From the IMG/VR virus record IMGVR_UViG_3300044846_003573: 64,000 nt of DNA; one strand, written 5' to 3'. Below the pieces are notes generated by a model. It had not been told where the DNA came from. It worked only from the letters and a program-made list of their open reading frames with translations, and ran no database searches. Positions 1-64,000 of this stretch are shown here, one piece after another. Origin of the DNA: a virus (lineage: Duplodnaviria; Caudoviricetes). Position numbers and translations under genes: made by a program. Numbering within the stretch: position 1 is the stretch's first letter; each line of letters starts with the position of its first letter.

Positions 1-1
1 G

Positions 2-139
2 GGTATTGAAACCATAAAACAAATTAAAGAAGAAATAAACAAAGGTTTGACAAATAAAGAACTAAAAGAAAAATATCCTGAAATAAGATATAATTTATTT
101 AGTGAATTACGAAATAATCGTAGGTGGAAAAATATTTAA
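2..139 (+). CDS. C-terminal fragment of an upstream gene, probably the helix-turn-helix tail of a homing endonuclease
   Basis: Open frame from the window edge, GIETIKQIKEEINKGLTNKELKEKYPEIRYNLFSELRNNRRWKNI*. The ..RRWKNI ending is typical of phage homing-endonuclease tails. Confidence 0.4.
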   Translation, partial: GIETIKQIKEEINKGLTNKELKEKYPEIRYNLFSELRNNRRWKNI

Positions 140-143
140 TAAT

Positions 144-449
144 ATGGAAAAAATAAATTCAATACAAATTAAAGAAAAATTAGATAAAAATGAAACGTTT
201 TTATTAAAAATGTTTGCGGTCTGGTGTTTACCGTGCCGTCAACTAACAGAAGAATTAAATAAAATCAGAACTGATATACCAATCTATGAGTTTGATGTTG
301 AAAGTGATATTGATTTCTCAAAGAAATTAGGTGTTAGAAATGTTCCAGTTTTAAAGTTTTATAAAGAAGGTGTTGATACTCATACTATGGTCGGATTAAA
401 ACCAGCTCAGACCGTATCTTCATTAATCCTTGAATATATTGAAAACTAA
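144..449 (+). CDS. trxA: thioredoxin
   Basis: WCLPC active-site motif and VRNVPVL cis-Pro loop. Likely start is the ATG at 144. Confidence 0.85.
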   Translation: MEKINSIQIKEKLDKNETFLLKMFAVWCLPCRQLTEELNKIRTDIPIYEFDVESDIDFSKKLGVRNVPVLKFYKEGVDTHTMVGLKPAQTVSSLILEYIEN

Positions 450-721
450 TGGCTAATTTATTGGTTGCGTATACAATGAAAGGATGTCATTGGTGTGTGG
501 AGTTCAAAAAACAACTTAAAGAAAATAAGATTAAGTTTAAGGAGCGAGACATTGAAAAATACGAAGAGGAGTATAACCTTTTTGTTGAAGTTACTGGTAA
601 CGATTTTGTTCCGGCATTTATGATTGTGGATACTGTGACAGAAGATGCTAAGTTATTTGCTCCCGACAGAGATTTCCAAGATATAAACGAAGCTGTTGGA
701 ATTATCAAAAATATTTTGTAG
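449..721 (+). CDS. glutaredoxin-like protein
   Basis: YTMKGCHWC CxxC motif and FVPAF loop, 90 aa. Confidence 0.8.
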   Translation: MANLLVAYTMKGCHWCVEFKKQLKENKIKFKERDIEKYEEEYNLFVEVTGNDFVPAFMIVDTVTEDAKLFAPDRDFQDINEAVGIIKNIL

Positions 722-730
722 TTTTGTTCC

Positions 731-1258
731 ATGAAGGAACTAACATTTAAAAAGAAAGGGGTAGTTCATACCCCTTTGACATTTTGGCAAGTTGACCCAA
801 CATCGAAGATTGCTATCTACCAAGGTGGAAGAGGGGCTCGTCCTGATTTAGATTTTATCGTAAAACATAAGGAAGAAGGTAAGAGATTACGGACACCATC
901 ACATACACATTGGATTGTTGATTTGATTGCTAAGAAACAATGTGCTCCGAATGTTATTAAAGGGTTTATTGATGACCTGATAAAAATATATGATGAAACC
1001 GAACCATTTAATTGTGTAACATCAAGAGATACCTACAAGTTACAGTATGTTAATAAACTTACACCAAAGTATCTTGAGTTACAAGGATGTGGTTATTATT
1101 CTATTGAAGTTTTAATTTCGTTTATTGAGTTGTTTTCCAAGTGTGAAAAACAAACACCAGGGGCGTTCATGTTTAGAAACCTATTGGTGATGGTTAAGCA
1201 ATATATTGATGGTGAGAGGGACTTCTACCAAATCGTTGGTTATTCTAAACGTGTTTAA
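731..1258 (+). CDS. hypothetical protein
   Basis: 175-aa ORF in the operon, no recognisable motif. Confidence 0.7.
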   Translation: MKELTFKKKGVVHTPLTFWQVDPTSKIAIYQGGRGARPDLDFIVKHKEEGKRLRTPSHTHWIVDLIAKKQCAPNVIKGFIDDLIKIYDETEPFNCVTSRDTYKLQYVNKLTPKYLELQGCGYYSIEVLISFIELFSKCEKQTPGAFMFRNLLVMVKQYIDGERDFYQIVGYSKRV

Positions 1259-1887
1259 ATAACGTTCAGGAACAATTTAGAAGGTAGTTGGTAGTCATCT
1301 GATACCTTACCTTCAAAGTTGTCGTTTAATATCGATAGGATAAGTTCTGAACTATAGTAACTATCTGATTTTACCTTTGTGAATTTCAGGTTACCTTCAT
1401 TACTTTCAAATTCCAATTTAATGTTTCTGAACTTAAAGTACGGTTGTGATTTCTCCGAGATTTTATAAAGGTAAGAATAAAGATTACCTAAATAGTTTTT
1501 AGAATAACCGTGAGGGAATGTTGATTGTATGGTTATTGATGATAGATTGTTTGTTGTGAAAGTTTCAGGATATTCAAATACGAATTTTGTATCCTCAAAG
1601 TTTGTGTCTTTGGTATCATAATCTATGATGTCCAATGTTTTAAGATTAAGAGCTGTTAAATCAGAATAGTTATTTTGTTCTTGTTCTATGAACTTATCTG
1701 TCAGATTGTAACATCCATATATTTTTGGATTCTTTGTATAACCTTTGATAATAAATAAACTATTACAATCAACAACTGATAGTTTTGTTTTATAAGTGTT
1801 ATTATCACTTATTTCTTGACATAAGAAATCTGCGAACTTATTAACAAATTCCTGATTTAAAATACAACTCTCTTTTTCCATATCCAA
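1255..1887 (-). CDS. hypothetical protein with faint resemblance to the S-adenosylmethionine synthetase N-terminal region
   Basis: NKFADFLCQEISD..KLSVVDCNSLFIIKGYT loosely parallels MetK DKICDQISD..VACETLVTTGLVLVAGEIT. The catalytic GHPDK motif is not conserved. Confidence 0.5.
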   Translation of the reverse strand: MDMEKESCILNQEFVNKFADFLCQEISDNNTYKTKLSVVDCNSLFIIKGYTKNPKIYGCYNLTDKFIEQEQNNYSDLTALNLKTLDIIDYDTKDTNFEDTKFVFEYPETFTTNNLSSITIQSTFPHGYSKNYLGNLYSYLYKISEKSQPYFKFRNIKLEFESNEGNLKFTKVKSDSYYSSELILSILNDNFEGKVSDDYQLPSKLFLNVI

Positions 1888-2088
1888 TTTTAAAACTAAA
1901 ATTTTAAAGGTTAAAGTCTAAATTATTTTCTATTGTATTTAAAATATTCTTTTCTGTCTCGGATGACTAAAGAAACGTTAAAAAATAAAAATATTGGAAT
2001 AAAAATTAAACTAATCATACCAATATATAGGTATGAAATGTTGAAAGTGTGTTAAGGAATTATTAACAAATCTTGAATAAATTTGTTA

Positions 2089-3201
2089 TTAGAAATAACT
2101 ATTAAACTCAATATTAAGACATTTTTTAACGTCACCTAAATCGGGGTAGTCAGGAACTCTTCCAGAACTCAACCAATTTAAATCACCACTTTCAAATAAA
2201 CTTTTAAGTAGGTTGATATAACCTCCGTAATAATTTAAATTTTCATATGGGTTATTTACGTTACTTTCAAACCAAAGTTTAATATTATAATGAGCAGTTT
2301 TTGTGACTTCATATCTTACACCCCATCTTTCTGTTGATGTACTTTTATTGTAGTCGTGTTTTTTGTATTTATACTCTTCTGATTTTTTACTATCAATAAC
2401 CTCACCGACTAATTGTCCTATAAGTGAGTCATACAATTCGTTAGCGTAAACCGACCCATAACAATTTGAGTATAATGAATATAATTCACTTCTTATATCT
2501 AATCCTAAGTTCATTATAAAGTATTCAACGCAATCATTATCTTGTAAAAGTTTAGTGATTATCTCTTCATTTAATTTTAAATTTGATTCATCACCTTGTT
2601 TTTTTGCTAAATCTTCTATTAATTCAGGAGTTATATAATCAATTGATAAATTACCAATTTTAAGTAAATCTTCTTTGATGTATCCTCTAATTTCTTCTTG
2701 ATATTTTGGTTCTAGTTCTTCATAAACATCTTTGAATTCATCACCTGTTACGTCATCATAAAAATAACCATCATAATCCCCATTTAATATTTCGGCAATT
2801 CTATCTTCACTAATATCGTTTCTACCACTACTAAAGAATTGTGCCAGTTCACCAGAATCTTCTAAATCAACATAATATTTCCCATCAATTTCAGTTATAT
2901 CTGAAAATTCCATTTCCATCATCTTATAGATGTAATTTGGGTCTTTTTGTATTAATTGATAAATTATTTTATTTTGATAATCCGACCAGTCATCATTAAA
3001 AGGGTCAATGTAATGTGTTAAATTATATTTAATTATTAACTCAAAAAATTTATCAAAACTACCCATAGCGTTTTCAATATCCTCTTCAGTAACATCTCCG
3101 TTTTGGAATAAAGTAATAAGTTTTATTAACTTATTTTGGAAACCTGTTAGTACGGGTTTTTCCTCTTCTTCGTTTAATTTTTTGAAAATTTTAAATTCCA
3201 T
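2089..3201 (-). CDS. acidic hypothetical protein, possibly virion-associated
   Basis: 370-aa ORF with TATTTAT upstream on the minus strand (3206-3212). N-terminus KKLNEEEE. Confidence 0.75.
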   Translation of the reverse strand: MEFKIFKKLNEEEEKPVLTGFQNKLIKLITLFQNGDVTEEDIENAMGSFDKFFELIIKYNLTHYIDPFNDDWSDYQNKIIYQLIQKDPNYIYKMMEMEFSDITEIDGKYYVDLEDSGELAQFFSSGRNDISEDRIAEILNGDYDGYFYDDVTGDEFKDVYEELEPKYQEEIRGYIKEDLLKIGNLSIDYITPELIEDLAKKQGDESNLKLNEEIITKLLQDNDCVEYFIMNLGLDIRSELYSLYSNCYGSVYANELYDSLIGQLVGEVIDSKKSEEYKYKKHDYNKSTSTERWGVRYEVTKTAHYNIKLWFESNVNNPYENLNYYGGYINLLKSLFESGDLNWLSSGRVPDYPDLGDVKKCLNIEFNSYF

Positions 3202-3263
3202 AATTATAAATATAAAAAAAGGGGAAAAATTCCCCTTTTAGTTTTCTTATGTTGCGGGAAAAA

Positions 3264-3305
3264 TTATTTTCCACATCCGCAACCACCACCGTTGTTGTTT
3301 TTCAT
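3264..3305 (-). CDS. 13-aa micropeptide MKNNNGGGCGCGK
   Basis: Read by hand on the minus strand. A-rich leader, followed by the hairpin at 3218-3240. Confidence 0.4.
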   Translation of the reverse strand: MKNNNGGGCGCGK

Positions 3306-3329
3306 TGTTTTTAATTTATTAGAGGTTTA

Positions 3330-3455
3330 TTACTTTTTCTTGTTTTTATTGTAGTACTTATCAATAGTACTTTGAACTGCGTTTTTAATACTCTCAGTTC
3401 TTAACTTTTTCACCTGTTCAGGTGAAGCGTTTTGTTTTTTACATCCACATCCCAT
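3330..3455 (-). CDS. 41-aa basic protein MGCGCKKQNASPEQVKKLRTESIKNAVQSTIDKYYNKNKKK
   Basis: Read by hand. TATTTAT motif upstream on the minus strand (3473-3479). Confidence 0.6.
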   Translation of the reverse strand: MGCGCKKQNASPEQVKKLRTESIKNAVQSTIDKYYNKNKKK

Positions 3456-3545
3456 ATTGTTGGTATTTTATTATAAATATTTACCACATGTGATTTAATA
3501 GTAAATAATATAGTTATTTTAATATTTATTAATATAATTTTTATC

Positions 3546-4847
3546 ATGAGAGTTAATATAGATATATCACAAATACAAAGGGTTGTTCAGATGTTGGTTG
3601 AGGAAGAAGGACAAGAGAGTGTTGTTATAACACCTGAGCAATATATTAATTTTTTAAAGTTTACTAATTATAACGGTAAATTGGTTCAAAATATGAAACA
3701 ATTCAGAGGTAAACGAATTGTTATTGATGGTGATTTAAGTCTGAGAAATACGGATGCTAATAACATTACAAATATCACAGTTAATGGTGGTTTAGATTTA
3801 TCATATACACTAGTTAATTCTATTGAGGGTCTTATATACAATAATATTTCAACATATGGGACACCGTATCAAAAAATTCAAATCAAAAAACAAAGACAGA
3901 TTGAATTAGCCAAACAAAACGATTTACGACAAGAGGACGAATGGAATTTAGAAACTGCAACAAGTGATATTGCGATTACCGCAAATGTTTTATTTGAGTT
4001 TCTGACTTCATCTTCTGGTCTTTATGAAGCTAAAGAACCTAATCATGATGCTAGGTTACAACAACTTTACGCTGAAAAAGAAAGAATGGAAGAAATTGAA
4101 AGAAAAACGGAAGATAATGAAAATCTGATGGATTTAGAGGCGGTTGAAGAAGAAATTGAATACCTTGAACTAAGAATTGACGTATATAACTTGGTTTACG
4201 CCTACAAATATTATAATATGAGAGTTTTCTATGTGTTAACTGGCGACTTAGAAGAATCAAAAGAAAGATGGGCGGTTGGTGATAATTACGACACCCACAT
4301 GTCAGCGTATGAAAAAATTGATGAATTAATCGATGATATTGGAATAAAAGGTTTTAATCAAAGTTTTGTTGAAGATTATATTGATGTTGAAGAACTTAAG
4401 GAAACTTTCAGAGAAGATGAAGAAAGTAATGTTAGAGAAAACCTTGAAGATTTTTTTAATGAGGAAGATTTTGAATATTCAGACCCAGCAGTTCAAGAAA
4501 GAATTGATGAGATTAATAAAATGTTGGAAGATTCTGAGAACTTATCACAAGAACAATATGACGAATTAAATGAAGAGTTGGATGAATTAAAAGATAGTGA
4601 TAAAACTATTCCTGAAGATTTAATTGAGGATAAGGTTGAAGATTTAGTTAATGATTTGGTTGATGACCCTATGACCACAATTCAAAATTATGGTTTGGAA
4701 ATTGAGAATTATATAGACACACAAGGATTCAAAGAAGGATTACTTCGTTCTGATGGTATCGGTCACACATTGAACACTTACGATGGTGAATACGATACTA
4801 TTGAATTTAATGATGAAACATATTACATTTTACAAATAGAAGGGTAA
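3546..4847 (+). CDS. acidic hypothetical protein with short leucine-rich-repeat-like units
   Basis: GDLSLRNT / GGLDLSYT units and a very D/E-rich C-terminal half. TATTTAT at 3523-3529. Confidence 0.75.
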   Translation: MRVNIDISQIQRVVQMLVEEEGQESVVITPEQYINFLKFTNYNGKLVQNMKQFRGKRIVIDGDLSLRNTDANNITNITVNGGLDLSYTLVNSIEGLIYNNISTYGTPYQKIQIKKQRQIELAKQNDLRQEDEWNLETATSDIAITANVLFEFLTSSSGLYEAKEPNHDARLQQLYAEKERMEEIERKTEDNENLMDLEAVEEEIEYLELRIDVYNLVYAYKYYNMRVFYVLTGDLEESKERWAVGDNYDTHMSAYEKIDELIDDIGIKGFNQSFVEDYIDVEELKETFREDEESNVRENLEDFFNEEDFEYSDPAVQERIDEINKMLEDSENLSQEQYDELNEELDELKDSDKTIPEDLIEDKVEDLVNDLVDDPMTTIQNYGLEIENYIDTQGFKEGLLRSDGIGHTLNTYDGEYDTIEFNDETYYILQIEG

Positions 4848-4848
4848 A

Positions 4849-5610
4849 ATGGAAACCAAACCAAGAAAAAGAAGAACAAAAAAAAATAATCATTTCAGAT
4901 TAACGACAGACTGGTTATTAACAGAACCAATTGACTACGAACACAAATATTATATGTTGATGGACTTTTTAAAGTTCTGTGACGATAAGATTGAGAAGTT
5001 TGAGTTATACCCCTTATTTAGTGAAATGTCATTACACTTGGCTAATCTACAAGTGATGTCTTCGGAATTCAAATACATCATAGTTAACAAAAAATTTGAA
5101 GTCATTGATGATGAAATACTAATCAATGAACTTAAATTTACACCAATCCCAAAGTTAGGTGATGATGAGTTGGAGGAACTAAATAAGGTTCTAAAATATG
5201 CCGGACCAAAGTTTTTTGAATACTTTAATGTCATCAAAGCTCTTTGGACATTAACATACGATTCAGTTTCAATCAAACATACCAACGAAAACAAGAAACA
5301 GGATTTAGAAAGAGGTTACTTTTTTACACTTAATGGGAACAACAAAAGGATTTGGAAGTATACAACTGGTGGTATTGATACGGTTAAACACGACAGTAAA
5401 TTTGCGGTTCAGTTAATATTTGATGGGGAAAGTAAAAAGGTAATCAGAACAATATTAAATGAATTAACTCAAGATATAAGTTTACCTATTTTTGAATTAA
5501 TGTCTTCCAACGACCTACCATTTGAAAATACACTCCTACCAATCTTTAAAAGAAAGGTATTAAGTTACATAGTTCAGAAAAAAACAATTGTAAATCTAAA
5601 GAAAAATTAA
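4849..5610 (+). CDS. hypothetical protein
   Basis: 253-aa ORF abutting the previous gene. Confidence 0.75.
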   Translation: METKPRKRRTKKNNHFRLTTDWLLTEPIDYEHKYYMLMDFLKFCDDKIEKFELYPLFSEMSLHLANLQVMSSEFKYIIVNKKFEVIDDEILINELKFTPIPKLGDDELEELNKVLKYAGPKFFEYFNVIKALWTLTYDSVSIKHTNENKKQDLERGYFFTLNGNNKRIWKYTTGGIDTVKHDSKFAVQLIFDGESKKVIRTILNELTQDISLPIFELMSSNDLPFENTLLPIFKRKVLSYIVQKKTIVNLKKN

Positions 5611-5622
5611 TACTTTTGTAAT

Positions 5623-5784
5623 ATGGGATTCAACAAAAAAATAATAGGGGAAGAACAAATTAAAAATTTAGAAAAAGATTTAACTATTATTAATCACTAT
5701 CTCAAAGCTGATTCCATCATTTTCACAAATAACGACGTTGCTAAAAAATTTAAAGAGTATGAGAAACAATATAGACCTGAATGA
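5623..5784 (+). CDS. small hypothetical protein
   Basis: MGFNKKIIGEEQIKNLEKDL... (53 aa), directly after TACTTTTG at 5611-5618. Confidence 0.6.
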   Translation: MGFNKKIIGEEQIKNLEKDLTIINHYLKADSIIFTNNDVAKKFKEYEKQYRPE

Positions 5785-5959
5785 AGTTCTGTTAAGAAAA
5801 CTTGAAAAACCAGTTCATATCAATTACATTTGTGATTATATCCTACGAGTTGGAATCGATGAAACAAGAAAACGAATTGAAAAACTTGTAAGTGAGGGTA
5901 TACTTGAAGAAAGTAAATATGGAAAAGAATATTATGTCAGAACAAAAAGAAATGGTTAA
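5759..5959 (+). CDS. small hypothetical protein, possible winged helix
   Basis: PVHINYICDYILRVGIDETRKRIEKLVSEGILEE pattern. Confidence 0.6.
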   Translation: MRNNIDLNEVLLRKLEKPVHINYICDYILRVGIDETRKRIEKLVSEGILEESKYGKEYYVRTKRNG

Positions 5960-6161
5960 TCATCCATCACACTATGGTGGTGAGGATAATCCATATGAAG
6001 CAATCAAGGTCATTGATGCTTGGGGTTTAGATAAAGATTTTTATTTGGGTAATGCGGTCAAATACCTATCACGAGCTGGTAAGAAAGACAACGTAGTTCA
6101 GGACTTGAAGAAAGCGATATGGTATATTGAAAAAAAGATAGAAAAATTACAGAATGATTGA
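5934..6161 (+). CDS. DUF3310-like phage protein
   Basis: VNHPSHY...FYLGNAVKYLSRAGKK...DLKKAIWY signature. Confidence 0.85.
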   Translation: MSEQKEMVNHPSHYGGEDNPYEAIKVIDAWGLDKDFYLGNAVKYLSRAGKKDNVVQDLKKAIWYIEKKIEKLQND

Positions 6162-7011
6162 GAATTATATTAACAGAGTCCTGAATGGTGATACCATTGA
6201 GGTGATGAGTGAGATGCCTGAAGGTTGGGTTGACTTGATTGTAACATCACCACCTTATAATGTAGGTATCCAATACGACACACATAACGATGAGATTGTT
6301 ATGGATGAATATTGGGTGTGGTCTGAAAAATGGTTAACGGAAGCGTATCGTTTACTTAAAGACGATGGAAGAATGGCTATTAACATACCATATGAAGTTA
6401 ATGTACAAGCTCGTGGTGGTAGAGTATTCTTCGCTTCAGAATTATATCAGGTAATGAAGAAAGTTGGGTTTAAGTTCTACGGTATTGTGGACCTTGAAGA
6501 AGACTCACCACATAGAAGTAAAACAACTGCTTGGGGTTCTTGGATGAGTCCATCCGCACCTTATATCTACAACCCAAAAGAATGTGTCATCTTGGCTTAT
6601 AAAAAAGTTCATATCAAGAAGGTTAAAGGTGAACCACAATGGAAGGGTGAACCTTATCTAACTGAAGAAGGAAAGAACAAAGTTGCTTATTCCGAACAAG
6701 ATAAAAAAGAGTTTATGGAATTGGTATTTGGACAATGGAAATACTTTGCCGATACTCGTTCATTAACAAAGGCAACGTTCTCTATGGATATTCCTGAAAA
6801 GGCAATTAAGATATTATCATATAGAAACGATGTAGTGTTAGACCCGTTCAATGGTTCAGGAACCAGTTGTGTAGCCGCAGTTGTTCATGATAGACGATGG
6901 GTTGGTATTGAATTGAGTGAAAAATATTGTGAAATTGCAAAACAACGAATACAAAGTTTTGTAGACCAAAAGAGTCAACAAAAATTAGAATTTGAAAATG
7001 GGGGTCAATGA
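6154..7011 (+). CDS. DNA amino-methyltransferase (N4-C/N6-A, beta class)
   Basis: TSPPYN catalytic motif precedes the VLDPFNGSGTS SAM-binding motif. Confidence 0.92.
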   Translation: MIENYINRVLNGDTIEVMSEMPEGWVDLIVTSPPYNVGIQYDTHNDEIVMDEYWVWSEKWLTEAYRLLKDDGRMAINIPYEVNVQARGGRVFFASELYQVMKKVGFKFYGIVDLEEDSPHRSKTTAWGSWMSPSAPYIYNPKECVILAYKKVHIKKVKGEPQWKGEPYLTEEGKNKVAYSEQDKKEFMELVFGQWKYFADTRSLTKATFSMDIPEKAIKILSYRNDVVLDPFNGSGTSCVAAVVHDRRWVGIELSEKYCEIAKQRIQSFVDQKSQQKLEFENGGQ

Positions 7012-7055
7012 CCTCCATTTTTCATTTATTGATATATTTATTATAAAATATTGTT

Positions 7056-7427
7056 ATGAAAAATTCGGAAGTTGTTAAATTTTTATTAGAAACCCAAACT
7101 CAGTTCAGAGTGTTACACTGGCAAACAAAATCACTATCAAGACATAAGGCGTATGGTAAAACATATAGTTCACTTGATGATTTAATTGATAAGTTTGTTG
7201 AAGTTTGTATGGGTAAACACGGAAGACCTAGTTTTACAGGTGGTTATAGTTTAGGTGGTAGTGATATTGAAGAACTTGATTTAACTGGTTTTATTAATTC
7301 AGTATGTGAATATCTTATTGGACTTTCAGAAGTTTATGACCCAAAGATGGACTCAGATTTATTAAACATTAGAGACGAAATGTTAGCGGAAATTAACAAG
7401 TTGAAATACTTGTTAACTTTAAAATAA
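7056..7427 (+). CDS. Dps/ferritin-like four-helix protein (DUF5856-like)
   Basis: FRVLHWQTK..RHKAYGKTYSSLDDLIDKFVEV..G and C-terminal LLNIRDEML..KLKYLL. Confidence 0.75.
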   Translation: MKNSEVVKFLLETQTQFRVLHWQTKSLSRHKAYGKTYSSLDDLIDKFVEVCMGKHGRPSFTGGYSLGGSDIEELDLTGFINSVCEYLIGLSEVYDPKMDSDLLNIRDEMLAEINKLKYLLTLK

Positions 7428-7502
7428 GAGGTATATTACTTTTTTACTTTAAAAGGTTCATCGTAATGATGAACTTTTTTTTTGTTACAATATTTATTAT
7501 TA

Positions 7503-8906
7503 ATGAAAAAGATAATTTCCGAAGGTGGTATCAGAAACATAAGAGAACTTTCTGATAGATACAAAAAAGCAAAGATATACTTCCACCAAGATTTAGATGG
7601 TGTTGCAACTGCATTAGCGATGAAAAAGTATTTGGAAGACAACGGAATCAAAGTTGTTGATGTTGAAGTAATCCAATACGGAGATAAGGAATTCGCGGTT
7701 AAGAAAGCAGATGCTGAAGGTGAAATCATGCCAGTTCTTGTTGACTTTGCTCACGGAAAACCAATGTTCGTGGTTCATACTGACCACCACGATAGACAAG
7801 CCGGAGCTGACGAAACTAAGTCAACTCAGTTCAGAGGGGCTCGTTCAAATGTTGAAACTCTTTCACAGATTGTCCCGGCTTCTGAAATTTTCACACCAGA
7901 AGATGTTGCGACAATATCTATGGTTGATAGTGCTGATTATGCTTCAAAAAACATTACACCTGAAATGGTGATGAATTATGTGTATGGGACATCAAAAGAA
8001 AAGAGTGCTAAAGAAAATAGAATGTTATTAGGTTTGGTTACCAACAAATTATTGTTGGCTTTCAAAAGTAAACCAGGATTTTTAGAGACATTAGTATTAG
8101 ATTGTAAACCTTCACTTCTTTCAATCTTCAATAAGATTAAGGAATTAATGAAGACAAACAGATATGCTGATATATCTTCATTAGAGAAAAACAAAGAAGA
8201 TTACGTTCAGACAATGAAAGGACATAAGAATGTTCAGGTTAAAGATAATATCATCGTTCAGTATGGTGGTGGTAGTATGATGAGACCTGGTTCGTATGAC
8301 AGATACACCCCATTTAGAAACAACCCTGAAGCTGACTTTTTAGTTATTGCTTGGCCACTTGGTTTATTACAGGCATCATGTAACCCTTTTAAAAAAGAAA
8401 GAGAACTTAAAGGTGTTAACTTGGGAGAAATTGCTCAAGAAGTATTGGGACATTGGGAATCACAATTAAAAGAAAAACAAGTCCCATTATCAACAATCAA
8501 GTGGGTTTCTGAAACTGCTGCGAAAGAAGAATCAGTTGGATTTACCTTTAAGGATTTTGCTGCAATATACGGAGACAAATACTTGGATGAGAAAGATGGT
8601 GTTAAAACACTTATGGATATTAAATCTTTGATGGAAAAAAAATCATCTGAATTGACCGAAGAAGAATGGAGTGTGTTAGATGGTGTTACTGTTCCAGTAT
8701 GGGAAGTTATCCAAGCTAATTCAGGTGGACACAAGTGTATTACAAATGTATCTGGTTTAAATTATATTGGAAGAAGTAAGAGACCACCACAAGGTAAGTA
8801 CAAGTACGATTCTGAAAAAGAAGATTCACCTTATATTAAGTTCTTAAAGATGTTACAGAATAGATTTGTGAATGTTTTACAACAGAAGATTGAGGAAAGT
8901 AAGTAA
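7503..8906 (+). CDS. DHH-family phosphoesterase
   Basis: HQDLDG, VLVDFAH, TDHH and C-terminal SGGH motifs. Confidence 0.75.
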   Translation: MKKIISEGGIRNIRELSDRYKKAKIYFHQDLDGVATALAMKKYLEDNGIKVVDVEVIQYGDKEFAVKKADAEGEIMPVLVDFAHGKPMFVVHTDHHDRQAGADETKSTQFRGARSNVETLSQIVPASEIFTPEDVATISMVDSADYASKNITPEMVMNYVYGTSKEKSAKENRMLLGLVTNKLLLAFKSKPGFLETLVLDCKPSLLSIFNKIKELMKTNRYADISSLEKNKEDYVQTMKGHKNVQVKDNIIVQYGGGSMMRPGSYDRYTPFRNNPEADFLVIAWPLGLLQASCNPFKKERELKGVNLGEIAQEVLGHWESQLKEKQVPLSTIKWVSETAAKEESVGFTFKDFAAIYGDKYLDEKDGVKTLMDIKSLMEKKSSELTEEEWSVLDGVTVPVWEVIQANSGGHKCITNVSGLNYIGRSKRPPQGKYKYDSEKEDSPYIKFLKMLQNRFVNVLQQKIEESK

Positions 8907-8907
8907 T

Positions 8908-9255
8908 TTATTTAAAGAACTCACAAACTTGTCCTTCTCTGATACCTAAATCTTCACAGGTACCACCTTCAAGTTCTAATACATACATTCCTTTACCTAC
9001 AAACCTTTCACAAGGTTGAACCTTACATGGTTCACAGTAGTGATGTATTTTATTGATTTTAAAGTTCTTATCAATAAAGATAATGTCTAAAGGGATGATA
9101 CAATTCATCATCCAAAAACTATGTGAACCATCACCCATGATGAACAACATACCGTCAAAATCGTCAAAAGTCTTGTTCATCATACCTTGACTGGTCTCAG
9201 AACTTTCAATTAACACTTTGACATTGAAACTATTTTTATTTATTTTTAACAACAT
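8908..9255 (-). CDS. DUF192 family protein
   Basis: GMLFIM..HSFWMMNCIIPLDIIFID and YVLELEGG. Confidence 0.85.
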   Translation of the reverse strand: MLLKINKNSFNVKVLIESSETSQGMMNKTFDDFDGMLFIMGDGSHSFWMMNCIIPLDIIFIDKNFKINKIHHYCEPCKVQPCERFVGKGMYVLELEGGTCEDLGIREGQVCEFFK

Positions 9256-9275
9256 ACTTATTAATAAATATTTCT

Positions 9276-9686
9276 ATGAAACAAAGTGCAGGAATTATTG
9301 TGAAAGTAAATGATAAATGTTTGGTTTGTAAGAGAACTGCTGAGATTAATGAACCATCAAAGTGGGCAATACCTATGGGTGGAATAGAAGAAGGTGAAGA
9401 CCCAAAGGATGCTGCGTATAGAGAGTTCTATGAGGAGATGGGTGTTCCAGTTGAAGAAGATATTAAACCTTTGGGTAAAATTAATCGTTATAACAAATTA
9501 GGTGGAATAAAAACTATTCTACATGTGTTCCTTTTAAAGACTGATACCAAAATCATTCCTGATTTAGAGAATGCTATGGACGGTTTTGAACACACAGAAT
9601 GTGCGTACATGACTTTAGAAGAAATTAAAAAACTTAATATGTCATCAGGTATTAAGGAAGTTTTAACTGATGTGTTAAATTTTTGA
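9276..9686 (+). CDS. Nudix hydrolase
   Basis: GGIEEGEDPKDAAYREFYEEMG Nudix box. Confidence 0.92.
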   Translation: MKQSAGIIVKVNDKCLVCKRTAEINEPSKWAIPMGGIEEGEDPKDAAYREFYEEMGVPVEEDIKPLGKINRYNKLGGIKTILHVFLLKTDTKIIPDLENAMDGFEHTECAYMTLEEIKKLNMSSGIKEVLTDVLNF

Positions 9687-9703
9687 TTTTTTTGATATAT
9701 TTA

Positions 9704-9837
9704 TTTGACACTACGGAATATTCGCTGTAAGTTTGTAAAAGATTTAACACTTATAGGAAATGAAAGATACTCGGTAGTTAAATCAAAAAAAAAGTTCACA
9801 AACTACTTGACAGAAAGAAAAAAAAGTCGTAAGTTTG
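9704..9837 (+). promoter_or_regulatory. tandem Bacteroidota sigma70-type promoters upstream of the large ncRNA
   Basis: TTTG(9704-9707)-N20-TAAGTTTG(9728-9735) and TTG(9807)-N20-TAAGTTTG(9830-9837). These match the -33/-7 consensus TTTG-N19-21-TAnnTTTG. Confidence 0.75.
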
Positions 9838-9848
9838 TAAAACAAATC

Positions 9849-10757
9849 GGAAATGTCCGAGACGTTCTTTGAAACAAAAAGATTATCCATTCTCTGAGTA
9901 AGTCGTATTCCCGCCTTCGTGTGACGAATATGAGCACTGAAAAGAGATAAACGATAATGGGCCGTGTATGGTCCTTAAATAAACTACGAAAGTAGGATAA
10001 AGTGGTCTCCCCCGTGTTGAGGAGACTGCGGTTTGAAACCCCGTAAGGGGAATTGAACTCAAGTACACAAGTGGGGTATCACCAAACCTTTAGTACCGAG
10101 GATAACTTCGTAGGGAGAATGGTAGGGTGACCTGGCAAAGTAGATTGTCAGGTTGAGTTCGGAAGAACGATAAGAATAACCCATAGGAACTCTGTAAGAA
10201 ATGTGACCATCCAGTTACACAATTGCGGGTCCCAATATGATAGAGGACTTAAAACCGAAAGGTAAGATGGAGAACGAGTGGTGTCGCTACTATCCCTAAG
10301 GAAGACCTACCAAGGTCTCTTTATGAAGTAATCTTGAAATATGGAGGTGGGGACACTTCACGGAGTAGTTTAGTATTCTGTCGCTCAAAAGGAGACAGAG
10401 CTTATGTTGGACCACTACTCTGACACATCTACAACACAACCCTAAAATTATTACAAAATAACAAAGGAAAAGTGTCCATCAGGTTTGAGTGAAAGGTGAC
10501 TACATAGTAATGAGCCGTTCATTGCATACAGAGACCCCAAGTCAATGTGTATTGTTAAGAAAAACCTTTAGTCCCGCAAGGACGAACTGGGGTGGCAACC
10601 TCGGAAAGAGTTAAGTATTGATAGAGTAATTCAAACCTCAAGGAGTGGTACACCTAAAATACCGTCACTAAGAAATACTACCCAAAAGGTGGTGGATAAG
10701 AAGGGAAACAATAATCCTTCAAAAGTTTCTTAACATAAGCTGTAATCTCAGGCTTTT
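9849..10757 (+). ncRNA. large highly structured non-coding RNA (GOLLD/ROOL-class candidate)
   Basis: About 900 nt with no credible ORF and higher GC than its flanks. Many GNRA hairpins (ctacGAAAgtag, ccccGTAAgggg, accGAAAggt, gtccCGCAAGgac). Own promoters, boxA-like GTTCTTTGA and terminator. Confidence 0.7.
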
Positions 10758-10764
10758 CTAATTT

Positions 10765-10790
10765 GACCTGTCAATTGACGGGTTTTTTTA
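10765..10790 (+). terminator. intrinsic terminator of the large ncRNA
   Basis: acctgtcaATTGACgggt stem followed by a T-tract. Confidence 0.7.
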
Positions 10791-10810
10791 TTTATAGACA
10801 CTTATAAACT

Positions 10811-11035
10811 ATGACAATATTAGAAAATCTTAAAGAGGTATTACCATCATGGGCGGTGGTAAAACAAAAGGAACTACCATATAAGATGGAGTATGAGATT
10901 AGACTTCAACCTACTTTGGATGAGGATGAACATTTTGCTTTAACACCAAAACTTAAGGAAGCTTGTCAGGGTAAGTTTATGGAAAGATACACTGTAGATA
11001 TTGGTGAACACTTTTATATTTATACAAAAAAGTAA
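10811..11035 (+). CDS. hypothetical protein
   Basis: 74-aa ORF. Confidence 0.65.
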   Translation: MTILENLKEVLPSWAVVKQKELPYKMEYEIRLQPTLDEDEHFALTPKLKEACQGKFMERYTVDIGEHFYIYTKK

Positions 11036-11037
11036 TC

Positions 11038-11223
11038 ATGATACCTAAAGAGATTAAAGAATTAGTTAACAAATACCCAAACAATTATGAATTGGGTGAG
11101 GAAGTTAGAAAATATTATCACAAAAATAAACAGAAAGAAAATTTTAATTCTGGTGTTCTGTGGATAGGAATTTTATTCTTTTTTATATTTGCTTCACTCT
11201 TGACTTGGATTATAACCGTTTAA
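11038..11223 (+). CDS. small membrane protein
   Basis: YPNNYELGEEVRKY motif plus a C-terminal hydrophobic helix. Confidence 0.65.
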   Translation: MIPKEIKELVNKYPNNYELGEEVRKYYHKNKQKENFNSGVLWIGILFFFIFASLLTWIITV

Positions 11224-11263
11224 TTTCCTGACTTTAAACATATTTATAATAAAATTATAAATT

Positions 11264-12097
11264 ATGTTACTAAAAGTTGGGTCTAAAGGAGAAGACGTTA
11301 AAAAACTCCAAGCAAAATTAGGTACCACCGCTGATGGAAGTTTCGGTCCTGGTACAGAAAAACTGGTTAAAGAATGGCAATCGGATAACGGACTAACAGC
11401 TGACGGTATCGTTGGTGATGGTACTTGGTCTAAGATGTTCCCAACAACTCAACCAGTTCAAGTGGTTAAAGAAGATGTTGTTATCCCGACAAGTTCTGAG
11501 TTTAAATTACAAAATCTAAAAGGACATGTTCCTGACGCAGTAATTGCTCAAATCCCTGAAACTGCTAAAAAATTCAATATTACTAACCCATTAAGATTAG
11601 CTCATTTCTTGGCTCAGTGTGGACACGAGTCAGGTGGGTTTAAAGCTGTTTCTGAGAACCTTAACTATTCTGCTGACGGACTTAAGAAAATCTTTGGTAA
11701 GTATTTCCCTGGTAACTTAAATGAGTCATACGCTCGTCAACCTGAAAAGATTGCTTCACGTGTTTATGGAAGTAGAATGGGTAATGGTGATGAGTCAACA
11801 GGTGAAGGTTTCAAGTTCCGTGGAAGAGGTTACATCCAATTAACTGGTAAGAATAACTATACAAACTTCGCTAAGTTCATTGGTGAAGATACTGTGTCTA
11901 ATCCTGATTTAGTTGCAACCAAATATCCTTTGGCATCTGCGGCGTTCTTCTTTGATTCAAATAAACTTTGGTCAATCTGTGATAAGGGTGCAGATGTTGC
12001 AACGGTCACGGCAGTTACCAAGAGAGTTAATGGTGGTACGATAGGTCTACCAGATAGAATAAAACACTTCAACGAGTATTATAACCTACTTAAATAA
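11264..12097 (+). CDS. endolysin: peptidoglycan-binding domain plus GH19 (chitinase-like) muramidase
   Basis: GSKGEDVKKLQ..DGSFGPGT..ADGIVGDGTW PG-binding repeat, AHFLAQCGHESGG, FRGRGYIQLTGKNNY and TKRVNGGTIGL. Confidence 0.92.
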   Translation: MLLKVGSKGEDVKKLQAKLGTTADGSFGPGTEKLVKEWQSDNGLTADGIVGDGTWSKMFPTTQPVQVVKEDVVIPTSSEFKLQNLKGHVPDAVIAQIPETAKKFNITNPLRLAHFLAQCGHESGGFKAVSENLNYSADGLKKIFGKYFPGNLNESYARQPEKIASRVYGSRMGNGDESTGEGFKFRGRGYIQLTGKNNYTNFAKFIGEDTVSNPDLVATKYPLASAAFFFDSNKLWSICDKGADVATVTAVTKRVNGGTIGLPDRIKHFNEYYNLLK

Positions 12098-12100
12098 TCT

Positions 12101-12127
12101 AAAACCCCTTGAAAAAGGGGTTTTTTA
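12101..12127 (+). terminator. intrinsic terminator
   Basis: aaaaccccttgaaaaagggg followed by T7. Confidence 0.8.
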
Positions 12128-12185
12128 TTTTACAATAAAGAAATTATTCACTATATTTGTATCACTAATTAAAAAATAAAAAAAT

Positions 12186-13238
12186 ATGAAAAAAATCAAA
12201 TTATTTCTCTTAACTCTTTTTGCATTCATTGGAATGAGTGCATCATCACAAGTATTAACGTCTTTTAACGTTGATATAATTAACCTCGGAGGATGTCCAT
12301 ACACATTGTTCGGAAACTATTATGGAGGTGGTATTCAAGGTAGTATTACTTTAACACAACAACCTACAGGAAGTTATGTTGCAGTTGTACCAGCAATTGA
12401 TAGTCTAAATGTTAGTATCTGTGCAATTTATACTTCACCATGTTTAGGTGAGACTTGTATAAATGAAACAATATATCTTGGGTCAGGACAAGGTGTTCAG
12501 ACATTTACGATAGTACTTCAAAACCAAGACTCAGATTTTGATGGGTTCATGGATAACATTGACTGTAATCCATTTGACCCATATATCTATCCAGGTGCAC
12601 CTGAACTATGTTATGACGGTATTGATAACAACTGTGATGGTTTAATTGAGGCAATGCCGACAATTGATACTCTGTACTTTGTTCCTGATTCACTTGTATC
12701 TGAACCAAACACTATTTACGTGGTTTACCAAGGTTCAAATACTGTAGAATGGGAATGGTTTTTTGGAAATGGAGGAAATGGGACGAGTTCAAACGAACAA
12801 TACCCAACCATTACATTCCCTACCTCAACGTTTACTTCACAAATGCTCCCGATTAACTTATACGCAATTTCCATTAATGGTTGTCAGGTTTATACTTCAA
12901 TAAACTTTTCAATTGATAGTAATGGAGTTTGGACACCGGGTGGAATTTTAAATGATTATACCTTAAACGTTGTTCCTGAATTTATAATTGGGGTTGAAGA
13001 AACAATGACTAATAACGTTAAAGTTTGGCCAAACCCTGTGTTAGGTGTTGTTAATATTAATACACCTTCAAATAGTGGGATGTTAAGAATTATGTCTATC
13101 GACGGAAGATGTGTCTATCAAGAAAAATATTTAACTAACAACATTCAGTTTGATTCTGAAATATTAAGTGACGGAACCTACGTTATTACTCTTACTGACG
13201 ATAGTGGTAAGTTTTATACAACAAGAATTATTAAATAA
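12186..13238 (+). CDS. secreted protein with a T9SS type A C-terminal sorting domain, metal-binding repeat and PKD-like domain
   Basis: Sec signal peptide; [33 protein letters not shown]; WEWFFGNG; C-terminal [23 protein letters not shown]. Confidence 0.85.
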
Positions 13239-13283
13239 TAAAATCCCCCTGAAACATGGGGGATTATAATTTTTATATCGGAT

Positions 13284-13547
13284 ATGAAAATTAAAATGGG
13301 GGTGGTTGAAAAACACCAATACGAAGGTGTTAGAGAATTTGAGGAAATTGACTTGGATAAGTTTCCGATTATTAAACAGTTTATGGATGTTAATCCAGAT
13401 TGTACCGAACAGGAATTACTTTCTTATATTAAGAAGATTAAAGACGAAGAGTTCAAAAAATTCATAACAGAACTAAGTTGGAACTCTATCATTAAAGAAA
13501 ACTTCAGTAAAAATAAAACTGAATTTAAAATAGAAATAGAGAAATGA
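13284..13547 (+). CDS. hypothetical protein
   Basis: 87-aa ORF. Confidence 0.65.
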   Translation: MKIKMGVVEKHQYEGVREFEEIDLDKFPIIKQFMDVNPDCTEQELLSYIKKIKDEEFKKFITELSWNSIIKENFSKNKTEFKIEIEK

Positions 13548-14512
13548 ATATATTAATAACTGGTGGATTAGGTTTTATTGGTTCTAATTTTTATAACACC
13601 TTTAAAAAGAAATATCCTGACTATAATTTAGTTATCCTTGATAGTGGGACATATGCTGCTGATGAAAATAACATTGAAAATTTTAGAAGTTCTAGAATAA
13701 TCAAATTCAGTATTACTGAACGAGAAAGATTATTTAAGTTATTTGAAAATTACAAGTTTGACTCGGTAATACACTTTGCCGCTGAATCACATGTTGATAA
13801 CTCAATATTAAATCCGATGGAGTTTGTTCAAACAAATATTATTGGAACGTTGAATCTGTTGGATGCTTCAATTAAGTATGGTATTAAATTGTTCTATCAT
13901 ATATCGACTGATGAGGTTTTCGGACATTTAGGTGCGGTGGGTTCTTTTGATGAGAAAACTGCTTATGACCCAAGAAGTCCTTATTCCGCATCGAAGGCAT
14001 CATCCGACCACTTTGTTAGAGCGTACTACCACACTTATGGATTACCTGTTGTTATATCAAACTGTTCAAACAATTTTGGACCGAACCAACACCAAGAAAA
14101 ATTAATTCCGACAATCATTAAAAGTATCCTCAATGGTGAACCAATACCAGTTTATGGTAACGGACAGAATGTTAGAGATTGGTTATATGTTCAGGACCAT
14201 GTGGATGCGATTGATATGATATTCCACAAAGGTAAGGTAGGTGAAACCTATTGTATCGGTGGACGTAATGAATTAAACAATTTAAGACTTGTTAGGTTGA
14301 TTTGTGATAAGATTGATAATATTAAACAATGGGAACAGAACTCACAGGATTTAATTACATTTGTTGAAGATAGAAAAGGACATGACTTTAGATACTCTAT
14401 TGATTCAACCAAAGTAAAAGAACAAATTGGGTGGGAACCTAAAGTTAATTTTGATGAAGGGTTAGACAGAACTATCGATTTTTATTTTAAAAAGTTTGGA
14501 AGTCAGGAATAG
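13544..14512 (+). CDS. rfbB: dTDP-glucose 4,6-dehydratase
   Basis: ITGGLGFIGSNF, HFAAESHVDNS, HISTDEVFG, SPYSASKAS, RDWLYVQDH, DRKGHDFRY. Confidence 0.95.
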   Translation: MNILITGGLGFIGSNFYNTFKKKYPDYNLVILDSGTYAADENNIENFRSSRIIKFSITERERLFKLFENYKFDSVIHFAAESHVDNSILNPMEFVQTNIIGTLNLLDASIKYGIKLFYHISTDEVFGHLGAVGSFDEKTAYDPRSPYSASKASSDHFVRAYYHTYGLPVVISNCSNNFGPNQHQEKLIPTIIKSILNGEPIPVYGNGQNVRDWLYVQDHVDAIDMIFHKGKVGETYCIGGRNELNNLRLVRLICDKIDNIKQWEQNSQDLITFVEDRKGHDFRYSIDSTKVKEQIGWEPKVNFDEGLDRTIDFYFKKFGSQE

Positions 14513-14530
14513 TTTATCTATATTTGTGTT

Positions 14531-14791
14531 ATGAAAGTAACATTAAACATCCAACACGAAAAATTCGGTAAAGTTTTAACAATGTCTTTTGTGGACGCAA
14601 TACAGACAAAGTTATTTTTAAAACTTGTGAATGACGCTATTGATAACGGAGTCGCGTTCAGATACTTCAACGTGACTGACACATTAGTACATATTCCTAA
14701 CAAGATTTTAGTTGAATCTTTAATCACAACTGAAATGGAGTTTGTGACATTTTCTGAACAAGTATTGGCTAAAGTAGGTGAGGTTAAATAG
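14531..14791 (+). CDS. hypothetical protein
   Basis: 86-aa ORF after TATATTTG (14519-14526), followed by hairpins and a terminator at about 14836-14866. Confidence 0.7.
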   Translation: MKVTLNIQHEKFGKVLTMSFVDAIQTKLFLKLVNDAIDNGVAFRYFNVTDTLVHIPNKILVESLITTEMEFVTFSEQVLAKVGEVK

Positions 14792-14896
14792 TCTTTGTTA
14801 GACAAAGTGGTGGACCAACTTCCGGGTTGGGCTCAAAAGGGAACATTAGTGTTCCCTTTTTTCTTTTTATTTGTATTTATATATAAAACTATAGTT

Positions 14897-15214
14897 ATGT
14901 CAAAAATTATAATCACAGAAGAACAACTTCAAAAATTAAAAAAAGCTTTATCTGAAAATACTGAGACTATTAAAGAAGATAAAGATGGTAATTATATGGC
15001 TAAGCAACAACTTTTTACCATTGGTACTTTAGCATTACAAATGTGGGAGATTTTAGAAGATGACGAACAGTTGGATGACTGGATGGAATCTAAAATTGCG
15101 CAATCTGAACAATCAATCGTTTCAGTGGTTAAAGCTTACATGTATGACGAAGTAGTTGATGATATGAAAGGTATGGAAACTTTAAACTACAATGATATTG
15201 TAATTGGTAAGTAA
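14897..15214 (+). CDS. hypothetical protein with N-terminal IITEEQ motif
   Basis: True start is likely MSKIIITEEQLQKL. YMAKQQL..LDDWMESKI segment. TATTTAT at 14874-14880. Confidence 0.7.
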   Translation: MSKIIITEEQLQKLKKALSENTETIKEDKDGNYMAKQQLFTIGTLALQMWEILEDDEQLDDWMESKIAQSEQSIVSVVKAYMYDEVVDDMKGMETLNYNDIVIGK

Positions 15215-16095
15215 TGAAAAAGAAAAAACTTATAACTGAAGAGGTCAAAAATAAATTTTACCTATATAATCCTATACCTATTGTTAAGCAGGAGGCGGTT
15301 ATTGTTATTCAAGACATTCTAAAAAGTCGCAATTTGAATTTTGAATGGGGGGAAAATGTTGATTTAAATACTTTTGATGTAGTTAACCGAATGAGGTTTA
15401 AAGATTATATCAATCGTGTTATTAAGTATAAAGAGATTAGAGGACATGCGATTGAAGGATTGATGGCTGGTTTATTTGGAGGAATTCTTAATGAAAGTAA
15501 AAGTGGGGTATGGGATTATGAAATCAGACAAGGACAAGTTGAACAGAAATTTTTAAATAGTAGTGAAGAAAGTCCGTCAATAGGTGGTTTTACAAATGCT
15601 TTAAATAGTTTAGGGTCAGACGCAGTTATAGATATTAAAAATACTATATCAAAATATGATATGACAGGAACCAATTTATTTTTGATAAATGACGATAGTT
15701 TGACTGAATATAAGAAAGAAATTTTAAGAAAGATACTTGTTGATATTACATGTATTACATTTGATTCTAATGATAGATTAAAGACATATTATTTAACAAA
15801 AGAAAACGCTGTCGAATTATTTTCAGATGCTAATAACATAAGAAAACCAAGAAAATTAAGTTCCAATGAGTTAAGGGCTTCTTCTGATGTTTTTATTAAT
15901 GGAGGAAATTCTTTTGATATTATTAAAGCGAAAGTAAAACCGGAAGAATATAAAGAATATATTGAGGTGACCCAAAGAGATATAGAAGTTGCAAAGATTT
16001 TTGGACCTTATGGTGGAAAAATTAGACCTGATATTTTAAATTGGATACAACAAAATAAAGATGAATTTAAAAATTTGGTTAATACATTGTTATAA
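15214..16095 (+). CDS. hypothetical protein, possible PD-(D/E)xK nuclease fold
   Basis: RGHAIEGL...WDYEIRQGQVEQK has E..D..ExK spacing. Confidence 0.55.
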   Translation: MKKKKLITEEVKNKFYLYNPIPIVKQEAVIVIQDILKSRNLNFEWGENVDLNTFDVVNRMRFKDYINRVIKYKEIRGHAIEGLMAGLFGGILNESKSGVWDYEIRQGQVEQKFLNSSEESPSIGGFTNALNSLGSDAVIDIKNTISKYDMTGTNLFLINDDSLTEYKKEILRKILVDITCITFDSNDRLKTYYLTKENAVELFSDANNIRKPRKLSSNELRASSDVFINGGNSFDIIKAKVKPEEYKEYIEVTQRDIEVAKIFGPYGGKIRPDILNWIQQNKDEFKNLVNTLL

Positions 16096-17144
16096 TGAAA
16101 ATTATTATTACAGAAGAACAATATAAACGATTATTAACAGAATCACTTGGTGTTAATGAACCTGCAATTGAATATACTAATTTTATATATAATTTATTAG
16201 AACCAATTGCTATTGAAATGATTGATTTGGGTAAAAAAAAGATTGAAGAAATTGATATCACAGTAAAAGAGTTACTTAACTTTATTAAGAGTGACCCTGA
16301 AACATTCCAAGAATTACCAATTGAAGAGTTAGAACTTGATTTAGTATTTATACCTACAAAAAATGAATTAATCGGTGATAAACCATTTGCAGTTGGTGGT
16401 GGTTATTATGATTTGTTGGATGAGGAAAATGGGGGTTCATATATAATTGACTCATCATTTAGAATACCAAAAGACATACTTCAGGATGTACCAAAGACCA
16501 TTCATGCTAAATTACAATTTGAAATATATGTTAATCCATCATTTGACGAGACAATGATGGATGATTTGTTGTTTGATTTAAGAGATACAATTACTCACGA
16601 AGTTAATCATCTATATGAATCTTATAAAAGATGGGAAAACACTGGTAGAGGTAGTAACAACTTAGTTAAATCTTTTGCTGGAACAAAGAATGTCAATACG
16701 CCAAAAGTTATTTTCCAAGTGTATAGTAAATTTTTAAACTTTTTGTATTATTCAGAGCCTTGGGAAATTAATGCAAACGTACAGGAAGCGTTTTCAAAGA
16801 TTAGTAGAATGAGTTTTGATGACTTTAAAAAAACTAGTCAATGGGAGATTGCTAACGATATGGAAAATTACTCGGCTGACGGACTATTTGAAGAATTAAT
16901 TAAGACTGCTGAAAGTAAAGACCCTGACACAGTAGATTATCATATTAGAAATTTACATAAGTTTTATCTTAAACAATATAAAAAATATGACGAATCATAT
17001 AGAGAAGCTAATGATATTAAAGATACTGTTTATAAGACCAAAAACTTACTTGATTTATTTAGAAAATATGAAAAAAGAATTAATTTAGCGGGTAAAAAAC
17101 TAAAAAAGAATTACACTAGATTATATGCAATTGAAAAATCTTAA
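16095..17144 (+). CDS. HExxH zinc-metallopeptidase-like protein with N-terminal IITEEQ motif
   Basis: ITHEVNHLYE with downstream EPWEINANVQE. Confidence 0.65.
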   Translation: MKIIITEEQYKRLLTESLGVNEPAIEYTNFIYNLLEPIAIEMIDLGKKKIEEIDITVKELLNFIKSDPETFQELPIEELELDLVFIPTKNELIGDKPFAVGGGYYDLLDEENGGSYIIDSSFRIPKDILQDVPKTIHAKLQFEIYVNPSFDETMMDDLLFDLRDTITHEVNHLYESYKRWENTGRGSNNLVKSFAGTKNVNTPKVIFQVYSKFLNFLYYSEPWEINANVQEAFSKISRMSFDDFKKTSQWEIANDMENYSADGLFEELIKTAESKDPDTVDYHIRNLHKFYLKQYKKYDESYREANDIKDTVYKTKNLLDLFRKYEKRINLAGKKLKKNYTRLYAIEKS

Positions 17145-17556
17145 CATATTATTATTTATTTTACTATTCACATCTTGTGCTAGTTTTGAAAACCTAACAG
17201 ACGACAGAACAAGACCTGAAGATGATGAAATGTATTGGAACAGGACTGAAGAGTTTTGGGTGACACATCACGAACCAAAGGAAAGACCGGTATCAAGTGA
17301 GGATTACTATGGTAACAGAGTTGTATTACCCCCAACTTATTACAACAACTATCCTGATTATAACTACTATAATAGAAACAACAATTATTACCCAACGTAT
17401 AACTATCAACAGACTACACTACCATTACCACCACCTCCACCACCACAACACAACAACCCTTCACCGACTATTAATACTCCTAAACCAAATGTAACTCATT
17501 ATAAAAGAAATAATGAACCGCAAAGAGGTAATTCTAAACCTGGTGTTAGACGATGA
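17125..17556 (+). CDS. lipoprotein with Tyr/Asn- and Pro-rich low-complexity tail
   Basis: Lipobox LFTSC and a PPPPPP run. Confidence 0.7.
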   Translation: MQLKNLNILLFILLFTSCASFENLTDDRTRPEDDEMYWNRTEEFWVTHHEPKERPVSSEDYYGNRVVLPPTYYNNYPDYNYYNRNNNYYPTYNYQQTTLPLPPPPPPQHNNPSPTINTPKPNVTHYKRNNEPQRGNSKPGVRR

Positions 17557-17960
17557 ATAAAGAACTTAACGGGATAAATAAATTTCTTGATGGTAAAACT
17601 TTTGTTTACGACCATCGTGTTAGTTTCAGTGAAAAACCTGTAAAGGGTTATTATCAATTCCATATAGATAAAGTTGGTCAGTTAATAAGTATTGGTGAAA
17701 TGAAAGACCACCTTTTTGTATCGGTTAAGTTGGTTAATGGTGAAGGTATGGTTAATTTTTATTTATCCGCTTTTGGCAATAAACAAAAGATAACTGGAAG
17801 AGACCTTGTTAATAAACAATGGTATGAGTTTTCAGTTCAAATAGGTCATGACATTGAGGAATTCCTTAAATTCTTTAGTATTGATATGCCTGTCGTTGTT
17901 GATAACTTAGAATTTACCCCATCAAAAGATTTTGTTCCATTAATTATTTTGCCAAGTTAG
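17553..17960 (+). CDS. hypothetical protein
   Basis: 135-aa ORF. Confidence 0.7.
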   Translation: MNKELNGINKFLDGKTFVYDHRVSFSEKPVKGYYQFHIDKVGQLISIGEMKDHLFVSVKLVNGEGMVNFYLSAFGNKQKITGRDLVNKQWYEFSVQIGHDIEEFLKFFSIDMPVVVDNLEFTPSKDFVPLIILPS

Positions 17961-17985
17961 AATAATTTCGTATCTTAGCTCCCTT

Positions 17986-18156
17986 ATGAGCGACAAAACT
18001 AAATTTACAAGAACCTACGAAACGGACGAGACCATTGCTGTTTGGACTTATGATTTGGATAAGTTCAAGAACGGTCCGATTTCTGTTGACATCAAATACA
18101 AATACGACCCTGACAGGAAACTTTCCAACAGGGAAAAATACTCAAAGAAAAAATGA
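17986..18156 (+). CDS. small hypothetical protein
   Basis: MSDKTKFTRTYETDETIAVWTYDLDKFKNGPISVDIKYK..., read by hand. TGA overlaps the next ATG. Confidence 0.65.
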   Translation: MSDKTKFTRTYETDETIAVWTYDLDKFKNGPISVDIKYKYDPDRKLSNREKYSKKK

Positions 18157-18725
18157 AAGTAATCTTTTTAGACCACGATGGAGTTATCTGTTTATCTGAT
18201 AACTGGGGGTCACGATTTAAGAAACAAAAAAAGGCTAGACGAAAGTTAAGTCAATCAGTAATGACAATGCCTCTTGATGCTCGTTTTGATAACTTTGATA
18301 AGAAAGCAATCAAGGTATTGAATGAAATCTTGGAACAGACTGGCGCTGAAATTGTTGTCTCTTCTGACTGGAAAGTTTGGTGTTCAGTTGAAGAGATGGG
18401 TGATTACTATGAGAAACAAGGTATCATCAAACGACCAATTGATTTTACAACCAATACGATTGATGGGGAAAAAGTTACCTGGCACCGAAATTGGGATTTG
18501 GAAGGAACAAGAAGTGTACAAATCCAAGAATGGTTAAAGGAACATCCCGAAGTTACACATTGGGTGGCGATTGATGATTTGGAGATGGGAAAGACTGGAC
18601 TACGTTACTCAATGGAATATGAACACGAATGGGGACTTGATAACTTTGTCTTAACACCTTTGAACAATGAGGGTATCAAACAACTTGGGGTTAAAGAAAA
18701 GGTATTATCCTTTTTGGAAGGGTAA
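18153..18725 (+). CDS. HAD-superfamily phosphatase (type found in RNA-repair proteins)
   Basis: VIFLDHDGVIC, IVVSSDWK, WVAIDDL. Confidence 0.85.
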   Translation: MKVIFLDHDGVICLSDNWGSRFKKQKKARRKLSQSVMTMPLDARFDNFDKKAIKVLNEILEQTGAEIVVSSDWKVWCSVEEMGDYYEKQGIIKRPIDFTTNTIDGEKVTWHRNWDLEGTRSVQIQEWLKEHPEVTHWVAIDDLEMGKTGLRYSMEYEHEWGLDNFVLTPLNNEGIKQLGVKEKVLSFLEG

Positions 18726-18737
18726 TATTTATTTAAT

Positions 18738-19295
18738 ATGAAATACCTAATATCAGAGGAACAAAATAAATTTTTGAAGGAAGAGTTGGATAAACCAAAT
18801 TTTAAAAATTTGATTAAGAAATTGTTTGAGAAACAAGTTAGTAAAGGTGAACAACCACATATTAATGATATGATTATGGATTTCTTTGAAGTTGATGTGT
18901 GGGAAAGAGACTTTAATATCCTGATTGAATTGTTAAGGGATTTCTTGGGTAGGGAACAATCGGTTAAATTGACTGAAGAACTATTACAGAAAACCTTTAA
19001 AACAGACCGATATAACTTTTCAGGTGGATACAGTTTTGATTTCAGAGCTAAAATAATAGACCAAGAAGATGAAGAATATTTTAAAGTAGATGTTTATATT
19101 TTACCGGGTAGTGAGGTGGATTTAATAATGACAGGTGACGGAGTTCGTGATTTAAAACAAGCTCTTAACGACCAATCTATTGGATTTGAAATTGAAAGTG
19201 AAGTGAAAGAAATTATTGATGAAATTTTTACAGAAGAAATTACCTATAAGACTGGTGTTGTTGTGGATTTAGAAACACTTATTATTCAGGAGTAA
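18738..19295 (+). CDS. hypothetical protein with N-terminal LISEEQ motif
   Basis: 185-aa ORF, TATTTAT at 18726-18732. Confidence 0.7.
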   Translation: MKYLISEEQNKFLKEELDKPNFKNLIKKLFEKQVSKGEQPHINDMIMDFFEVDVWERDFNILIELLRDFLGREQSVKLTEELLQKTFKTDRYNFSGGYSFDFRAKIIDQEDEEYFKVDVYILPGSEVDLIMTGDGVRDLKQALNDQSIGFEIESEVKEIIDEIFTEEITYKTGVVVDLETLIIQE

Positions 19296-19951
19296 GGTAA
19301 CATATAATTAGTATTCACATGCCAACCCATCCAGTTAAAATCAACAAAAGATTTGTTGTTTGTTATATCCTCAGTTAGACATCCCCATATTAGCTCATCA
19401 ATATGGTGGTCAAACTTATCGTGAAGTATGTCAAGTATTTCATCTTCATCAAATCCATAGTAAACTTCACCATCTAATGTTATTTCCATAGATTTAACTA
19501 ATAAATTAACGTCTATGACAATCATTTCGGCATCAACTTCAATATAAAAGTCTTTAGAAAAACGACCTTCAAGAGTTATTTTTTTACGTTCATATTGGGA
19601 ATCTAATTTAAATGGTTTTCCCACAAGACAACTATTAATTTCATTTAAACTTTTTTGTGGGATATATAAATTATCGCAATCTAAATAATATAAAAATTGT
19701 GGAGCGATGTTAACCTCAGGAAAAAATTTTCTTAACGAATGTATTTCTTCATCAATGTAACCTGAGAGAGCTTCATGGGTGTATGGTAAGTTTTTAGGGT
19801 TTTCTATTGTATAGACAGGTACTTTTTTGTAATGAAATGATTTTTTTTCTTCACCTGTTAAATGCAATGTTATACCATCTGCGTTAATTACAGAAAACAT
19901 TTTAACAACAGTGTCCATTAATCTTTTTAGTTGTAATTCACTAGTGTTCAT
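19286..19951 (-). CDS. hypothetical protein
   Basis: 221-aa ORF convergent with the previous gene. N-terminus MNTSELQLKR. Confidence 0.7.
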   Translation of the reverse strand: MNTSELQLKRLMDTVVKMFSVINADGITLHLTGEEKKSFHYKKVPVYTIENPKNLPYTHEALSGYIDEEIHSLRKFFPEVNIAPQFLYYLDCDNLYIPQKSLNEINSCLVGKPFKLDSQYERKKITLEGRFSKDFYIEVDAEMIVIDVNLLVKSMEITLDGEVYYGFDEDEILDILHDKFDHHIDELIWGCLTEDITNNKSFVDFNWMGWHVNTNYMLPYS

Positions 19952-20006
19952 ATTATGTAAATAGTAATAATTTTATTTAAAATTTGAAACTAAAATGAAA
20001 AAAAAC

Positions 20007-20037
20007 TTGACATAAGAAGAAATTTATAGTACTTTTG
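20007..20037 (+). promoter_or_regulatory. Bacteroidota-type promoter of the tRNA operon
   Basis: TTGA at 20007-20010 and TACTTTTG at 20030-20037. Confidence 0.7.
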
Positions 20038-20065
20038 TAAAACAATTGATATTTAATTAGAAACA

Positions 20066-20179
20066 ATGAAACAGAACTCAACACATAACGTAAGTAATCT
20101 CCCGACAAACGTGGGCCAATCGTGGTTTACGATTAAGGGGCAGGATTGCCGTAAGTTCAGGGTTCTTAATAAGATGTAA
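20066..20179 (+). CDS. putative 37-aa leader peptide of the tRNA operon
   Basis: MKQNSTHNVSNLPTNVGQSWFTIKGQDCRKFRVLNKM*, lying between the promoter and the terminator. Confidence 0.55.
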   Translation: MKQNSTHNVSNLPTNVGQSWFTIKGQDCRKFRVLNKM

Positions 20180-20202
20180 TCGTATCATCAAATATATAAG
20201 GA

Positions 20203-20239
20203 AACCCTGGACTACAAAAAAGTTCAGGGTTTTTTTTTT
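20203..20239 (+). terminator. terminator/attenuator upstream of the tRNA cluster
   Basis: AACCCTGGACT-acaaaaa-AGTTCAGGGTT followed by a T-tract. The 3' arm sequence is duplicated at 20153-20164. Confidence 0.75.
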
Positions 20240-20256
20240 GGGATAAAAGCACATAA

Positions 20257-20310
20257 GGATGTGCGGCTGCTAGACGGCAGAGGGCTTGGGTTCGAATCCC
20301 AGATATTCCA
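20257..20310 (+). ncRNA. degenerate minimal tRNA-like element
   Basis: T-arm tgggTTCGAATccca, imperfect acceptor stem, no anticodon arm. Confidence 0.35.
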
Positions 20311-20338
20311 CAGTGGTTCTTTGACGTATTGGGAAAAT

Positions 20339-20410
20339 GGTGATGTAGCTCAGAGGGAGAGCATCTGATTGTTAATCAGAGGGTCGGGATTTCGAAATTC
20401 CCCATCACCG
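20339..20410 (+). tRNA. trnN: tRNA-Asn(GTT)
   Basis: Cloverleaf; anticodon arm tctga-ttGTTaa-tcaga. Confidence 0.92.
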
Positions 20411-20420
20411 CAAAAATAAT

Positions 20421-20495
20421 GACTTCGTAGCTCAGCTGGTTTAGAGCACCTCACTTTTAATGAGGGAGTCGTGGGTTCGAGTCCCACCGGGGTCA
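20421..20495 (+). tRNA. trnK: tRNA-Lys(TTT)
   Basis: cctca-ctTTTaa-tgagg; T-loop TTCGAGT. Confidence 0.95.
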
Positions 20496-20571
20496 CTTTT
20501 TTAATTAGGTGGTAAAACATACGTTCAGGTGAACTTTACTAATTTTTCTGATATTTATTAATAAATGAATT

Positions 20572-21030
20572 ATGAAATTATCAGGAGTAACAAAAGAACA
20601 AATGTTTGAAGTATTATCTTCATCAAAATCAATGAGAGAAGTTATTCTTTCATTTGGATTACAACCTAATGGTTCCGGGGGATATCGGAACATTAAACGA
20701 AAAATAATGGAACTTGGGTTAGAAATCCCAAAGTATAATTACTTTGGTGAGGGTTCTAAAAAAAGAAGACATAATGATGAAAATGTTTTTTGTGAGAATT
20801 CTCAGTTTCCAAGACAACATCTTAAAAAAAGAATTATTAATAATAAAATAATTGATTATATATGCGAAAAATGTAATAATAGTGGGCAATGGGAGGGAAA
20901 TGATTTATCATTACATTTAGACCATAAGAATGGTATAAATGACGATAATAGAATTGAAAATCTGAGATTTCTTTGTCCTAATTGTCATTCACAAACCCCG
21001 ACATATGCGGGTAAATCAAGGAAAAAATAA
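20572..21030 (+). CDS. HNH homing endonuclease
   Basis: CEKC...LSLHLDHKNGINDDNRIENLRFLCPNCHSQT. Free-standing between tRNA genes. Confidence 0.92.
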   Translation: MKLSGVTKEQMFEVLSSSKSMREVILSFGLQPNGSGGYRNIKRKIMELGLEIPKYNYFGEGSKKRRHNDENVFCENSQFPRQHLKKRIINNKIIDYICEKCNNSGQWEGNDLSLHLDHKNGINDDNRIENLRFLCPNCHSQTPTYAGKSRKK

Positions 21031-21034
21031 ACAC

Positions 21035-21106
21035 ACGTCTGTAGCTCAGGGGCAGAGCACTTCTCTCCAAAAGAAGGTGTCGGGATTTCGAAATTCTCCA
21101 GACGTG
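21035..21106 (+). tRNA. trnW: tRNA-Trp(CCA)
   Basis: cttct-ctCCAaa-agaag. Confidence 0.9.
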
Positions 21107-21112
21107 CAACAA

Positions 21113-21186
21113 GCCTCCATAGCTCAGCAGGTCAGAGCGACTGATTTGTAATCAGTAGGTCGTTGGTTCGATTCCGACTGGAGGCT
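21113..21186 (+). tRNA. trnT: tRNA-Thr(TGT)
   Basis: actga-ttTGTaa-tcagt. Confidence 0.95.
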
Positions 21187-21193
21187 CTAACAT

Positions 21194-21268
21194 TCTCACG
21201 TAGCTCAGTTGGTTTAGAGTTTTTGACTGATATTCAAAAGGTCGTTGGTTCGATTCCAACCGTGAGAA
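21194..21268 (+). tRNA. trnI: tRNA-Ile(GAT)
   Basis: tttga-ctGATat-tcaaa. Confidence 0.9.
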
Positions 21269-21276
21269 CTTAAAAA

Positions 21277-21353
21277 CGAGTAGTTGGGGAGTCCGGTTAC
21301 CCCGCTTGCTTTGGGAGCAAGAGAACTCGCAGGTTCGAATCCTGCCTACTCGA
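21277..21353 (+). tRNA. trnP: tRNA-Pro(TGG)
   Basis: cttgc-ttTGGga-gcaag. Confidence 0.93.
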
Positions 21354-21360
21354 CTATGAT

Positions 21361-21435
21361 GGGGGTGCATGTACCAAGGCTTGGCGAGAAACACTTGCAA
21401 TGTTTCTGAGGTCGTTTCGATTACGACCATCTCCA
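21361..21435 (+). tRNA. trnA: tRNA-Ala(TGC)
   Basis: aaaca-ctTGCaa-tgttt; G3:U70 Ala identity pair present. Confidence 0.88.
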
Positions 21436-21441
21436 CAACTT

Positions 21442-21515
21442 AGCCCCTTAGCTCAGTGGTTTAGAGCGATTGTCTTACAAACAATAGGTCGTGTGTTCGA
21501 TTCACACAGGGGCTA
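21442..21515 (+). tRNA. trnV: tRNA-Val(TAC)
   Basis: attgt-ctTACaa-acaat. Confidence 0.92.
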
Positions 21516-21588
21516 CATTAATCCGGTATAAATCAGTATTATTTTTACCGGAACAACAAAAAAGTTTGTATATTAGCAAACGAAATAT

Positions 21589-21661
21589 GGAGCGGTTACC
21601 AACGTGGTCAAGGTGAACGACTGAAAATCGTTTTATGAGAGTTCGATTCTCTCCCGCTCCA
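21589..21661 (+). tRNA. trnF: tRNA-Phe(GAA)
   Basis: aacga-ctGAAaa-tcgtt. Confidence 0.92.
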
Positions 21662-21818
21662 CGAGGTCCTGAATTGACAGGACAACCCCCACCTCCGATA
21701 TGGCAGTCGGTCCGTTAATCCGACGAAGATGGGGTTTTTAAAAAGTGTCTCGGTACGCTCTGACGAAAGTCAACGACGAGGTCTCGGTGGACAGAAGGCC
21801 TCTGATTCCACCCAAACT

Positions 21819-21894
21819 GCGGGTGTCGTATAACGGCTTATTATGACTGGCTTCCAACCAGTAGACGGGGTTTCGATTACCCCCACCCGCTCCA
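21819..21894 (+). tRNA. trnG: tRNA-Gly(TCC)
   Basis: actgg-ctTCCaa-ccagt; U73 and encoded CCA. Confidence 0.93.
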
Positions 21895-21899
21895 TATAC

Positions 21900-21986
21900 G
21901 GTCACGGCGCATAACGGCTGTTGCGCTACCCTGTCACGGTAGTAAGTAGGTAAACGAAAAAGTGGGTTCGACTCCCATCGTGACCG
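21900..21986 (+). tRNA. trnD: tRNA-Asp(GTC) with abnormally long variable region
   Basis: ctacc-ctGTCac-ggtag; G73; about 19-nt variable region. Confidence 0.8.
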
Positions 21987-22053
21987 CAGGAAAAAAGAAT
22001 ATCACGGGTTCGATTTTAATGAAACCCGTGATATTTATAATAAAAGGAATGAT

Positions 22054-22875
22054 ATGAACAAGTGTTTGAATTGTGGAAAACCAGTGAAAAATAAATACTG
22101 CAATGTTTCTTGTCAAAATACTCATACTTGGACTGGAAAAAAACGGAAAAAAGAAAGTATTGAGAGACAAAAAGAATCTAATAAAAATCTATGGAAAGAA
22201 TTTGATGTTGAATGTTCGGTTTGTGGTAAGGAGTTTAAAATAAAAGAATTTAATGTTGAGTCCCCCAAAAAAGAAAAATACTATTGTGGTAGGTCTTGTG
22301 CAAATAAAAGAGTTTGGGATAGTCAACATAAAGAAAAATTAAGTAATATTTGTAAGAACTCTGATAAGGTAATTAGTGCTAATCGTGAAATTGGTAAAAA
22401 GAAAAAAGAAAAATCAATTAAAATTAAAAAAGGTGATTGTCTTTATTGTGGTGAGGCGTTGTATAAATCAAAAAAATATCATTCGGAATGTTGGTTGAAA
22501 TGTTCAGGGGGTATTAAAGAAGGTACAAGTCGAGGTAAATCAGGATGGTATAAGGGATATTGGTGTGATAGTAGTTATGAGTTGGCTTGGATTATCTATC
22601 AGATAGATAACGGACAAAAATTTGAAAGGAATAAAGAAGGGTTTGACTACACACACTCAAACAAAACTCGTAAATTTTATCCTGATTTTATATTACCTGA
22701 TAAAACTTATGTTGAAATTAAAAATTATAAGTCAGAATTAACTGATGATAAAATAAAACACTTCCCACATAAAATTGAGGTGATTTATAAAGAAGAAATG
22801 AAAGAAAAATATTTACCATACGTTACTTCAAAGTACGGTAAAAATTTTATATCATTATATCATAAAGAGGAGTAA
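22054..22875 (+). CDS. putative homing endonuclease (Cys zinc-binding repeats plus PD-(D/E)xK domain)
   Basis: CLNCG..YCNVSC and CSVCG..YCGRSC repeats; DSSYE..FYPDFILPDKTYVEIK. Confidence 0.8.
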   Translation: MNKCLNCGKPVKNKYCNVSCQNTHTWTGKKRKKESIERQKESNKNLWKEFDVECSVCGKEFKIKEFNVESPKKEKYYCGRSCANKRVWDSQHKEKLSNICKNSDKVISANREIGKKKKEKSIKIKKGDCLYCGEALYKSKKYHSECWLKCSGGIKEGTSRGKSGWYKGYWCDSSYELAWIIYQIDNGQKFERNKEGFDYTHSNKTRKFYPDFILPDKTYVEIKNYKSELTDDKIKHFPHKIEVIYKEEMKEKYLPYVTSKYGKNFISLYHKEE

Positions 22876-22921
22876 CTTGCGTAGGTGCCTCAGGGGACTG
22901 CAGCCCCACTACGCTCCATAT

Positions 22922-22992
22922 TGTCCTGTAGTGAAATGGCATCACACAACATTTTGGATGTTGTATTTCTGGTTCGAGTCCAGACGGGATAA
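22922..22992 (+). tRNA. trnQ: tRNA-Gln(TTG)
   Basis: caaca-ttTTGga-tgttg. Confidence 0.9.
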
Positions 22993-23034
22993 CTATTTTT
23001 TGTTTTATTAATAAACTTACCTTATCTTTGTATT

Positions 23035-23469
23035 ATGAAAAAAGAATTTGTTACATACGAAATTGCTTCGGAACTCAAGAAACTTGGATTTGATGAACCT
23101 TGTTTTGGCAGATATGACGGAAGAGGTAAAAACAAAGGTAAAATTTGGTATGAAATGCCAAATTCAGGACAAGATACTATTCCTGTTGGTGATGTATTAG
23201 CACCACTATACCAACAGGTATTCAGATGGTTTGAAGAGAAGTATTCATACTTTGTGGATGTTAAAACTGACACCACACCAAATGAGATTTTGGGATTTGA
23301 TTATTATATCAAGAGTTGGAAGTTTGGACCAAAATATTTTAATTTCTTCAAAGAAAAGGAAGAAGGTAACATTAAGGTTATCAAGATAATGATTGAGATG
23401 GTGAAGAAAGAGAAACAAAAGGAAGCTCTTATTGAGTTGATGGATAATGATAAAGATTTAGATAAATAA
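23035..23469 (+). CDS. hypothetical protein
   Basis: EFVTYEIASELKKLGFDEPC..APLYQQVFRWFEEK, a pattern common in small phage proteins. Confidence 0.75.
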   Translation: MKKEFVTYEIASELKKLGFDEPCFGRYDGRGKNKGKIWYEMPNSGQDTIPVGDVLAPLYQQVFRWFEEKYSYFVDVKTDTTPNEILGFDYYIKSWKFGPKYFNFFKEKEEGNIKVIKIMIEMVKKEKQKEALIELMDNDKDLDK

Positions 23470-23470
23470 T

Positions 23471-23776
23471 ATGACACAGAAACAACAAGACGCAATTGAT
23501 AACATAATGGACTACTTCAAGTTTGAACAAGTCCGAAAAGTAATGGAAGTGTTGAATTGGGAGTGGGCGGCTTCTGACGAAGGTATTCCAACGGTTCCTG
23601 AATTGAGACAAGAAGCAAGACGATTATTAAAGATGGCGTTTAAAGAAAAAACAGATGTATCAACAGGTGGGTTCCACGTAAGATATGAATCGGACGCTGA
23701 TGGTGGAGAGTTTATTCAATTAATCTTCGCGGTTGAAGAATGGTACGAAGATGTGGAAAAAGATTTGGTTGAATAA
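23471..23776 (+). CDS. hypothetical protein
   Basis: 101-aa ORF. Confidence 0.75.
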   Translation: MTQKQQDAIDNIMDYFKFEQVRKVMEVLNWEWAASDEGIPTVPELRQEARRLLKMAFKEKTDVSTGGFHVRYESDADGGEFIQLIFAVEEWYEDVEKDLVE

Positions 23777-23783
23777 GAAAAAC

Positions 23784-23846
23784 ATGGCATCAGGTATTGT
23801 AATTGGAATCTTCATAGGATGGTTAATATGGGGAAGAGAAGAATAA
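23784..23846 (+). CDS. 20-aa hydrophobic micropeptide MASGIVIGIFIGWLIWGREE
   Basis: Read by hand; a single transmembrane-like helix. Confidence 0.35.
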   Translation: MASGIVIGIFIGWLIWGREE

Positions 23847-23854
23847 AAAAAGAT

Positions 23855-23885
23855 TTGGTGGAATAAGAAAGTTGTTATATCTTTG
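23855..23885 (+). promoter_or_regulatory. Bacteroidota-type promoter, near-duplicated at about 24359-24390
   Basis: gatTTTGgtggaat..N20..TATCTTTGttgaagttc occurs twice. The same -7 box is at 5611, 12152, 14519, 26768, 28449, 29102, 29628, 30930, 35978, 47765, 48802, 51735, 53301 and 57879. Confidence 0.75.
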
Positions 23886-23922
23886 TTGAAGTTCATTAAG
23901 AGATAAATAAAATAATTAGTAT

Positions 23923-24129
23923 ATGCAACATTCGGTAAAAGAAATTGCCAAAAGATACTCAGAATTGTCTGACCTCAGAAAAGATAAAAAAAGATTTGTT
24001 GAATCTAATTTTATCCAATTTGCAAAGGACAATCAACGTAAGTATACCCTTACTGAAAATGGGGATGACTTGATGGTTAGCACTTGGCATTCAAATGACT
24101 TGATTGAAGATTACCGAAAAACGTTGTAA
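23923..24129 (+). CDS. hypothetical protein
   Basis: 68-aa ORF. Confidence 0.65.
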   Translation: MQHSVKEIAKRYSELSDLRKDKKRFVESNFIQFAKDNQRKYTLTENGDDLMVSTWHSNDLIEDYRKTL

Positions 24130-24135
24130 AAAAAT

Positions 24136-24226
24136 AGTCAGGTGGACGTAATGAGGGAGGGACCCAAATCCGTAAGGTTGTCTAATCCGTCAAGAACGGT
24201 ATCCGGTTCGAGTCCGGCCCTGACTA
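24136..24226 (+). ncRNA. tRNA-like RNA, AGTCAGG family copy A
   Basis: Acceptor AGTCAGG/CCTGACT+A, T-arm ccggTTCGAGTccgg, no canonical anticodon arm. Confidence 0.7.
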
Positions 24227-24233
24227 CTAATAT

Positions 24234-24340
24234 GGGTACACTTATGGAAGGTGGAAACAAAACTTGTTAAACAAGAAGTGGGGTTACCGTATGTCTGATG
24301 GCCCCGTCAGATGGTTTGGGTTCGAGTCCCAGTGTATCCA
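24234..24340 (+). ncRNA. tRNA-like RNA with expanded non-canonical core
   Basis: Acceptor GGGTACA/TGTATCC+A, T-arm tgggTTCGAGTccca, 107 nt. Confidence 0.55.
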
Positions 24341-24418
24341 CAAAAAAATAAAAAAAGATTTGGTGGAATGAAAAACTTACCATATCTTTGTTGAAGTTCT
24401 TTGAGAGATTAAAAACAT

Positions 24419-24501
24419 AGTCAGGTGGTGTAAGGGTAGACAAACACACGGTAAGGTACTAGAGACTAATTGAGTAACAGGTTCGAGTCCTGTTCTGACT
24501 A
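24419..24501 (+). ncRNA. tRNA-like RNA, AGTCAGG family copy B
   Basis: AGTCAGG/TCTGACT+A, acaggTTCGAGTcctgt. Confidence 0.7.
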
Positions 24502-24667
24502 CTAAAGTACACACTACGCTACCCATTGACCAGCGTCCCAGGGTGTGTCTTTTACGGTGTTGTTCCCTTGAGAAAGGAATAGTTTATGTTCAGGACAAAG
24601 GGTGTAAAAGTGCATTTTTACCGACTTTCACAACACAGAGGACTTCTCATCCTCAACTATTAGTGAA

Positions 24668-24740
24668 CTTCGGTACCCATACCGCTGACGATGGGCTAAG
24701 TAAGATACAATTCCGTGTTGCGGGGAGTAGAATGCCGAAG
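24668..24740 (+). ncRNA. 73-nt structured RNA motif, copy 1
   Basis: Closing stem cttcggta/tgccgaag with two internal hairpins. Paralogous to 25679-25751. Confidence 0.65.
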
Positions 24741-24755
24741 AGCTGGTAGTAACAT

Positions 24756-24822
24756 AGTCAGGTAACTCAATTGGCAGAGCTCCTAACAAGGAAGATTGCA
24801 GGTTCGAATCCTGTTCTGACTA
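24756..24822 (+). ncRNA. tRNA-like RNA, AGTCAGG family copy C
   Basis: Normal D-arm and T-arm; anticodon arm reduced to tcct-aaca-agga. Confidence 0.7.
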
Positions 24823-25039
24823 CACGTTCTGACTAATCATCAGATAGTATGTCCCATACGATGAGAAATGGTGTGATAACCATAGGGGAGAGTTGAAGGT
24901 TTGTATATATATTACCTTCTAGTTGACTACTAAGGTCGGTAAAACCCATCACGAAGGGGAGCAAGACAGTTTATTCCTAACTCAGCAATGAGGACAGCCA
25001 TAACACCTGTAAGTTGGATAGATAAGGGTGTTTTAATAT

Positions 25040-25065
25040 AGTCAGGTGGCAATTGGTCCTGACTA
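25040..25065 (+). ncRNA. AGTCAGG family copy D (acceptor-only minihelix)
   Basis: AGTCAGG-tggcaattggt-CCTGACT+A. Confidence 0.5.
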
Positions 25066-25080
25066 AAAAATTAAATAAGA

Positions 25081-25185
25081 ATGACACAGGAACAAATAAA
25101 GAATTGGATAGATAGGTGGTCGAAACTAAAACCATCACCACAAAGAGATATGGTAATTAAGATTTGGTCTAGGTTATTGAAATAA
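25081..25185 (+). CDS. 34-aa small protein
   Basis: MTQEQIKNWIDRWSKLKPSPQRDMVIKIWSRLLK*, read by hand. Confidence 0.5.
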   Translation: MTQEQIKNWIDRWSKLKPSPQRDMVIKIWSRLLK

Positions 25186-25190
25186 AATAT

Positions 25191-25271
25191 AGTCAGGTGG
25201 CGAATGGTAACGCAGCTCGCGGTGTACACTATAAAGGGGTGACAATGCAGGTTCAAATCCTGTTCTGACTA
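25191..25271 (+). ncRNA. tRNA-like RNA, AGTCAGG family copy E
   Basis: D-arm gcg-aatggtaa-cgc, T-arm gcaggTTCAAATcctgt, oversized anticodon-position loop. Confidence 0.7.
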
Positions 25272-25488
25272 CAATGAGTAAGAGATACTCAACAGTCTTT
25301 GGTCCAAGACTCATTTAACAATGGACTCGGTTTAGACTGGGAAATGCCGATAGTACCCAGCCGTGGAGTAACGGTCCTGACACACCGCCACGTAGTCTGA
25401 CTTTTTTTAACGGGGATGCCCAGCAGGTTTTTACAAATAGGAAAAAACCGATATGACTACTCACCATAATCTCAGGGTGGGGAACTTT

Positions 25489-25575
25489 GGAAGAGTAAAG
25501 CGTAATTGGTATCGCCCCGGTCTTGAAAACCGGTATCGGGAAACTGATGTGTAGGTTCGAGTCCTATCTCTTCCG
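25489..25575 (+). tRNA. trnS: tRNA-Ser(TGA)
   Basis: ccggt-ctTGAaa-accgg; long variable arm; G73. Confidence 0.93.
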
Positions 25576-25582
25576 CTTATTT

Positions 25583-25665
25583 ACCCCTTTGCTGGAATTG
25601 GTAGTCAGGGTGGTCTTAGAAACCATTGTCTTAAAGACGTGTAGGTTCGACTCCTACAAGGGGTA
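25583..25665 (+). tRNA. trnL: tRNA-Leu(TAG)
   Basis: gtggt-ctTAGaa-accat; variable arm; A73. Confidence 0.92.
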
Positions 25666-25678
25666 CAAAACACATAAA

Positions 25679-25751
25679 CTCAAGTACCCATACTGAGGAC
25701 GGTGGGCTAAGTAATATACAATTCCGTCATGCAGGGAGTAGAATGCTTGAG
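25679..25751 (+). ncRNA. 73-nt structured RNA motif, copy 2
   Basis: Closing stem ctcaagta/tgcttgag, with compensatory changes relative to copy 1. Confidence 0.65.
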
Positions 25752-25767
25752 AGTGTGTTTATTACAC

Positions 25768-25840
25768 GGTGTCTATGGTGTAGAGGCGAGCACGACAGAT
25801 TGTGGTTCTGTTAGCACCAGTTCGAATCTGGTTAGACACA
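25768..25840 (+). tRNA. trnH: tRNA-His(GTG)
   Basis: acaga-ttGTGgt-tctgt; G-1 present; A rather than C at position 73. Confidence 0.88.
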
Positions 25841-25847
25841 CTAACAT

Positions 25848-25935
25848 GGAGAGTAAAGGAGGGTAATGGTGACCCCGACTGTTTGCTAAACAGTAACCCA
25901 TTAAGTTGGGCGTGGTTCGAGTCCACTGCTCTCCG
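25848..25935 (+). tRNA. trnS: tRNA-Ser(GCT)
   Basis: actgt-ttGCTaa-acagt; long variable arm. Confidence 0.92.
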
Positions 25936-25940
25936 CTTTT

Positions 25941-26013
25941 ACCTCCATAGTTTAATGGAAAAACACTAAAATACGGATTTAGAGACGTGGGAGTTCGAGT
26001 CTCTCTGGGGGTA
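25941..26013 (+). tRNA. trnR: tRNA-Arg(ACG)
   Basis: ctaaa-atACGga-tttag. Confidence 0.88.
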
Positions 26014-26022
26014 CTTTAATAA

Positions 26023-26094
26023 GGTCGGATGTCTGAATGGTTTAAGTGGGGTTCTGCAAAAGCCCTTATGTTGGTTCGATTCCAACTCCGACCT
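26023..26094 (+). tRNA. trnC: tRNA-Cys(GCA)
   Basis: gggtt-ctGCAaa-agccc; U73. Confidence 0.92.
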
Positions 26095-26141
26095 CAACTT
26101 TTTTTGACTTTACAAAGTCTAATGTGTATTATTAATTTCGT

Positions 26142-26741
26142 ATGAAAAAACTTTTATTTGTATTATTATTTATTCCTTCACACTTCTTTGGACAGTGTGA
26201 TACTTTACCACTAACGATAACACACGATGGTAATGTGCTTGATATGTGTTCAGAGTTTAAGACACATAACTATTCTGTTGAGAATATAGACAATGTTGTT
26301 TATTACTGGACGGTTGATAGTGTAGGACAGGTTGAGTCCGATAATGATATTTCATTGACTTGGGATGATACCACTGATAATCATTTGATTGAAGTGTATG
26401 GTGTGGATTTAAATGGGTGTAGTACTGACACGGCTTCTTTAACTATTACCACCACTATCTGTCATAAACTATACATGCCCAATTCGTTTTCACCTAACAA
26501 CGATGGGTTGAATGATATATTTTCCTTCAAGGGAACCAATGTATTTAATCCACGATTGGAGATTTATACGCAGTGGGGTGAAATGGTTTGTGTTATTGAA
26601 TCATCATCACAATATTGGACTGGTAATGTTAATAACAGTGGATACTACTGTGAGTCGGGTATATATACTTGGAAGATGTATTATCGTGATGAAAAAGGAA
26701 CACCACATTACCAAAAAGGTTTTGTTAGTTTGGTAAGATAA
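26142..26741 (+). CDS. secreted protein with T9SS type B (gliding-motility-associated, CHU_C-like) C-terminal domain
   Basis: Signal peptide; LYMPNSFSPNNDGLNDIF..IYTQWGEMV..WTG..SGIYTW..KGFVSLVR. Confidence 0.9.
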   Translation: MKKLLFVLLFIPSHFFGQCDTLPLTITHDGNVLDMCSEFKTHNYSVENIDNVVYYWTVDSVGQVESDNDISLTWDDTTDNHLIEVYGVDLNGCSTDTASLTITTTICHKLYMPNSFSPNNDGLNDIFSFKGTNVFNPRLEIYTQWGEMVCVIESSSQYWTGNVNNSGYYCESGIYTWKMYYRDEKGTPHYQKGFVSLVR

Positions 26742-26805
26742 TATTTGATATAACCAAAAATTAAAAGTATATTTGTAAAAGAAATAAAAACAAAAAAATA
26801 ATAAT

Positions 26806-27171
26806 ATGTCTAAGAAGAACAAAAAACAAAACGAAGAGTTAATTGAGAAATTAATTGAAATCCAATCACAATTAAATGAAGTTAAATCTGAAGCGGGTAT
26901 CGTAGTTGAAGAAGCGGATATCGTTTTCACAAGAGAACAATTAAAAGATTTCTTGATTGAATACACCGGTAAAATTAATGAATGTATCTTTGATGAAATG
27001 ATTAATTCATTAGAAGCTAATGATGTGGTAACATTTGAAGTTGATGGTCGTTTAATCATCCCAAGTATTGACGAAGATGTTTTGAGAGACACATTCGTAA
27101 GTGCTACAGGCGAAATTCACTCAGATATTATAATGGATTGTGCTGACGAGGCAATCTCTGAAGTAATCTAA
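26806..27171 (+). CDS. hypothetical protein
   Basis: 121-aa acidic ORF after promoter 26768-26775. Confidence 0.75.
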   Translation: MSKKNKKQNEELIEKLIEIQSQLNEVKSEAGIVVEEADIVFTREQLKDFLIEYTGKINECIFDEMINSLEANDVVTFEVDGRLIIPSIDEDVLRDTFVSATGEIHSDIIMDCADEAISEVI

Positions 27172-27225
27172 TTTAATTTATATATAAAGGTCGGATTGTG
27201 AAATACACCGGCCTTTATTTTACAT

Positions 27226-27299
27226 GAAGAAGTAGCTCAGTCGGTAGAGCAAAGGTTTGAAACATCTTGCGCCACGTGGTTCGATTCCCGTCTTCTTCA
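27226..27299 (+). tRNA. trnF: second tRNA-Phe(GAA), possibly degenerate
   Basis: aaggt-ttGAAac-atctt; bulged T-stem. Confidence 0.65.
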
Positions 27300-27313
27300 C
27301 AAATTTTAAAATT

Positions 27314-27523
27314 ATGGCAGCAAAAGGAAAGAACTGGTTTGATGTATTGAAATGGGTTGAAAAAGTTATTGAGTCGTGTGAGACACCAGGACAAGAAAGA
27401 ACAACAAGAAAACTGGTTAAATTATATTTTGAACGATACAAAAAAGAATTTGGTGAAGTAGATTTACATATCTACAATATGCTGATTGAAAAACTTGATG
27501 GTATTACATTTAAAAAAATATAA
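27314..27523 (+). CDS. hypothetical protein
   Basis: True start is likely MAAKGKNWFDVLKW; the longer ORF overlaps the tRNA. Confidence 0.7.
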   Translation: MAAKGKNWFDVLKWVEKVIESCETPGQERTTRKLVKLYFERYKKEFGEVDLHIYNMLIEKLDGITFKKI

Positions 27524-27524
27524 T

Positions 27525-27686
27525 ATGTCTTGTTGTAAGGAATGTCCTTGGAAGGTTGAGAATAATCACAACAGTAAGTTAAAAAACTTTGTTCAACGAA
27601 CAGGTAGAAAACATACCTGTCATATGGTTAATCCCAAACTATGGGACACATCGGACGATAAACAAATTTGTAAAGGAATAAAATAA
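27525..27686 (+). CDS. small Cys/His-rich (zinc-binding) protein
   Basis: CKECPW...HTCH...ICKG. Confidence 0.65.
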   Translation: MSCCKECPWKVENNHNSKLKNFVQRTGRKHTCHMVNPKLWDTSDDKQICKGIK

Positions 27687-27692
27687 TATAGT

Positions 27693-28415
27693 ATGGATTA
27701 CGGAAAAGAATTTAGAAAATTCGCAAAGAGTGAAGGTGTGTCATCATTATCATTAGATAGATACGAAAATGCGTTAACACCTTACGTGTTGGAAGAGAGA
27801 GAGTTAAGAGCAACACAAATAGATATCTTCTCAAGGTTACTCAGAGAAAGAATCTTATGGGTATCAGGACCTGTTGACCAGCATATGTCCGATATTGTTC
27901 AGGCTCAGATGTTATTCTTGGATTCGGTTGAACAGAAAGATATTACCTTATATATTAACTCACCAGGTGGTTCAGTATTGTGTGGTCTTGGTATTGTGGA
28001 TTTGATGAACTACATTAAGTCAGATGTTGTTACCACAAACATTGGTATGTGTGCATCTATGGGTTCGGTATTACTTTCATCAGGTACCAAAGGTAAACGT
28101 TCATCACTGGTGTATTCAAAGGTAATGACACACCAAGTAAGTCATGGAACAAGTGGTAACATTCAAGATACTCGTATCAACCAGATGGAAGCTGAGAAGT
28201 ATAACTATATCTTATTTAAGATGTTGGCTGAGAATTGTGGTAAAACTATTGATGAGGTATTGGAGTTTTCTGCACGTGACAGATGGTATAATTCAGACGA
28301 AGCAAAAGAGTTTGGTTTGATTGACGAGGTTATCAAAAATGATGGAACCAAAACAATCACTGAAATGCTTGACGGGTTTGATGACTACTACAAGAAAAGT
28401 GTGTTATCAATTTGA
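27693..28415 (+). CDS. clpP: ATP-dependent Clp protease proteolytic subunit
   Basis: DIFSRLLRERI, YINSPGGSV, CASMG (catalytic Ser), MTHQ (His), RDRWY..EAKEFGLIDEV. Confidence 0.95.
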   Translation: MDYGKEFRKFAKSEGVSSLSLDRYENALTPYVLEERELRATQIDIFSRLLRERILWVSGPVDQHMSDIVQAQMLFLDSVEQKDITLYINSPGGSVLCGLGIVDLMNYIKSDVVTTNIGMCASMGSVLLSSGTKGKRSSLVYSKVMTHQVSHGTSGNIQDTRINQMEAEKYNYILFKMLAENCGKTIDEVLEFSARDRWYNSDEAKEFGLIDEVIKNDGTKTITEMLDGFDDYYKKSVLSI

Positions 28416-28460
28416 TGAAAAAAGTTTGTGTAACTAAAAAGAATGTTGTAGATTTGTTGT

Positions 28461-28691
28461 ATGAAAAACGCAATAACTGAACTCTACACAAACTTAACTG
28501 ATGAACAGTTAAGAGAAGCCATCTTACAAATGAAAGAAGATGAGCCATTGGGAATTATCCGAACAGATGGATGGGTTAGAAAACTAGCTAGACAAGTATG
28601 TGAAATCTTAGGAGGTACAGATATGTCAACTCATTTGTTCTTATCTCAAACTAATTTATTCAAAGAAGCGGCATACCGATTTGTAAAATAA
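28461..28691 (+). CDS. hypothetical protein
   Basis: 76-aa ORF after promoter 28449. Confidence 0.7.
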   Translation: MKNAITELYTNLTDEQLREAILQMKEDEPLGIIRTDGWVRKLARQVCEILGGTDMSTHLFLSQTNLFKEAAYRFVK

Positions 28692-28697
28692 AAATTA

Positions 28698-28802
28698 GCT
28701 CAGGTGGCGGAAGAGAGACTAATGCATTAGTCCGATGGATAGACGCTAGGGTAACCTACCCGAGTCAGAAATGACGTGAAGGTTCAAGTCCTTCTCTGAG
28801 TA
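28698..28802 (+). ncRNA. tRNA-Leu-like RNA with D-loop insertion and a GNRA loop in place of the anticodon
   Basis: GCTCAGG/TCTGAGT+A; tagg-GTAA-ccta at the anticodon position; gtca-GAAA-tgac variable arm; gaaggTTCAAGTccttc T-arm. Confidence 0.7.
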
Positions 28803-28817
28803 CAAAAAATAAAAGAT

Positions 28818-29039
28818 ATGAAAAGAATAATTGTAATATTAGGTATCGGTATGTTTTTAACTGGTTGTTCAGATAAAACCACCATGTCCCAAGACACGGA
28901 GATGCTACAAACAAAGTACCCTAATTGTGTTGTGTATCAGATAAATAGCGAAAGATATATAGTTATTGATTCGTTACACGCTTTAGATGTTCGTGTTAGT
29001 TTATCGGGAGAGATTACATCCACTGTTAAAATAAAATAG
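28818..29039 (+). CDS. small lipoprotein
   Basis: Lipobox FLTGC. Confidence 0.7.
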   Translation: MKRIIVILGIGMFLTGCSDKTTMSQDTEMLQTKYPNCVVYQINSERYIVIDSLHALDVRVSLSGEITSTVKIK

Positions 29040-29113
29040 TTAGGTATTGCGTAATGTGAAAGCATACTACAAAAAAATTTGTGGGGTAAACTATTTCGTC
29101 GTATATTTGTGAT

Positions 29114-29596
29114 ATGAATAACGAAATAAAGTACATACCTACAAAAGATGCGATTATTGGATACAGTGATTCTAAAATCGCTCAAAGTGAAAGTAATGAT
29201 TGTGTTGTTAGAGGTATCGCATCTTCATTTGAAATGCATTACGACGAGGCTCATAAGTTTGTTGCAAAAACTTGGTTTCGTGGGAATCGTCAGGGAACAA
29301 GAAACTTTGTTGGAGGTATGCGTAGTATGGTTAGAAGAGGAGTTTTGATTAATGGTAAATCATTCTCCAATTTGGGTGACCAAAACGGACATATGAAATA
29401 TGATGTTAAAGTTAAAGGTCAGATTGTTAAACGTAATATGACCACAGGAACGTTCATTAAGAAATTCCCAAAAGGTAGATATCTTGTTGTTGTTCGTGGA
29501 CACGCTTTCTCAATCATTGATGGAGTAGTTGTTGGAAACACAGAAGATTCTAAGATGAAAAAACGAGTTATTTTGTATTCTTGGGAAGTTAAATAA
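29114..29596 (+). CDS. hypothetical protein
   Basis: NDCVVRGIA...YLVVVRGHAFSIIDG, a Cys..His pattern seen in phage proteins. Confidence 0.75.
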   Translation: MNNEIKYIPTKDAIIGYSDSKIAQSESNDCVVRGIASSFEMHYDEAHKFVAKTWFRGNRQGTRNFVGGMRSMVRRGVLINGKSFSNLGDQNGHMKYDVKVKGQIVKRNMTTGTFIKKFPKGRYLVVVRGHAFSIIDGVVVGNTEDSKMKKRVILYSWEVK

Positions 29597-29680
29597 GATT
29601 TTTCTTGACACGAGAGTATTTATTACTTACATTTGTCAAACAATTCAGGAACGACTGAATGTTAAATTGAAATATTATAA

Positions 29681-29755
29681 AGCAGGATGGAGAAGATGGT
29701 CTATCTCGTGACTCTCATAAGGTCAAGGTCGCAAGTTCGAATCTTGCTCCTGCTT
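29681..29755 (+). tRNA. trnM: tRNA-Met(CAT)
   Basis: tgact-ctCATaa-ggtca; T-loop TTCGAAT. Confidence 0.88.
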
Positions 29756-29874
29756 CTAAAGGATAGAAGTAAGTTACACCTGTTGCAGGCAACGTAAAGT
29801 AAGAATCACAACTTAACTGGTCGTTACTTCTTATAATGGTATAATGTGGACACTATAAGCTATCTTTTTTATTT

Positions 29875-29946
29875 GGCCCGTTCGTATAGAAGTAAGTACA
29901 CTGCCCTTTCACGGCAGAGACGGCGGAGCGTTACCGCCACGGGCTA
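29875..29946 (+). tRNA. trnE: tRNA-Glu(TTC) with non-canonical T-loop
   Basis: ctgcc-ctTTCac-ggcag; T-arm ggcgg-AGCGTTA-ccgcc. Confidence 0.85.
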
Positions 29947-30843
29947 CAAATCTTTTTCATAAGATTTAATCCACTTTCGGATTGAGTTGTCAGAAACACC
30001 AAACATTTTTCCGGTCTTACTATATCCATTTGTTTTAATTAAATTAATTAATTCTTGATATGGGGGACGAGTAACTCTTCTTTGTTTAATAGACCTTTCA
30101 ATTTCACCTTTTGTTAAACCACAAGATTCTCTTTCTTTCATCTGTCTTTTCTTTGGAAACTTCACTACCCCAAGTTTCATAGATTGTATTTTTGGTCTAT
30201 CATTAATTATTGAGATTATTGTGTTAAATACTGAGTTAATATTTGTTTTAACTTCGTTTTCACTAACACGTAAGATAAACCAACCATCTTTTTTTAATAA
30301 CTCATCTTTTTTATCGTCTCTTTCTTTTCTTTCAGGCAATAAATGTTGGGACCCATCAATTTCAACTGCGACCTTTTCATTAACAAATGCAAAATCTATA
30401 AAGAAAGGAAATACGGAATACTCCCTAACTATTGAATATTTTTTATCTAAACATAAATCATATACCTTTTCCAAAAATAGTTTTTCAGGGTAAGATAGAT
30501 TCTTAGTCCTCCAAGCAGTTTGTTCAGGGTTTTCTTTCATAAACTTAATTCTCTTTTCTCTGATTTTTTGTTTTGTTTCATCAGAGTGTATAAATGATTC
30601 TGGAAATAATTTACGTGCAATCTTATTTGACTCACTTGCGGTCCTCAAATTATCTCCTAATATGTCTGTAATCGTTTGTGACCCTAAATTATATTTGTCT
30701 TTAATTCTTTTAATTGACCACAATTCATCAACATATAATTTTTTAATCTCTTCTTTTACATTATAAACATACTCACAAGTAGTTTGATGAACCACTAGTG
30801 CCCCATTACCTTTAATTTCTTTACCACAAGTTTTACATTCCAT
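29944..30843 (-). CDS. DUF559/Vsr-like putative homing endonuclease
   Basis: SYPEKLF...FFIDFAFVNEKVAVEIDGSQH..DDKKDELLKKDGW; C-terminal HTH; inserted between tRNA-Glu and tRNA-Tyr. Confidence 0.85.
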   Translation of the reverse strand: MECKTCGKEIKGNGALVVHQTTCEYVYNVKEEIKKLYVDELWSIKRIKDKYNLGSQTITDILGDNLRTASESNKIARKLFPESFIHSDETKQKIREKRIKFMKENPEQTAWRTKNLSYPEKLFLEKVYDLCLDKKYSIVREYSVFPFFIDFAFVNEKVAVEIDGSQHLLPERKERDDKKDELLKKDGWFILRVSENEVKTNINSVFNTIISIINDRPKIQSMKLGVVKFPKKRQMKERESCGLTKGEIERSIKQRRVTRPPYQELINLIKTNGYSKTGKMFGVSDNSIRKWIKSYEKDL

Positions 30844-30950
30844 AATGCTCTTTTATTATAAATATACGAACTCTTATCAAAAGTTAGTTGTCCTAATCAT
30901 TTTTTTCTTGTTTTTTTAAATATTTATAGTATCTTTGTAAAAGAATTAAG

Positions 30951-31033
30951 GGGAGTATCGCATAGAGGCAATTGCAAAACACTGTAAATGTTTCACCATT
31001 TTGGTTTCGTAGGTTCGAGTCCTTCTACTCCCA
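30951..31033 (+). tRNA. trnY: tRNA-Tyr(GTA)
   Basis: aaaca-ctGTAaa-tgttt; long variable arm. Confidence 0.92.
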
Positions 31034-31094
31034 CAAACCAACTTTAAAAAGGGCGCTTCCTGAAATATTGGCTCGCTGGGCCCGAGTTTGTTAA

Positions 31095-31122
31095 ACCCCA
31101 TCTCCAAAAGAGTGGGGTTTTT
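31095..31122 (+). terminator. intrinsic terminator
   Basis: aaaccccatctccaaaagagtggggttttt. Confidence 0.75.
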
Positions 31123-31397
31123 ATATTAATATAATATTTATAAAGTATGAAGAAATATATTTGCAAATTAGTTCAAAAGATTACCTTTGGTAAGGTATGT
31201 CTTGGTTGGTGTGAATTATAACCGACAATCTTAAACCCCACCTTGAGTGGGGTTTTTTATTTACAAAAAAACAAATTACCTTATAGTTATTAATGAAACC
31301 TTGTTGATGAGGTCCACCTGTCCGATGAGACAGTTGAGTTGGAGAAATACCAACAAAGTGGGGTTCAATAAACATAAAAAATAAAATAAGGAAAAAA

Positions 31398-32423
31398 ATG
31401 TATTACACAAAACTCAAGAAGTTTCCGTCCGCTTATATTACGACAGGGAAACAAAGATTAAAACAAAACGGCTCAAACGTTTATCTTAACAACGGGGAAG
31501 AATTTGAGGTAGAAATCTTCAACCCAAAATCAATTTCAGTTTTAGCAAAAATAAAAATCAATGGGAATTACCTATCAGGTGGTGGTATTATTATCAAACC
31601 TGGTCAAAGAGTATTCTTGGAAAGATATTTGAACGAAGCTAAGAAGTTCAAATTTGATGTATATGAGGTTAACTCATCATCAACGGAAGTCCAAGAAGCC
31701 ATCCAAAACAATGGTGAGGTTGTCGTTGAATTCTATGATGAGAGTGTTTATTTGACTAACCCAATTATGACGTTGGCGGGTAGCGCTAATAGTACTTGGA
31801 CTAATGATAAATGGCATGGTGATATAAACACTATAACCACAGGTACGTATAGTATAAATTGGGGTCAAAACGCTAAGTATTATAACACAAATGTTAGTTT
31901 AACATCTAACAGTAATACTTTCGCAGGTGACTCAAACGCTTTTTATACCAACGATTCGTATAATACGAACAGTTCACAAAACTTAAAAAAATCATTACAA
32001 ACCGACAGGTTCAAAGAGACTGGTAGAATTGAGAAAAGTTCAGACTCAAAACAAGAGTTTGAATCAGTTGTTATGAATTTTAATTCATTCCCATCACACT
32101 ATTCAACATGGAGAATATTACCTTTGTCTGAAAAACCATTGACTGCAACAGAAGTGAATATTACACATTGTTCAAATTGTGGAACCAAGATAAAGAAATC
32201 ATCTTGGAAATTCTGTCCTCAATGTGGTAAACAAATGGTTAGAACCAAAACTGAAATTCATTATACTATGGACACTAAAGTAAGTATTGATGGTAAACAT
32301 TATGTTATGTTAACATATAATGACACTTTAGATAATTTCTTAAAGAGAAATGAAAATAAACTAATTTACATAAAATCAGATTCATTGACATCCTACTCGT
32401 TGAGAGCTATTATCATTGACTAA
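31398..32423 (+). CDS. hypothetical protein with C-terminal zinc ribbon
   Basis: HCSNCG..WKFCPQCG; N/S/T-rich middle region. Confidence 0.8.
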   Translation: MYYTKLKKFPSAYITTGKQRLKQNGSNVYLNNGEEFEVEIFNPKSISVLAKIKINGNYLSGGGIIIKPGQRVFLERYLNEAKKFKFDVYEVNSSSTEVQEAIQNNGEVVVEFYDESVYLTNPIMTLAGSANSTWTNDKWHGDINTITTGTYSINWGQNAKYYNTNVSLTSNSNTFAGDSNAFYTNDSYNTNSSQNLKKSLQTDRFKETGRIEKSSDSKQEFESVVMNFNSFPSHYSTWRILPLSEKPLTATEVNITHCSNCGTKIKKSSWKFCPQCGKQMVRTKTEIHYTMDTKVSIDGKHYVMLTYNDTLDNFLKRNENKLIYIKSDSLTSYSLRAIIID

Positions 32424-32474
32424 AAAAATATCAACAAGGTTTCTTAAAGCCCCTCCGATGTGAGGGGTTTTTTA

Positions 32475-33218
32475 TTATTCTTGATTTGATAAAAGTTGTA
32501 AATGTTCAAATGCGTCAAAGACATCATCAGTTAATTTTGTGTAATCAATATCAAATGTTTTTGGCATCTTTGTGTAAACTGACTCAATATTGTACGGTTC
32601 AAAACCAATCTTGTACCATTTTCTTTTTTGTCTCATCCATAGGTAGGACAGTACATAAGCGTTTGACTTTTGAGTGTATACCTCAGAATTTGCAACAAAT
32701 TCTAAATCATATTTTTTAATCTTTTCGACGGTTCTTTTCTCACAATCCACCTCAACGGCAATACCTGATTTAATTTCTTCATCAATCTTATTAATGTCAA
32801 TATCATCTGAGCCCTCAATCCATTTAAAAGTTTCCTCTAAACCTAATAAAGAATTGAACAATGGGTCATTTTCAATGAATTGGTCCATATGTGATGCTTC
32901 GTGAAGTAAAATAAGTAACCATTTATTAAGTTCTTTTCCTGTTGCGCAAGCAAGAACTCGTCTATCTGGGTCAAAATATCCGTTTGTTTGAATATTTTCA
33001 CCTGGATATTGAACTCCGAGTGTGTTTGGGGTGAATAATGTTATATTATGTTCCAAACATTTTTCTTCTAAGTCGGATATAAACTTATCAATCTTTGATT
33101 TTTGTTCATCGGTTAAATTGGGTTCGTTTACATATATTGATTCATTAATCATATTTTCAGTATTAACCCCCATAATCTCTTTGATTCTACGAGTTTCAGT
33201 AATAATTTCTTTTTTCAT
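32475..33218 (-). CDS. HExxH-motif protein with N-terminal IITE motif
   Basis: True start is likely MKKEIITETRRIKEIMG; LLHEASHMDQ..EVDCE. Confidence 0.7.
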   Translation of the reverse strand: MKKEIITETRRIKEIMGVNTENMINESIYVNEPNLTDEQKSKIDKFISDLEEKCLEHNITLFTPNTLGVQYPGENIQTNGYFDPDRRVLACATGKELNKWLLILLHEASHMDQFIENDPLFNSLLGLEETFKWIEGSDDIDINKIDEEIKSGIAVEVDCEKRTVEKIKKYDLEFVANSEVYTQKSNAYVLSYLWMRQKRKWYKIGFEPYNIESVYTKMPKTFDIDYTKLTDDVFDAFEHLQLLSNQE

Positions 33219-33310
33219 TCTGTCAATAAATATTTTATTTGGGCTAATATACAAAAAATTACATGTTCTAATACTTTAAAAAAAGAAAAACAATGTGATA
33301 TTTATTTGGT

Positions 33311-34210
33311 ATGAGGGATTTAATCAAAAAAATCATAAGAGAAGAAACAGAAGTTAAAGAGATGGGTCTCAGTATGGGTAAGCTACGAGCTTCCCAGCCA
33401 AAGAACTATCTTGTCAAATCTCTTATAGATAAAGAAAAGAGTGAAGAATCAAGAAGTGAGTTAAAGAAGATGGTTAAAAAATGTAATAACCTTTACTCCG
33501 AAATTGATAGTGAACTCCGAAATCTTAAATGGGAAGACATCAATTTTTATGAACCAAATAAGTTTTTTTATGTTATGTTACCAAAAAACATAACTAATAA
33601 AATGAAAGAGATGACTGAGTTGTATGAAGAATTAAATAAGAATGGTTATACAAACGGATTAAATCCTCTTAGTAAGATTGCTCAAATGGCTGCTGATTAC
33701 AGGGAGTTTATAGAAACAATATGGATTTACATGTACACTGACCAGCCAAGAAATAGAACTCACTTCCCGGTAGGACTACCTAAATCATTACTTGGGTATA
33801 ATCTCGGTGTTAAAATTTACAGGTCACTTCTTCATAAACTTGGATTTATACAATCAGCTGAAAATGCAACTAATGCGGTTCAGGAAGTTTTTAGACGATT
33901 ATTAGAAATGCCGGATGTTAACGCTGTGGTGTATAATGATACTGTTTTATTGATTGAAGATGGATTACCAAAAAGTAAAGTAATTGAAATTGTAACTGAT
34001 AGTATCTATGAAAGATACTTAACCAAGAAAAACACAAGAAAACTTGTTTTAAACAGAAGTATTATTGTTAGTAGTAAGTTATTAAAACTTATTGGGGAGA
34101 CAAGGTTACTCAATATGATGTATGAGTTATTTTATAGTGCTAAAAAAGAAAATAGAGAACCATTTGAAAAAATTGGTTATAAGAGCCCCAAGAGTGACGA
34201 ACCTGAGTAA
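33311..34210 (+). CDS. hypothetical protein with N-terminal IKKIIREE motif
   Basis: 299-aa ORF, TATTTAT at 33299-33305. Confidence 0.75.
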   Translation: MRDLIKKIIREETEVKEMGLSMGKLRASQPKNYLVKSLIDKEKSEESRSELKKMVKKCNNLYSEIDSELRNLKWEDINFYEPNKFFYVMLPKNITNKMKEMTELYEELNKNGYTNGLNPLSKIAQMAADYREFIETIWIYMYTDQPRNRTHFPVGLPKSLLGYNLGVKIYRSLLHKLGFIQSAENATNAVQEVFRRLLEMPDVNAVVYNDTVLLIEDGLPKSKVIEIVTDSIYERYLTKKNTRKLVLNRSIIVSSKLLKLIGETRLLNMMYELFYSAKKENREPFEKIGYKSPKSDEPE

Positions 34211-34219
34211 GTATTATAA

Positions 34220-34549
34220 ATGAAATATATAATCACAGAATCACAATTAGACAGAGTCATCTTTAAATATTTGGATAACCAGGACTTCATTCAAATTGAA
34301 AAAGACGGTTATATATATTTTTTAAATTCAGAAAATGATACGTATTCTGAAATTGTATTTGATATCACTAAACATTATTGTTTTATTTCACCTGATTTGA
34401 TTAGGGAGATATGTGATTTTTTCACTATTGATAAAACTGTATCAAAAGATAATATAGGTATTTGGGTTGAAAACACACTTGGTGTCGATATATCTGAAAT
34501 TAATCCTAATATTTTGATGAAAAAGTATCCTTTTAAATTTTCTGATTAA
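34220..34549 (+). CDS. hypothetical protein with N-terminal IITESQ motif
   Basis: 109-aa ORF. Confidence 0.75.
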   Translation: MKYIITESQLDRVIFKYLDNQDFIQIEKDGYIYFLNSENDTYSEIVFDITKHYCFISPDLIREICDFFTIDKTVSKDNIGIWVENTLGVDISEINPNILMKKYPFKFSD

Positions 34550-34564
34550 ATCTATTTATAAGGT

Positions 34565-34936
34565 ATGAAAAAAATTATTAACTTAACTGAGAGTGATTTG
34601 GTTAGAATTATAAAAAGAGTTATTACCGAACAAACAAAGGATGGTCCTGTAGCAATTCCTAAAAATGCTGAAATTAATATTGATAATAATATTATTCAGG
34701 ACGCTAAAAAGATGGGTATTAATTTACTAAATAAAGAAACACCTAAAACTTTTTTAGAAAAGTTAAACAAAAGTAAGGTTGGTATAAATGCGTTCCATGT
34801 TAAACAAGATTATGAGTTCCCAATTTATCCAGTGTATGCTAACATAGGTGATTTTAGATTTAGTTTTGAACCATTTGACAAAGTTAATGGTCAGTATAGG
34901 TTAAAATGGACTAAAACAATTCCTTATAAAAAATAA
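34565..34936 (+). CDS. hypothetical protein with N-terminal LTESDLVRIIKRVITE motif
   Basis: 123-aa ORF, TATTTAT at 34553-34559. Confidence 0.75.
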   Translation: MKKIINLTESDLVRIIKRVITEQTKDGPVAIPKNAEINIDNNIIQDAKKMGINLLNKETPKTFLEKLNKSKVGINAFHVKQDYEFPIYPVYANIGDFRFSFEPFDKVNGQYRLKWTKTIPYKK

Positions 34937-34971
34937 TTGACAATCCAAAGTTAATATTCTATAATTGGAAT

Positions 34972-35325
34972 ATGAAAAAATATCTTACACTTAAAAATTT
35001 GGGATGGTTGTTAACTGCAATCGTTACCTTTATGCTTGGAATGAGCGGACTAACAAAAATTGTTAGTGCTGAACAACAAGTCACTAATTTCACCGCAATG
35101 AACTTACTACCTTACATGGCACTTGTTGGTGTGATGGAAGTTGCCGGTGTTGTAGCTCTTTGTATTCCAAGAACATCAATTTACGGAGCAGTTATCTTGT
35201 CTTCAGTAATGTCAGGAGCAGTTGCTCTTCACTTAGCCCTTATGGGTGGTTCAGGTTTCTTGGTTCCAGTGGTTCTTGGTTGTTTAGCTTGGACCGCACA
35301 TTGTTTGAGAACTTATACCAAGTAA
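34972..35325 (+). CDS. DoxX-like membrane protein
   Basis: Four hydrophobic helices; GLTKIV..GVMEVAGVVALCIPRT..GAVALH. Confidence 0.8.
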   Translation: MKKYLTLKNLGWLLTAIVTFMLGMSGLTKIVSAEQQVTNFTAMNLLPYMALVGVMEVAGVVALCIPRTSIYGAVILSSVMSGAVALHLALMGGSGFLVPVVLGCLAWTAHCLRTYTK

Positions 35326-35398
35326 TCTTAAAACAAAAATTATTAAACCCTGTCGTAAATGATGGGGTTTTTTGTTTATATTTGTATTTATAAATTAT

Positions 35399-35953
35399 AT
35401 GACAAAGAAAGAACAAATATTGAGTAGTTTTTTAAAAACTAAAATGAACATCCCAAAGGATGTTAAATATGAGTTTGTTGATTTTGATAATAGACGAGCA
35501 TTGAAGGTTTATACTGATGTTGCCAAGACTGATAAAAACAGTGGACAATATGATGAAGAATACACCAAGTTTTTTAGACCCTCAACAAAAAAATTAACTG
35601 GAATCCCAAGGTTTACATATGATTGGTCAAGAAAGTTTGAAGGTGTATTTAATGAGTTTTTTAATTCAACAGGTTTACCAAAAGAATATTATAAAGTTTA
35701 TGATGAGTTCATTAATTATGATTACCTATCAGATATCAATGATAAAATTGAAGAGGCAATTAAGAGAACAAACTATCCTAATACAGAATTTAGTTGGGAT
35801 AGAGACAGCAATCCTGAACTAAAAATCTTATTTACTAATTTAACAAAGGAACAATTTGCCGATTATACAAATTTTAAAAATGAGTTACAAGATGAACTTA
35901 GAGGTTCCGTTGATTTAGATGAGTATAATCTTTCCTTTAGACAACCAAGATAA
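35399..35953 (+). CDS. hypothetical protein
   Basis: Start is likely MTKKEQILSS; TATTTAT at 35385-35391. Confidence 0.7.
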   Translation: MTKKEQILSSFLKTKMNIPKDVKYEFVDFDNRRALKVYTDVAKTDKNSGQYDEEYTKFFRPSTKKLTGIPRFTYDWSRKFEGVFNEFFNSTGLPKEYYKVYDEFINYDYLSDINDKIEEAIKRTNYPNTEFSWDRDSNPELKILFTNLTKEQFADYTNFKNELQDELRGSVDLDEYNLSFRQPR

Positions 35954-35988
35954 TTTGATTATCTAAAAATTTCATCCTATATTTGTTA

Positions 35989-36327
35989 ATGAAATTGATT
36001 TTAGGAATGTTAGTGGGGTTACTTGCTCAAGTACTAACCTTCTTACAACTACAAGGAAGATGGAAGTATGATTGGATGAAAAACAACCAATGGTTGGTCG
36101 TACTAATGGGTATTCCGATTTCAATTTTATTTATGACATCAGTTGGTTTGATGGTTGAGCACTTCAACGGACAGTTGTGGCCATCAAGGTTGATAGGATT
36201 TGTGTTGGGAACAATTATGTTTACAATCTTATCTATTACATTGTTTGGTGAACCTATAACGGTTAAAACGGGAGTGTGTTTAGGTTTGAGTTTTTTGATA
36301 CTGATGGTTCAGTTGTTTTGGAAGTAA
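35989..36327 (+). CDS. four-helix small membrane protein (DMT/SMR-like)
   Basis: Four TM segments; C-terminal LFGEPITVKTGVCLGL resembles the end of SMR proteins. Confidence 0.65.
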   Translation: MKLILGMLVGLLAQVLTFLQLQGRWKYDWMKNNQWLVVLMGIPISILFMTSVGLMVEHFNGQLWPSRLIGFVLGTIMFTILSITLFGEPITVKTGVCLGLSFLILMVQLFWK

Positions 36328-36328
36328 A

Positions 36329-36402
36329 GCGCCCTTAGCTCATTCGGTTAGAGCAACTGACTCATAATCAGTGGGTGACAGGTTCGATTCCTGTAGGGCG
36401 CA
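36329..36402 (+). tRNA. trnI: tRNA(CAT), probably Ile2 (lysidine-type)
   Basis: actga-ctCATaa-tcagt; body resembles bacterial tRNA-Ile2. Confidence 0.85.
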
Positions 36403-36408
36403 CTTGTT

Positions 36409-36493
36409 GGTTGGATGGTGGAACAGGTAGACACGCAAGACTTAAAATCTTGTGGACATTACGTCCGTGCGGGTTCGATTCCCGCTCCGACTA
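36409..36493 (+). tRNA. trnL: tRNA-Leu(TAA)
   Basis: caaga-ctTAAaa-tcttg; variable arm. Confidence 0.93.
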
Positions 36494-36562
36494 CTAAAAA
36501 GACCCTCTAATTTATTTAGGGGGTTTTTTGGTTTTATTAATATTTATCATTATATTCGTATT

Positions 36563-36709
36563 ATGAAAAATCCATTTGAAGGTTTTACAGAGGAACAGAT
36601 TAAGAAACTGATGTTTTCTACTGATTTATCTTTATACGAAAGGAATAAAGAATTATTTGAGAAAAATGTCCGTATCAAACAAACTGAAAATAAGAAACCT
36701 ACTTCGTGA
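36563..36709 (+). CDS. small hypothetical protein
   Basis: MKNPFEGFTEEQIKKL..., after TATTTAT 36541-36547. Confidence 0.55.
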   Translation: MKNPFEGFTEEQIKKLMFSTDLSLYERNKELFEKNVRIKQTENKKPTS

Positions 36710-37760
36710 AGCTGTAGGTGTTCCTTCTGATATTGAAATGATGACTTCGGTATTTGCTGAGGTCGTTAAAAAACTGCTCTATTCTTTCAAGTCATCCAAT
36801 GAACCATTAGAGGAGGTTGAGATTGATGTTAAAACCATTGGTGAAAGTGTTATGCGTAGGGGTGAGATTGAAATTGACGGTGATAAATCTTGGAACATGG
36901 TTAAGGAAACTCAAAGCTTTGATGAACAGGAGTGGGGTAAGTTTCCGATGTATAAAAACCCTATTGATATTAAGTTTGAAATCTTTGAAGAGGGTGTTTT
37001 ACAGGCGGTTTATAAAAGTAATCTTAATGTTGATGCGTCACATAGTTTTGATGCTGCTGACTTCAAGAGTGGTGATGTGTTTGATATTAGTATGTTTGAT
37101 TTCCATATTAGAATGGATGAGGAAACGTGGGATAATCTGGAATTGTTATCTCCAACGTTGGAGTCAGTTATTTCACATGAGTTATTACATGCTTATCAGT
37201 TGTATAAGAGATATACTAATAAGGGTCAGATAGGATTTGGTAAGGGACAGGCAACAAATGTATTGGTTAACGCTATTAAAAGTGAGTTCTTACCTGAATG
37301 GAATAATTTTTTACATTTGATTTATTTGACTTTGAACTTTGAGCAAGACGCTCGTATTCCACAGGTGTCACATATTTTAAGAAGGACTAAAATTGATAGT
37401 TATGAAGATTTCATTGAAGCTTTAAGGGGTACATCGGTTTTTAAAGAGATTAAAGAATTAAGAGATTTCTCAGCGGATGATTTATTTGAATCATTAAAAA
37501 AGATTAATAGTCTCCAAGATATGATATTTAAAGAGGTGGCGGTTGAGAAGGCTTATGAATGGATTTTTGAATGGAATGATATTTTGGAAAAGATTGTTGA
37601 ACATACGGTTGCGAATGGTGTTAGTCCATCGAAGATTGACGCAATACCATTGGCCGTTAGAAAAGACCCAAAGAAGTTTTTTGAATACTTTGAAAGAAAG
37701 TTTAAATTCACGGCTAATAATATGTTAAAGAGAGTTTCAAAACTTTATTCTTTAAGATGA
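36666..37760 (+). CDS. HExxH zinc-metallopeptidase-like protein, paralog of 16095-17144
   Basis: ISHELLHAYQ..NFEQDARIPQ, with the same architecture as 16095. Confidence 0.65.
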   Translation: MSVSNKLKIRNLLREAVGVPSDIEMMTSVFAEVVKKLLYSFKSSNEPLEEVEIDVKTIGESVMRRGEIEIDGDKSWNMVKETQSFDEQEWGKFPMYKNPIDIKFEIFEEGVLQAVYKSNLNVDASHSFDAADFKSGDVFDISMFDFHIRMDEETWDNLELLSPTLESVISHELLHAYQLYKRYTNKGQIGFGKGQATNVLVNAIKSEFLPEWNNFLHLIYLTLNFEQDARIPQVSHILRRTKIDSYEDFIEALRGTSVFKEIKELRDFSADDLFESLKKINSLQDMIFKEVAVEKAYEWIFEWNDILEKIVEHTVANGVSPSKIDAIPLAVRKDPKKFFEYFERKFKFTANNMLKRVSKLYSLR

Positions 37761-38137
37761 AATATAAATTAACACCACATCAATATCAGAAACTTCAGAA
37801 CATGATTTATAATGTTATTGAGGATATGATGCCTGAACATATTAATGTTGAGTATGTTGATGGTTATTATCATAGTGATTTGAATGATGTGGATGATATA
37901 AATGAAATTGATTCGGTTTTATTTTATGACGCGGAAAGTTACGAAAATCTTTTTAAGATACGTATAAGACATCATTATGATAATACTGTTCCTAAAATAT
38001 TTATTGAGGATTTTATTAAAGAAAAACTTGATGGTTTATTTGGTGAGGGTAGATGGCATGAACAGTTAATCAAATGGATTGAATACAATCATCCTGAGGT
38101 TTCCACTTTATATGACAAAATTAAATCTGTTGTGTAA
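37757..38137 (+). CDS. hypothetical protein
   Basis: N-terminus MKYKLTPHQYQKL. Confidence 0.7.
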   Translation: MKYKLTPHQYQKLQNMIYNVIEDMMPEHINVEYVDGYYHSDLNDVDDINEIDSVLFYDAESYENLFKIRIRHHYDNTVPKIFIEDFIKEKLDGLFGEGRWHEQLIKWIEYNHPEVSTLYDKIKSVV

Positions 38138-38148
38138 TACTTATTAGT

Positions 38149-39303
38149 ATGGCTATCATATATAATAGTATTACTCCAAACAAAATTAAAATAGATTATA
38201 CCACACAAGGGTTTCCAAATACCTTTAATTACGACTCAAATTATTTAAACATTAATACATGGTATTTTGGTATTGATGTTAATAGACCTTACGGACCTTC
38301 TTCAGGTACTGGATGGTATCAGGGGGTTGATGCTCGTACAATAGATGAAGCGACCTACACCATTTATTATACAGGAACAACAATTGGTAATACAGGTAAT
38401 GCCAATGACAAATATAGATGTGTTCAATATGACAACCAATCAGATGTTATAAACTTTGTTAATAATGTAACCGCAGGTTTTCCTACTTTTGGTTCATTAC
38501 CGGATGCATTGAATTGGTTTAAAGATGATGGTTATACTAGAGGTGGTCTAGGTGAAATGGTCTGTGTTAATATGAATTATCCTAATATACCAACATCAGG
38601 ATTAACTTTTGGTGTCGATTCTGGGTTTGTTGCATCCTATCCATGGACAAACCCAACGTGGTATGATTTCGGAATGTCTACTATGAGTGGATTTTCAGGT
38701 AATTCAAGAATAATCCAACATTTTGACAACAGTTTATTTTTTGATTTTATAGATGATGGTTCCCCAACTGAATACTTTACGTCATCAAAACAGGAAAACT
38801 TAGGACAAGATTTTACTGTAATATTTTGGGGTTCACCGGCAGCAGTTGCTGATACTAGAACTCATTCAGTATTTTCAGTTAGGTCAAATAATCGTTCAAA
38901 CTATGTTGGTATTTACGATGATAAGTTTTCAATAACTTTTTATTTCACGGTTCGTGATACTACCGATGGTTTAAAAACTAGACAAGGTGCTACCAATTAC
39001 ACTTCAGGTGTTTGGGCTCAATTCTCATATGTTTTTGAAACCAATAGTGGTGGAACAACGACAACTAGTTTTTATTATAATGATAGTCTTGAAGAAACAA
39101 ATGAAGAAAGTTATTTAGTTGAATCATGGAACTCGGATATTGGTGAAGGATGGGTTATTGGACAGCTTGCTGGTGCAAAATCAGTTACTGAAAACTATTT
39201 TGGTGGTATGGCAGTTGTATTGGTTTATGATAGAGCTCTCAGCGCAACTGAAATTGCTGACATATACCAAAACTATCTTGAAACAAGAACGTTATTTCAG
39301 TGA
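38149..39303 (+). CDS. LamG/concanavalin-A-like jellyroll domain protein (probable virion or receptor-binding accessory)
   Basis: WAQFSYVF..FYYND..WVIGQ..YFGGMAVVLVYDRALSATEIADIYQ. Confidence 0.8.
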   Translation: MAIIYNSITPNKIKIDYTTQGFPNTFNYDSNYLNINTWYFGIDVNRPYGPSSGTGWYQGVDARTIDEATYTIYYTGTTIGNTGNANDKYRCVQYDNQSDVINFVNNVTAGFPTFGSLPDALNWFKDDGYTRGGLGEMVCVNMNYPNIPTSGLTFGVDSGFVASYPWTNPTWYDFGMSTMSGFSGNSRIIQHFDNSLFFDFIDDGSPTEYFTSSKQENLGQDFTVIFWGSPAAVADTRTHSVFSVRSNNRSNYVGIYDDKFSITFYFTVRDTTDGLKTRQGATNYTSGVWAQFSYVFETNSGGTTTTSFYYNDSLEETNEESYLVESWNSDIGEGWVIGQLAGAKSVTENYFGGMAVVLVYDRALSATEIADIYQNYLETRTLFQ

Positions 39304-39335
39304 CAATTTGTCATACTTTTTTCTTTGGTACATTG
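39301..39335 (+). promoter_or_regulatory. putative heat-shock regulatory motif upstream of dnaK
   Basis: Palindrome TGACAATTTGTCA (39301-39313) followed by TGGTACATTGTTT. Confidence 0.45.
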
Positions 39336-39405
39336 TTTAATAATGGGGGTCGGACTTGACTCCATAAAAAATAATCAATATTATTAAACAAAATTAAATT
39401 AAACT

Positions 39406-41277
39406 ATGGGAAAAATTATAGGTATTGACCTTGGAACAACTAATTCATGTGTTGCCGTAATGGAAGGTAACGAACCAGTTGTAATTACAAACAGTGAAGG
39501 AAAAAGAACCACCCCTTCAATTGTGGGTTTCTTAAATGGTGGTGAGAGAAAGGTTGGCGACCCGGCTAAACGTCAGGCGGTTACTAATCCTGATAAGACT
39601 ATCTCATCTATCAAACGTTTCATGGGAACAAGTTTTGATGAAAGTAAGGGTGAGGTTAAACGTGTACCTTATAAAGTGGTTAAGGGTGATGGTGGAACTC
39701 CTCGTGTTGAGATTGAGGATAGAAAGTATTCACCACAAGAAATTTCCGCAATGGTTCTTCAAAAGATGAAACAAACTGCTGAGGACTATTTGGGAAGTGA
39801 AGTTACTGAAGCGGTTATCACCGTACCGGCATACTTCAACGATGCTCAACGTCAAGCTACAAAAGAAGCTGGTGAGATTGCGGGATTGAAGGTGATGAGA
39901 ATTGTTAACGAACCAACTGCGGCAGCACTTGCTTACGGATTGGACAAACAATCTAAAGATATGAAGATTGTTGTGTTTGACTGTGGTGGTGGAACACATG
40001 ACGTATCTGTGTTGGAACTTGGTGATGGTGTGTTTGAAGTATTGTCTACTGATGGTGATACACACCTTGGTGGTGATGACTTTGACCAAGCAATCATTGA
40101 CTGGTTGGTTACAGAGTTCAAAGATGAAAACGGAATTGACTTGACCAAAGATGCTATGGCTCTTCAACGTCTTCGTGAAGGAGCTGAGAAGGCGAAGATT
40201 GAATTATCTTCTTCACCATCTACGGAGATTAACTTACCATATATTATGCCTGTTGATGGTATACCGAAACACTTGGTAAGAACTTTAACTAAGGCTAAGT
40301 TTGAACAACTTGTTGATAGTTTGGTTGAAAGAACTATTGCTCCTTGTAAGTCGGCATTGAAGAACGCAGGAATTAAGACAAGTGATATTGACGAAATCAT
40401 TTTGGTTGGAGGAACAACACGTATTCCGGCAATTCAGGAAGCAGTTAAGAAGTTCTTCGGTAAGGAACCATCAAAGGGTGTTAACCCTGATGAGGTTGTT
40501 GCTCTTGGAGCAGCAATTCAGGCAGGTGTATTAGCAGGTGATGTTAAAGATGTATTGTTATTAGATGTAACACCACTATCACTTGGTATTGAAACTATGG
40601 GTGGAGTATTCACAAAGTTAATTGAGGCTAACACGACTATCCCGACTAAGAAGTCACAGGTATTCTCAACTGCGGTTGATAACCAACCTACCGTTGAAAT
40701 CCATGTATTACAAGGTGAGAGAGCGATGGCTAAAGACAACCGAAGTATTGGACGTTTCCACTTGGATGGTATCCCACCGGCACAAAGAGGTATTCCACAG
40801 GTTGAGGTAACATTTGATATTGATGCTAATGGTATCATCAATGTATCGGCATTAGACAAAGGAACTAACAAACAACAAAATATCCGCATTGAATCATCAT
40901 CAGGACTTTCGAAAGAAGAGATTGAAAAGATGAGACAAGAGGCGGAGATGAACGCTGAATCAGATAAGAAAGCAAAAGAAGATGCTGAGGTTATCAACCA
41001 AGCTGACACAACAATCTTCCAAGTGGAAAAGTCTTTAAAAGATATTGAAGATAAAATCACGGAAGAACAAAAGTCAGAGGTAACAACTGCTCTTGAAGAA
41101 TTGAAATCTGCTCATTCATCAAAGGACATTGAGAAGATTAAGGAAGGAATTGAGAACATTAATAACGTGTTTCAAGGGATTACCGCAAATCTTTATAGTC
41201 AATCGTCTGATATGAATGAAACCATGACTGATGATTCTGAAGTATCTGATGTAGATTTTGAAGAAGTTGGTAAGTAG
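39406..41277 (+). CDS. dnaK: Hsp70 chaperone DnaK
   Basis: [54 protein letters not shown]-terminal DVDFEEV. Confidence 0.98.
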
Positions 41278-41297
41278 TTCATAACCAACTAATGTTA

Positions 41298-41325
41298 AAA
41301 CCCCTCACTTTGAGGGGTTTTTTTA
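41298..41325 (+). terminator. intrinsic terminator
   Basis: aaaacccctcactttgaggggttttttt. Confidence 0.8.
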
Positions 41326-41348
41326 TTTAATAAAGGTATTTATGAAAT

Positions 41349-42620
41349 ATGACGAAAAATACAAAAATCTATTTACTTTTTTCTATTTTAATAATGTCTG
41401 TATTCTTTTTGGTTAAAACATCTGTTTTACTTGAAATACAGGAATCAACAAGAGTTACACGTGGTATTGAATACATTTGTTTTATTTTGTTAATTCCTAT
41501 ATCAATATTAATGATTAAAGACTTTATCAAATCTAATAAAAATTCAATATCTAAAGAATCTGTAGATAAGTTAATTAAATTAGAAAATGAACTTACTAAT
41601 AGAATGACCGCTATCAATAAATCTAATGCGGTTATTGAATTTGATTTAGAAGGTAATATTATTTTTGCCAATGATTTGTTTATAAAAACTATGGGATATC
41701 CATCACAGGATGAAATAGTTGGAAAACATCACAGAATTTTTGTGGAAGATGATTATGAGAAAAGTGAGGATTATTGTCTTTTTTGGGAAAAATTAAGAAG
41801 TGGTGTATTATTTTCAGGGGAAATTGTTAGAGTTAAAAAAGATGGGTCTTTAGTTTATTTACAAGCGACCTACAATCCTATTTTTGATACTGATGGTAAG
41901 ATTTATCGTGTTATGAAAATCGCTATTGATATCACGAATTCTTACGAACAGAAGAAAGAGATTGAAAGAAAGAATACATACTTGGAACATGCTGCTAAGA
42001 TATTGAGACACGATATGCATTCAGGTATTAATACCTATATACCAAGAGGTGTTAACTCGTTGGAGAGAAGATTAACTCAAGAAGATATTGTTAAACTTAA
42101 AATTGAGGCACCACTTAAAATGATTAAGGAAGGACTTAAGCATTCACAGAAAGTTTATAAAGGTGTTTATGAATTTACCAATCTGGTAAAGAAAGATGTT
42201 GTTCTTAATAAAACTGAATTTAACATCAAGGACATTCTCAAGGACTATTTGTCCTCGACGGCATACATTAGTCAGGTTATGTTGGATGATAACCTACCAA
42301 CGATTGAAGTTAATGAACCATTGTTTTGTACAGCATTGGATAACCTAATTAGGAATGGTTTAAAATATAATGATTCAGATACCAAGTTTGTTAAGATATA
42401 CTCTGAAGGTGATATGATATTCATACAGGATAATGGTAGAGGTATTACCCAAGAAGATTTTAATTATTTATCAAAACCATACACCAGAAAAGAAGGTCAA
42501 AAAGAATCGGGTACTGGTTTAGGATTGAATATCTGTGTTGCCATTTTAGAAGAACACGGATTTAAAATAACCTGTGAAAAAAATGAAACAGGAACTAAAA
42601 TGAAAATCAAATTTAAATGA
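41349..42620 (+). CDS. membrane-bound PAS-domain sensor histidine kinase
   Basis: Two TM helices; PAS (SNAVIEFDLEGNIIFANDLF..GKHHRIFV..FWEKL..YLQATYNPI); H-box RHDMH; N-box DNLIRNGLKYN; G1 QDNGRGI; G2 GTGLGL. Confidence 0.93.
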   Translation: MTKNTKIYLLFSILIMSVFFLVKTSVLLEIQESTRVTRGIEYICFILLIPISILMIKDFIKSNKNSISKESVDKLIKLENELTNRMTAINKSNAVIEFDLEGNIIFANDLFIKTMGYPSQDEIVGKHHRIFVEDDYEKSEDYCLFWEKLRSGVLFSGEIVRVKKDGSLVYLQATYNPIFDTDGKIYRVMKIAIDITNSYEQKKEIERKNTYLEHAAKILRHDMHSGINTYIPRGVNSLERRLTQEDIVKLKIEAPLKMIKEGLKHSQKVYKGVYEFTNLVKKDVVLNKTEFNIKDILKDYLSSTAYISQVMLDDNLPTIEVNEPLFCTALDNLIRNGLKYNDSDTKFVKIYSEGDMIFIQDNGRGITQEDFNYLSKPYTRKEGQKESGTGLGLNICVAILEEHGFKITCEKNETGTKMKIKFK

Positions 42621-43234
42621 AAACATTACTAACTTTTATTTTCTTAACAATTTCTTTGTTTGGGTTTAGTCAAATTAAATACCCAATTCAAACAATCTAT
42701 AGAGGTGACTCTGTTGTTATCCTATCTGTTAAACAATCTGTTGATATTAATAAAGCAATTGAAACACAAAGAAGGATTATTAGAGAACAAGGTAAAAAAA
42801 TCACATCCTTAAATAATAAGATAGATAGTTTAAATAACATTGTTGAAAATATACCTAACATGTTAGATAGTATCAAATATGTAGCAGATACGACATATAA
42901 ATGGGCTGATGAATTGAATATGACTCTTTGGGAATACGCTACAAATGGAGCGTTCATATACACTATACCCCCATACAACAAGTTATATTTTGTGAATTTA
43001 GATGATTACAATCTTTACACTCATGAATACGGAAAAATTCTTGTTTTTGAAAAAATGACTAAAAGTGAGTATGAAGAATATAAAAAATTCAGAGAAGAGT
43101 TTGATATGCAGTTCGCACCAGCAACAAATTATTTTCACAATTTAAAGTTTCTTGATTTTAATGGTATAACTCGAAGATATGAATCATGGATTTGGAAAAA
43201 TAAAAGTTTATTAAAAGAAGAATTAAAAAAGTAA
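42617..43234 (+). CDS. secreted coiled-coil protein
   Basis: Signal peptide (SLFGFSQ) and a coiled-coil segment; translationally coupled between the two kinases. Confidence 0.75.
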   Translation: MKTLLTFIFLTISLFGFSQIKYPIQTIYRGDSVVILSVKQSVDINKAIETQRRIIREQGKKITSLNNKIDSLNNIVENIPNMLDSIKYVADTTYKWADELNMTLWEYATNGAFIYTIPPYNKLYFVNLDDYNLYTHEYGKILVFEKMTKSEYEEYKKFREEFDMQFAPATNYFHNLKFLDFNGITRRYESWIWKNKSLLKEELKK

Positions 43235-44562
43235 TGAAAAAGATAATATTATTGATTTTAGTAACACTCGTATCGACAGGTTTACACTCACAAAATTTGA
43301 ATTACAACGATACATTAGTTGACGGAATTGACGTTTCATGGTCTAACGATAATTTACAGATTGATGGTGATACTAGTCAAGTTGCGGCTATGGATATACA
43401 AGAAATCGTTACAACTTGGATTCCACCTGAACCTGAACCAGTTGATGAAACTAAATTGTCTGAAAGTGATTTAGCAAGTATTGCTGAAGACTTACAGTTT
43501 TTAACTGACTTACCAAAATCGTATACTGATTTACCTAAAGAAGATTTAAAAAATGTATTAGTTCAAATTGATAACAAGATTAATAAACTTACCGCAGAAC
43601 GAGATTTATTATTAGCTCAAGCTATAAGAAATGAAGAACTTATAAAATCAAAAGAAAATACCATTACTTCGTTAAGTAAAGAAAAGAATATCATCGGTTT
43701 GACTTTGGAGACTGATGACTTAATGGATGAGAATGGAAATTTGATGACTGAAAAAACTGATTTGGAAAAACAAAGAGAGACCTTGAAGAAATACCTTTAT
43801 GGTGCTTTAGGTGTTGTTATACTGTTTGTTTTAATATTGGCGGTTGTCTTACAAAGAAAGAGAATACAAGTACAGGATGTTGAGATTGAACAACAGATTA
43901 GTGATATTGCTAAGAAGAATAGTTACTTGGAACACGCTGCAAGAATCATTAGACATGACATGCACTCAGGTATTAACACATACATGCCAAGAGGTATTAC
44001 ATCATTAGAAAAAAGATTAACCGTTGAGGACATCCAAAGATTAAAGATTGAAGGGGCACTTAAGATGGTTAAAGAAGGATTAAACCATACGCAAAAAGTT
44101 TATAAGAGTGTTTATGAGTTTACCAATCTTGTTAAACAAAATGTTGTGTTAAATAAATCTGTGGTTAATCTTAAAGATTTGATTTGGAAATACATTTCAC
44201 CAAATTCATATAGTTCACAGGTTGAGATATCTGACTTGGGTGATATGGAAGTGAATGAGACTTTATTCTGTAATGCGGTTGAGAACTTAATTAAGAATGG
44301 TTTATCATATAACGATAGTGAAGTTAAAAAAGTTAAGATATACAACGAAGAAGAATATTTAATAGTTGAGGATAACGGTAAAGGATTCTCACAAAAACAA
44401 CTTGAAAAACATTTAACAAAATACTCAAAGAAGGCTGATGTCACTGGTGAAGAGAAGGGTCTTGGGTTGAATATATGTGTTGCGATATTAGAAGAACATG
44501 GTTTTAAATTGAGTTGTGAAAAAATTGAAGGTGGAACCAAAATGAAAATAAAAATAAAATAA
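43234..44562 (+). CDS. sensor histidine kinase with extracytoplasmic coiled-coil domain
   Basis: Signal peptide, one TM helix, H-box RHDMHSGINTY, ENLIKNGLSYN, EDNGKGF, KGLGLNI. Confidence 0.92.
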   Translation: MKKIILLILVTLVSTGLHSQNLNYNDTLVDGIDVSWSNDNLQIDGDTSQVAAMDIQEIVTTWIPPEPEPVDETKLSESDLASIAEDLQFLTDLPKSYTDLPKEDLKNVLVQIDNKINKLTAERDLLLAQAIRNEELIKSKENTITSLSKEKNIIGLTLETDDLMDENGNLMTEKTDLEKQRETLKKYLYGALGVVILFVLILAVVLQRKRIQVQDVEIEQQISDIAKKNSYLEHAARIIRHDMHSGINTYMPRGITSLEKRLTVEDIQRLKIEGALKMVKEGLNHTQKVYKSVYEFTNLVKQNVVLNKSVVNLKDLIWKYISPNSYSSQVEISDLGDMEVNETLFCNAVENLIKNGLSYNDSEVKKVKIYNEEEYLIVEDNGKGFSQKQLEKHLTKYSKKADVTGEEKGLGLNICVAILEEHGFKLSCEKIEGGTKMKIKIK

Positions 44563-45285
44563 GTGGCATACGTTTACCAACATATTAGAAAAGACACTAA
44601 TGAACCTTTTTATATTGGGATTGGTAGTGATTTAAATTTTTATCGGGCTAATAAGTTCTCTGAAAGAAATGAAATATGGGAAAGAATTAAAAATAAAACT
44701 GAAATTTTAGTTGAAATATTACATAATAATATTGAATGGGATGAAGCTTGTGAAATTGAGATAGAACTAATAAAAAAATATGGTAGAATAAATAATAAAA
44801 CTGGTATTTTATCTAATATGACTGATGGAGGTGAAGGGACTTTGAATCGGGTGATTAATGAAGATACTAGGTATTTGTTAGGTAATGGAAATAGAGGGAA
44901 ACAAAGAACTGACGAATCTAGGTTAAAACAAAGTATTACTAATAAAGGTGTTAAAAAAACAAAAGAACATTGTGAAAAAATACGACAATATAGATTAGGA
45001 AAAAAAATGAGTGAGGAGAGCAAGAAAAAAATGTCGGAAAATTCAAAAGGAAGACAAACTTGGAATAAAGGGGTTAAATTTACAGAAGAATCTAAAATTA
45101 AAATGAGTAATTCAAAAAAAGGTAAAAAAACTTCAGGTAATAACCCAAATTCTAAAATAGTTTTAAATACTGAAAATGGTATTTATTATGATACTCTTAA
45201 AGATGCTGCGTTATCTGTTAATATAGGGTATTCAAATTTTAAACAAAAAATAAAAAAAAATAAAATAAATTTTAAATATGTGTAA
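44563..45285 (+). CDS. GIY-YIG-type homing endonuclease with NUMOD3-like repeats
   Basis: YVYQHIRKDTNEPFYIGIG; LSNMTDGGEG; repeated SEESKKKMS-like motifs; GTG start. Confidence 0.85.
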   Translation: MAYVYQHIRKDTNEPFYIGIGSDLNFYRANKFSERNEIWERIKNKTEILVEILHNNIEWDEACEIEIELIKKYGRINNKTGILSNMTDGGEGTLNRVINEDTRYLLGNGNRGKQRTDESRLKQSITNKGVKKTKEHCEKIRQYRLGKKMSEESKKKMSENSKGRQTWNKGVKFTEESKIKMSNSKKGKKTSGNNPNSKIVLNTENGIYYDTLKDAALSVNIGYSNFKQKIKKNKINFKYV

Positions 45286-45287
45286 AA

Positions 45288-45719
45288 ATGATTGATTCAA
45301 TTTTATTGGTTGATGATGAAGACCTTTTTCATCTAGTTTTTGAGGACTCTTGTTCATTACTTGACATTACATTGTCATTAAGAAGTTTGAACAGTTCGGA
45401 TGAAGCTGCTAAACTATTTGCTGGATGGCAAAAAGATACATCACAAAAACCTGAATGTGTGTTTGTGGATTTAAACATTATAGGTTCATCCTTTGATGGT
45501 ATTGAACTTATCCGTAAGATTAACTTTGAATATGGTAACCATGTAGTTATCGGTATCATATCTTCAAGTAACGAACCTGAAGAACAGGCTAAGGCAGTTC
45601 AGGCTGGTGCTCAGTTTTGGATTATCAAGTCGGATGACATTGAACCAAGACTTGAAGAGTTTAAGAAAGACTACGACGGATATAAGAACAGAACAAACCC
45701 TTTCAAAGTTTATAAATGA
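45288..45719 (+). CDS. single-domain response regulator (CheY-like receiver)
   Basis: ILLVDDED acidic pocket, VFVDLNI phosphoacceptor Asp, IISSS, GAQFWIIKS conserved Lys; no output domain. Confidence 0.93.
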   Translation: MIDSILLVDDEDLFHLVFEDSCSLLDITLSLRSLNSSDEAAKLFAGWQKDTSQKPECVFVDLNIIGSSFDGIELIRKINFEYGNHVVIGIISSSNEPEEQAKAVQAGAQFWIIKSDDIEPRLEEFKKDYDGYKNRTNPFKVYK

Positions 45720-46399
45720 TTGTTTTAGATAAAAATACAAAGAAGATATTAATGGAGACCTTTAAGACCAAGAACATTGGTCTTGAGGGTAACATTACTA
45801 AATTAATAGATGCTGAAGATGACCAAGAGTTTAAAGAGTATCTTAAAACTTGTATTGAAAAGGATACGACAACTAGACGTAAACGTTTAGAGATGACCAA
45901 ACAGGTTCAGGTTCAGAACAAAGACTTGACTGAACTTAACGAAGAAAACCAAAGAATACTTGAGGAACTCCAAAATACTTTAACAGGTATGGAGAACCAA
46001 AACAATCAGATTGAGAGTCAAAACTCTGAACTTCTTGAATGGAAATTAGAAAACGAAAAGATTAGTGCCGAACTTGTTGAGGCGATGAAACAATCTGAAC
46101 AAGCAAGAATAACTGCTGAAAACGCTAAAAACGAAGCGGAAAACAATTTGGATTTAATACAGAAGAAAACTCAATTTGAGTTGATTAATAATATTGTTAG
46201 AGTTGCTCTCTATGTAATCATAGGTGTTGGATTTATTACGACTGGTATATATGTTTATTCTATGTCAATAGGAATGGATACAGACATCATCGGCTCTACT
46301 TGGAGTAATATGTTTGGTATTCTATTAACAAATAGTTTCAGTATCGTGGGAACAATACTTGGGGTGAAGTATGGGGCAAGTCCTAACAAGGATAAATAA
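45716..46399 (+). CDS. coiled-coil protein with two C-terminal TM helices
   Basis: Long heptad region followed by two hydrophobic segments. Confidence 0.8.
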   Translation: MIVLDKNTKKILMETFKTKNIGLEGNITKLIDAEDDQEFKEYLKTCIEKDTTTRRKRLEMTKQVQVQNKDLTELNEENQRILEELQNTLTGMENQNNQIESQNSELLEWKLENEKISAELVEAMKQSEQARITAENAKNEAENNLDLIQKKTQFELINNIVRVALYVIIGVGFITTGIYVYSMSIGMDTDIIGSTWSNMFGILLTNSFSIVGTILGVKYGASPNKDK

Positions 46400-46415
46400 A
46401 TAAAAAAATAAAAAA

Positions 46416-46940
46416 ATGAGTAGATTTAAAAGAATGTTATTCGGTGAAACTCCGTATGTAAAGGTTGAAGATAAAAATAGATTTTATTACATGCTTCAAC
46501 AGATGCAGGCAAACAGATGGAAGATAACAATGATTGTATTGTTTTTATTCTTCTTTATCATTGCCGGTATAAACTCCGCAATATTTTTTGGTGTGTCCAT
46601 TGAAGAAAGTTGGAAAGAAATGTTATTGATATTATTTGGAGCGTTTGTTGGTAATCTTAATAAGGTTGTTGATTACTGGTTCAACTCTGAAGACAGAGAC
46701 AAGATGTTAATTCAAAAGGTTGACGAGGAAGATGGAACATCACTATCAAGTGCTGTGGAATACCCAATAACACCAAGACCACCACAACCACCAGTTGTTG
46801 TAGTTACACAAGTTAAAGAAGAAACTCCTGTGGTTGTTGAAGAACCAGTTGTTTATACTGAACCTGAAGTATATGAGGAACCAATCGTTGAGGAATACCC
46901 AACAGAGGAACCGACACAAGAAGGTGAAGAAAACGTATAA
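46416..46940 (+). CDS. two-TM membrane protein with acidic Pro/Glu-rich tail (holin-like)
   Basis: WKEMLLILFGAFVGNLNKVVDYWFNS resembles the LG..V.YYFGSS end of small phage holins. Confidence 0.6.
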   Translation: MSRFKRMLFGETPYVKVEDKNRFYYMLQQMQANRWKITMIVLFLFFFIIAGINSAIFFGVSIEESWKEMLLILFGAFVGNLNKVVDYWFNSEDRDKMLIQKVDEEDGTSLSSAVEYPITPRPPQPPVVVVTQVKEETPVVVEEPVVYTEPEVYEEPIVEEYPTEEPTQEGEENV

Positions 46941-46955
46941 TAAGTTAACTTAATA

Positions 46956-46991
46956 TTGAAAACCCCACTTGAAAAGGTGGGGTTTTTGTTT
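46956..46991 (+). repeat. 36-bp direct repeat (terminator), copy 1
   Basis: ttgaaaaccccacttgaaaaggtggggtttttgttt, identical at 47729-47764. Confidence 0.9.
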
Positions 46992-47025
46992 AACGGTGTA
47001 TTTATAAATAAAAAACTAAAAAATT

Positions 47026-47712
47026 ATGAAAAAAATTATTTTAAGTATTATTATGTCAACTATGTTATTTAGTTGTGATACAAGTACAAAAACTGAAAAT
47101 GCTGAAGACATTAAATCTGATAAAATTGTTAAGATACATGATGGGTCTTTTGCTTTTTGTGGTGCATCGGGAGCGATTCCAACCGGACGAAAGATTGTTG
47201 TTCAAGGTGTAGAATATGATGAGGGTTGTGCAATATGTCCTGTATTATCAGGGCCATCAATCTCCAATTTGGCGATGGAAGGTTTTAGTGAAACCTACGG
47301 AAAGTTTAATGTTAATGAATACTTCCAAAGTCCTGACGGAACCAATAATACTGTTTGGTCGTTATTTTGGTATTATGATTCAACTACGACTATTCCTCAA
47401 TTTAACCCTTCAACTAAAGAATGGGAAATGATGACACCTGTGAATAGAGCTTTTGTTGTGAATACAGATGAACCAAGTACAAGTGAAAGTAATATGTTCG
47501 CAATGCCAGGTATTATTTTTGATACAACATCTACAGGTATTGTGTTGGCAAAAGTATATGGCCCACTTAACGAGGCTGCGGTTCCACTACGTAAAGCAAT
47601 TCCTGTTAAAACAGGTATGACATCAATCACGGCAGCTAAGATTGGATTTCCTTATCCTGTGGGGACACCTGTACCTATTGCTGAGTATAGTAAAGAACTT
47701 CAAAAAAAGTAA
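47026..47712 (+). CDS. lipoprotein
   Basis: Lipobox MLFSC; Cys-containing soluble domain. Confidence 0.8.
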   Translation: MKKIILSIIMSTMLFSCDTSTKTENAEDIKSDKIVKIHDGSFAFCGASGAIPTGRKIVVQGVEYDEGCAICPVLSGPSISNLAMEGFSETYGKFNVNEYFQSPDGTNNTVWSLFWYYDSTTTIPQFNPSTKEWEMMTPVNRAFVVNTDEPSTSESNMFAMPGIIFDTTSTGIVLAKVYGPLNEAAVPLRKAIPVKTGMTSITAAKIGFPYPVGTPVPIAEYSKELQKK

Positions 47713-47728
47713 AAACAAATAAATATTG

Positions 47729-47764
47729 TTGAAAACCCCACTTGAAAAGGTGGGGTTTTTGTTT
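47729..47764 (+). repeat. 36-bp direct repeat (terminator), copy 2
   Basis: Identical to 46956-46991. Confidence 0.9.
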
Positions 47765-47776
47765 TACATTTGTATC

Positions 47777-48214
47777 AGTTACAAGAGTTCTTTGAAATAA
47801 ATAAAGAGATAATATTATGGAAACAACTTATTTTGTTTTAGGTATGCTCTCGGTTGTTGCTCTAATTTTCATTGGGGTAATTGCTTGGGGTATGGTTAAG
47901 ATTAGTAAACAACAAACAGAAATTGGAAATTTGAAAGAAGATATCCAAGGATTAGTGAGAACAATATCACAAGAAATAGAAGATACGACTCGTCGTATTG
48001 ATTATGAAAGACAAAACATTCAATCTGAGGTTAGAGGATATAGCGACAGATTGGAAAGACAAATTACAGATATTTGGAGAGGTATGACGGATTCTATTTC
48101 TGAATCCAACTCATATACTGACAAACGAATTGATAAATTAATTGATACCTATGATATCAAGAAAGAAAAAGACCTGTTAAAAGGATAAAATAAACATAAA
48201 GAACTCTTGTAACT
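47777..48214. repeat. 17-bp perfect inverted repeat flanking ORF 47817-48188
   Basis: agttacaagagttcttt (47777-47793) and aaagaactcttgtaact (48198-48214). Confidence 0.85.
47817..48188 (+). CDS. membrane-anchored coiled-coil protein
   Basis: N-terminal TM helix followed by a coiled coil. Confidence 0.75.
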   Translation: METTYFVLGMLSVVALIFIGVIAWGMVKISKQQTEIGNLKEDIQGLVRTISQEIEDTTRRIDYERQNIQSEVRGYSDRLERQITDIWRGMTDSISESNSYTDKRIDKLIDTYDIKKEKDLLKG

Positions 48215-48231
48215 TTTTAAAAAAATATATT

Positions 48232-48423
48232 ATGAAAACTTTCAAAAAAATAATAGGAATACTTCCCTTAATCGTTGCTCTTTACCTTTTTGTGGTATTG
48301 TTGATTTCAGCTTTTACAGGAACTAAAATTGAAGAATATGTTGATGTTAAGTGGTGGGGATTGTTCCTTTTAGTTGACCTTTGGGCTGAACAAAAAAATA
48401 AGAAGTTATATGAGGGTGAATAA
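48232..48423 (+). CDS. small membrane protein
   Basis: Two hydrophobic segments. Confidence 0.65.
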   Translation: MKTFKKIIGILPLIVALYLFVVLLISAFTGTKIEEYVDVKWWGLFLLVDLWAEQKNKKLYEGE

Positions 48424-48796
48424 GTTAAGGTTTGCGGTTATCGCTCACGACAATAAGAAGGCCGACATGGTTGCCTTTATCATGAAGAGGTTGGACTTCT
48501 TCAAAGATAATGTTGAAATATTTGCAACAGGAACAACTGGTAAACATATTGAGTTTGCTGGTTTGGATGTTACAAGACTGAAGTCAGGACCGATGGGTGG
48601 TGATGCTCAGATTGCGGCAATGATTGTTGAAGATAAGATTGATTGTGTCATCTTCTTCATTGACCCTTTGTCTGCTCACCCTCACGAAGTTGACGTTCAA
48701 ATGTTAGTTCGTATATGTAATGTTACCGACACACCTATTTCTTGTAATTATGCTACGGCAAGTATGTTGATTAATTATTTTGAAAATCAAGAATAA
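48410..48796 (+). CDS. mgsA: methylglyoxal synthase
   Basis: AVIAHDNKK, ATGTTG, LKSGPMGGDAQI, FFIDPLSAHPHEVDVQMLVRIC. Confidence 0.95.
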   Translation: MRVNKLRFAVIAHDNKKADMVAFIMKRLDFFKDNVEIFATGTTGKHIEFAGLDVTRLKSGPMGGDAQIAAMIVEDKIDCVIFFIDPLSAHPHEVDVQMLVRICNVTDTPISCNYATASMLINYFENQE

Positions 48797-48813
48797 TATC
48801 ATATCTTTGTCCC

Positions 48814-49512
48814 ATGATTTTAAAGATTGAACAAGACATAAAAGGAATATTCCCAAACGTATGGATATGTTCTGACCCGCACTACAATCACAAGAACATT
48901 TGTAGAGGAACGACTAATTGGAGAACAACAGATAACGAAATCCCTGTTGACCAAACTCGTGACTTTGACACACTTGAACGAATGAACCAATCTATCGTTG
49001 ATGGTATCAATTGGAACGTTGGACAGGATGATGTATTGGTTTGTCTTGGTGACTGGTCCTTTGGTGGGTTTGAGTTCATTAAACAATTCAGAGATAGAAT
49101 TGTGTGTAAGAATGTTCACCTTGTATTAGGTAACCATGACCAACACGTTGAAAGAAACAAAGGGGACATACAATCAATCTTCAGTTCAGTATCCGAATAC
49201 CTACGACTTGTAGTTATGGAACCTGTTAAGAAGAACGAAGTAAAGAGACATGAGTTTGTATGTATGCACTACCCAATCCAAAGTTGGGACGGAATGAATA
49301 AAGGTATTCCTCACCTTCACGGACACGTTCACTTACCAAACAATAAAAAGTTTGGTAATGGAAAGAAAATGGACGTTGGGTTTGACGGACACCCTGAGTT
49401 CCGACCATACAACTTGTTGAGAGAAGTATTACCTTTGATGAAAAATCGTGAGCAGTTGTCGGATATGCCGAATGACCACCACCTTGAAAGATTATTAAAC
49501 GCTGATAAATAA
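48814..49512 (+). CDS. calcineurin-like metallophosphoesterase
   Basis: SDPHYNH, CLGDWS, LGNHD, HLHGHVH. Confidence 0.9.
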   Translation: MILKIEQDIKGIFPNVWICSDPHYNHKNICRGTTNWRTTDNEIPVDQTRDFDTLERMNQSIVDGINWNVGQDDVLVCLGDWSFGGFEFIKQFRDRIVCKNVHLVLGNHDQHVERNKGDIQSIFSSVSEYLRLVVMEPVKKNEVKRHEFVCMHYPIQSWDGMNKGIPHLHGHVHLPNNKKFGNGKKMDVGFDGHPEFRPYNLLREVLPLMKNREQLSDMPNDHHLERLLNADK

Positions 49513-49518
49513 AAATAC

Positions 49519-49968
49519 ATGAAAATCTATCTAGATGATATCCGAACACCTGTTGAAAAAGACTGGCAGGTTGTTAGAACTTTTTACGAACTATCTGATT
49601 TAATCCAAAAGGTTGGATTGAATGTTGTTGATGTTATATCATTAGACCACGACTTGGGTGATAGTGCTATGACTGAGTATCACACAAACGTTTCACCTAA
49701 CTATAAATTGAGTTATGAGAACATTGATGAGAAGACTGGATACGACGGTGCGAAGTTCTTGGTTGATGAGTTCTATAAACTAAACCCTGAAAGATTGGAG
49801 ATGAGCCGTTCCGACAAAAAGAAAGAACCAATTAAGTTCCCTGATGTTTATACCCACTCAGCTAATCCTATTGGTAGTGCTAACATCATGGGTTATATCA
49901 ATAACTTCTTGATGAATGAGGGTAAACCACAAAATTGTATCAGAGTTCAAATACCACACACAGTATGA
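49519..49968 (+). CDS. cyclic-phosphate-processing receiver-like domain protein
   Basis: IYLDDIRTP, ISLDHDLG, KTGYDGAKFL, HSANPIG. Confidence 0.8.
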   Translation: MKIYLDDIRTPVEKDWQVVRTFYELSDLIQKVGLNVVDVISLDHDLGDSAMTEYHTNVSPNYKLSYENIDEKTGYDGAKFLVDEFYKLNPERLEMSRSDKKKEPIKFPDVYTHSANPIGSANIMGYINNFLMNEGKPQNCIRVQIPHTV

Positions 49969-50174
49969 CAAGTAGAATAGTTTTTGATGTTGAATTAACG
50001 TTAGACCAAAGAATTGAGATTATTGAAAAGGTTGACCAACACTTTGATATTCTTGATTTTGGAATCAATAGTAATTTCAATAGAGATACTGAGGACAAGG
50101 ATTTACATACACAAATTGATGTGATGTATCCTGGTGTCCCAAGAAAAGTAACCGCTTATTACATAATTAATTAA
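49965..50174 (+). CDS. hypothetical protein
   Basis: Start is likely MTSRIVFDVE. Confidence 0.6.
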   Translation: MTSRIVFDVELTLDQRIEIIEKVDQHFDILDFGINSNFNRDTEDKDLHTQIDVMYPGVPRKVTAYYIIN

Positions 50175-50175
50175 T

Positions 50176-50346
50176 ATGGGACACGCAATTGTTATTATAT
50201 TTTGTTGGGCATTTTTTATTAGTATTAGTGTCCTTTTAGTAGTAATTTTAGGAACTTATTTGGCAGATACGTTTAAAGATAGTAAATTTGACAAATGGTG
50301 GAGACGCCATATTATTGATGATATACCTGAAGAATTAGAAGATTAA
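50176..50346 (+). CDS. small membrane protein
   Basis: MGHAIVIIFCWAFF..KWWRRHIIDDIPEELED*, read by hand. Confidence 0.6.
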   Translation: MGHAIVIIFCWAFFISISVLLVVILGTYLADTFKDSKFDKWWRRHIIDDIPEELED

Positions 50347-50350
50347 AATT

Positions 50351-50740
50351 ATGAAAACATTATATATCGTAAGAGGAATACCAGGAAGTGGCAAAAGCAC
50401 ATTTGCACAATCATTGGATTGTCCTGTATTTGAGGCTGACCAATATTTTATTGATTCTGAAACAGGTGAATACAAATTTGACGGGTCAAAAATAAAACTG
50501 GCTCATAACTGGTGTAAATTACGTGTTGAGCAAAGTATGGAAGATGATTTTCAAAAGATTGCCGTTTCAAACACCTTTACACAAGAGTGGGAAATGGATG
50601 CTTACTATGAGTTAGCCAAACAATACGGATACAGAGTTTTTTCACTTATAGTGGAGAACAGACATGGTGGTGTAAATGAACATGGTGTGCCTGAAGACAA
50701 GTTAGAATTAATGAAAAACCGTTTTGAAGTAAAACTTTAA
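50351..50740 (+). CDS. P-loop kinase (polynucleotide-kinase/AAA_33-like)
   Basis: RGIPGSGKST Walker A, EADQYF, VSNTF, HGVPED. Confidence 0.9.
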   Translation: MKTLYIVRGIPGSGKSTFAQSLDCPVFEADQYFIDSETGEYKFDGSKIKLAHNWCKLRVEQSMEDDFQKIAVSNTFTQEWEMDAYYELAKQYGYRVFSLIVENRHGGVNEHGVPEDKLELMKNRFEVKL

Positions 50741-50746
50741 CAAACA

Positions 50747-51346
50747 ATGATTGATAATATTGAATTAATAAAACCATTATTGAACTTTGAAAACGAGGGT
50801 GACTTCTATATGCTCTACGTATTCAAACGAAAGAAGGACCAACCTGAAGGTGAGAGAGACAATCACCAATCAGTTCGGACTATTAAAACTTATTGTGTTG
50901 AAAGTATTGAATACTTGGAGAAACGATACGATGAGATTAAACAACTCTGTGAGATGTTTAAAGCTCGGGCATATATCCACGTTCAAAAACAAAACCATAA
51001 GGATGTGTCTTTGGAAATGATGATTGGACTGGCTGAAAAGATTAAGAACGGACAACATAACCAAAAACATTTGTTTGACTCAGTTGTCGGACAGATTAAA
51101 ACTCATGAGAAGAGGTGGATTGTAGATTTGGATACTCAAGATGAAGACGAAGTGGTTAGAATGACAAAAGTTATCAATATCACTAGACCTGAAGGAGATA
51201 AGATTAAATGTATCATTCCAACCAAAAATGGTTATCATTTCATTACCGATAGATTTGATGTATCGCAATTTAGTAATGTATATCCTGACGTTGATATTCA
51301 GAAAAAAAATCCAACTTTGTTATTTTTACCTAATTCATTATGTTAA
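50747..51346 (+). CDS. conserved phage hypothetical protein
   Basis: 199-aa ORF with WIVDLD and PTKNGYHFIT (AEP-like motif spacing). Confidence 0.7.
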   Translation: MIDNIELIKPLLNFENEGDFYMLYVFKRKKDQPEGERDNHQSVRTIKTYCVESIEYLEKRYDEIKQLCEMFKARAYIHVQKQNHKDVSLEMMIGLAEKIKNGQHNQKHLFDSVVGQIKTHEKRWIVDLDTQDEDEVVRMTKVINITRPEGDKIKCIIPTKNGYHFITDRFDVSQFSNVYPDVDIQKKNPTLLFLPNSLC

Positions 51347-51726
51347 TTTCATTTATTATTATCTTCATCCATTGGATTGCCGACTTTGTATTACAAACTG
51401 ACTGGCAAGCCCAAAACAAAAGTAAGAACAACTTTGCTTTATTAAGCCACACATCAAATTATTCAATGGTGTGGTTGTTACCTATGTGTTTTGTCTTTGG
51501 TATAATGAAACAAGGTGCGACAACTGAATGGATTGTTTGGTCTACTTTATATTTTAGTATGATTACTTTTGTTGTTCACACTATTACCGATTACTTTACT
51601 AGTCGTCTGAATAGTAAGTTATGGACGGGAGGTAAAGTTCATTACTTCTTTGTCAGTGTTGGTTTTGACCAAGTGTTACATTATGGTCAGTTATTTTTAA
51701 CATATCATTATTTGTTTAATCGTTAA
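51340..51726 (+). CDS. DUF3307-like membrane protein
   Basis: HWIADFVLQT..K, HTITDY, GFDQVLH. Confidence 0.85.
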   Translation: MLISFIIIFIHWIADFVLQTDWQAQNKSKNNFALLSHTSNYSMVWLLPMCFVFGIMKQGATTEWIVWSTLYFSMITFVVHTITDYFTSRLNSKLWTGGKVHYFFVSVGFDQVLHYGQLFLTYHYLFNR

Positions 51727-51746
51727 TTGTTTTGTATCTTTGTTAA

Positions 51747-52808
51747 ATGAACGAAGTGCTAAACAAATATTTTGAGGAAGGGTTGGTGTATAAACAATTA
51801 CATCCAACTCTTCCTTTGACTATATGGAACTACACTGAAAAGGTTCAGTATGAAGGTCTTTTTGATGATGTTACTTTACAAACTCGTGGGTTAGTTACTG
51901 ACAACAAAGGTAATGTTGTTGCTCGTCCATTTAGAAAGTTCTTCAACATAGAAGAAGAAAGACACACTCCGACTTCTGAGTTTGATGTTTATGAAAAGAT
52001 GGATGGTTCACTTGGTATATTGTTCAACTATGAGGGACAATGGGTGATAGCAACTCGTGGTTCATTTGCGTCTGACCAATCATTAAAAGGTTTCTTCATG
52101 TTACAAAAGTATGACTTTAAGAAACTTCACAAAGATTACACTTACCTGTTTGAAATAATATATGATGATAACCGTATAGTTGTTAAGTATGACTATGAGG
52201 ACTTGGTATTACTTGGTATGATAAATACTGAAACTGGGTATGAGGTTGATTTACATGGTGAAGGTAACGATGTTAGATTTAAGAACATGGTTAACAATCT
52301 TGGTTTCAAAGTTGTCAAAAAATACGATGGAATTCGGGATTATACCGAATTGAAGGATAAAGTTGAGCAAAACGCTGAAGGATTTGTTGTTCGTTTTTCT
52401 AATGGAGATAGAATGAAAGTTAAGGGTGTTAAGTATCTTCGTCTTCATAAACTTATGACTAATGTATCTACTACTTCTGTTTGGGAAATGTTGAGCGAGG
52501 ACAAAGATGTATTGGAAATACTGAAAGATGTTCCTGACGAATTCTATAAGAAGATAAAGATGTATGTTCAAGAGTTAAGATATAACCACTATCAGTTTGG
52601 AGAACGTGCTGGTAAGATATATCAGTATTTCAGATATGGTAAGTATGGGGACAGAGAAACTGAACCATCAAAGAAAGACTTTGCTTTACACTTACAAGAA
52701 TGTGAAACTCACCCAAAGATAAAGGCGTTATGTTTTATGATGTGGGATGGAAAGAGTACTGATAAAGTAATATGGAATTATTTAAAACCCGAATATAAAA
52801 AGTTATGA
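51747..52808 (+). CDS. RNA ligase (T4 Rnl1-like)
   Basis: TRGL, KFFN, YEKMDGSLG (adenylated Lys), ATRGSF, LFEII, EGFVV, RMKVK. Confidence 0.92.
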   Translation: MNEVLNKYFEEGLVYKQLHPTLPLTIWNYTEKVQYEGLFDDVTLQTRGLVTDNKGNVVARPFRKFFNIEEERHTPTSEFDVYEKMDGSLGILFNYEGQWVIATRGSFASDQSLKGFFMLQKYDFKKLHKDYTYLFEIIYDDNRIVVKYDYEDLVLLGMINTETGYEVDLHGEGNDVRFKNMVNNLGFKVVKKYDGIRDYTELKDKVEQNAEGFVVRFSNGDRMKVKGVKYLRLHKLMTNVSTTSVWEMLSEDKDVLEILKDVPDEFYKKIKMYVQELRYNHYQFGERAGKIYQYFRYGKYGDRETEPSKKDFALHLQECETHPKIKALCFMMWDGKSTDKVIWNYLKPEYKKL

Positions 52809-53005
52809 AAAAAGAAACATTTGGACAAATAGACCAAACCAATCCTGTTACAAGAGGTAGTACCGCTTTGGTATATAAAGAAGAAACACTTGAAGATGCA
52901 GCACAATCTTACGCTGTAAATCAAAGAAATAGAACTTCTCATTATATGGGGTTTATTCAAGGTGCTAAATGGATGGAAAGACAACTGAAAAATAAAACTA
53001 AATAA
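52805..53005 (+). CDS. hypothetical protein
   Basis: LEDAAQSY..FIQGAKW small-protein pattern. Confidence 0.65.
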   Translation: MKKETFGQIDQTNPVTRGSTALVYKEETLEDAAQSYAVNQRNRTSHYMGFIQGAKWMERQLKNKTK

Positions 53006-53009
53006 AACT

Positions 53010-53288
53010 ATGAAAAAAATTTTAATATCCCCTTGGACATTGTTCTTCGTGTTCGTCGCAACAGTAATGTCGTTAATTGTAATTGCGTCTTATGATAAAC
53101 AAAATGGTTATTATTATAGTGAGGCTCATTATGTTATAAAGGTTGAGAGACACCGACCACAGAATGTTCATGAAGAGATGAACTTGTATTATGATATCAC
53201 ACTTGAAAATGGTGTGGAGATGAAGTCGTTGAGACAGGTATCTGTTGGTGATACTATCTACTTTGATATGTATAAAGTTGGAAAGTAA
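53010..53288 (+). CDS. membrane-anchored hypothetical protein
   Basis: N-terminal TM helix. Confidence 0.7.
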   Translation: MKKILISPWTLFFVFVATVMSLIVIASYDKQNGYYYSEAHYVIKVERHRPQNVHEEMNLYYDITLENGVEMKSLRQVSVGDTIYFDMYKVGK

Positions 53289-53312
53289 GTAATTTATTCG
53301 TATATTTGTTAA

Positions 53313-53993
53313 ATGTTGAAAGTAACCCTAATATCAGACACGCACACTAAAGAACGAAATGTTCTTGTGAATGGTGGTGATTTGATTTTACATAGCGGTG
53401 ACGTTATGAACTCAGGTTATAATTGGGAAGATTTGTATGACTTCTTAAAATGGTTCAGTGAGTTACCATATAAGATGAAGGTATTCATTCCTGGTAATCA
53501 CGACAGATACATTGAGGACAAACCATTTGACGCTTGGAAGATGATTCGTGAGTTTAACGACAAAGGTGTTGTTTGTTTGATTGATGACTTCGTTGAGTTT
53601 GAGGGATTGAAAATCTATGGTAGTCCTTGGCAACCTGAGTTCTACAATTGGGCATTCAATCTACCACGTAATGGTAAGGAGTTGGAAGAGAAGTGGGCAA
53701 ACATTCCTGACGATACCGACATCTTATTGACACACGGACCGGCTTGGGGTATCTTGGATACTGTAGTCAATCGTCGTGATATGAACTTGGGTTGTGAGAT
53801 GTTAACCAAACGATTGGAGACATTACACCCACTAATCCATAGTTGTGGGCATATCCACACAGGTTATGGGTATGTTGAGAAGAACGGAACACACTTCTTC
53901 AACGCATCTATCTTGGATGAGCGTTACCGTCACAACCAAAAACCTTTTGATATCACAATTAATTTAGAAAATAAACAAATAGATATATTATGA
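53313..53993 (+). CDS. metallophosphoesterase
   Basis: ISDTH, HSGD, PGNHD, THGP, CGHIH. Confidence 0.92.
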   Translation: MLKVTLISDTHTKERNVLVNGGDLILHSGDVMNSGYNWEDLYDFLKWFSELPYKMKVFIPGNHDRYIEDKPFDAWKMIREFNDKGVVCLIDDFVEFEGLKIYGSPWQPEFYNWAFNLPRNGKELEEKWANIPDDTDILLTHGPAWGILDTVVNRRDMNLGCEMLTKRLETLHPLIHSCGHIHTGYGYVEKNGTHFFNASILDERYRHNQKPFDITINLENKQIDIL

Positions 53994-54259
53994 AAAAATC
54001 AAATTTTTATGTGGTGATGTTATTCACATCACTAACAATTATGGCAACAATGGTATCTTGTACCGATGCTGAAAAGAGTAAACTAGGTGGATATGGTGAT
54101 ACGTTCACAGTTAAAGTATTAGGACCTGACACCATAATTACTTACCATTCAACAGGTAAGGTTATTAGTGAACAAAATTCTGATGGATATTATTTCACAA
54201 ACCGAGATAATGGTAAATTAGTTGAGGTAAGTGGAAATGTTATAATAGAACAAGAATAA
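53990..54259 (+). CDS. small lipoprotein
   Basis: Lipobox MVSC. Confidence 0.75.
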   Translation: MKKSNFYVVMLFTSLTIMATMVSCTDAEKSKLGGYGDTFTVKVLGPDTIITYHSTGKVISEQNSDGYYFTNRDNGKLVEVSGNVIIEQE

Positions 54260-54260
54260 T

Positions 54261-54989
54261 ATGATTGAAAAATTAGTTAAAAACAGAACCCCGTACCTTG
54301 GGAAAATGGTATTGAAGTTTGAGAAATATCCATACTACACAAGTAGTCATAATGGTCAATTAAATAAAGTTCACCTTAATTTAGGGTTCACCAAATTGGT
54401 GACTAGGTTCATACCAAATCAGGTTATGACAGGTCACTCAAATATTGACCCCAAGAAAGTTGAGTTGATTGAGAAATATACTGGTGGTGTTATTGGAACT
54501 CACAAGTGGGATAATGATGAATTTGTTTTGGAGGATTCTTTCTTAACTAAAGACGGGAAATACATTGGTAACATTGAGACTGCTTGGTGGTATTTTCAAA
54601 ACGGAATGACTGTTTGTGAAGAATATCCAAACGGAGTTGCTATTGTTTGGAATACTGTAAACTCTGATAAAACATTGATGAGTGGGTGGGGTGGTATTAA
54701 AGGTTACTATGGTTACACACATCGTGGTGGAGGTCTATTCAAAATTGGTGACCGATTGTTTGATGAAAAATATAATCCAGTTGTTGAGGATTATGATGAG
54801 AAGGAATTTACAAAGTGGTGGAAAACATATATCAAGTCATATAAAAAGGGTGACGATTTTGATAGAAAACACATTTATAATGATGGAATTAAATCGGTAA
54901 TACCATTCAACAAGAGAGGTAAACATACGATTAAAAATTGGGAAGACGCAAGAACTGCGGCGATTAATATGTCAAAATATCTATCATAA
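54261..54989 (+). CDS. hypothetical protein
   Basis: 242-aa ORF. Confidence 0.75.
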   Translation: MIEKLVKNRTPYLGKMVLKFEKYPYYTSSHNGQLNKVHLNLGFTKLVTRFIPNQVMTGHSNIDPKKVELIEKYTGGVIGTHKWDNDEFVLEDSFLTKDGKYIGNIETAWWYFQNGMTVCEEYPNGVAIVWNTVNSDKTLMSGWGGIKGYYGYTHRGGGLFKIGDRLFDEKYNPVVEDYDEKEFTKWWKTYIKSYKKGDDFDRKHIYNDGIKSVIPFNKRGKHTIKNWEDARTAAINMSKYLS

Positions 54990-55189
54990 TGACGGGTAAA
55001 GTATATAAAACAACAAAAGGTTGGTTCGTTGAAACTAAAAACAATGAAATCATACCTGTACATCCAAATAGTGAATTGGATGAAATGAATAGTGGTAATA
55101 AAGTTGACTTTGATATTGTTGAAGAAGACAATAATGGAATGGGTTACACCGAGACATATGAACTAATCAAATATGCAAAAATTGTATGA
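54989..55189 (+). CDS. hypothetical protein (small OB-fold-like)
   Basis: 66-aa ORF. Confidence 0.65.
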   Translation: MTGKVYKTTKGWFVETKNNEIIPVHPNSELDEMNSGNKVDFDIVEEDNNGMGYTETYELIKYAKIV

Positions 55190-55347
55190 AAATAATACCA
55201 TTTTTTGATATGACTTGGAGCAGTGACTTCAAACAGGTTGGACTAATCCCAACAATCTTCGTAACTAAAAGCTACGGAAATAGATATAACTTGTGTATAA
55301 ACTTTTTATGTTTTGATTTTGGACTATGGGTGATAAAAAGAAAATGA
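55186..55347 (+). CDS. small hypothetical protein
   Basis: MKIIPFFDMTW..., read by hand; coupled on both sides. Confidence 0.55.
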   Translation: MKIIPFFDMTWSSDFKQVGLIPTIFVTKSYGNRYNLCINFLCFDFGLWVIKRK

Positions 55348-55493
55348 CACAACAAGAAATCATTTCAAGGATTATTGTATTAGAATCAATTATAACAGAG
55401 GCAGTGTCTAAAGGACACAAAGCACATACACAAGATGAGTTTCAACCATATAGGGAAGAACTTAAAGTATTAAGAAAAAAATTAATGTTATGA
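55344..55493 (+). CDS. small hypothetical protein
   Basis: MTQQEIISRIIVLE..., read by hand; coupled on both sides. Confidence 0.55.
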   Translation: MTQQEIISRIIVLESIITEAVSKGHKAHTQDEFQPYREELKVLRKKLML

Positions 55494-55765
55494 GTAAAGT
55501 AAGAGTTATTGAAGATTTAAGTAAGTATGAAGATTACCTTACCGTTGGTAAACTTAAAAAGTTTTTAGAGGAACACTCCGAACTACCTGATGATGCTTTG
55601 GTTCTAACACAACGAGTGGAAGACAGGTACTATGAGGAAAATGGTTGGGGTGTTGTATTAAAAGGTAGTGTTTGGTATGAGACGGAACAAGAACAATACC
55701 ATCCGGCTTGGTGTTGTGTAAAATATAAGGATGACGATAATCTTTATTTGGATTTACATTATTGA
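55490..55765 (+). CDS. hypothetical protein
   Basis: 91-aa ORF. Confidence 0.7.
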   Translation: MSKVRVIEDLSKYEDYLTVGKLKKFLEEHSELPDDALVLTQRVEDRYYEENGWGVVLKGSVWYETEQEQYHPAWCCVKYKDDDNLYLDLHY

Positions 55766-55766
55766 T

Positions 55767-56108
55767 ATGAAAAAGATTAACGGAGAAGTATTATCAGAGC
55801 ATCCATTTCCAGGTTCTGAGTTTGTTCAGGATATAATTTATTATGATGGGCCAATCCTATCATTGTATAAGTTTGAAGATAGATTGTTCTTGTGGTATTG
55901 GATGGACACCAACGAAATAATGAACCGATGGGGTGTTATTGAAACCACAATGGATAGATTACAAACATGGAAAGAAAAAGATTATGTTTGGGAATTTGTT
56001 GAAGATTGTGTTTTGAATGACCAAGTTTATTTCATAAATTTGGACACTGAAAAGAAGTTTGTTGTTGGGTGGAAGTGTGATGTTAAAGAGTTAGTTAACT
56101 ACGATTAA
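55767..56108 (+). CDS. hypothetical protein
   Basis: IIYYDGPILSL..YLWYW-like pattern. Confidence 0.7.
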   Translation: MKKINGEVLSEHPFPGSEFVQDIIYYDGPILSLYKFEDRLFLWYWMDTNEIMNRWGVIETTMDRLQTWKEKDYVWEFVEDCVLNDQVYFINLDTEKKFVVGWKCDVKELVNYD

Positions 56109-56127
56109 TAATTAAATAAATAAATAT

Positions 56128-56526
56128 ATGTTAAAAAAATCAGTTATTTTACCAGTCCTTGCGTCTGTTGTTCTTGTATTATTCTTATCATCATTTGGAC
56201 TTATGATATCCAAGATGTTGTATCAAGAAACCCCTGTTAGTAAAGAAACACCTAAGTTTGAAGCACCATCTTGTGAAGATGAATGTGATGAAGATGAGGA
56301 CAAAATTGAATTTCAAACATTGGATACCTGTTTGAGTAGTGAAGAGATGTATCCAGCGGTAGTCGTTGATATTCAAATTGACGAGTATTACGGTAAAGGA
56401 AAATACTATGCGGTTACTACACAAAATGGTATTCTTTATTATACTAAAAAGAAACCAAAAATTGGTGATACTGCTATGTTCGTGGATGATAACCACAACA
56501 TCATCAATTGTGATATGAATAAATAA
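56128..56526 (+). CDS. membrane-anchored hypothetical protein
   Basis: N-terminal TM helix. Confidence 0.7.
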   Translation: MLKKSVILPVLASVVLVLFLSSFGLMISKMLYQETPVSKETPKFEAPSCEDECDEDEDKIEFQTLDTCLSSEEMYPAVVVDIQIDEYYGKGKYYAVTTQNGILYYTKKKPKIGDTAMFVDDNHNIINCDMNK

Positions 56527-56534
56527 TAAGGATT

Positions 56535-56741
56535 ATGGATAATTGTTTTGAGGTTAAGAAAATTGCTTACGAAATTACAACAGCTCTAAAATATTTTGAG
56601 AAAGAAAGAACTGGATTTGAAAGTTGTAGTTTAACGGTTCTACCTGAGGTGGAACAATCAAATGATGAAATCATAATCCCTGTTATTACAAAAAATAATA
56701 AACAAATAAAAATATCTATATCAGTAAATGAAACTGTTTGA
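56535..56741 (+). CDS. hypothetical protein
   Basis: 68-aa ORF. Confidence 0.6.
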   Translation: MDNCFEVKKIAYEITTALKYFEKERTGFESCSLTVLPEVEQSNDEIIIPVITKNNKQIKISISVNETV

Positions 56742-57048
56742 TGTAAAATTAGGAAAATGTATTGTGGGGTTTTATTATAAAACTCTATGGACGGATAATA
56801 CTTTGAAGCAAAGTAATTATCGTCATGTTGGTGTCTTTACCTCAAGACACTTGGCTTATGTGTGGTATAAAGATGAAAAGACTGGTGAGAAGAAACGAGA
56901 GTCAACCTATAACTTTGGTTTGGACTTGGTTGTGGCTCGTCTTTGGATATCGTTTAACTTCAACAAGAAGAAAGGAGCTAAACCAAAAGAAGACAAACGA
57001 AAATTCGTTGAACCACTTTCAACTGAAGAAGTTGTTTGGGAACAATGA
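56728..57048 (+). CDS. hypothetical protein
   Basis: 106-aa ORF. Confidence 0.65.
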   Translation: MKLFDVKLGKCIVGFYYKTLWTDNTLKQSNYRHVGVFTSRHLAYVWYKDEKTGEKKRESTYNFGLDLVVARLWISFNFNKKKGAKPKEDKRKFVEPLSTEEVVWEQ

Positions 57049-57272
57049 AAAAGTATATCCACGTCAATCAACACAAGATAAGGTCCAACAAGAAGAATAA
57101 CGAGTTAGAACCTGTTATAACCATTAAAGAAGGTAAAAAGAACACCTATTGTTCCGAGGTTGAAATCTTGGGACCTAGTCGTGTTGTGTATGGTGGTAAT
57201 GAAAAGACATTGTTGTCCTGTGGGGCACGTGTGATAATTGAAACTGAATCGGAAATTAATATCATAAGATAA
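57045..57272 (+). CDS. conserved phage hypothetical protein
   Basis: MKKYIHVNQHKIRSN..EPVITIK..EILGPS..LSCGARV. Confidence 0.75.
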   Translation: MKKYIHVNQHKIRSNKKNNELEPVITIKEGKKNTYCSEVEILGPSRVVYGGNEKTLLSCGARVIIETESEINIIR

Positions 57273-57625
57273 TGGCAACACTTGAATCACAATATTGGAA
57301 GTTTTTGGAAGATAACCCTGGCTCAACTCTAACATTTGAAGAGTGGAATGTTGAGTTAGGTAAACGAATTAAAATGGGTTTTGAAAACAGGAAAAATAAT
57401 TTAGATGAACAACTTGAAGAGTTTGAAATGGTTCGTTATAGAATGGAGGCTGAAGGTTTCCATTACTGTTTCAAACATTACTCATCATTCAAAGAAGTTA
57501 AGGATGAAAAGTTTCACGAATTAAGAAATAAATATTTGGAGATATCTCACGAACTTGAGGAATATGTCCATTCAAAGATTAGCACATTGAGAGATGAAAT
57601 TGATGGATTGGAAGAAATCATTTAA
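57272..57625 (+). CDS. hypothetical protein
   Basis: EAEGFHYCFKHYSSF..DEKFHELR. Confidence 0.7.
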   Translation: MATLESQYWKFLEDNPGSTLTFEEWNVELGKRIKMGFENRKNNLDEQLEEFEMVRYRMEAEGFHYCFKHYSSFKEVKDEKFHELRNKYLEISHELEEYVHSKISTLRDEIDGLEEII

Positions 57626-57638
57626 ATAAGTAACTGAT

Positions 57639-57809
57639 ATGAGAAGTAAAACGTTAGACAGAATCCTTAAAGAAATGGAGAACGACACTTGGCATGTTAA
57701 GTTAAGAAGGTGGTGGAGAGTGAGATTGTGGGTATGGACTTGTAGAACAAGATGGATTTGGGATTTAGAATATGAACGTAATATCTTTAGAAATAAGAAA
57801 AACAAATAA
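57639..57809 (+). CDS. small Trp/Arg-rich protein
   Basis: MRSKTLDRILKEME..KLRRWWRVRLWVW, read by hand. Confidence 0.6.
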   Translation: MRSKTLDRILKEMENDTWHVKLRRWWRVRLWVWTCRTRWIWDLEYERNIFRNKKNK

Positions 57810-57916
57810 AGTTACAGTTTTGGGTGTTGTTGAATTAAATACGTAAAAATACGTATTGGGGGATTATGGAATTAGTTATATATTTGTAAAAGAAATAAAA
57901 ACAAAACTAAACAACT

Positions 57917-58063
57917 ATGTTAGACACAATGATTTATATTTTATTATTCATGCTGGTAGTAATCTTTCCAGTGTCCTTTGTATTATACGTTGCTGTATGG
58001 ACTCCTAAACAGAAGATGAAAGGTCATGCAGGTAGAGGTAAATGTAAATGTTGTAATAACTAA
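57917..58063 (+). CDS. cassette 1: 48-aa membrane protein with C-terminal CxCC
   Basis: MLDTMIYILLFMLVVIFPVSFVLYVAVWTPKQKMKGHAGRGKCKCCNN*. Confidence 0.6.
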   Translation: MLDTMIYILLFMLVVIFPVSFVLYVAVWTPKQKMKGHAGRGKCKCCNN

Positions 58064-58076
58064 AAAATAAATAACT

Positions 58077-58187
58077 ATGGACAGAAGAGAAGGAATGCCT
58101 GTAGAAGCATTAGGACAAATACTATTTGTTATACTCACAATTTGGGGAATAGCTTATGGAGTGTCTTGGCTAATTGAATTAATCTAA
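58077..58187 (+). CDS. cassette 2: 36-aa membrane peptide
   Basis: MDRREGMPVEALGQILFVILTIWGIAYGVSWLIELI*. Confidence 0.6.
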   Translation: MDRREGMPVEALGQILFVILTIWGIAYGVSWLIELI

Positions 58188-58199
58188 AACTAAATAACT

Positions 58200-58301
58200 A
58201 TGGAAAACACCGATTTAAATTCTCAAAGAATTATTCAAGCATTGCGTCAACCAACAAACGAAATTGTTGAAAGCATTTTAATTTCACTAATTACTAAATA
58301 A
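58200..58301 (+). CDS. cassette 3: 33-aa peptide
   Basis: MENTDLNSQRIIQALRQPTNEIVESILISLITK*. Confidence 0.55.
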   Translation: MENTDLNSQRIIQALRQPTNEIVESILISLITK

Positions 58302-58303
58302 CT

Positions 58304-58909
58304 ATGAAAAAACTATTTGTACTAGCTATGGTAAGCCTTTTATGTTTACCTGTATTTTCTCAAACTTCTAACTATTACATTGAAATAGTTAACAATGACT
58401 TTAACAACGATAGTTGTGGAATTATAAATATGAGTATTGACCCTGCTGCTAATTATACAGCTTGTGGTGTAGTAGTAAATGGGGTTGGTATTAAAAAAAG
58501 TGTAACATACCCTTTTACTATGACTGCTAATCACATATTCAATTTTACTCTACATTTTGAAACTACTTGTGGATGTGTCTATGATTTTATAATCTCAGAT
58601 ACAGTAACGTTTGTACCAAATACCACATATGCAAGAGTAATTTTTGCTGATGGGGATGATTGCAATGACTCAAGTACTTTTGTTCTAGGGACAGATGAAT
58701 TAGAAATTACTACGGTTTTAACAATTTATCCTAGCCCAGCAACTGAACAGATAACTTTAAGTAGAATAGGTGATGTGTTAATATATTCATCTAATGGAAA
58801 GTTAGTTAAAAATGTTAGGAATGAGAAAATAATTGATGTTAGTGATTTACCAAGTGGGTTATATCTTGGATTCATTAATGGGAAGAAGTTTAATTTTATT
58901 AAAAAGTAA
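58304..58909 (+). CDS. cassette 4: secreted protein with T9SS type A sorting domain
   Basis: Signal peptide (LPVFSQ); LTIYPSPATEQI..IYSSNGKLV..IDVSDLPSGLYL..FNFIKK. Confidence 0.88.
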   Translation: MKKLFVLAMVSLLCLPVFSQTSNYYIEIVNNDFNNDSCGIINMSIDPAANYTACGVVVNGVGIKKSVTYPFTMTANHIFNFTLHFETTCGCVYDFIISDTVTFVPNTTYARVIFADGDDCNDSSTFVLGTDELEITTVLTIYPSPATEQITLSRIGDVLIYSSNGKLVKNVRNEKIIDVSDLPSGLYLGFINGKKFNFIKK

Positions 58910-58915
58910 ATAATT

Positions 58916-59068
58916 ATGGAAAAGAAAAAAACACTTGAAGATGCTCTTAAAAATTATGTGCAAGGTAAAGACACCGTTGCTAAAAATATACCTGTTTATT
59001 CTGAAAATGGGGAGAAACTATACTTTAATGAGCAAGGCTATTTAATCAAATTGTATCATGAAAACTAA
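58916..59068 (+). CDS. cassette 5: 50-aa protein
   Basis: MEKKKTLEDALKNYVQGK..YHEN*. Confidence 0.6.
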   Translation: MEKKKTLEDALKNYVQGKDTVAKNIPVYSENGEKLYFNEQGYLIKLYHEN

Positions 59069-59074
59069 ATAACT

Positions 59075-59335
59075 ATGGAAAAGAAACAAACTGCGGTTGA
59101 ATGGTTGGTGGAACAACTCGATAAACTTGAATATGAGTATGATGTTGAAGGAATAAGCATATTAGATTTCGATAAAAGAAAAATAGAAATTGAAAACCAA
59201 GCCAAGCAAATGATGAAGGAGCAGATGAAAGATGTGTATCTAACTCACTGTGTTAAATCAGAGCGTTTGAGAAAAATCTTTGAGCAACAATTTGATGATT
59301 TTTACAACGAAACTTACGGACAAACTAAAAACTAA
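59075..59335 (+). CDS. cassette 6: TAVEWL-family small protein
   Basis: MEKKQTAVEWLVEQL..QAKQMMKEQ..FYNETYGQTKN. Confidence 0.75.
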   Translation: MEKKQTAVEWLVEQLDKLEYEYDVEGISILDFDKRKIEIENQAKQMMKEQMKDVYLTHCVKSERLRKIFEQQFDDFYNETYGQTKN

Positions 59336-59341
59336 ATAACT

Positions 59342-59587
59342 ATGGAAAAGAAAGAAACTGCGGTTGAATATCTTGTAGAGCAATTATTTAAAATACACAA
59401 CAATACTACTGATGTTAAAGAAATGAATAGCAAAAGTATTATTGAACAAGCCAAGCAAATGGAGAAGGAGCAACACGAAGAAACTTGGTTTAGTAGTAGA
59501 GATGAAGATATGGGTGATGAATTTAAGGTGGAGCAAAAGTCATTTGAGGACTACTACAACGAAACTTATGGAGAAACTAAAAACTAA
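59342..59587 (+). CDS. cassette 7: TAVEWL-family paralog
   Basis: MEKKETAVEYLVEQL..QAKQMEKEQ..YYNETYGETKN. Confidence 0.75.
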   Translation: MEKKETAVEYLVEQLFKIHNNTTDVKEMNSKSIIEQAKQMEKEQHEETWFSSRDEDMGDEFKVEQKSFEDYYNETYGETKN

Positions 59588-59593
59588 ATAACT

Positions 59594-59794
59594 ATGGAAA
59601 ACCTCACAGTTTATTCTACAAATGGTAATCTTATTGAACATTCAAAACCTATCGTTACTATTGAGACGGAAGTAGAAATTGCAGGGCAAGGAGAACTACC
59701 AATTAAAATAATTGCAGATTTTACAGATATTCCTGAGCATAAGCATGAGCTGTTTTTTCAAGCATTCAAAATGATGTATAATATTAAATTTTAA
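59594..59794 (+). CDS. cassette 8: hypothetical protein
   Basis: 66-aa ORF between repeats. Confidence 0.65.
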   Translation: MENLTVYSTNGNLIEHSKPIVTIETEVEIAGQGELPIKIIADFTDIPEHKHELFFQAFKMMYNIKF

Positions 59795-59805
59795 ACTAAA
59801 AAACT

Positions 59806-60408
59806 ATGAAAAAACTATTTGTATTAGCTGTAGCAAGTCTTTTATGGCTTCCCGTATTTTCTCAAACAACATATTACATTAATATTGTTAATAGTGACTT
59901 CAACAATGATAGTTGTGGAATCATTAACACCACAATTGACCCTCCTGGGGATTGGATAGCATGTGGTGTATTAGTAAATGGGGTTGTGTTTCAAAAAAGT
60001 GTAACCTATTCGTATAACGTAACATCTGACCATATATTTAATTCTACTTTACACATTGAAACCACTTGTGGATGTGTCTATGATTTTACAATCACCGATA
60101 CTGTGTTATTCGCATTGTTAAATAGCCATTATACTAGAATAATTTTCATTGATGGAAATGATTGCACTGATTATGGTACAATTGTTTTAGGTGTGGATGA
60201 ATTAACTAGTGATGCTTTAACAGTTTATCCAAATCCAGCAAATAGTCAAATAACTTTAAGTAAGATAGGTGATGTGTTAATATATTCATCTAATGGACGG
60301 TTGATTAAGACTATTAAAAATAAGAAGGTAATTGATGTTAGTGATTTACCAAGTGGGTTATATCTTGGGTTCATTAATGGAGAGAAGTTTAACTTTATTA
60401 AAAACTAA
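59806..60408 (+). CDS. cassette 9: secreted T9SS type A protein, paralog of 58304-58909
   Basis: Near-identical signal peptide and C-terminal domain, with a diverged middle. Confidence 0.88.
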   Translation: MKKLFVLAVASLLWLPVFSQTTYYINIVNSDFNNDSCGIINTTIDPPGDWIACGVLVNGVVFQKSVTYSYNVTSDHIFNSTLHIETTCGCVYDFTITDTVLFALLNSHYTRIIFIDGNDCTDYGTIVLGVDELTSDALTVYPNPANSQITLSKIGDVLIYSSNGRLIKTIKNKKVIDVSDLPSGLYLGFINGEKFNFIKN

Positions 60409-60414
60409 ATAACT

Positions 60415-60513
60415 ATGAATATTAAAAGAAAGATTTTAACATCAATTTTTAATTGGTTGGGAAAAAGATGGGATGACTATAATGAATCATTCAAAAACGG
60501 ATTTAATTATTAA
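60415..60513 (+). CDS. cassette 10: 32-aa peptide
   Basis: MNIKRKILTSIFNWLGKRWDDYNESFKNGFNY*. Confidence 0.55.
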   Translation: MNIKRKILTSIFNWLGKRWDDYNESFKNGFNY

Positions 60514-60518
60514 AAATT

Positions 60519-60809
60519 ATGAATAACGAAATTGAAATAAAACCAGTATCCGAAATGGAAGCTGACACAAGACGACTTTGTGAAATACGATTTGATTGTA
60601 TGGTAACAATGCATGATGCTGCGTTTAAAAAGTATAAGGGAATGTGGGGTCAAGAAAACCAATCAAAGAAACCACAATGGTTTAAGTCCAACACTACTCT
60701 CACATTAGAGTTTATTAAAGATGCTGAACCTCAACTTATAGGTGAGCACATCAAACAAATGTTTCATCAATTAGAACAAACAATAGAACAATATGAATCT
60801 GTCAGATAA
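60519..60809 (+). CDS. hypothetical protein
   Basis: 96-aa ORF. Confidence 0.7.
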   Translation: MNNEIEIKPVSEMEADTRRLCEIRFDCMVTMHDAAFKKYKGMWGQENQSKKPQWFKSNTTLTLEFIKDAEPQLIGEHIKQMFHQLEQTIEQYESVR

Positions 60810-61623
60810 ATACTATTTACAGAACATTCAAAAAATTATGTCAGAAGGTTCTTGGGATGAAAATCCTAGACCAAAATATTATGATGGAGTGACGGCTCAT
60901 TCAAAATTCATCACAGGAGTTTTTGAAGAGTATGATATCTCAAAAGGAGAGTTCCCAATACCAACATTAAGAAATACTGCAATAAAAACAGGTATTAAAG
61001 AAATATTATGGATTTATCAAAAACAAACTTCATCATTACGAGTTGCTCGTGAAATGGGAATTAATTGGTGGGAAGATTGGAACGTAGGTGATGATACTAT
61101 TGGTCAGAGATATGGAGCAACTATTGGTAGATATAATTTAATTGATAGATTATTAAAGGGTTTGATTGACGACCCATTTGGAAGAAGACATATAATCAAT
61201 ATGTTCCAATATCACGATTTGTTTGAAACAAATGGATTATACCCTTGTGCTTATGAAACATTGTGGTCAGTTAGAAAAGGTGACGATGGATTGATACTTG
61301 ATATGACATTGATTCAGAGAAGTAATGATTTTATTACCGCTGGTTATATTAACAAAATACAATACACCGCACTTTTAATGATGGTTGCAGGTCATTGTAA
61401 CTATAAAGTTGGTAAGTTTTGTCATTTAGTTCAGAACCTACACATATATGATAGACATTTTGATGCGGTTGCCGAATTATTAAACAAGGAGCCGTTAGAC
61501 ATCCAACCAAAAATAATTTTGAAAGAAAACAAAAACTTTTATGATTATACAATTGATGATTTTGAAATTGTTGGAATTGAAGGTATTACCAAAATAAATT
61601 CAAAATTAGAGTTAGCAATTTAA
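60793..61623 (+). CDS. thyA: thymidylate synthase
   Basis: GQRYG, RRHII, LYPCAY (catalytic Cys), QRSND, NLHIYDRH. Confidence 0.95.
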   Translation: MNLSDKYYLQNIQKIMSEGSWDENPRPKYYDGVTAHSKFITGVFEEYDISKGEFPIPTLRNTAIKTGIKEILWIYQKQTSSLRVAREMGINWWEDWNVGDDTIGQRYGATIGRYNLIDRLLKGLIDDPFGRRHIINMFQYHDLFETNGLYPCAYETLWSVRKGDDGLILDMTLIQRSNDFITAGYINKIQYTALLMMVAGHCNYKVGKFCHLVQNLHIYDRHFDAVAELLNKEPLDIQPKIILKENKNFYDYTIDDFEIVGIEGITKINSKLELAI

Positions 61624-61667
61624 GATTTCCGTTGGTTTCCATATATTTATATAATATACGGAAACCT

Positions 61668-62492
61668 ATGGATTATTTAAAAATTTACAATAGTTTAGTT
61701 GAGAAAGGAAAAAACAGAAAACTAACAGGTTACACTGAAACTCATCATATTATTCCTAAATGTGTCGGTGGGACTAACGATAAATGGAATTTAGTTAAAC
61801 TAACGGCGAGAGAACATTTTATATGTCACTTATTATTATGTGAAATTTACCCCGAAAATATGAAATTAAGATTCGCATTATGGAATATGTGTAATGTTAA
61901 AAGAAACTATCAAAATAGATTTAAAGTTAACTCAAGATTATATGATTTAATTAGGAAAGAGTATTCAATAAATGTTTCAGGTGTTAACAATCCTAGATTT
62001 GGTAAAAAATTAACAGATGAACAAAAAAATCAAATCAGTTTGTCAAGGATTGGTAAATATGGAGGTGAAAAAAATTCATTTTACGGTAAAAAACATAGTG
62101 AAAGAACTAAAGAAATATTAAGAAAAAAAAGTTCAGAAAAAAAACATACCGAAGAAGCTAAAGAAAAAATGTCAATCTCACATAAACATAAATTATGGTA
62201 TTTTAATGACAATGGAAAACATTTACGAACATTCCCTGATGACCCAAGAATAATTAATGAAGGGTGGAAAAAAGGTAGAATTGGTGGTAAAGAACTATCA
62301 AGATTGGCGAATGAAAAAAGAAAAGAAAAATACTCAATTATTGAACCCCCAAAACCAAATTCAAAAAAGTGTGTCGTTGATGATTTGACTTTTGACTCAG
62401 CGGTTGAAGCTGCGAAACACTTTAATATCCCAGATAGTACTGTTAGAGACAGAATTAGAAATAAAAACTTCCCAAATTGGAGATGGGTTTGA
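61668..62492 (+). CDS. HNH homing endonuclease with NUMOD3-like repeats
   Basis: ETHHIIPKCVGGTNDKWNLVKLTAREHFICHLLL; NSFYGKKHSE; located directly after thyA. Confidence 0.92.
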   Translation: MDYLKIYNSLVEKGKNRKLTGYTETHHIIPKCVGGTNDKWNLVKLTAREHFICHLLLCEIYPENMKLRFALWNMCNVKRNYQNRFKVNSRLYDLIRKEYSINVSGVNNPRFGKKLTDEQKNQISLSRIGKYGGEKNSFYGKKHSERTKEILRKKSSEKKHTEEAKEKMSISHKHKLWYFNDNGKHLRTFPDDPRIINEGWKKGRIGGKELSRLANEKRKEKYSIIEPPKPNSKKCVVDDLTFDSAVEAAKHFNIPDSTVRDRIRNKNFPNWRWV

Positions 62493-62523
62493 CAATTACA
62501 AATATAAAGATTAAGATTAACCT

Positions 62524-62679
62524 ATGACCGCAACGTTAGAACCTGTAACTCATATTAACACATCAGATGTTTTATATGATACAAAAATGAAACATCTATG
62601 TGTTTATCCACAAGGTGTAGAGACCTTTGACGAGGAGTATATTAAAAATAATTGTTTAAAGATTGTAATCACAGAATAA
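62524..62679 (+). CDS. small hypothetical protein
   Basis: MTATLEPVTHINTSDVLYDTK..., read by hand. Confidence 0.55.
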   Translation: MTATLEPVTHINTSDVLYDTKMKHLCVYPQGVETFDEEYIKNNCLKIVITE

Positions 62680-62680
62680 T

Positions 62681-62875
62681 ATGGACAATTTCACACATAT
62701 ATTAAATCGTATTAAAACCCAATTGGATGAAGTTAATTACGATAACGGAGATATGTCTGATATCGGAAATGAGATTGGTATTGTGTTGGGTGATGTTATC
62801 ACAACTGAAAGTGAATTACAAGATTTTATTACAGGAATAAGACACGGAATGTCATTAACAAATGGAACACACTGA
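62681..62875 (+). CDS. hypothetical protein
   Basis: 64-aa ORF. Confidence 0.65.
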   Translation: MDNFTHILNRIKTQLDEVNYDNGDMSDIGNEIGIVLGDVITTESELQDFITGIRHGMSLTNGTH

Positions 62876-63329
62876 TGATTTATGGTGTCAGTACTCTGAT
62901 TTACCAAGCGTAATGTCTTACGATATGCCAAAAGAAAAGAAATACCCCGATAATGTTGTATGGAGTGAAGAACGTGGATACTACGCTCACCTGTTACCAT
63001 ACGCAACAAATGTCGGAGCACCTGTCATCATACCTGATAATGTATCAACATGGAAGAACGAAAAGATATTAAAGACAAACCATTACTTCCAAAAGAAATA
63101 TCAAGAAATCAAAGAACAATACGACGAATTACTCAAAGAGTTTGAATGGAATAGTGTTGTCTATGGTTCACATTATAACTTTCAACCAATAATTGGTGAA
63201 ACATATTACCTATATCGTAGACAAGATGGTGAATTATTCTTATCAATTATTAAACCAACAGAATGGAAACAAGAATATGTTGGTGAGTTTGAGTTGGACT
63301 CAGAAAATAAATGGATTAAAAAAGATTAG
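62862..63329 (+). CDS. DUF2452-like protein
   Basis: YNFQPIIGETYYLY..LFLSIIKPTEW..GEFELDSE..W. Confidence 0.75.
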   Translation: MEHTDDLWCQYSDLPSVMSYDMPKEKKYPDNVVWSEERGYYAHLLPYATNVGAPVIIPDNVSTWKNEKILKTNHYFQKKYQEIKEQYDELLKEFEWNSVVYGSHYNFQPIIGETYYLYRRQDGELFLSIIKPTEWKQEYVGEFELDSENKWIKKD

Positions 63330-64000
63330 ATGAAAGGAATTATTTTAGCGGGTGGTTCAGGAACAAGACTACACCCTTTAACTATTTCAGTAACAAAACA
63401 ATTGTTACCAATTTACGATAAGCCGATGATATACTATCCCTTATCAACCCTGATGTCTTTGGGTATTAAAGATATATTAATCATCTGTACACCAAATGAT
63501 AAACATCTATTTGAACAACTATTAGGTGACGGCATTCAGTTTGGTATTAACTTAACATATAGAATACAACCATCACCTGATGGACTAGCACAAGCGTTTA
63601 TTATAGGTGAAGACTTCATCGGTGATGATAGTGTTGCGTTGGTTCTTGGTGATAATATATTCTCAGGATTAGATATTAAGAAGATAAAGAAATCAATTAA
63701 GAACATCTATGGTTCAATGATATTTGCATATCATGTTCATGACCCTGAAAGATATGGCGTAGTTGAGTTTGATGAGGAATGTAATGTAGTAAGTTTGGAT
63801 GAGAAACCAACACTTCCAAAATCAAATTATGCGGTACCAGGCTTATACTTCTACGACAATAATGTGATACAGATTGCCAAGAAGATTAAACCATCTTGGA
63901 GAGGTGAACTTGAGATTACTGATGTGAACCGAGATTATCTTGATAGAAATATGTTAAAGGTTCATATCCTTGAAAGAGGAACTGCATGGTTGGATACAGG
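63330..64000 (+). CDS. rfbA: glucose-1-phosphate thymidylyltransferase (truncated by the window end)
   Basis: [78 protein letters not shown]; absent from the supplied ORF track. Confidence 0.96.

Follow-up and report, generated by a model that had tools for sequence, protein, structure and literature searches.

A stop-restart repeat joining the small genes of a phage accessory island, and its probable double role in translation and gene exchange

Why should ten small and mostly dissimilar phage genes be entered through nearly the same 17 nucleotides, and does such a repeat serve the message, the DNA or both? This question is raised by an island near the end of the window, i.e., the 64-kb stretch of phage DNA that was analyzed as a whole.

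The island and its junctions

A scan of the window for the junction repeat AAAACTAAATAACTATG recovered ten plus-strand copies between 57903 and 60417, within 2.5 kb, five of them exact and five with one or two mismatches (Table 1), at a chance expectation of 0.08 per window; 11 copies were reached in none of 100 shuffles. The 11th copy, which is looser, lies at 47012-47028, and a further loose one with an AA insertion at 52994-53012. Every one of the ten repeats ends in the ATG of an ORF, and the stop of the ORF upstream is located inside the repeat or flush against it, as a TAA at -9 in five cases and at -16, -15, -14, and -5 in one case each. The stops at -9 provide the upstream proteins with a C-terminal asparagine (KN or EN). 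An earlier note on this DNA had described the five exact and five imperfect copies, the ten ORFs of 32-201 aa, the stop and start codons contributed by the repeat with the resulting KN and EN tails, and the two looser copies, all of which were found again here.

The conserved block is sharply bounded at -14 and +2, with weaker conservation from -20 to -15, and consists of an A tract (-14 to -11), a TAA at -9, an A at -6, a second TAA from -5 to -3, and the ATG; a third TAA is frequent at -16. Natural variants of the junction include a T at -2 and GAATC at the 5′ end. C-10, C-2, and T-1 are conserved at 88-98%, values that are inflated because the arrays were first gathered with the exact 17-mer. 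An upstream stop at -16 to -5 is present in 66 of 81 unique junctions, and all three frames are closed within 21 nt at 56% of junctions compared with 8% of other window genes. Independent lake-metagenome contigs cross most junctions without differences, so that the array cannot be put down to misassembly.

Upstream of the first cassette, TATATTTG is the only plus-strand TAnnTTTG between 56917 and 58675, and the promoter box given by the earlier note is correct in sequence and position. No junction contains this box; the Bacteroidota -7 element is absent from the junction 17-mer and confined to the island head (57838-57902). The exact 24-mer of promoter and leader recurs at 26768-26791, and the unit of stem-loop and promoter is found both at the head of the arrays in two relatives, G001 and L091, and at the head of another inserted gene block in G001 (64400-64470). 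Stem-loop and predicted promoter thus make up a repeated regulatory cassette, as judged from these recurrences. A homing endonuclease gene is located 1.2 kb downstream of the array.

The array comprises two paralogue pairs, as the earlier note had stated. The proteins starting at 58304 and 59806 share 70% identity, and in each of them Pfam recognizes the T9SS sorting domain Por_Secre_tail (E 3e-9 and 5e-10, above its cut-off); those starting at 59075 and 59342, members of the TAVEW family, are 43% identical. Searches of the cassettes against Pfam and PHROGs gave no match beyond the two sorting domains, Rfam gave none within the array, and blastn of the region against the phage GenBank collection gave none either. 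The TAVEW family extends to 92 clusters, all hypothetical; its predicted structure is a confident three-helix model (pLDDT 89) with no significant match in the PDB. The N-terminus of cassette 5 (MEKKQTLEE...) resembles a 49-aa cassette in another array, L039, with which clustering did not unite it, and the gene family of cassette 1 (F2) also heads arrays on another phage backbone. Altogether, array genes fall into at least 14 families plus orphans, and most cassettes are mutually unrelated.

Table 1. Features of the island and its flanks (plus strand, window coordinates)
Feature	Position	Strand	Basis or remark
Conserved upstream anchor genes of the backbone (117 aa, 56 aa)	57272-57809	+	homology with relatives
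8-bp inverted repeat AATACGTA-N4-TACGTATT, island head	57838-57857	+	also in G001 and L091
Bacteroidota-type -7 promoter box TATATTTG (57879-57886) and A-rich leader	57879-57902	+	consensus match; predicted promoter
Junction repeat 1, 1 mismatch; leader/start of first cassette	57903-57919	+	
Cassette 1, 48 aa membrane peptide, KCKCC tail, family F2	57917-58063	+	
Junction repeat 2, 1 mismatch	58063-58079	+	
Cassette 2, 36 aa, orphan	58077-58187	+	
Junction repeat 3, exact	58186-58202	+	
Cassette 3, 33 aa, orphan	58200-58301	+	
Junction repeat 4, 2 mismatches	58290-58306	+	
Cassette 4, 201 aa, signal peptide and T9SS C-terminal sorting domain	58304-58909	+	Pfam
Junction repeat 5, 2 mismatches	58902-58918	+	
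Cassette 5, 50 aa	58916-59068	+	
Junction repeat 6, exact	59061-59077	+	
Cassette 6, 86 aa, TAVEW family F0, predicted three-helix protein	59075-59335	+	
Internal conserved box (QAKQM...) of cassette 6, second crossover point	59201-59223	+	homology block ends
Junction repeat 7, exact	59328-59344	+	
Cassette 7, 81 aa, TAVEW family paralogue	59342-59587	+	
Internal conserved box of cassette 7, counterpart of 59201-59223	59450-59472	+	
Junction repeat 8, exact	59580-59596	+	
Cassette 8, 66 aa, family F12	59594-59794	+	
Junction repeat 9, 2 mismatches	59792-59808	+	
Cassette 9, 200 aa, second T9SS-cargo paralogue	59806-60408	+	
Junction repeat 10, exact	60401-60417	+	
Cassette 10, 32 aa, family F29	60415-60513	+	
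Conserved downstream anchor gene, 96 aa	60519-60809	+	

Cassette turnover in related and unrelated phages

The related record G001 is 82.6% colinear with the window, mostly at 92-97% identity with a few blocks at 80-88%; the array interiors differ. Homology between the window, G001, and L091 stops exactly at the ATG of junction repeat 1, and homology to G001 resumes 5 nt upstream of junction repeat 10. Cassette 10 is the only one with nucleotide-level homology in G001 (97.6%), which also encodes a distant 134-aa member of the TAVEW family. A motif-blind search by means of a flanking gene yielded 34 orthologous loci, most of which are empty sites where the downstream anchor gene directly follows the upstream anchors; arrays of this type occupy three, all different. 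Three relatives with flanks that are 90-98% identical carry three different arrays, and in the comparison across relatives that the earlier note had proposed, cassette order differs among close relatives instead of being preserved.

Homology breaks are placed at the edges of the motif: 24-26% of blastn block ends coincide with the repeat versus 4% expected. Neighbourhoods vary as well, with three different neighbours on each side of family F12 and eight kinds of upstream neighbour for family F0. Homology blocks also end at the internal conserved boxes of the two TAVEW genes (Table 1). These alignments support the view that cassettes are gained, lost, duplicated, reordered, and exchanged as units with breakpoints at the junction repeat. 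Of the proposal in the earlier note that whole genes are shuffled as units at the repeat, the turnover and the breakpoints at the repeat hold.

Genes abut the repeat throughout, and with selection for viable products the breakpoints that survive would be concentrated there, random as the breaks themselves might be.

Cassettes are also shared outside the lineage. Among the 137 ORFs of the window, those with homologues in the complete phages G002 and G003 are array cassettes only. Cassette 8 is 96% identical at the nucleotide and 98.5% at the amino acid level in G003, an otherwise unrelated phage of 84 kb, and the identity starts and stops at the flanking junction repeats; in the 120-kb phage G002, a cassette matches the 5′ half of cassette 6 at 95% identity. 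The repeat is common to phages that share no other genes and range from 63 to ~300 kb, the latter figure for the window phage being the CheckV estimate for G001.

Joints at the repeat were further encountered in lake-metagenome data from four runs, which consist of assembled contigs and not of reads. One joint, present in two runs (59596>59061), jumps back from the ATG of repeat 8 to the base with which repeat 6 begins and fits a circle, a tandem duplication, or the gene order of another phage. Another (59214>59464) is a hybrid of the TAVEW paralogues fused within a 9-nt shared box. This unequal-crossover joint and the two paralogue pairs are what would be expected if the array were solely the product of one gene that was duplicated locally in tandem, along with its start site, and whose copies diverged. 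Such an origin is hardly tenable: most cassettes are unrelated, and the same cassettes recur in different orders, on different backbones, and in genomes without relationship to this one. By these comparisons tandem duplication is already contradicted as the sole cause; it would stay as one process acting at the repeat.

A start signal confined to arrays

Initiation in Flavobacterium johnsoniae is raised by adenines at -3, -6, -12, and -13 and by an A run from -14 to -11, and weak structure is favourable (Baez et al. 2019, PMC6847099). The 17-mer holds every adenine of this set and lacks a Shine-Dalgarno (SD) element. Folding is weaker for each of the ten junction RNAs than for shuffled versions of it (z +0.4 to +2.1; -0.7 to -3.9 kcal/mol), and SD-like motifs precede 0-5% of gene starts in the window and in G002, G003, and G005. 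Among the 80 titled bacterial matches, an ORF of at least 50 aa begins at the exact 17-mer in 55 of 59 Bacteroidota instances compared with 2 of 21 others. The caveat of the earlier note, that A-rich leaders without SD are the way in which Bacteroidota initiate translation and that part of the conservation may be translational, is well taken: judged by its match to the known determinants, the repeat would be a signal for translation no less than a site of recombination.

Could the repeat then be a translation signal alone, with turnover resulting from illegitimate recombination and selection for intact genes? The motif fits all determinants of Baez et al., is unstructured, and marks true Bacteroidota gene starts, and since genes abut it, any viable breakpoint must fall there. 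However, the signal is restricted to arrays. Scored for their match to it, ORF starts have a bimodal distribution in the window as well as in five other phage genomes: most reach 3-8 of 14, whereas array genes reach 11-14. Over 100 further genes of this phage lack the repeat. The 17-mer was counted in the window (64 kb), in the G001 fragment (86 kb), and in four further genomes that are complete or nearly so (63, 65, 84, and 120 kb). It lies at a few clustered genes, with 3-7 copies in one or two clusters in each of these four; the uniform distribution before most genes, which the earlier note had named as the outcome that would make it a simple ribosome-loading sequence, is not what is seen. 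The 17-mer is not a general start context. Moreover, the C at -10 and the CT at -2/-1 are unexplained by known initiation determinants and yet conserved, with the inflation noted above, and a crude matrix derived from 191 gene starts of Flavobacterium places the junctions at the 62nd-82nd percentile, i.e., good and not exceptional. Distant relatives that are otherwise SD-less join the same gene families with a different, SD-type repeat, GGAGGTGAnAAATGA, and a junction repeat therefore need not be the host-optimal start signal. Together with the exchanges at short boxes inside the TAVEW genes, these observations make a purely translational role rather unlikely.

That all 17 positions are conserved, even those that initiation does not require, could alternatively reflect recognition by a specific factor, be it a RegA-like translational repressor acting on early genes, an enzyme that processes RNA, a phage RNA polymerase for which the repeat would be a promoter, or a nuclease that cuts at this site and thereby stimulates exchange. 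A host factor would fit the observation that 42 of 120 bacterial matches to the 17-mer, in as many genomes, precede an ammonium transporter gene (the titled ones all Flavobacterium; one checked with Pfam), and a nuclease would fit the homing endonuclease gene downstream. The supplements of Baez et al. 2019 (PMC6847099) contain neither the ammonium transporter nor the motif. Against this explanation, the repeat occurs in phages that share no other genes, which makes a phage-encoded factor unlikely, and the region matches no known RNA family. A dedicated factor is regarded as unlikely. RegA (PF01818) was found in none of five records, nor in any control genome, and this result speaks neither for nor against a repressor of that type.

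Recombination and known systems

Integrons and CALINs have a promoter followed by promoterless single-gene cassettes, a repeat in between, and a variable content, a layout that the island with its single predicted promoter would resemble; an integron proper also has an IntI-type tyrosine recombinase beside the array. The earlier note had proposed an integron-like platform. A site-specific system with a dedicated recombinase acting at the 17-mer would account for the gain, loss, and reordering of cassettes. However, neither Phage_integrase (PF00589) nor Resolvase (PF00239) was detected in five array-bearing records (G001, G002, G003, G005, and G006, four of them complete or near-complete), although the same searches were positive in 14 and 12 of 14 reference genomes, respectively. 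The junctions of 17-21 nt show no inverted repeat, dyad symmetry, or hairpin, in contrast to attC sites, imperfect inverted repeats of ~55-140 nt that form a hairpin at every cassette boundary, and no site-specific chemistry is seen. The genes flanking arrays on the second backbone encode a DnaA-type HTH protein and others without assigned function, with no nuclease or recombinase among them, and crossovers also take place at unrelated internal boxes. The integron reading was rejected on these grounds and is considered very improbable.

Recombination at other short conserved boxes is as expected of general homologous exchange. RecA, ERF, and RecT family recombinases were not found in the same five records. 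We consider it probable that the repeat is a standard stop-restart translation junction that doubles as a crossover site for short-homology recombination. The island would be an accessory region of a ~300-kb freshwater phage, its host probably Flavobacterium or a related member of the Bacteroidota, in which a host-type promoter behind a small stem-loop would drive the ten small genes, most of them orphans, as a single polycistronic message, with an adaptor of 17-21 nt as the standard form at every intercistronic junction. On the RNA, the adaptor would end the upstream ORF in two or three frames and offer the next start in the unstructured, adenine-marked context favoured by Shine-Dalgarno-blind Bacteroidia ribosomes; because it supplies the preferred start context, any gene placed at a junction would be expressed. 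On the DNA, the same sequence lies at all junctions and in other phages infecting the same hosts, so that general short-homology recombination would yield viable products there, and single genes could be deleted, duplicated, reordered, and passed between unrelated phages by recombination at the shared junction. A bolder version is conceivable but doubtful. It holds that the adaptor evolved as a combined three-frame stop, SD-free start, and crossover site defining a community-wide exchange network among unrelated Bacteroidota phages (63 to ~300 kb), with GGAGGTGAnAAATGA as a second dialect marking a separate pool, and that it would be kept by selection for exchangeability as well, possibly with a dedicated enzyme.

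Full-text searches of the literature turned up no earlier account of this motif or of SD-less junction arrays, but did turn up two related concepts. The first are the PeSLs (promoter-early stem-loops) of T4-type phages (Arbiol et al. 2010, PMC2839356; PMC4122927), repeats preceding orphan genes in hyperplastic regions, where indels between relatives are bounded by the repeats and homologous exchange between repeats has been proposed to move genes together with their expression signals. The junction repeats likewise border orphan genes of a hyperplastic region and delimit the indels between close relatives, and the same idea of exchange is put forward here. However, a PeSL is a repeat of ~100 bp with an early promoter and a stem-loop terminator or attenuator, whereas the junction measures 17-21 nt, has no early promoter and no stem-loop, and appears to be translational: it is situated inside one operon, with overlapping stop and start codons, for SD-less Bacteroidia ribosomes. 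The true PeSL analogue would rather be the island head with its 8-bp inverted repeat and promoter, which is itself repeated in the genome. Mini-circles have been shown for PeSLs, whereas the present system is known from assembled contigs alone. The second concept is that of the linker sequences of modular phage evolution (summarized in PMC3029335), short boundary sequences in dissimilar phages with which breakpoints coincide. Here, too, the same short sequence is present at module boundaries of otherwise unrelated phages and breakpoints are located there, the difference being that one defined sequence marks nearly every array boundary and has a second function, presumably in translation. Similarly, SD-independent initiation regions of Bacteroidia (Baez et al. 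2019, PMC6847099) share the adenines, the weak structure, and the lack of SD; these host regions are degenerate, whereas in the array a fixed 17-mer that includes stop codons serves one cistron after another. The junction is therefore best read, by analogy, as a translational counterpart of the T4 PeSLs and of the linkers of modular theory.

Whether phage mosaics arise by homologous exchange at conserved linkers or by random breakage followed by selection is disputed, and linkers have rarely been identifiable. In the arrays described here, a linker is defined, is located at nearly every boundary, is found again in unrelated phages, and has an identifiable, probably translational, second function; the linker question thereby becomes testable. 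The array is also an example of how long operons of small genes may be expressed by phages whose hosts are Shine-Dalgarno-blind. Finally, the 17-mer provides a search key for fast-evolving accessory genes, including two T9SS-addressed proteins, and such genes are a likely place to seek host-takeover and anti-defence functions.

Anatomy of the array and of its head

A motif count confirms the ten-copy array described in the earlier note: ten + strand copies of the 17-mer AAAACTAAATAACTATG lie in 57903-60417, five of them exact and five with one or two mismatches, whereas 0.08 matches per window are expected from dinucleotide-preserving shuffles. An eleventh, looser copy lies at 47012. The ATG at the end of every copy opens an ORF (48, 36, 33, 201, 50, 86, 81, 66, 200, and 32 aa), and the stop of the preceding ORF invariably lies within the repeat or abuts it. 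As had been claimed, the repeat provides both the stop and the next ATG: the TAA at -9 (A of ATG = 0) is used five times, yielding ...N* tails, and the remaining upstream stops are located at -16, -15, -14, and -5. Both proposed paralogue pairs are also borne out. The two proteins of about 200 aa are 70% identical and carry a type IX secretion system (T9SS) sorting domain above the Pfam cut-off, and the two TAVEW proteins share 43% identity. Since most junctions are spanned, free of differences, by contigs of independent lake metagenomes and the locus is present in at least 22 lake-water runs, the array is no artefact of assembly.

The Bacteroidota -7 promoter consensus is TAnnTTTG. The box TATATTTG at 57879 matches it and is the only one on the array strand between 56917 and 58675; none was found at any junction, in agreement with the single promoter predicted ahead of the array. 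Together with a stem-loop (AATACGTA-N4-TACGTATT) and an A-rich leader, this predicted promoter constitutes a regulatory cassette that heads the array island as well as other gene blocks found in one relative and missing from the other (see table). At seven window sites, TAnnTTTG boxes finish just 4-6 nt ahead of the next gene's ATG, so that the predicted transcripts would be leaderless or nearly so; the array leader measures 24 nt.

The window has a G+C content of 33%, almost no Shine-Dalgarno (SD) motifs, and 23 tRNA genes. Starts lacking SD, the type of promoter, and the T9SS-addressed proteins are in keeping with a probable Bacteroidota host. Three tRNA-like sequences exceed the Rfam tRNA threshold and are absent from the ARAGORN report. 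An element of about 100 nt (24655-24763 and 25675-25753) is 83-89% identical to positions 73546-73654 of G003, a complete 84-kb phage that is otherwise unrelated.

Features of the window and of related loci
Feature	Location	Remark
Joint 57919>59572	metagenome contigs	first junction's ATG to just before eighth junction
Joint 59596>59061	metagenome contigs	ATG of one junction, back to base 1 of a second junction
Joint 59802>60511	metagenome contigs	
Joint 59214>59464	contigs in three runs	hybrid of two TAVEW paralogues, fused in a 9-nt shared box
Regulatory cassette or parts	window 57838-57902, 26768-26791; G001 64400-64470, 37157-37187	sequence recurrence
Sites of extra G001 blocks	window 46943-46960, 52809-52873	blocks with own promoter or terminator
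TAnnTTTG boxes close to ATG	window 14519, 23023, 29102, 35978, 48802, 51735, 53301	
tRNA-like sequences	window 24419-24501, 24756-24822, 25191-25271	
TAVEW 5' box	junction + MEKKQTAVEW	exchange point
TAVEW internal box QAKQMEKEQ	59201-59223, 59450-59472	exchange point
GGAGGTGAnAAATGA junctions	L286:5393-6000, L277:4693-4880, L271:1611-1625	

Turnover of cassettes between junctions

A close comparison is offered by G001, an 86-kb IMG/VR relative (CheckV completeness 29%) that is colinear with the window over 82.6%, mostly at 92-97% identity with a few blocks at 80-88%. The flanks of its array are 93-98% identical to those of the window, and stem-loop, promoter, and leader are retained as well. 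At the nucleotide level, the two arrays share only the last cassette (32 aa); the G001 array also contains a distant member of the TAVEW family (134 aa). Homology reaches as far as the G in the ATG of the first junction and restarts 5 nt ahead of the last one. A third arrangement is found at a related locus, L091, between flanks of 90-96% identity. A motif-blind search via the conserved downstream gene yielded 34 orthologous loci, most of which are empty between the two anchors or hold one to three other genes there; among these loci, promoter-plus-17-mer arrays occur solely in the window, G001, and L091. Judged by one empty-site relative, the island extends from just within the 3' end of the upstream gene to directly before the ATG of the downstream gene. 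The comparison of related loci thus reveals gain, loss, and reordering of cassettes, and the order differs in G001 and L091.

The same cassettes also occur beyond this lineage. An exact-match scan of IMG/VR found the 17-mer on more than 118 contigs, about 21 of which bear arrays of three to eight copies, and the cassettes form families that recur in varied orders on at least two unrelated backbones. Over 54 distinct junctions, the family of the 66-aa cassette at 59594 has three different neighbours per side, and the TAVEW family has eight kinds upstream and five downstream. In comparisons between arrays, the interval from -25 to +10 around junction ATGs captures 24-26% of blastn block ends, compared with 4.2% of random positions, and nearly all ends close to a junction lie exactly at the motif edges. 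In two complete phages, the homologues of the 137 window ORFs are limited to three array cassettes (G002, 120 kb) and to one (G003), and matches at the DNA level comprise the same cassettes only, besides the short element in the tRNA region. Identity between the cassette at 59594 and its G003 counterpart amounts to 96% for DNA and 98.5% for protein, and in a three-way alignment it begins at the upstream junction and stops a few bases past the downstream ATG. Altered arrays, block ends, and the G003 cassette uphold the claim that cassettes are shuffled with breakpoints at the repeat.

Contigs from four other lake runs carry further joints (see table), of which the TAVEW hybrid reaches 40x in one run with flanks at about 10x. 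The contigs bearing these joints may be other phages instead of variants of the window phage; whichever the phage of origin, they show the same pieces differently linked in nature. In the G001 array, a 20-codon ORF (L009:2659-2730, MTPKEQADKWFNKFGRDTKN*) resembles the start of a MTPKEKAE-family gene followed by a TAVEW-type tail and a junction, and may mark a past deletion between short repeats. Beside the array, the window carries a 276-aa thymidylate synthase gene and an adjoining homing-endonuclease gene (61668-62492, phrog_655). G001 has a 366-aa thymidylate synthase in this position, and the window segment (60793-62492) is dissimilar to it in DNA, although the flanks are 94% identical. 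This difference is an allele replacement beside a homing endonuclease.

The junction repeat as a probable translation start

The earlier note had cautioned that part of the repeat's conservation may be translational. In Flavobacterium johnsoniae, initiation is raised by A at -3, -6, -12, and -13 and by an A run from -14 to -11, and weak structure helps (Baez et al. 2019, PMC6847099). The 17-mer has A at all of these positions, and the folds of its ten junction RNAs are weak throughout (-0.7 to -3.9 kcal/mol) and less stable than those of shuffles. Exact 17-mers also yielded at least 120 hits in bacterial genomes; among the 80 listed with titles, 55 of the 59 from Bacteroidota have an ATG that begins an ORF of 50 aa or more, versus 2 of 21 elsewhere. 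In 42 of the 120 hits the 17-mer precedes an ammonium transporter gene, as at L147:2071-3400 (Pfam Ammonium_transp, E 1e-109 for the one gene checked), the titled ones being all Flavobacterium genomes, and the leader upstream is conserved too. The transporter copy may reflect either the fortuitous adoption of a favourable start or a regulatory target held in common.

The caveat stands as far as these determinants are concerned; it does not extend to a general start context, which the 17-mer is not. Among 112 called window genes, it occurs only before array genes and, more loosely, at 47012 and 52994, as had been noted. Just upstream of each of these two copies is a point at which G001 contains an additional gene block of 0.7-0.8 kb. 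When the sequences upstream of ORF starts are scored against the 14 nt that precede the ATG, the distribution is bimodal in the window, in G001, and in four complete or near-complete phages (G002, G003, G005, and G006): most starts match at 3-8 of the 14 positions, and a small group stands apart at 11-14. The genome-wide count in these four phages (63, 65, 84, and 120 kb) gives three to seven copies each in one or two tight clusters, which rules out a uniform distribution before most genes. A crude matrix from 191 Flavobacterium gene starts places the junctions no higher than the 62nd-82nd percentile. Conservation has sharp limits, running from -14 to +2, and is weaker from -20 to -15; 66 of the 81 unique junctions have their upstream stop between -16 and -5, and all three frames are closed within 21 nt in 56% of junctions versus 8% of other window genes. 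We know of no translational role for the conserved C/T positions outside the stop codons.

A second type of junction is found in four more distant relatives at the same locus (L277, L286, L271, and L284), where TAVEW and MTPKEKAE cassettes are joined by GGAGGTGAnAAATGA, a perfect SD with overlapping stop and start that generates GGEK*/GGDK* tails. These contigs are otherwise SD-less with Bacteroidota-type promoters, and the use of an SD repeat is odd for hosts whose ribosomes ignore SD. Over 92 TAVEW-family clusters, the tails after the conserved YYNETYG vary in classes (GGTK 20, GGQDE-like about 15, GGNNE 9, and E/QTKN 5), so the last residues seem dictated by the junction used in each lineage. 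The second junction type and the tail classes support the notion of interchangeable junction adaptors, and the SD-type junctions warn that a junction repeat need not equal the host-optimal start signal.

Mode of recombination and relation to described systems

The integron-like platform proposed earlier is not supported: searches of five array-bearing records, of which four are complete or nearly so, found no gene for a tyrosine or serine recombinase, and no inverted repeat or hairpin was found at any junction. Nor could a nuclease or recombinase be recognised among the genes adjoining arrays on the second backbone. In TAVEW genes, exchange takes place at two further short conserved stretches as well, a 5' box and an internal box, making these genes mosaics of halves. 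Such a pattern would be expected if exchange were guided by homology wherever a short sequence is shared, and recombination at the junctions is probably general and not site-specific. As RecA, ERF, and RecT families were not found in the five array-bearing records, exchange has to be attributed to host RecA or to a phage protein that escaped recognition.

Among described systems, the PeSLs of T4-type phages come closest. Each of these repeated cassettes combines a promoter with a stem-loop; they border orphan genes of hyperplastic regions and bring about modular shuffling and the formation of mini-circles (PMC2839356, PMC4122927). With a stem-loop and promoter that recur at 26768 and also precede other inserted genes in G001, the island head looks directly analogous and is likely the PeSL counterpart in a Bacteroidota phage. 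The junction 17-mer differs in being probably translational, five times shorter, inside an operon, and fused to stop and start codons; literature searches for earlier descriptions turned up neither this motif nor SD-less junction arrays. The best reading of the 17-mer is that of a dual-purpose adaptor, which would act as a stop-restart translation junction for SD-blind ribosomes and as a short-homology crossover point. In this reading, the array is akin to PeSL and linker-mediated modular shuffling, of which it offers an unusually clean, testable case.
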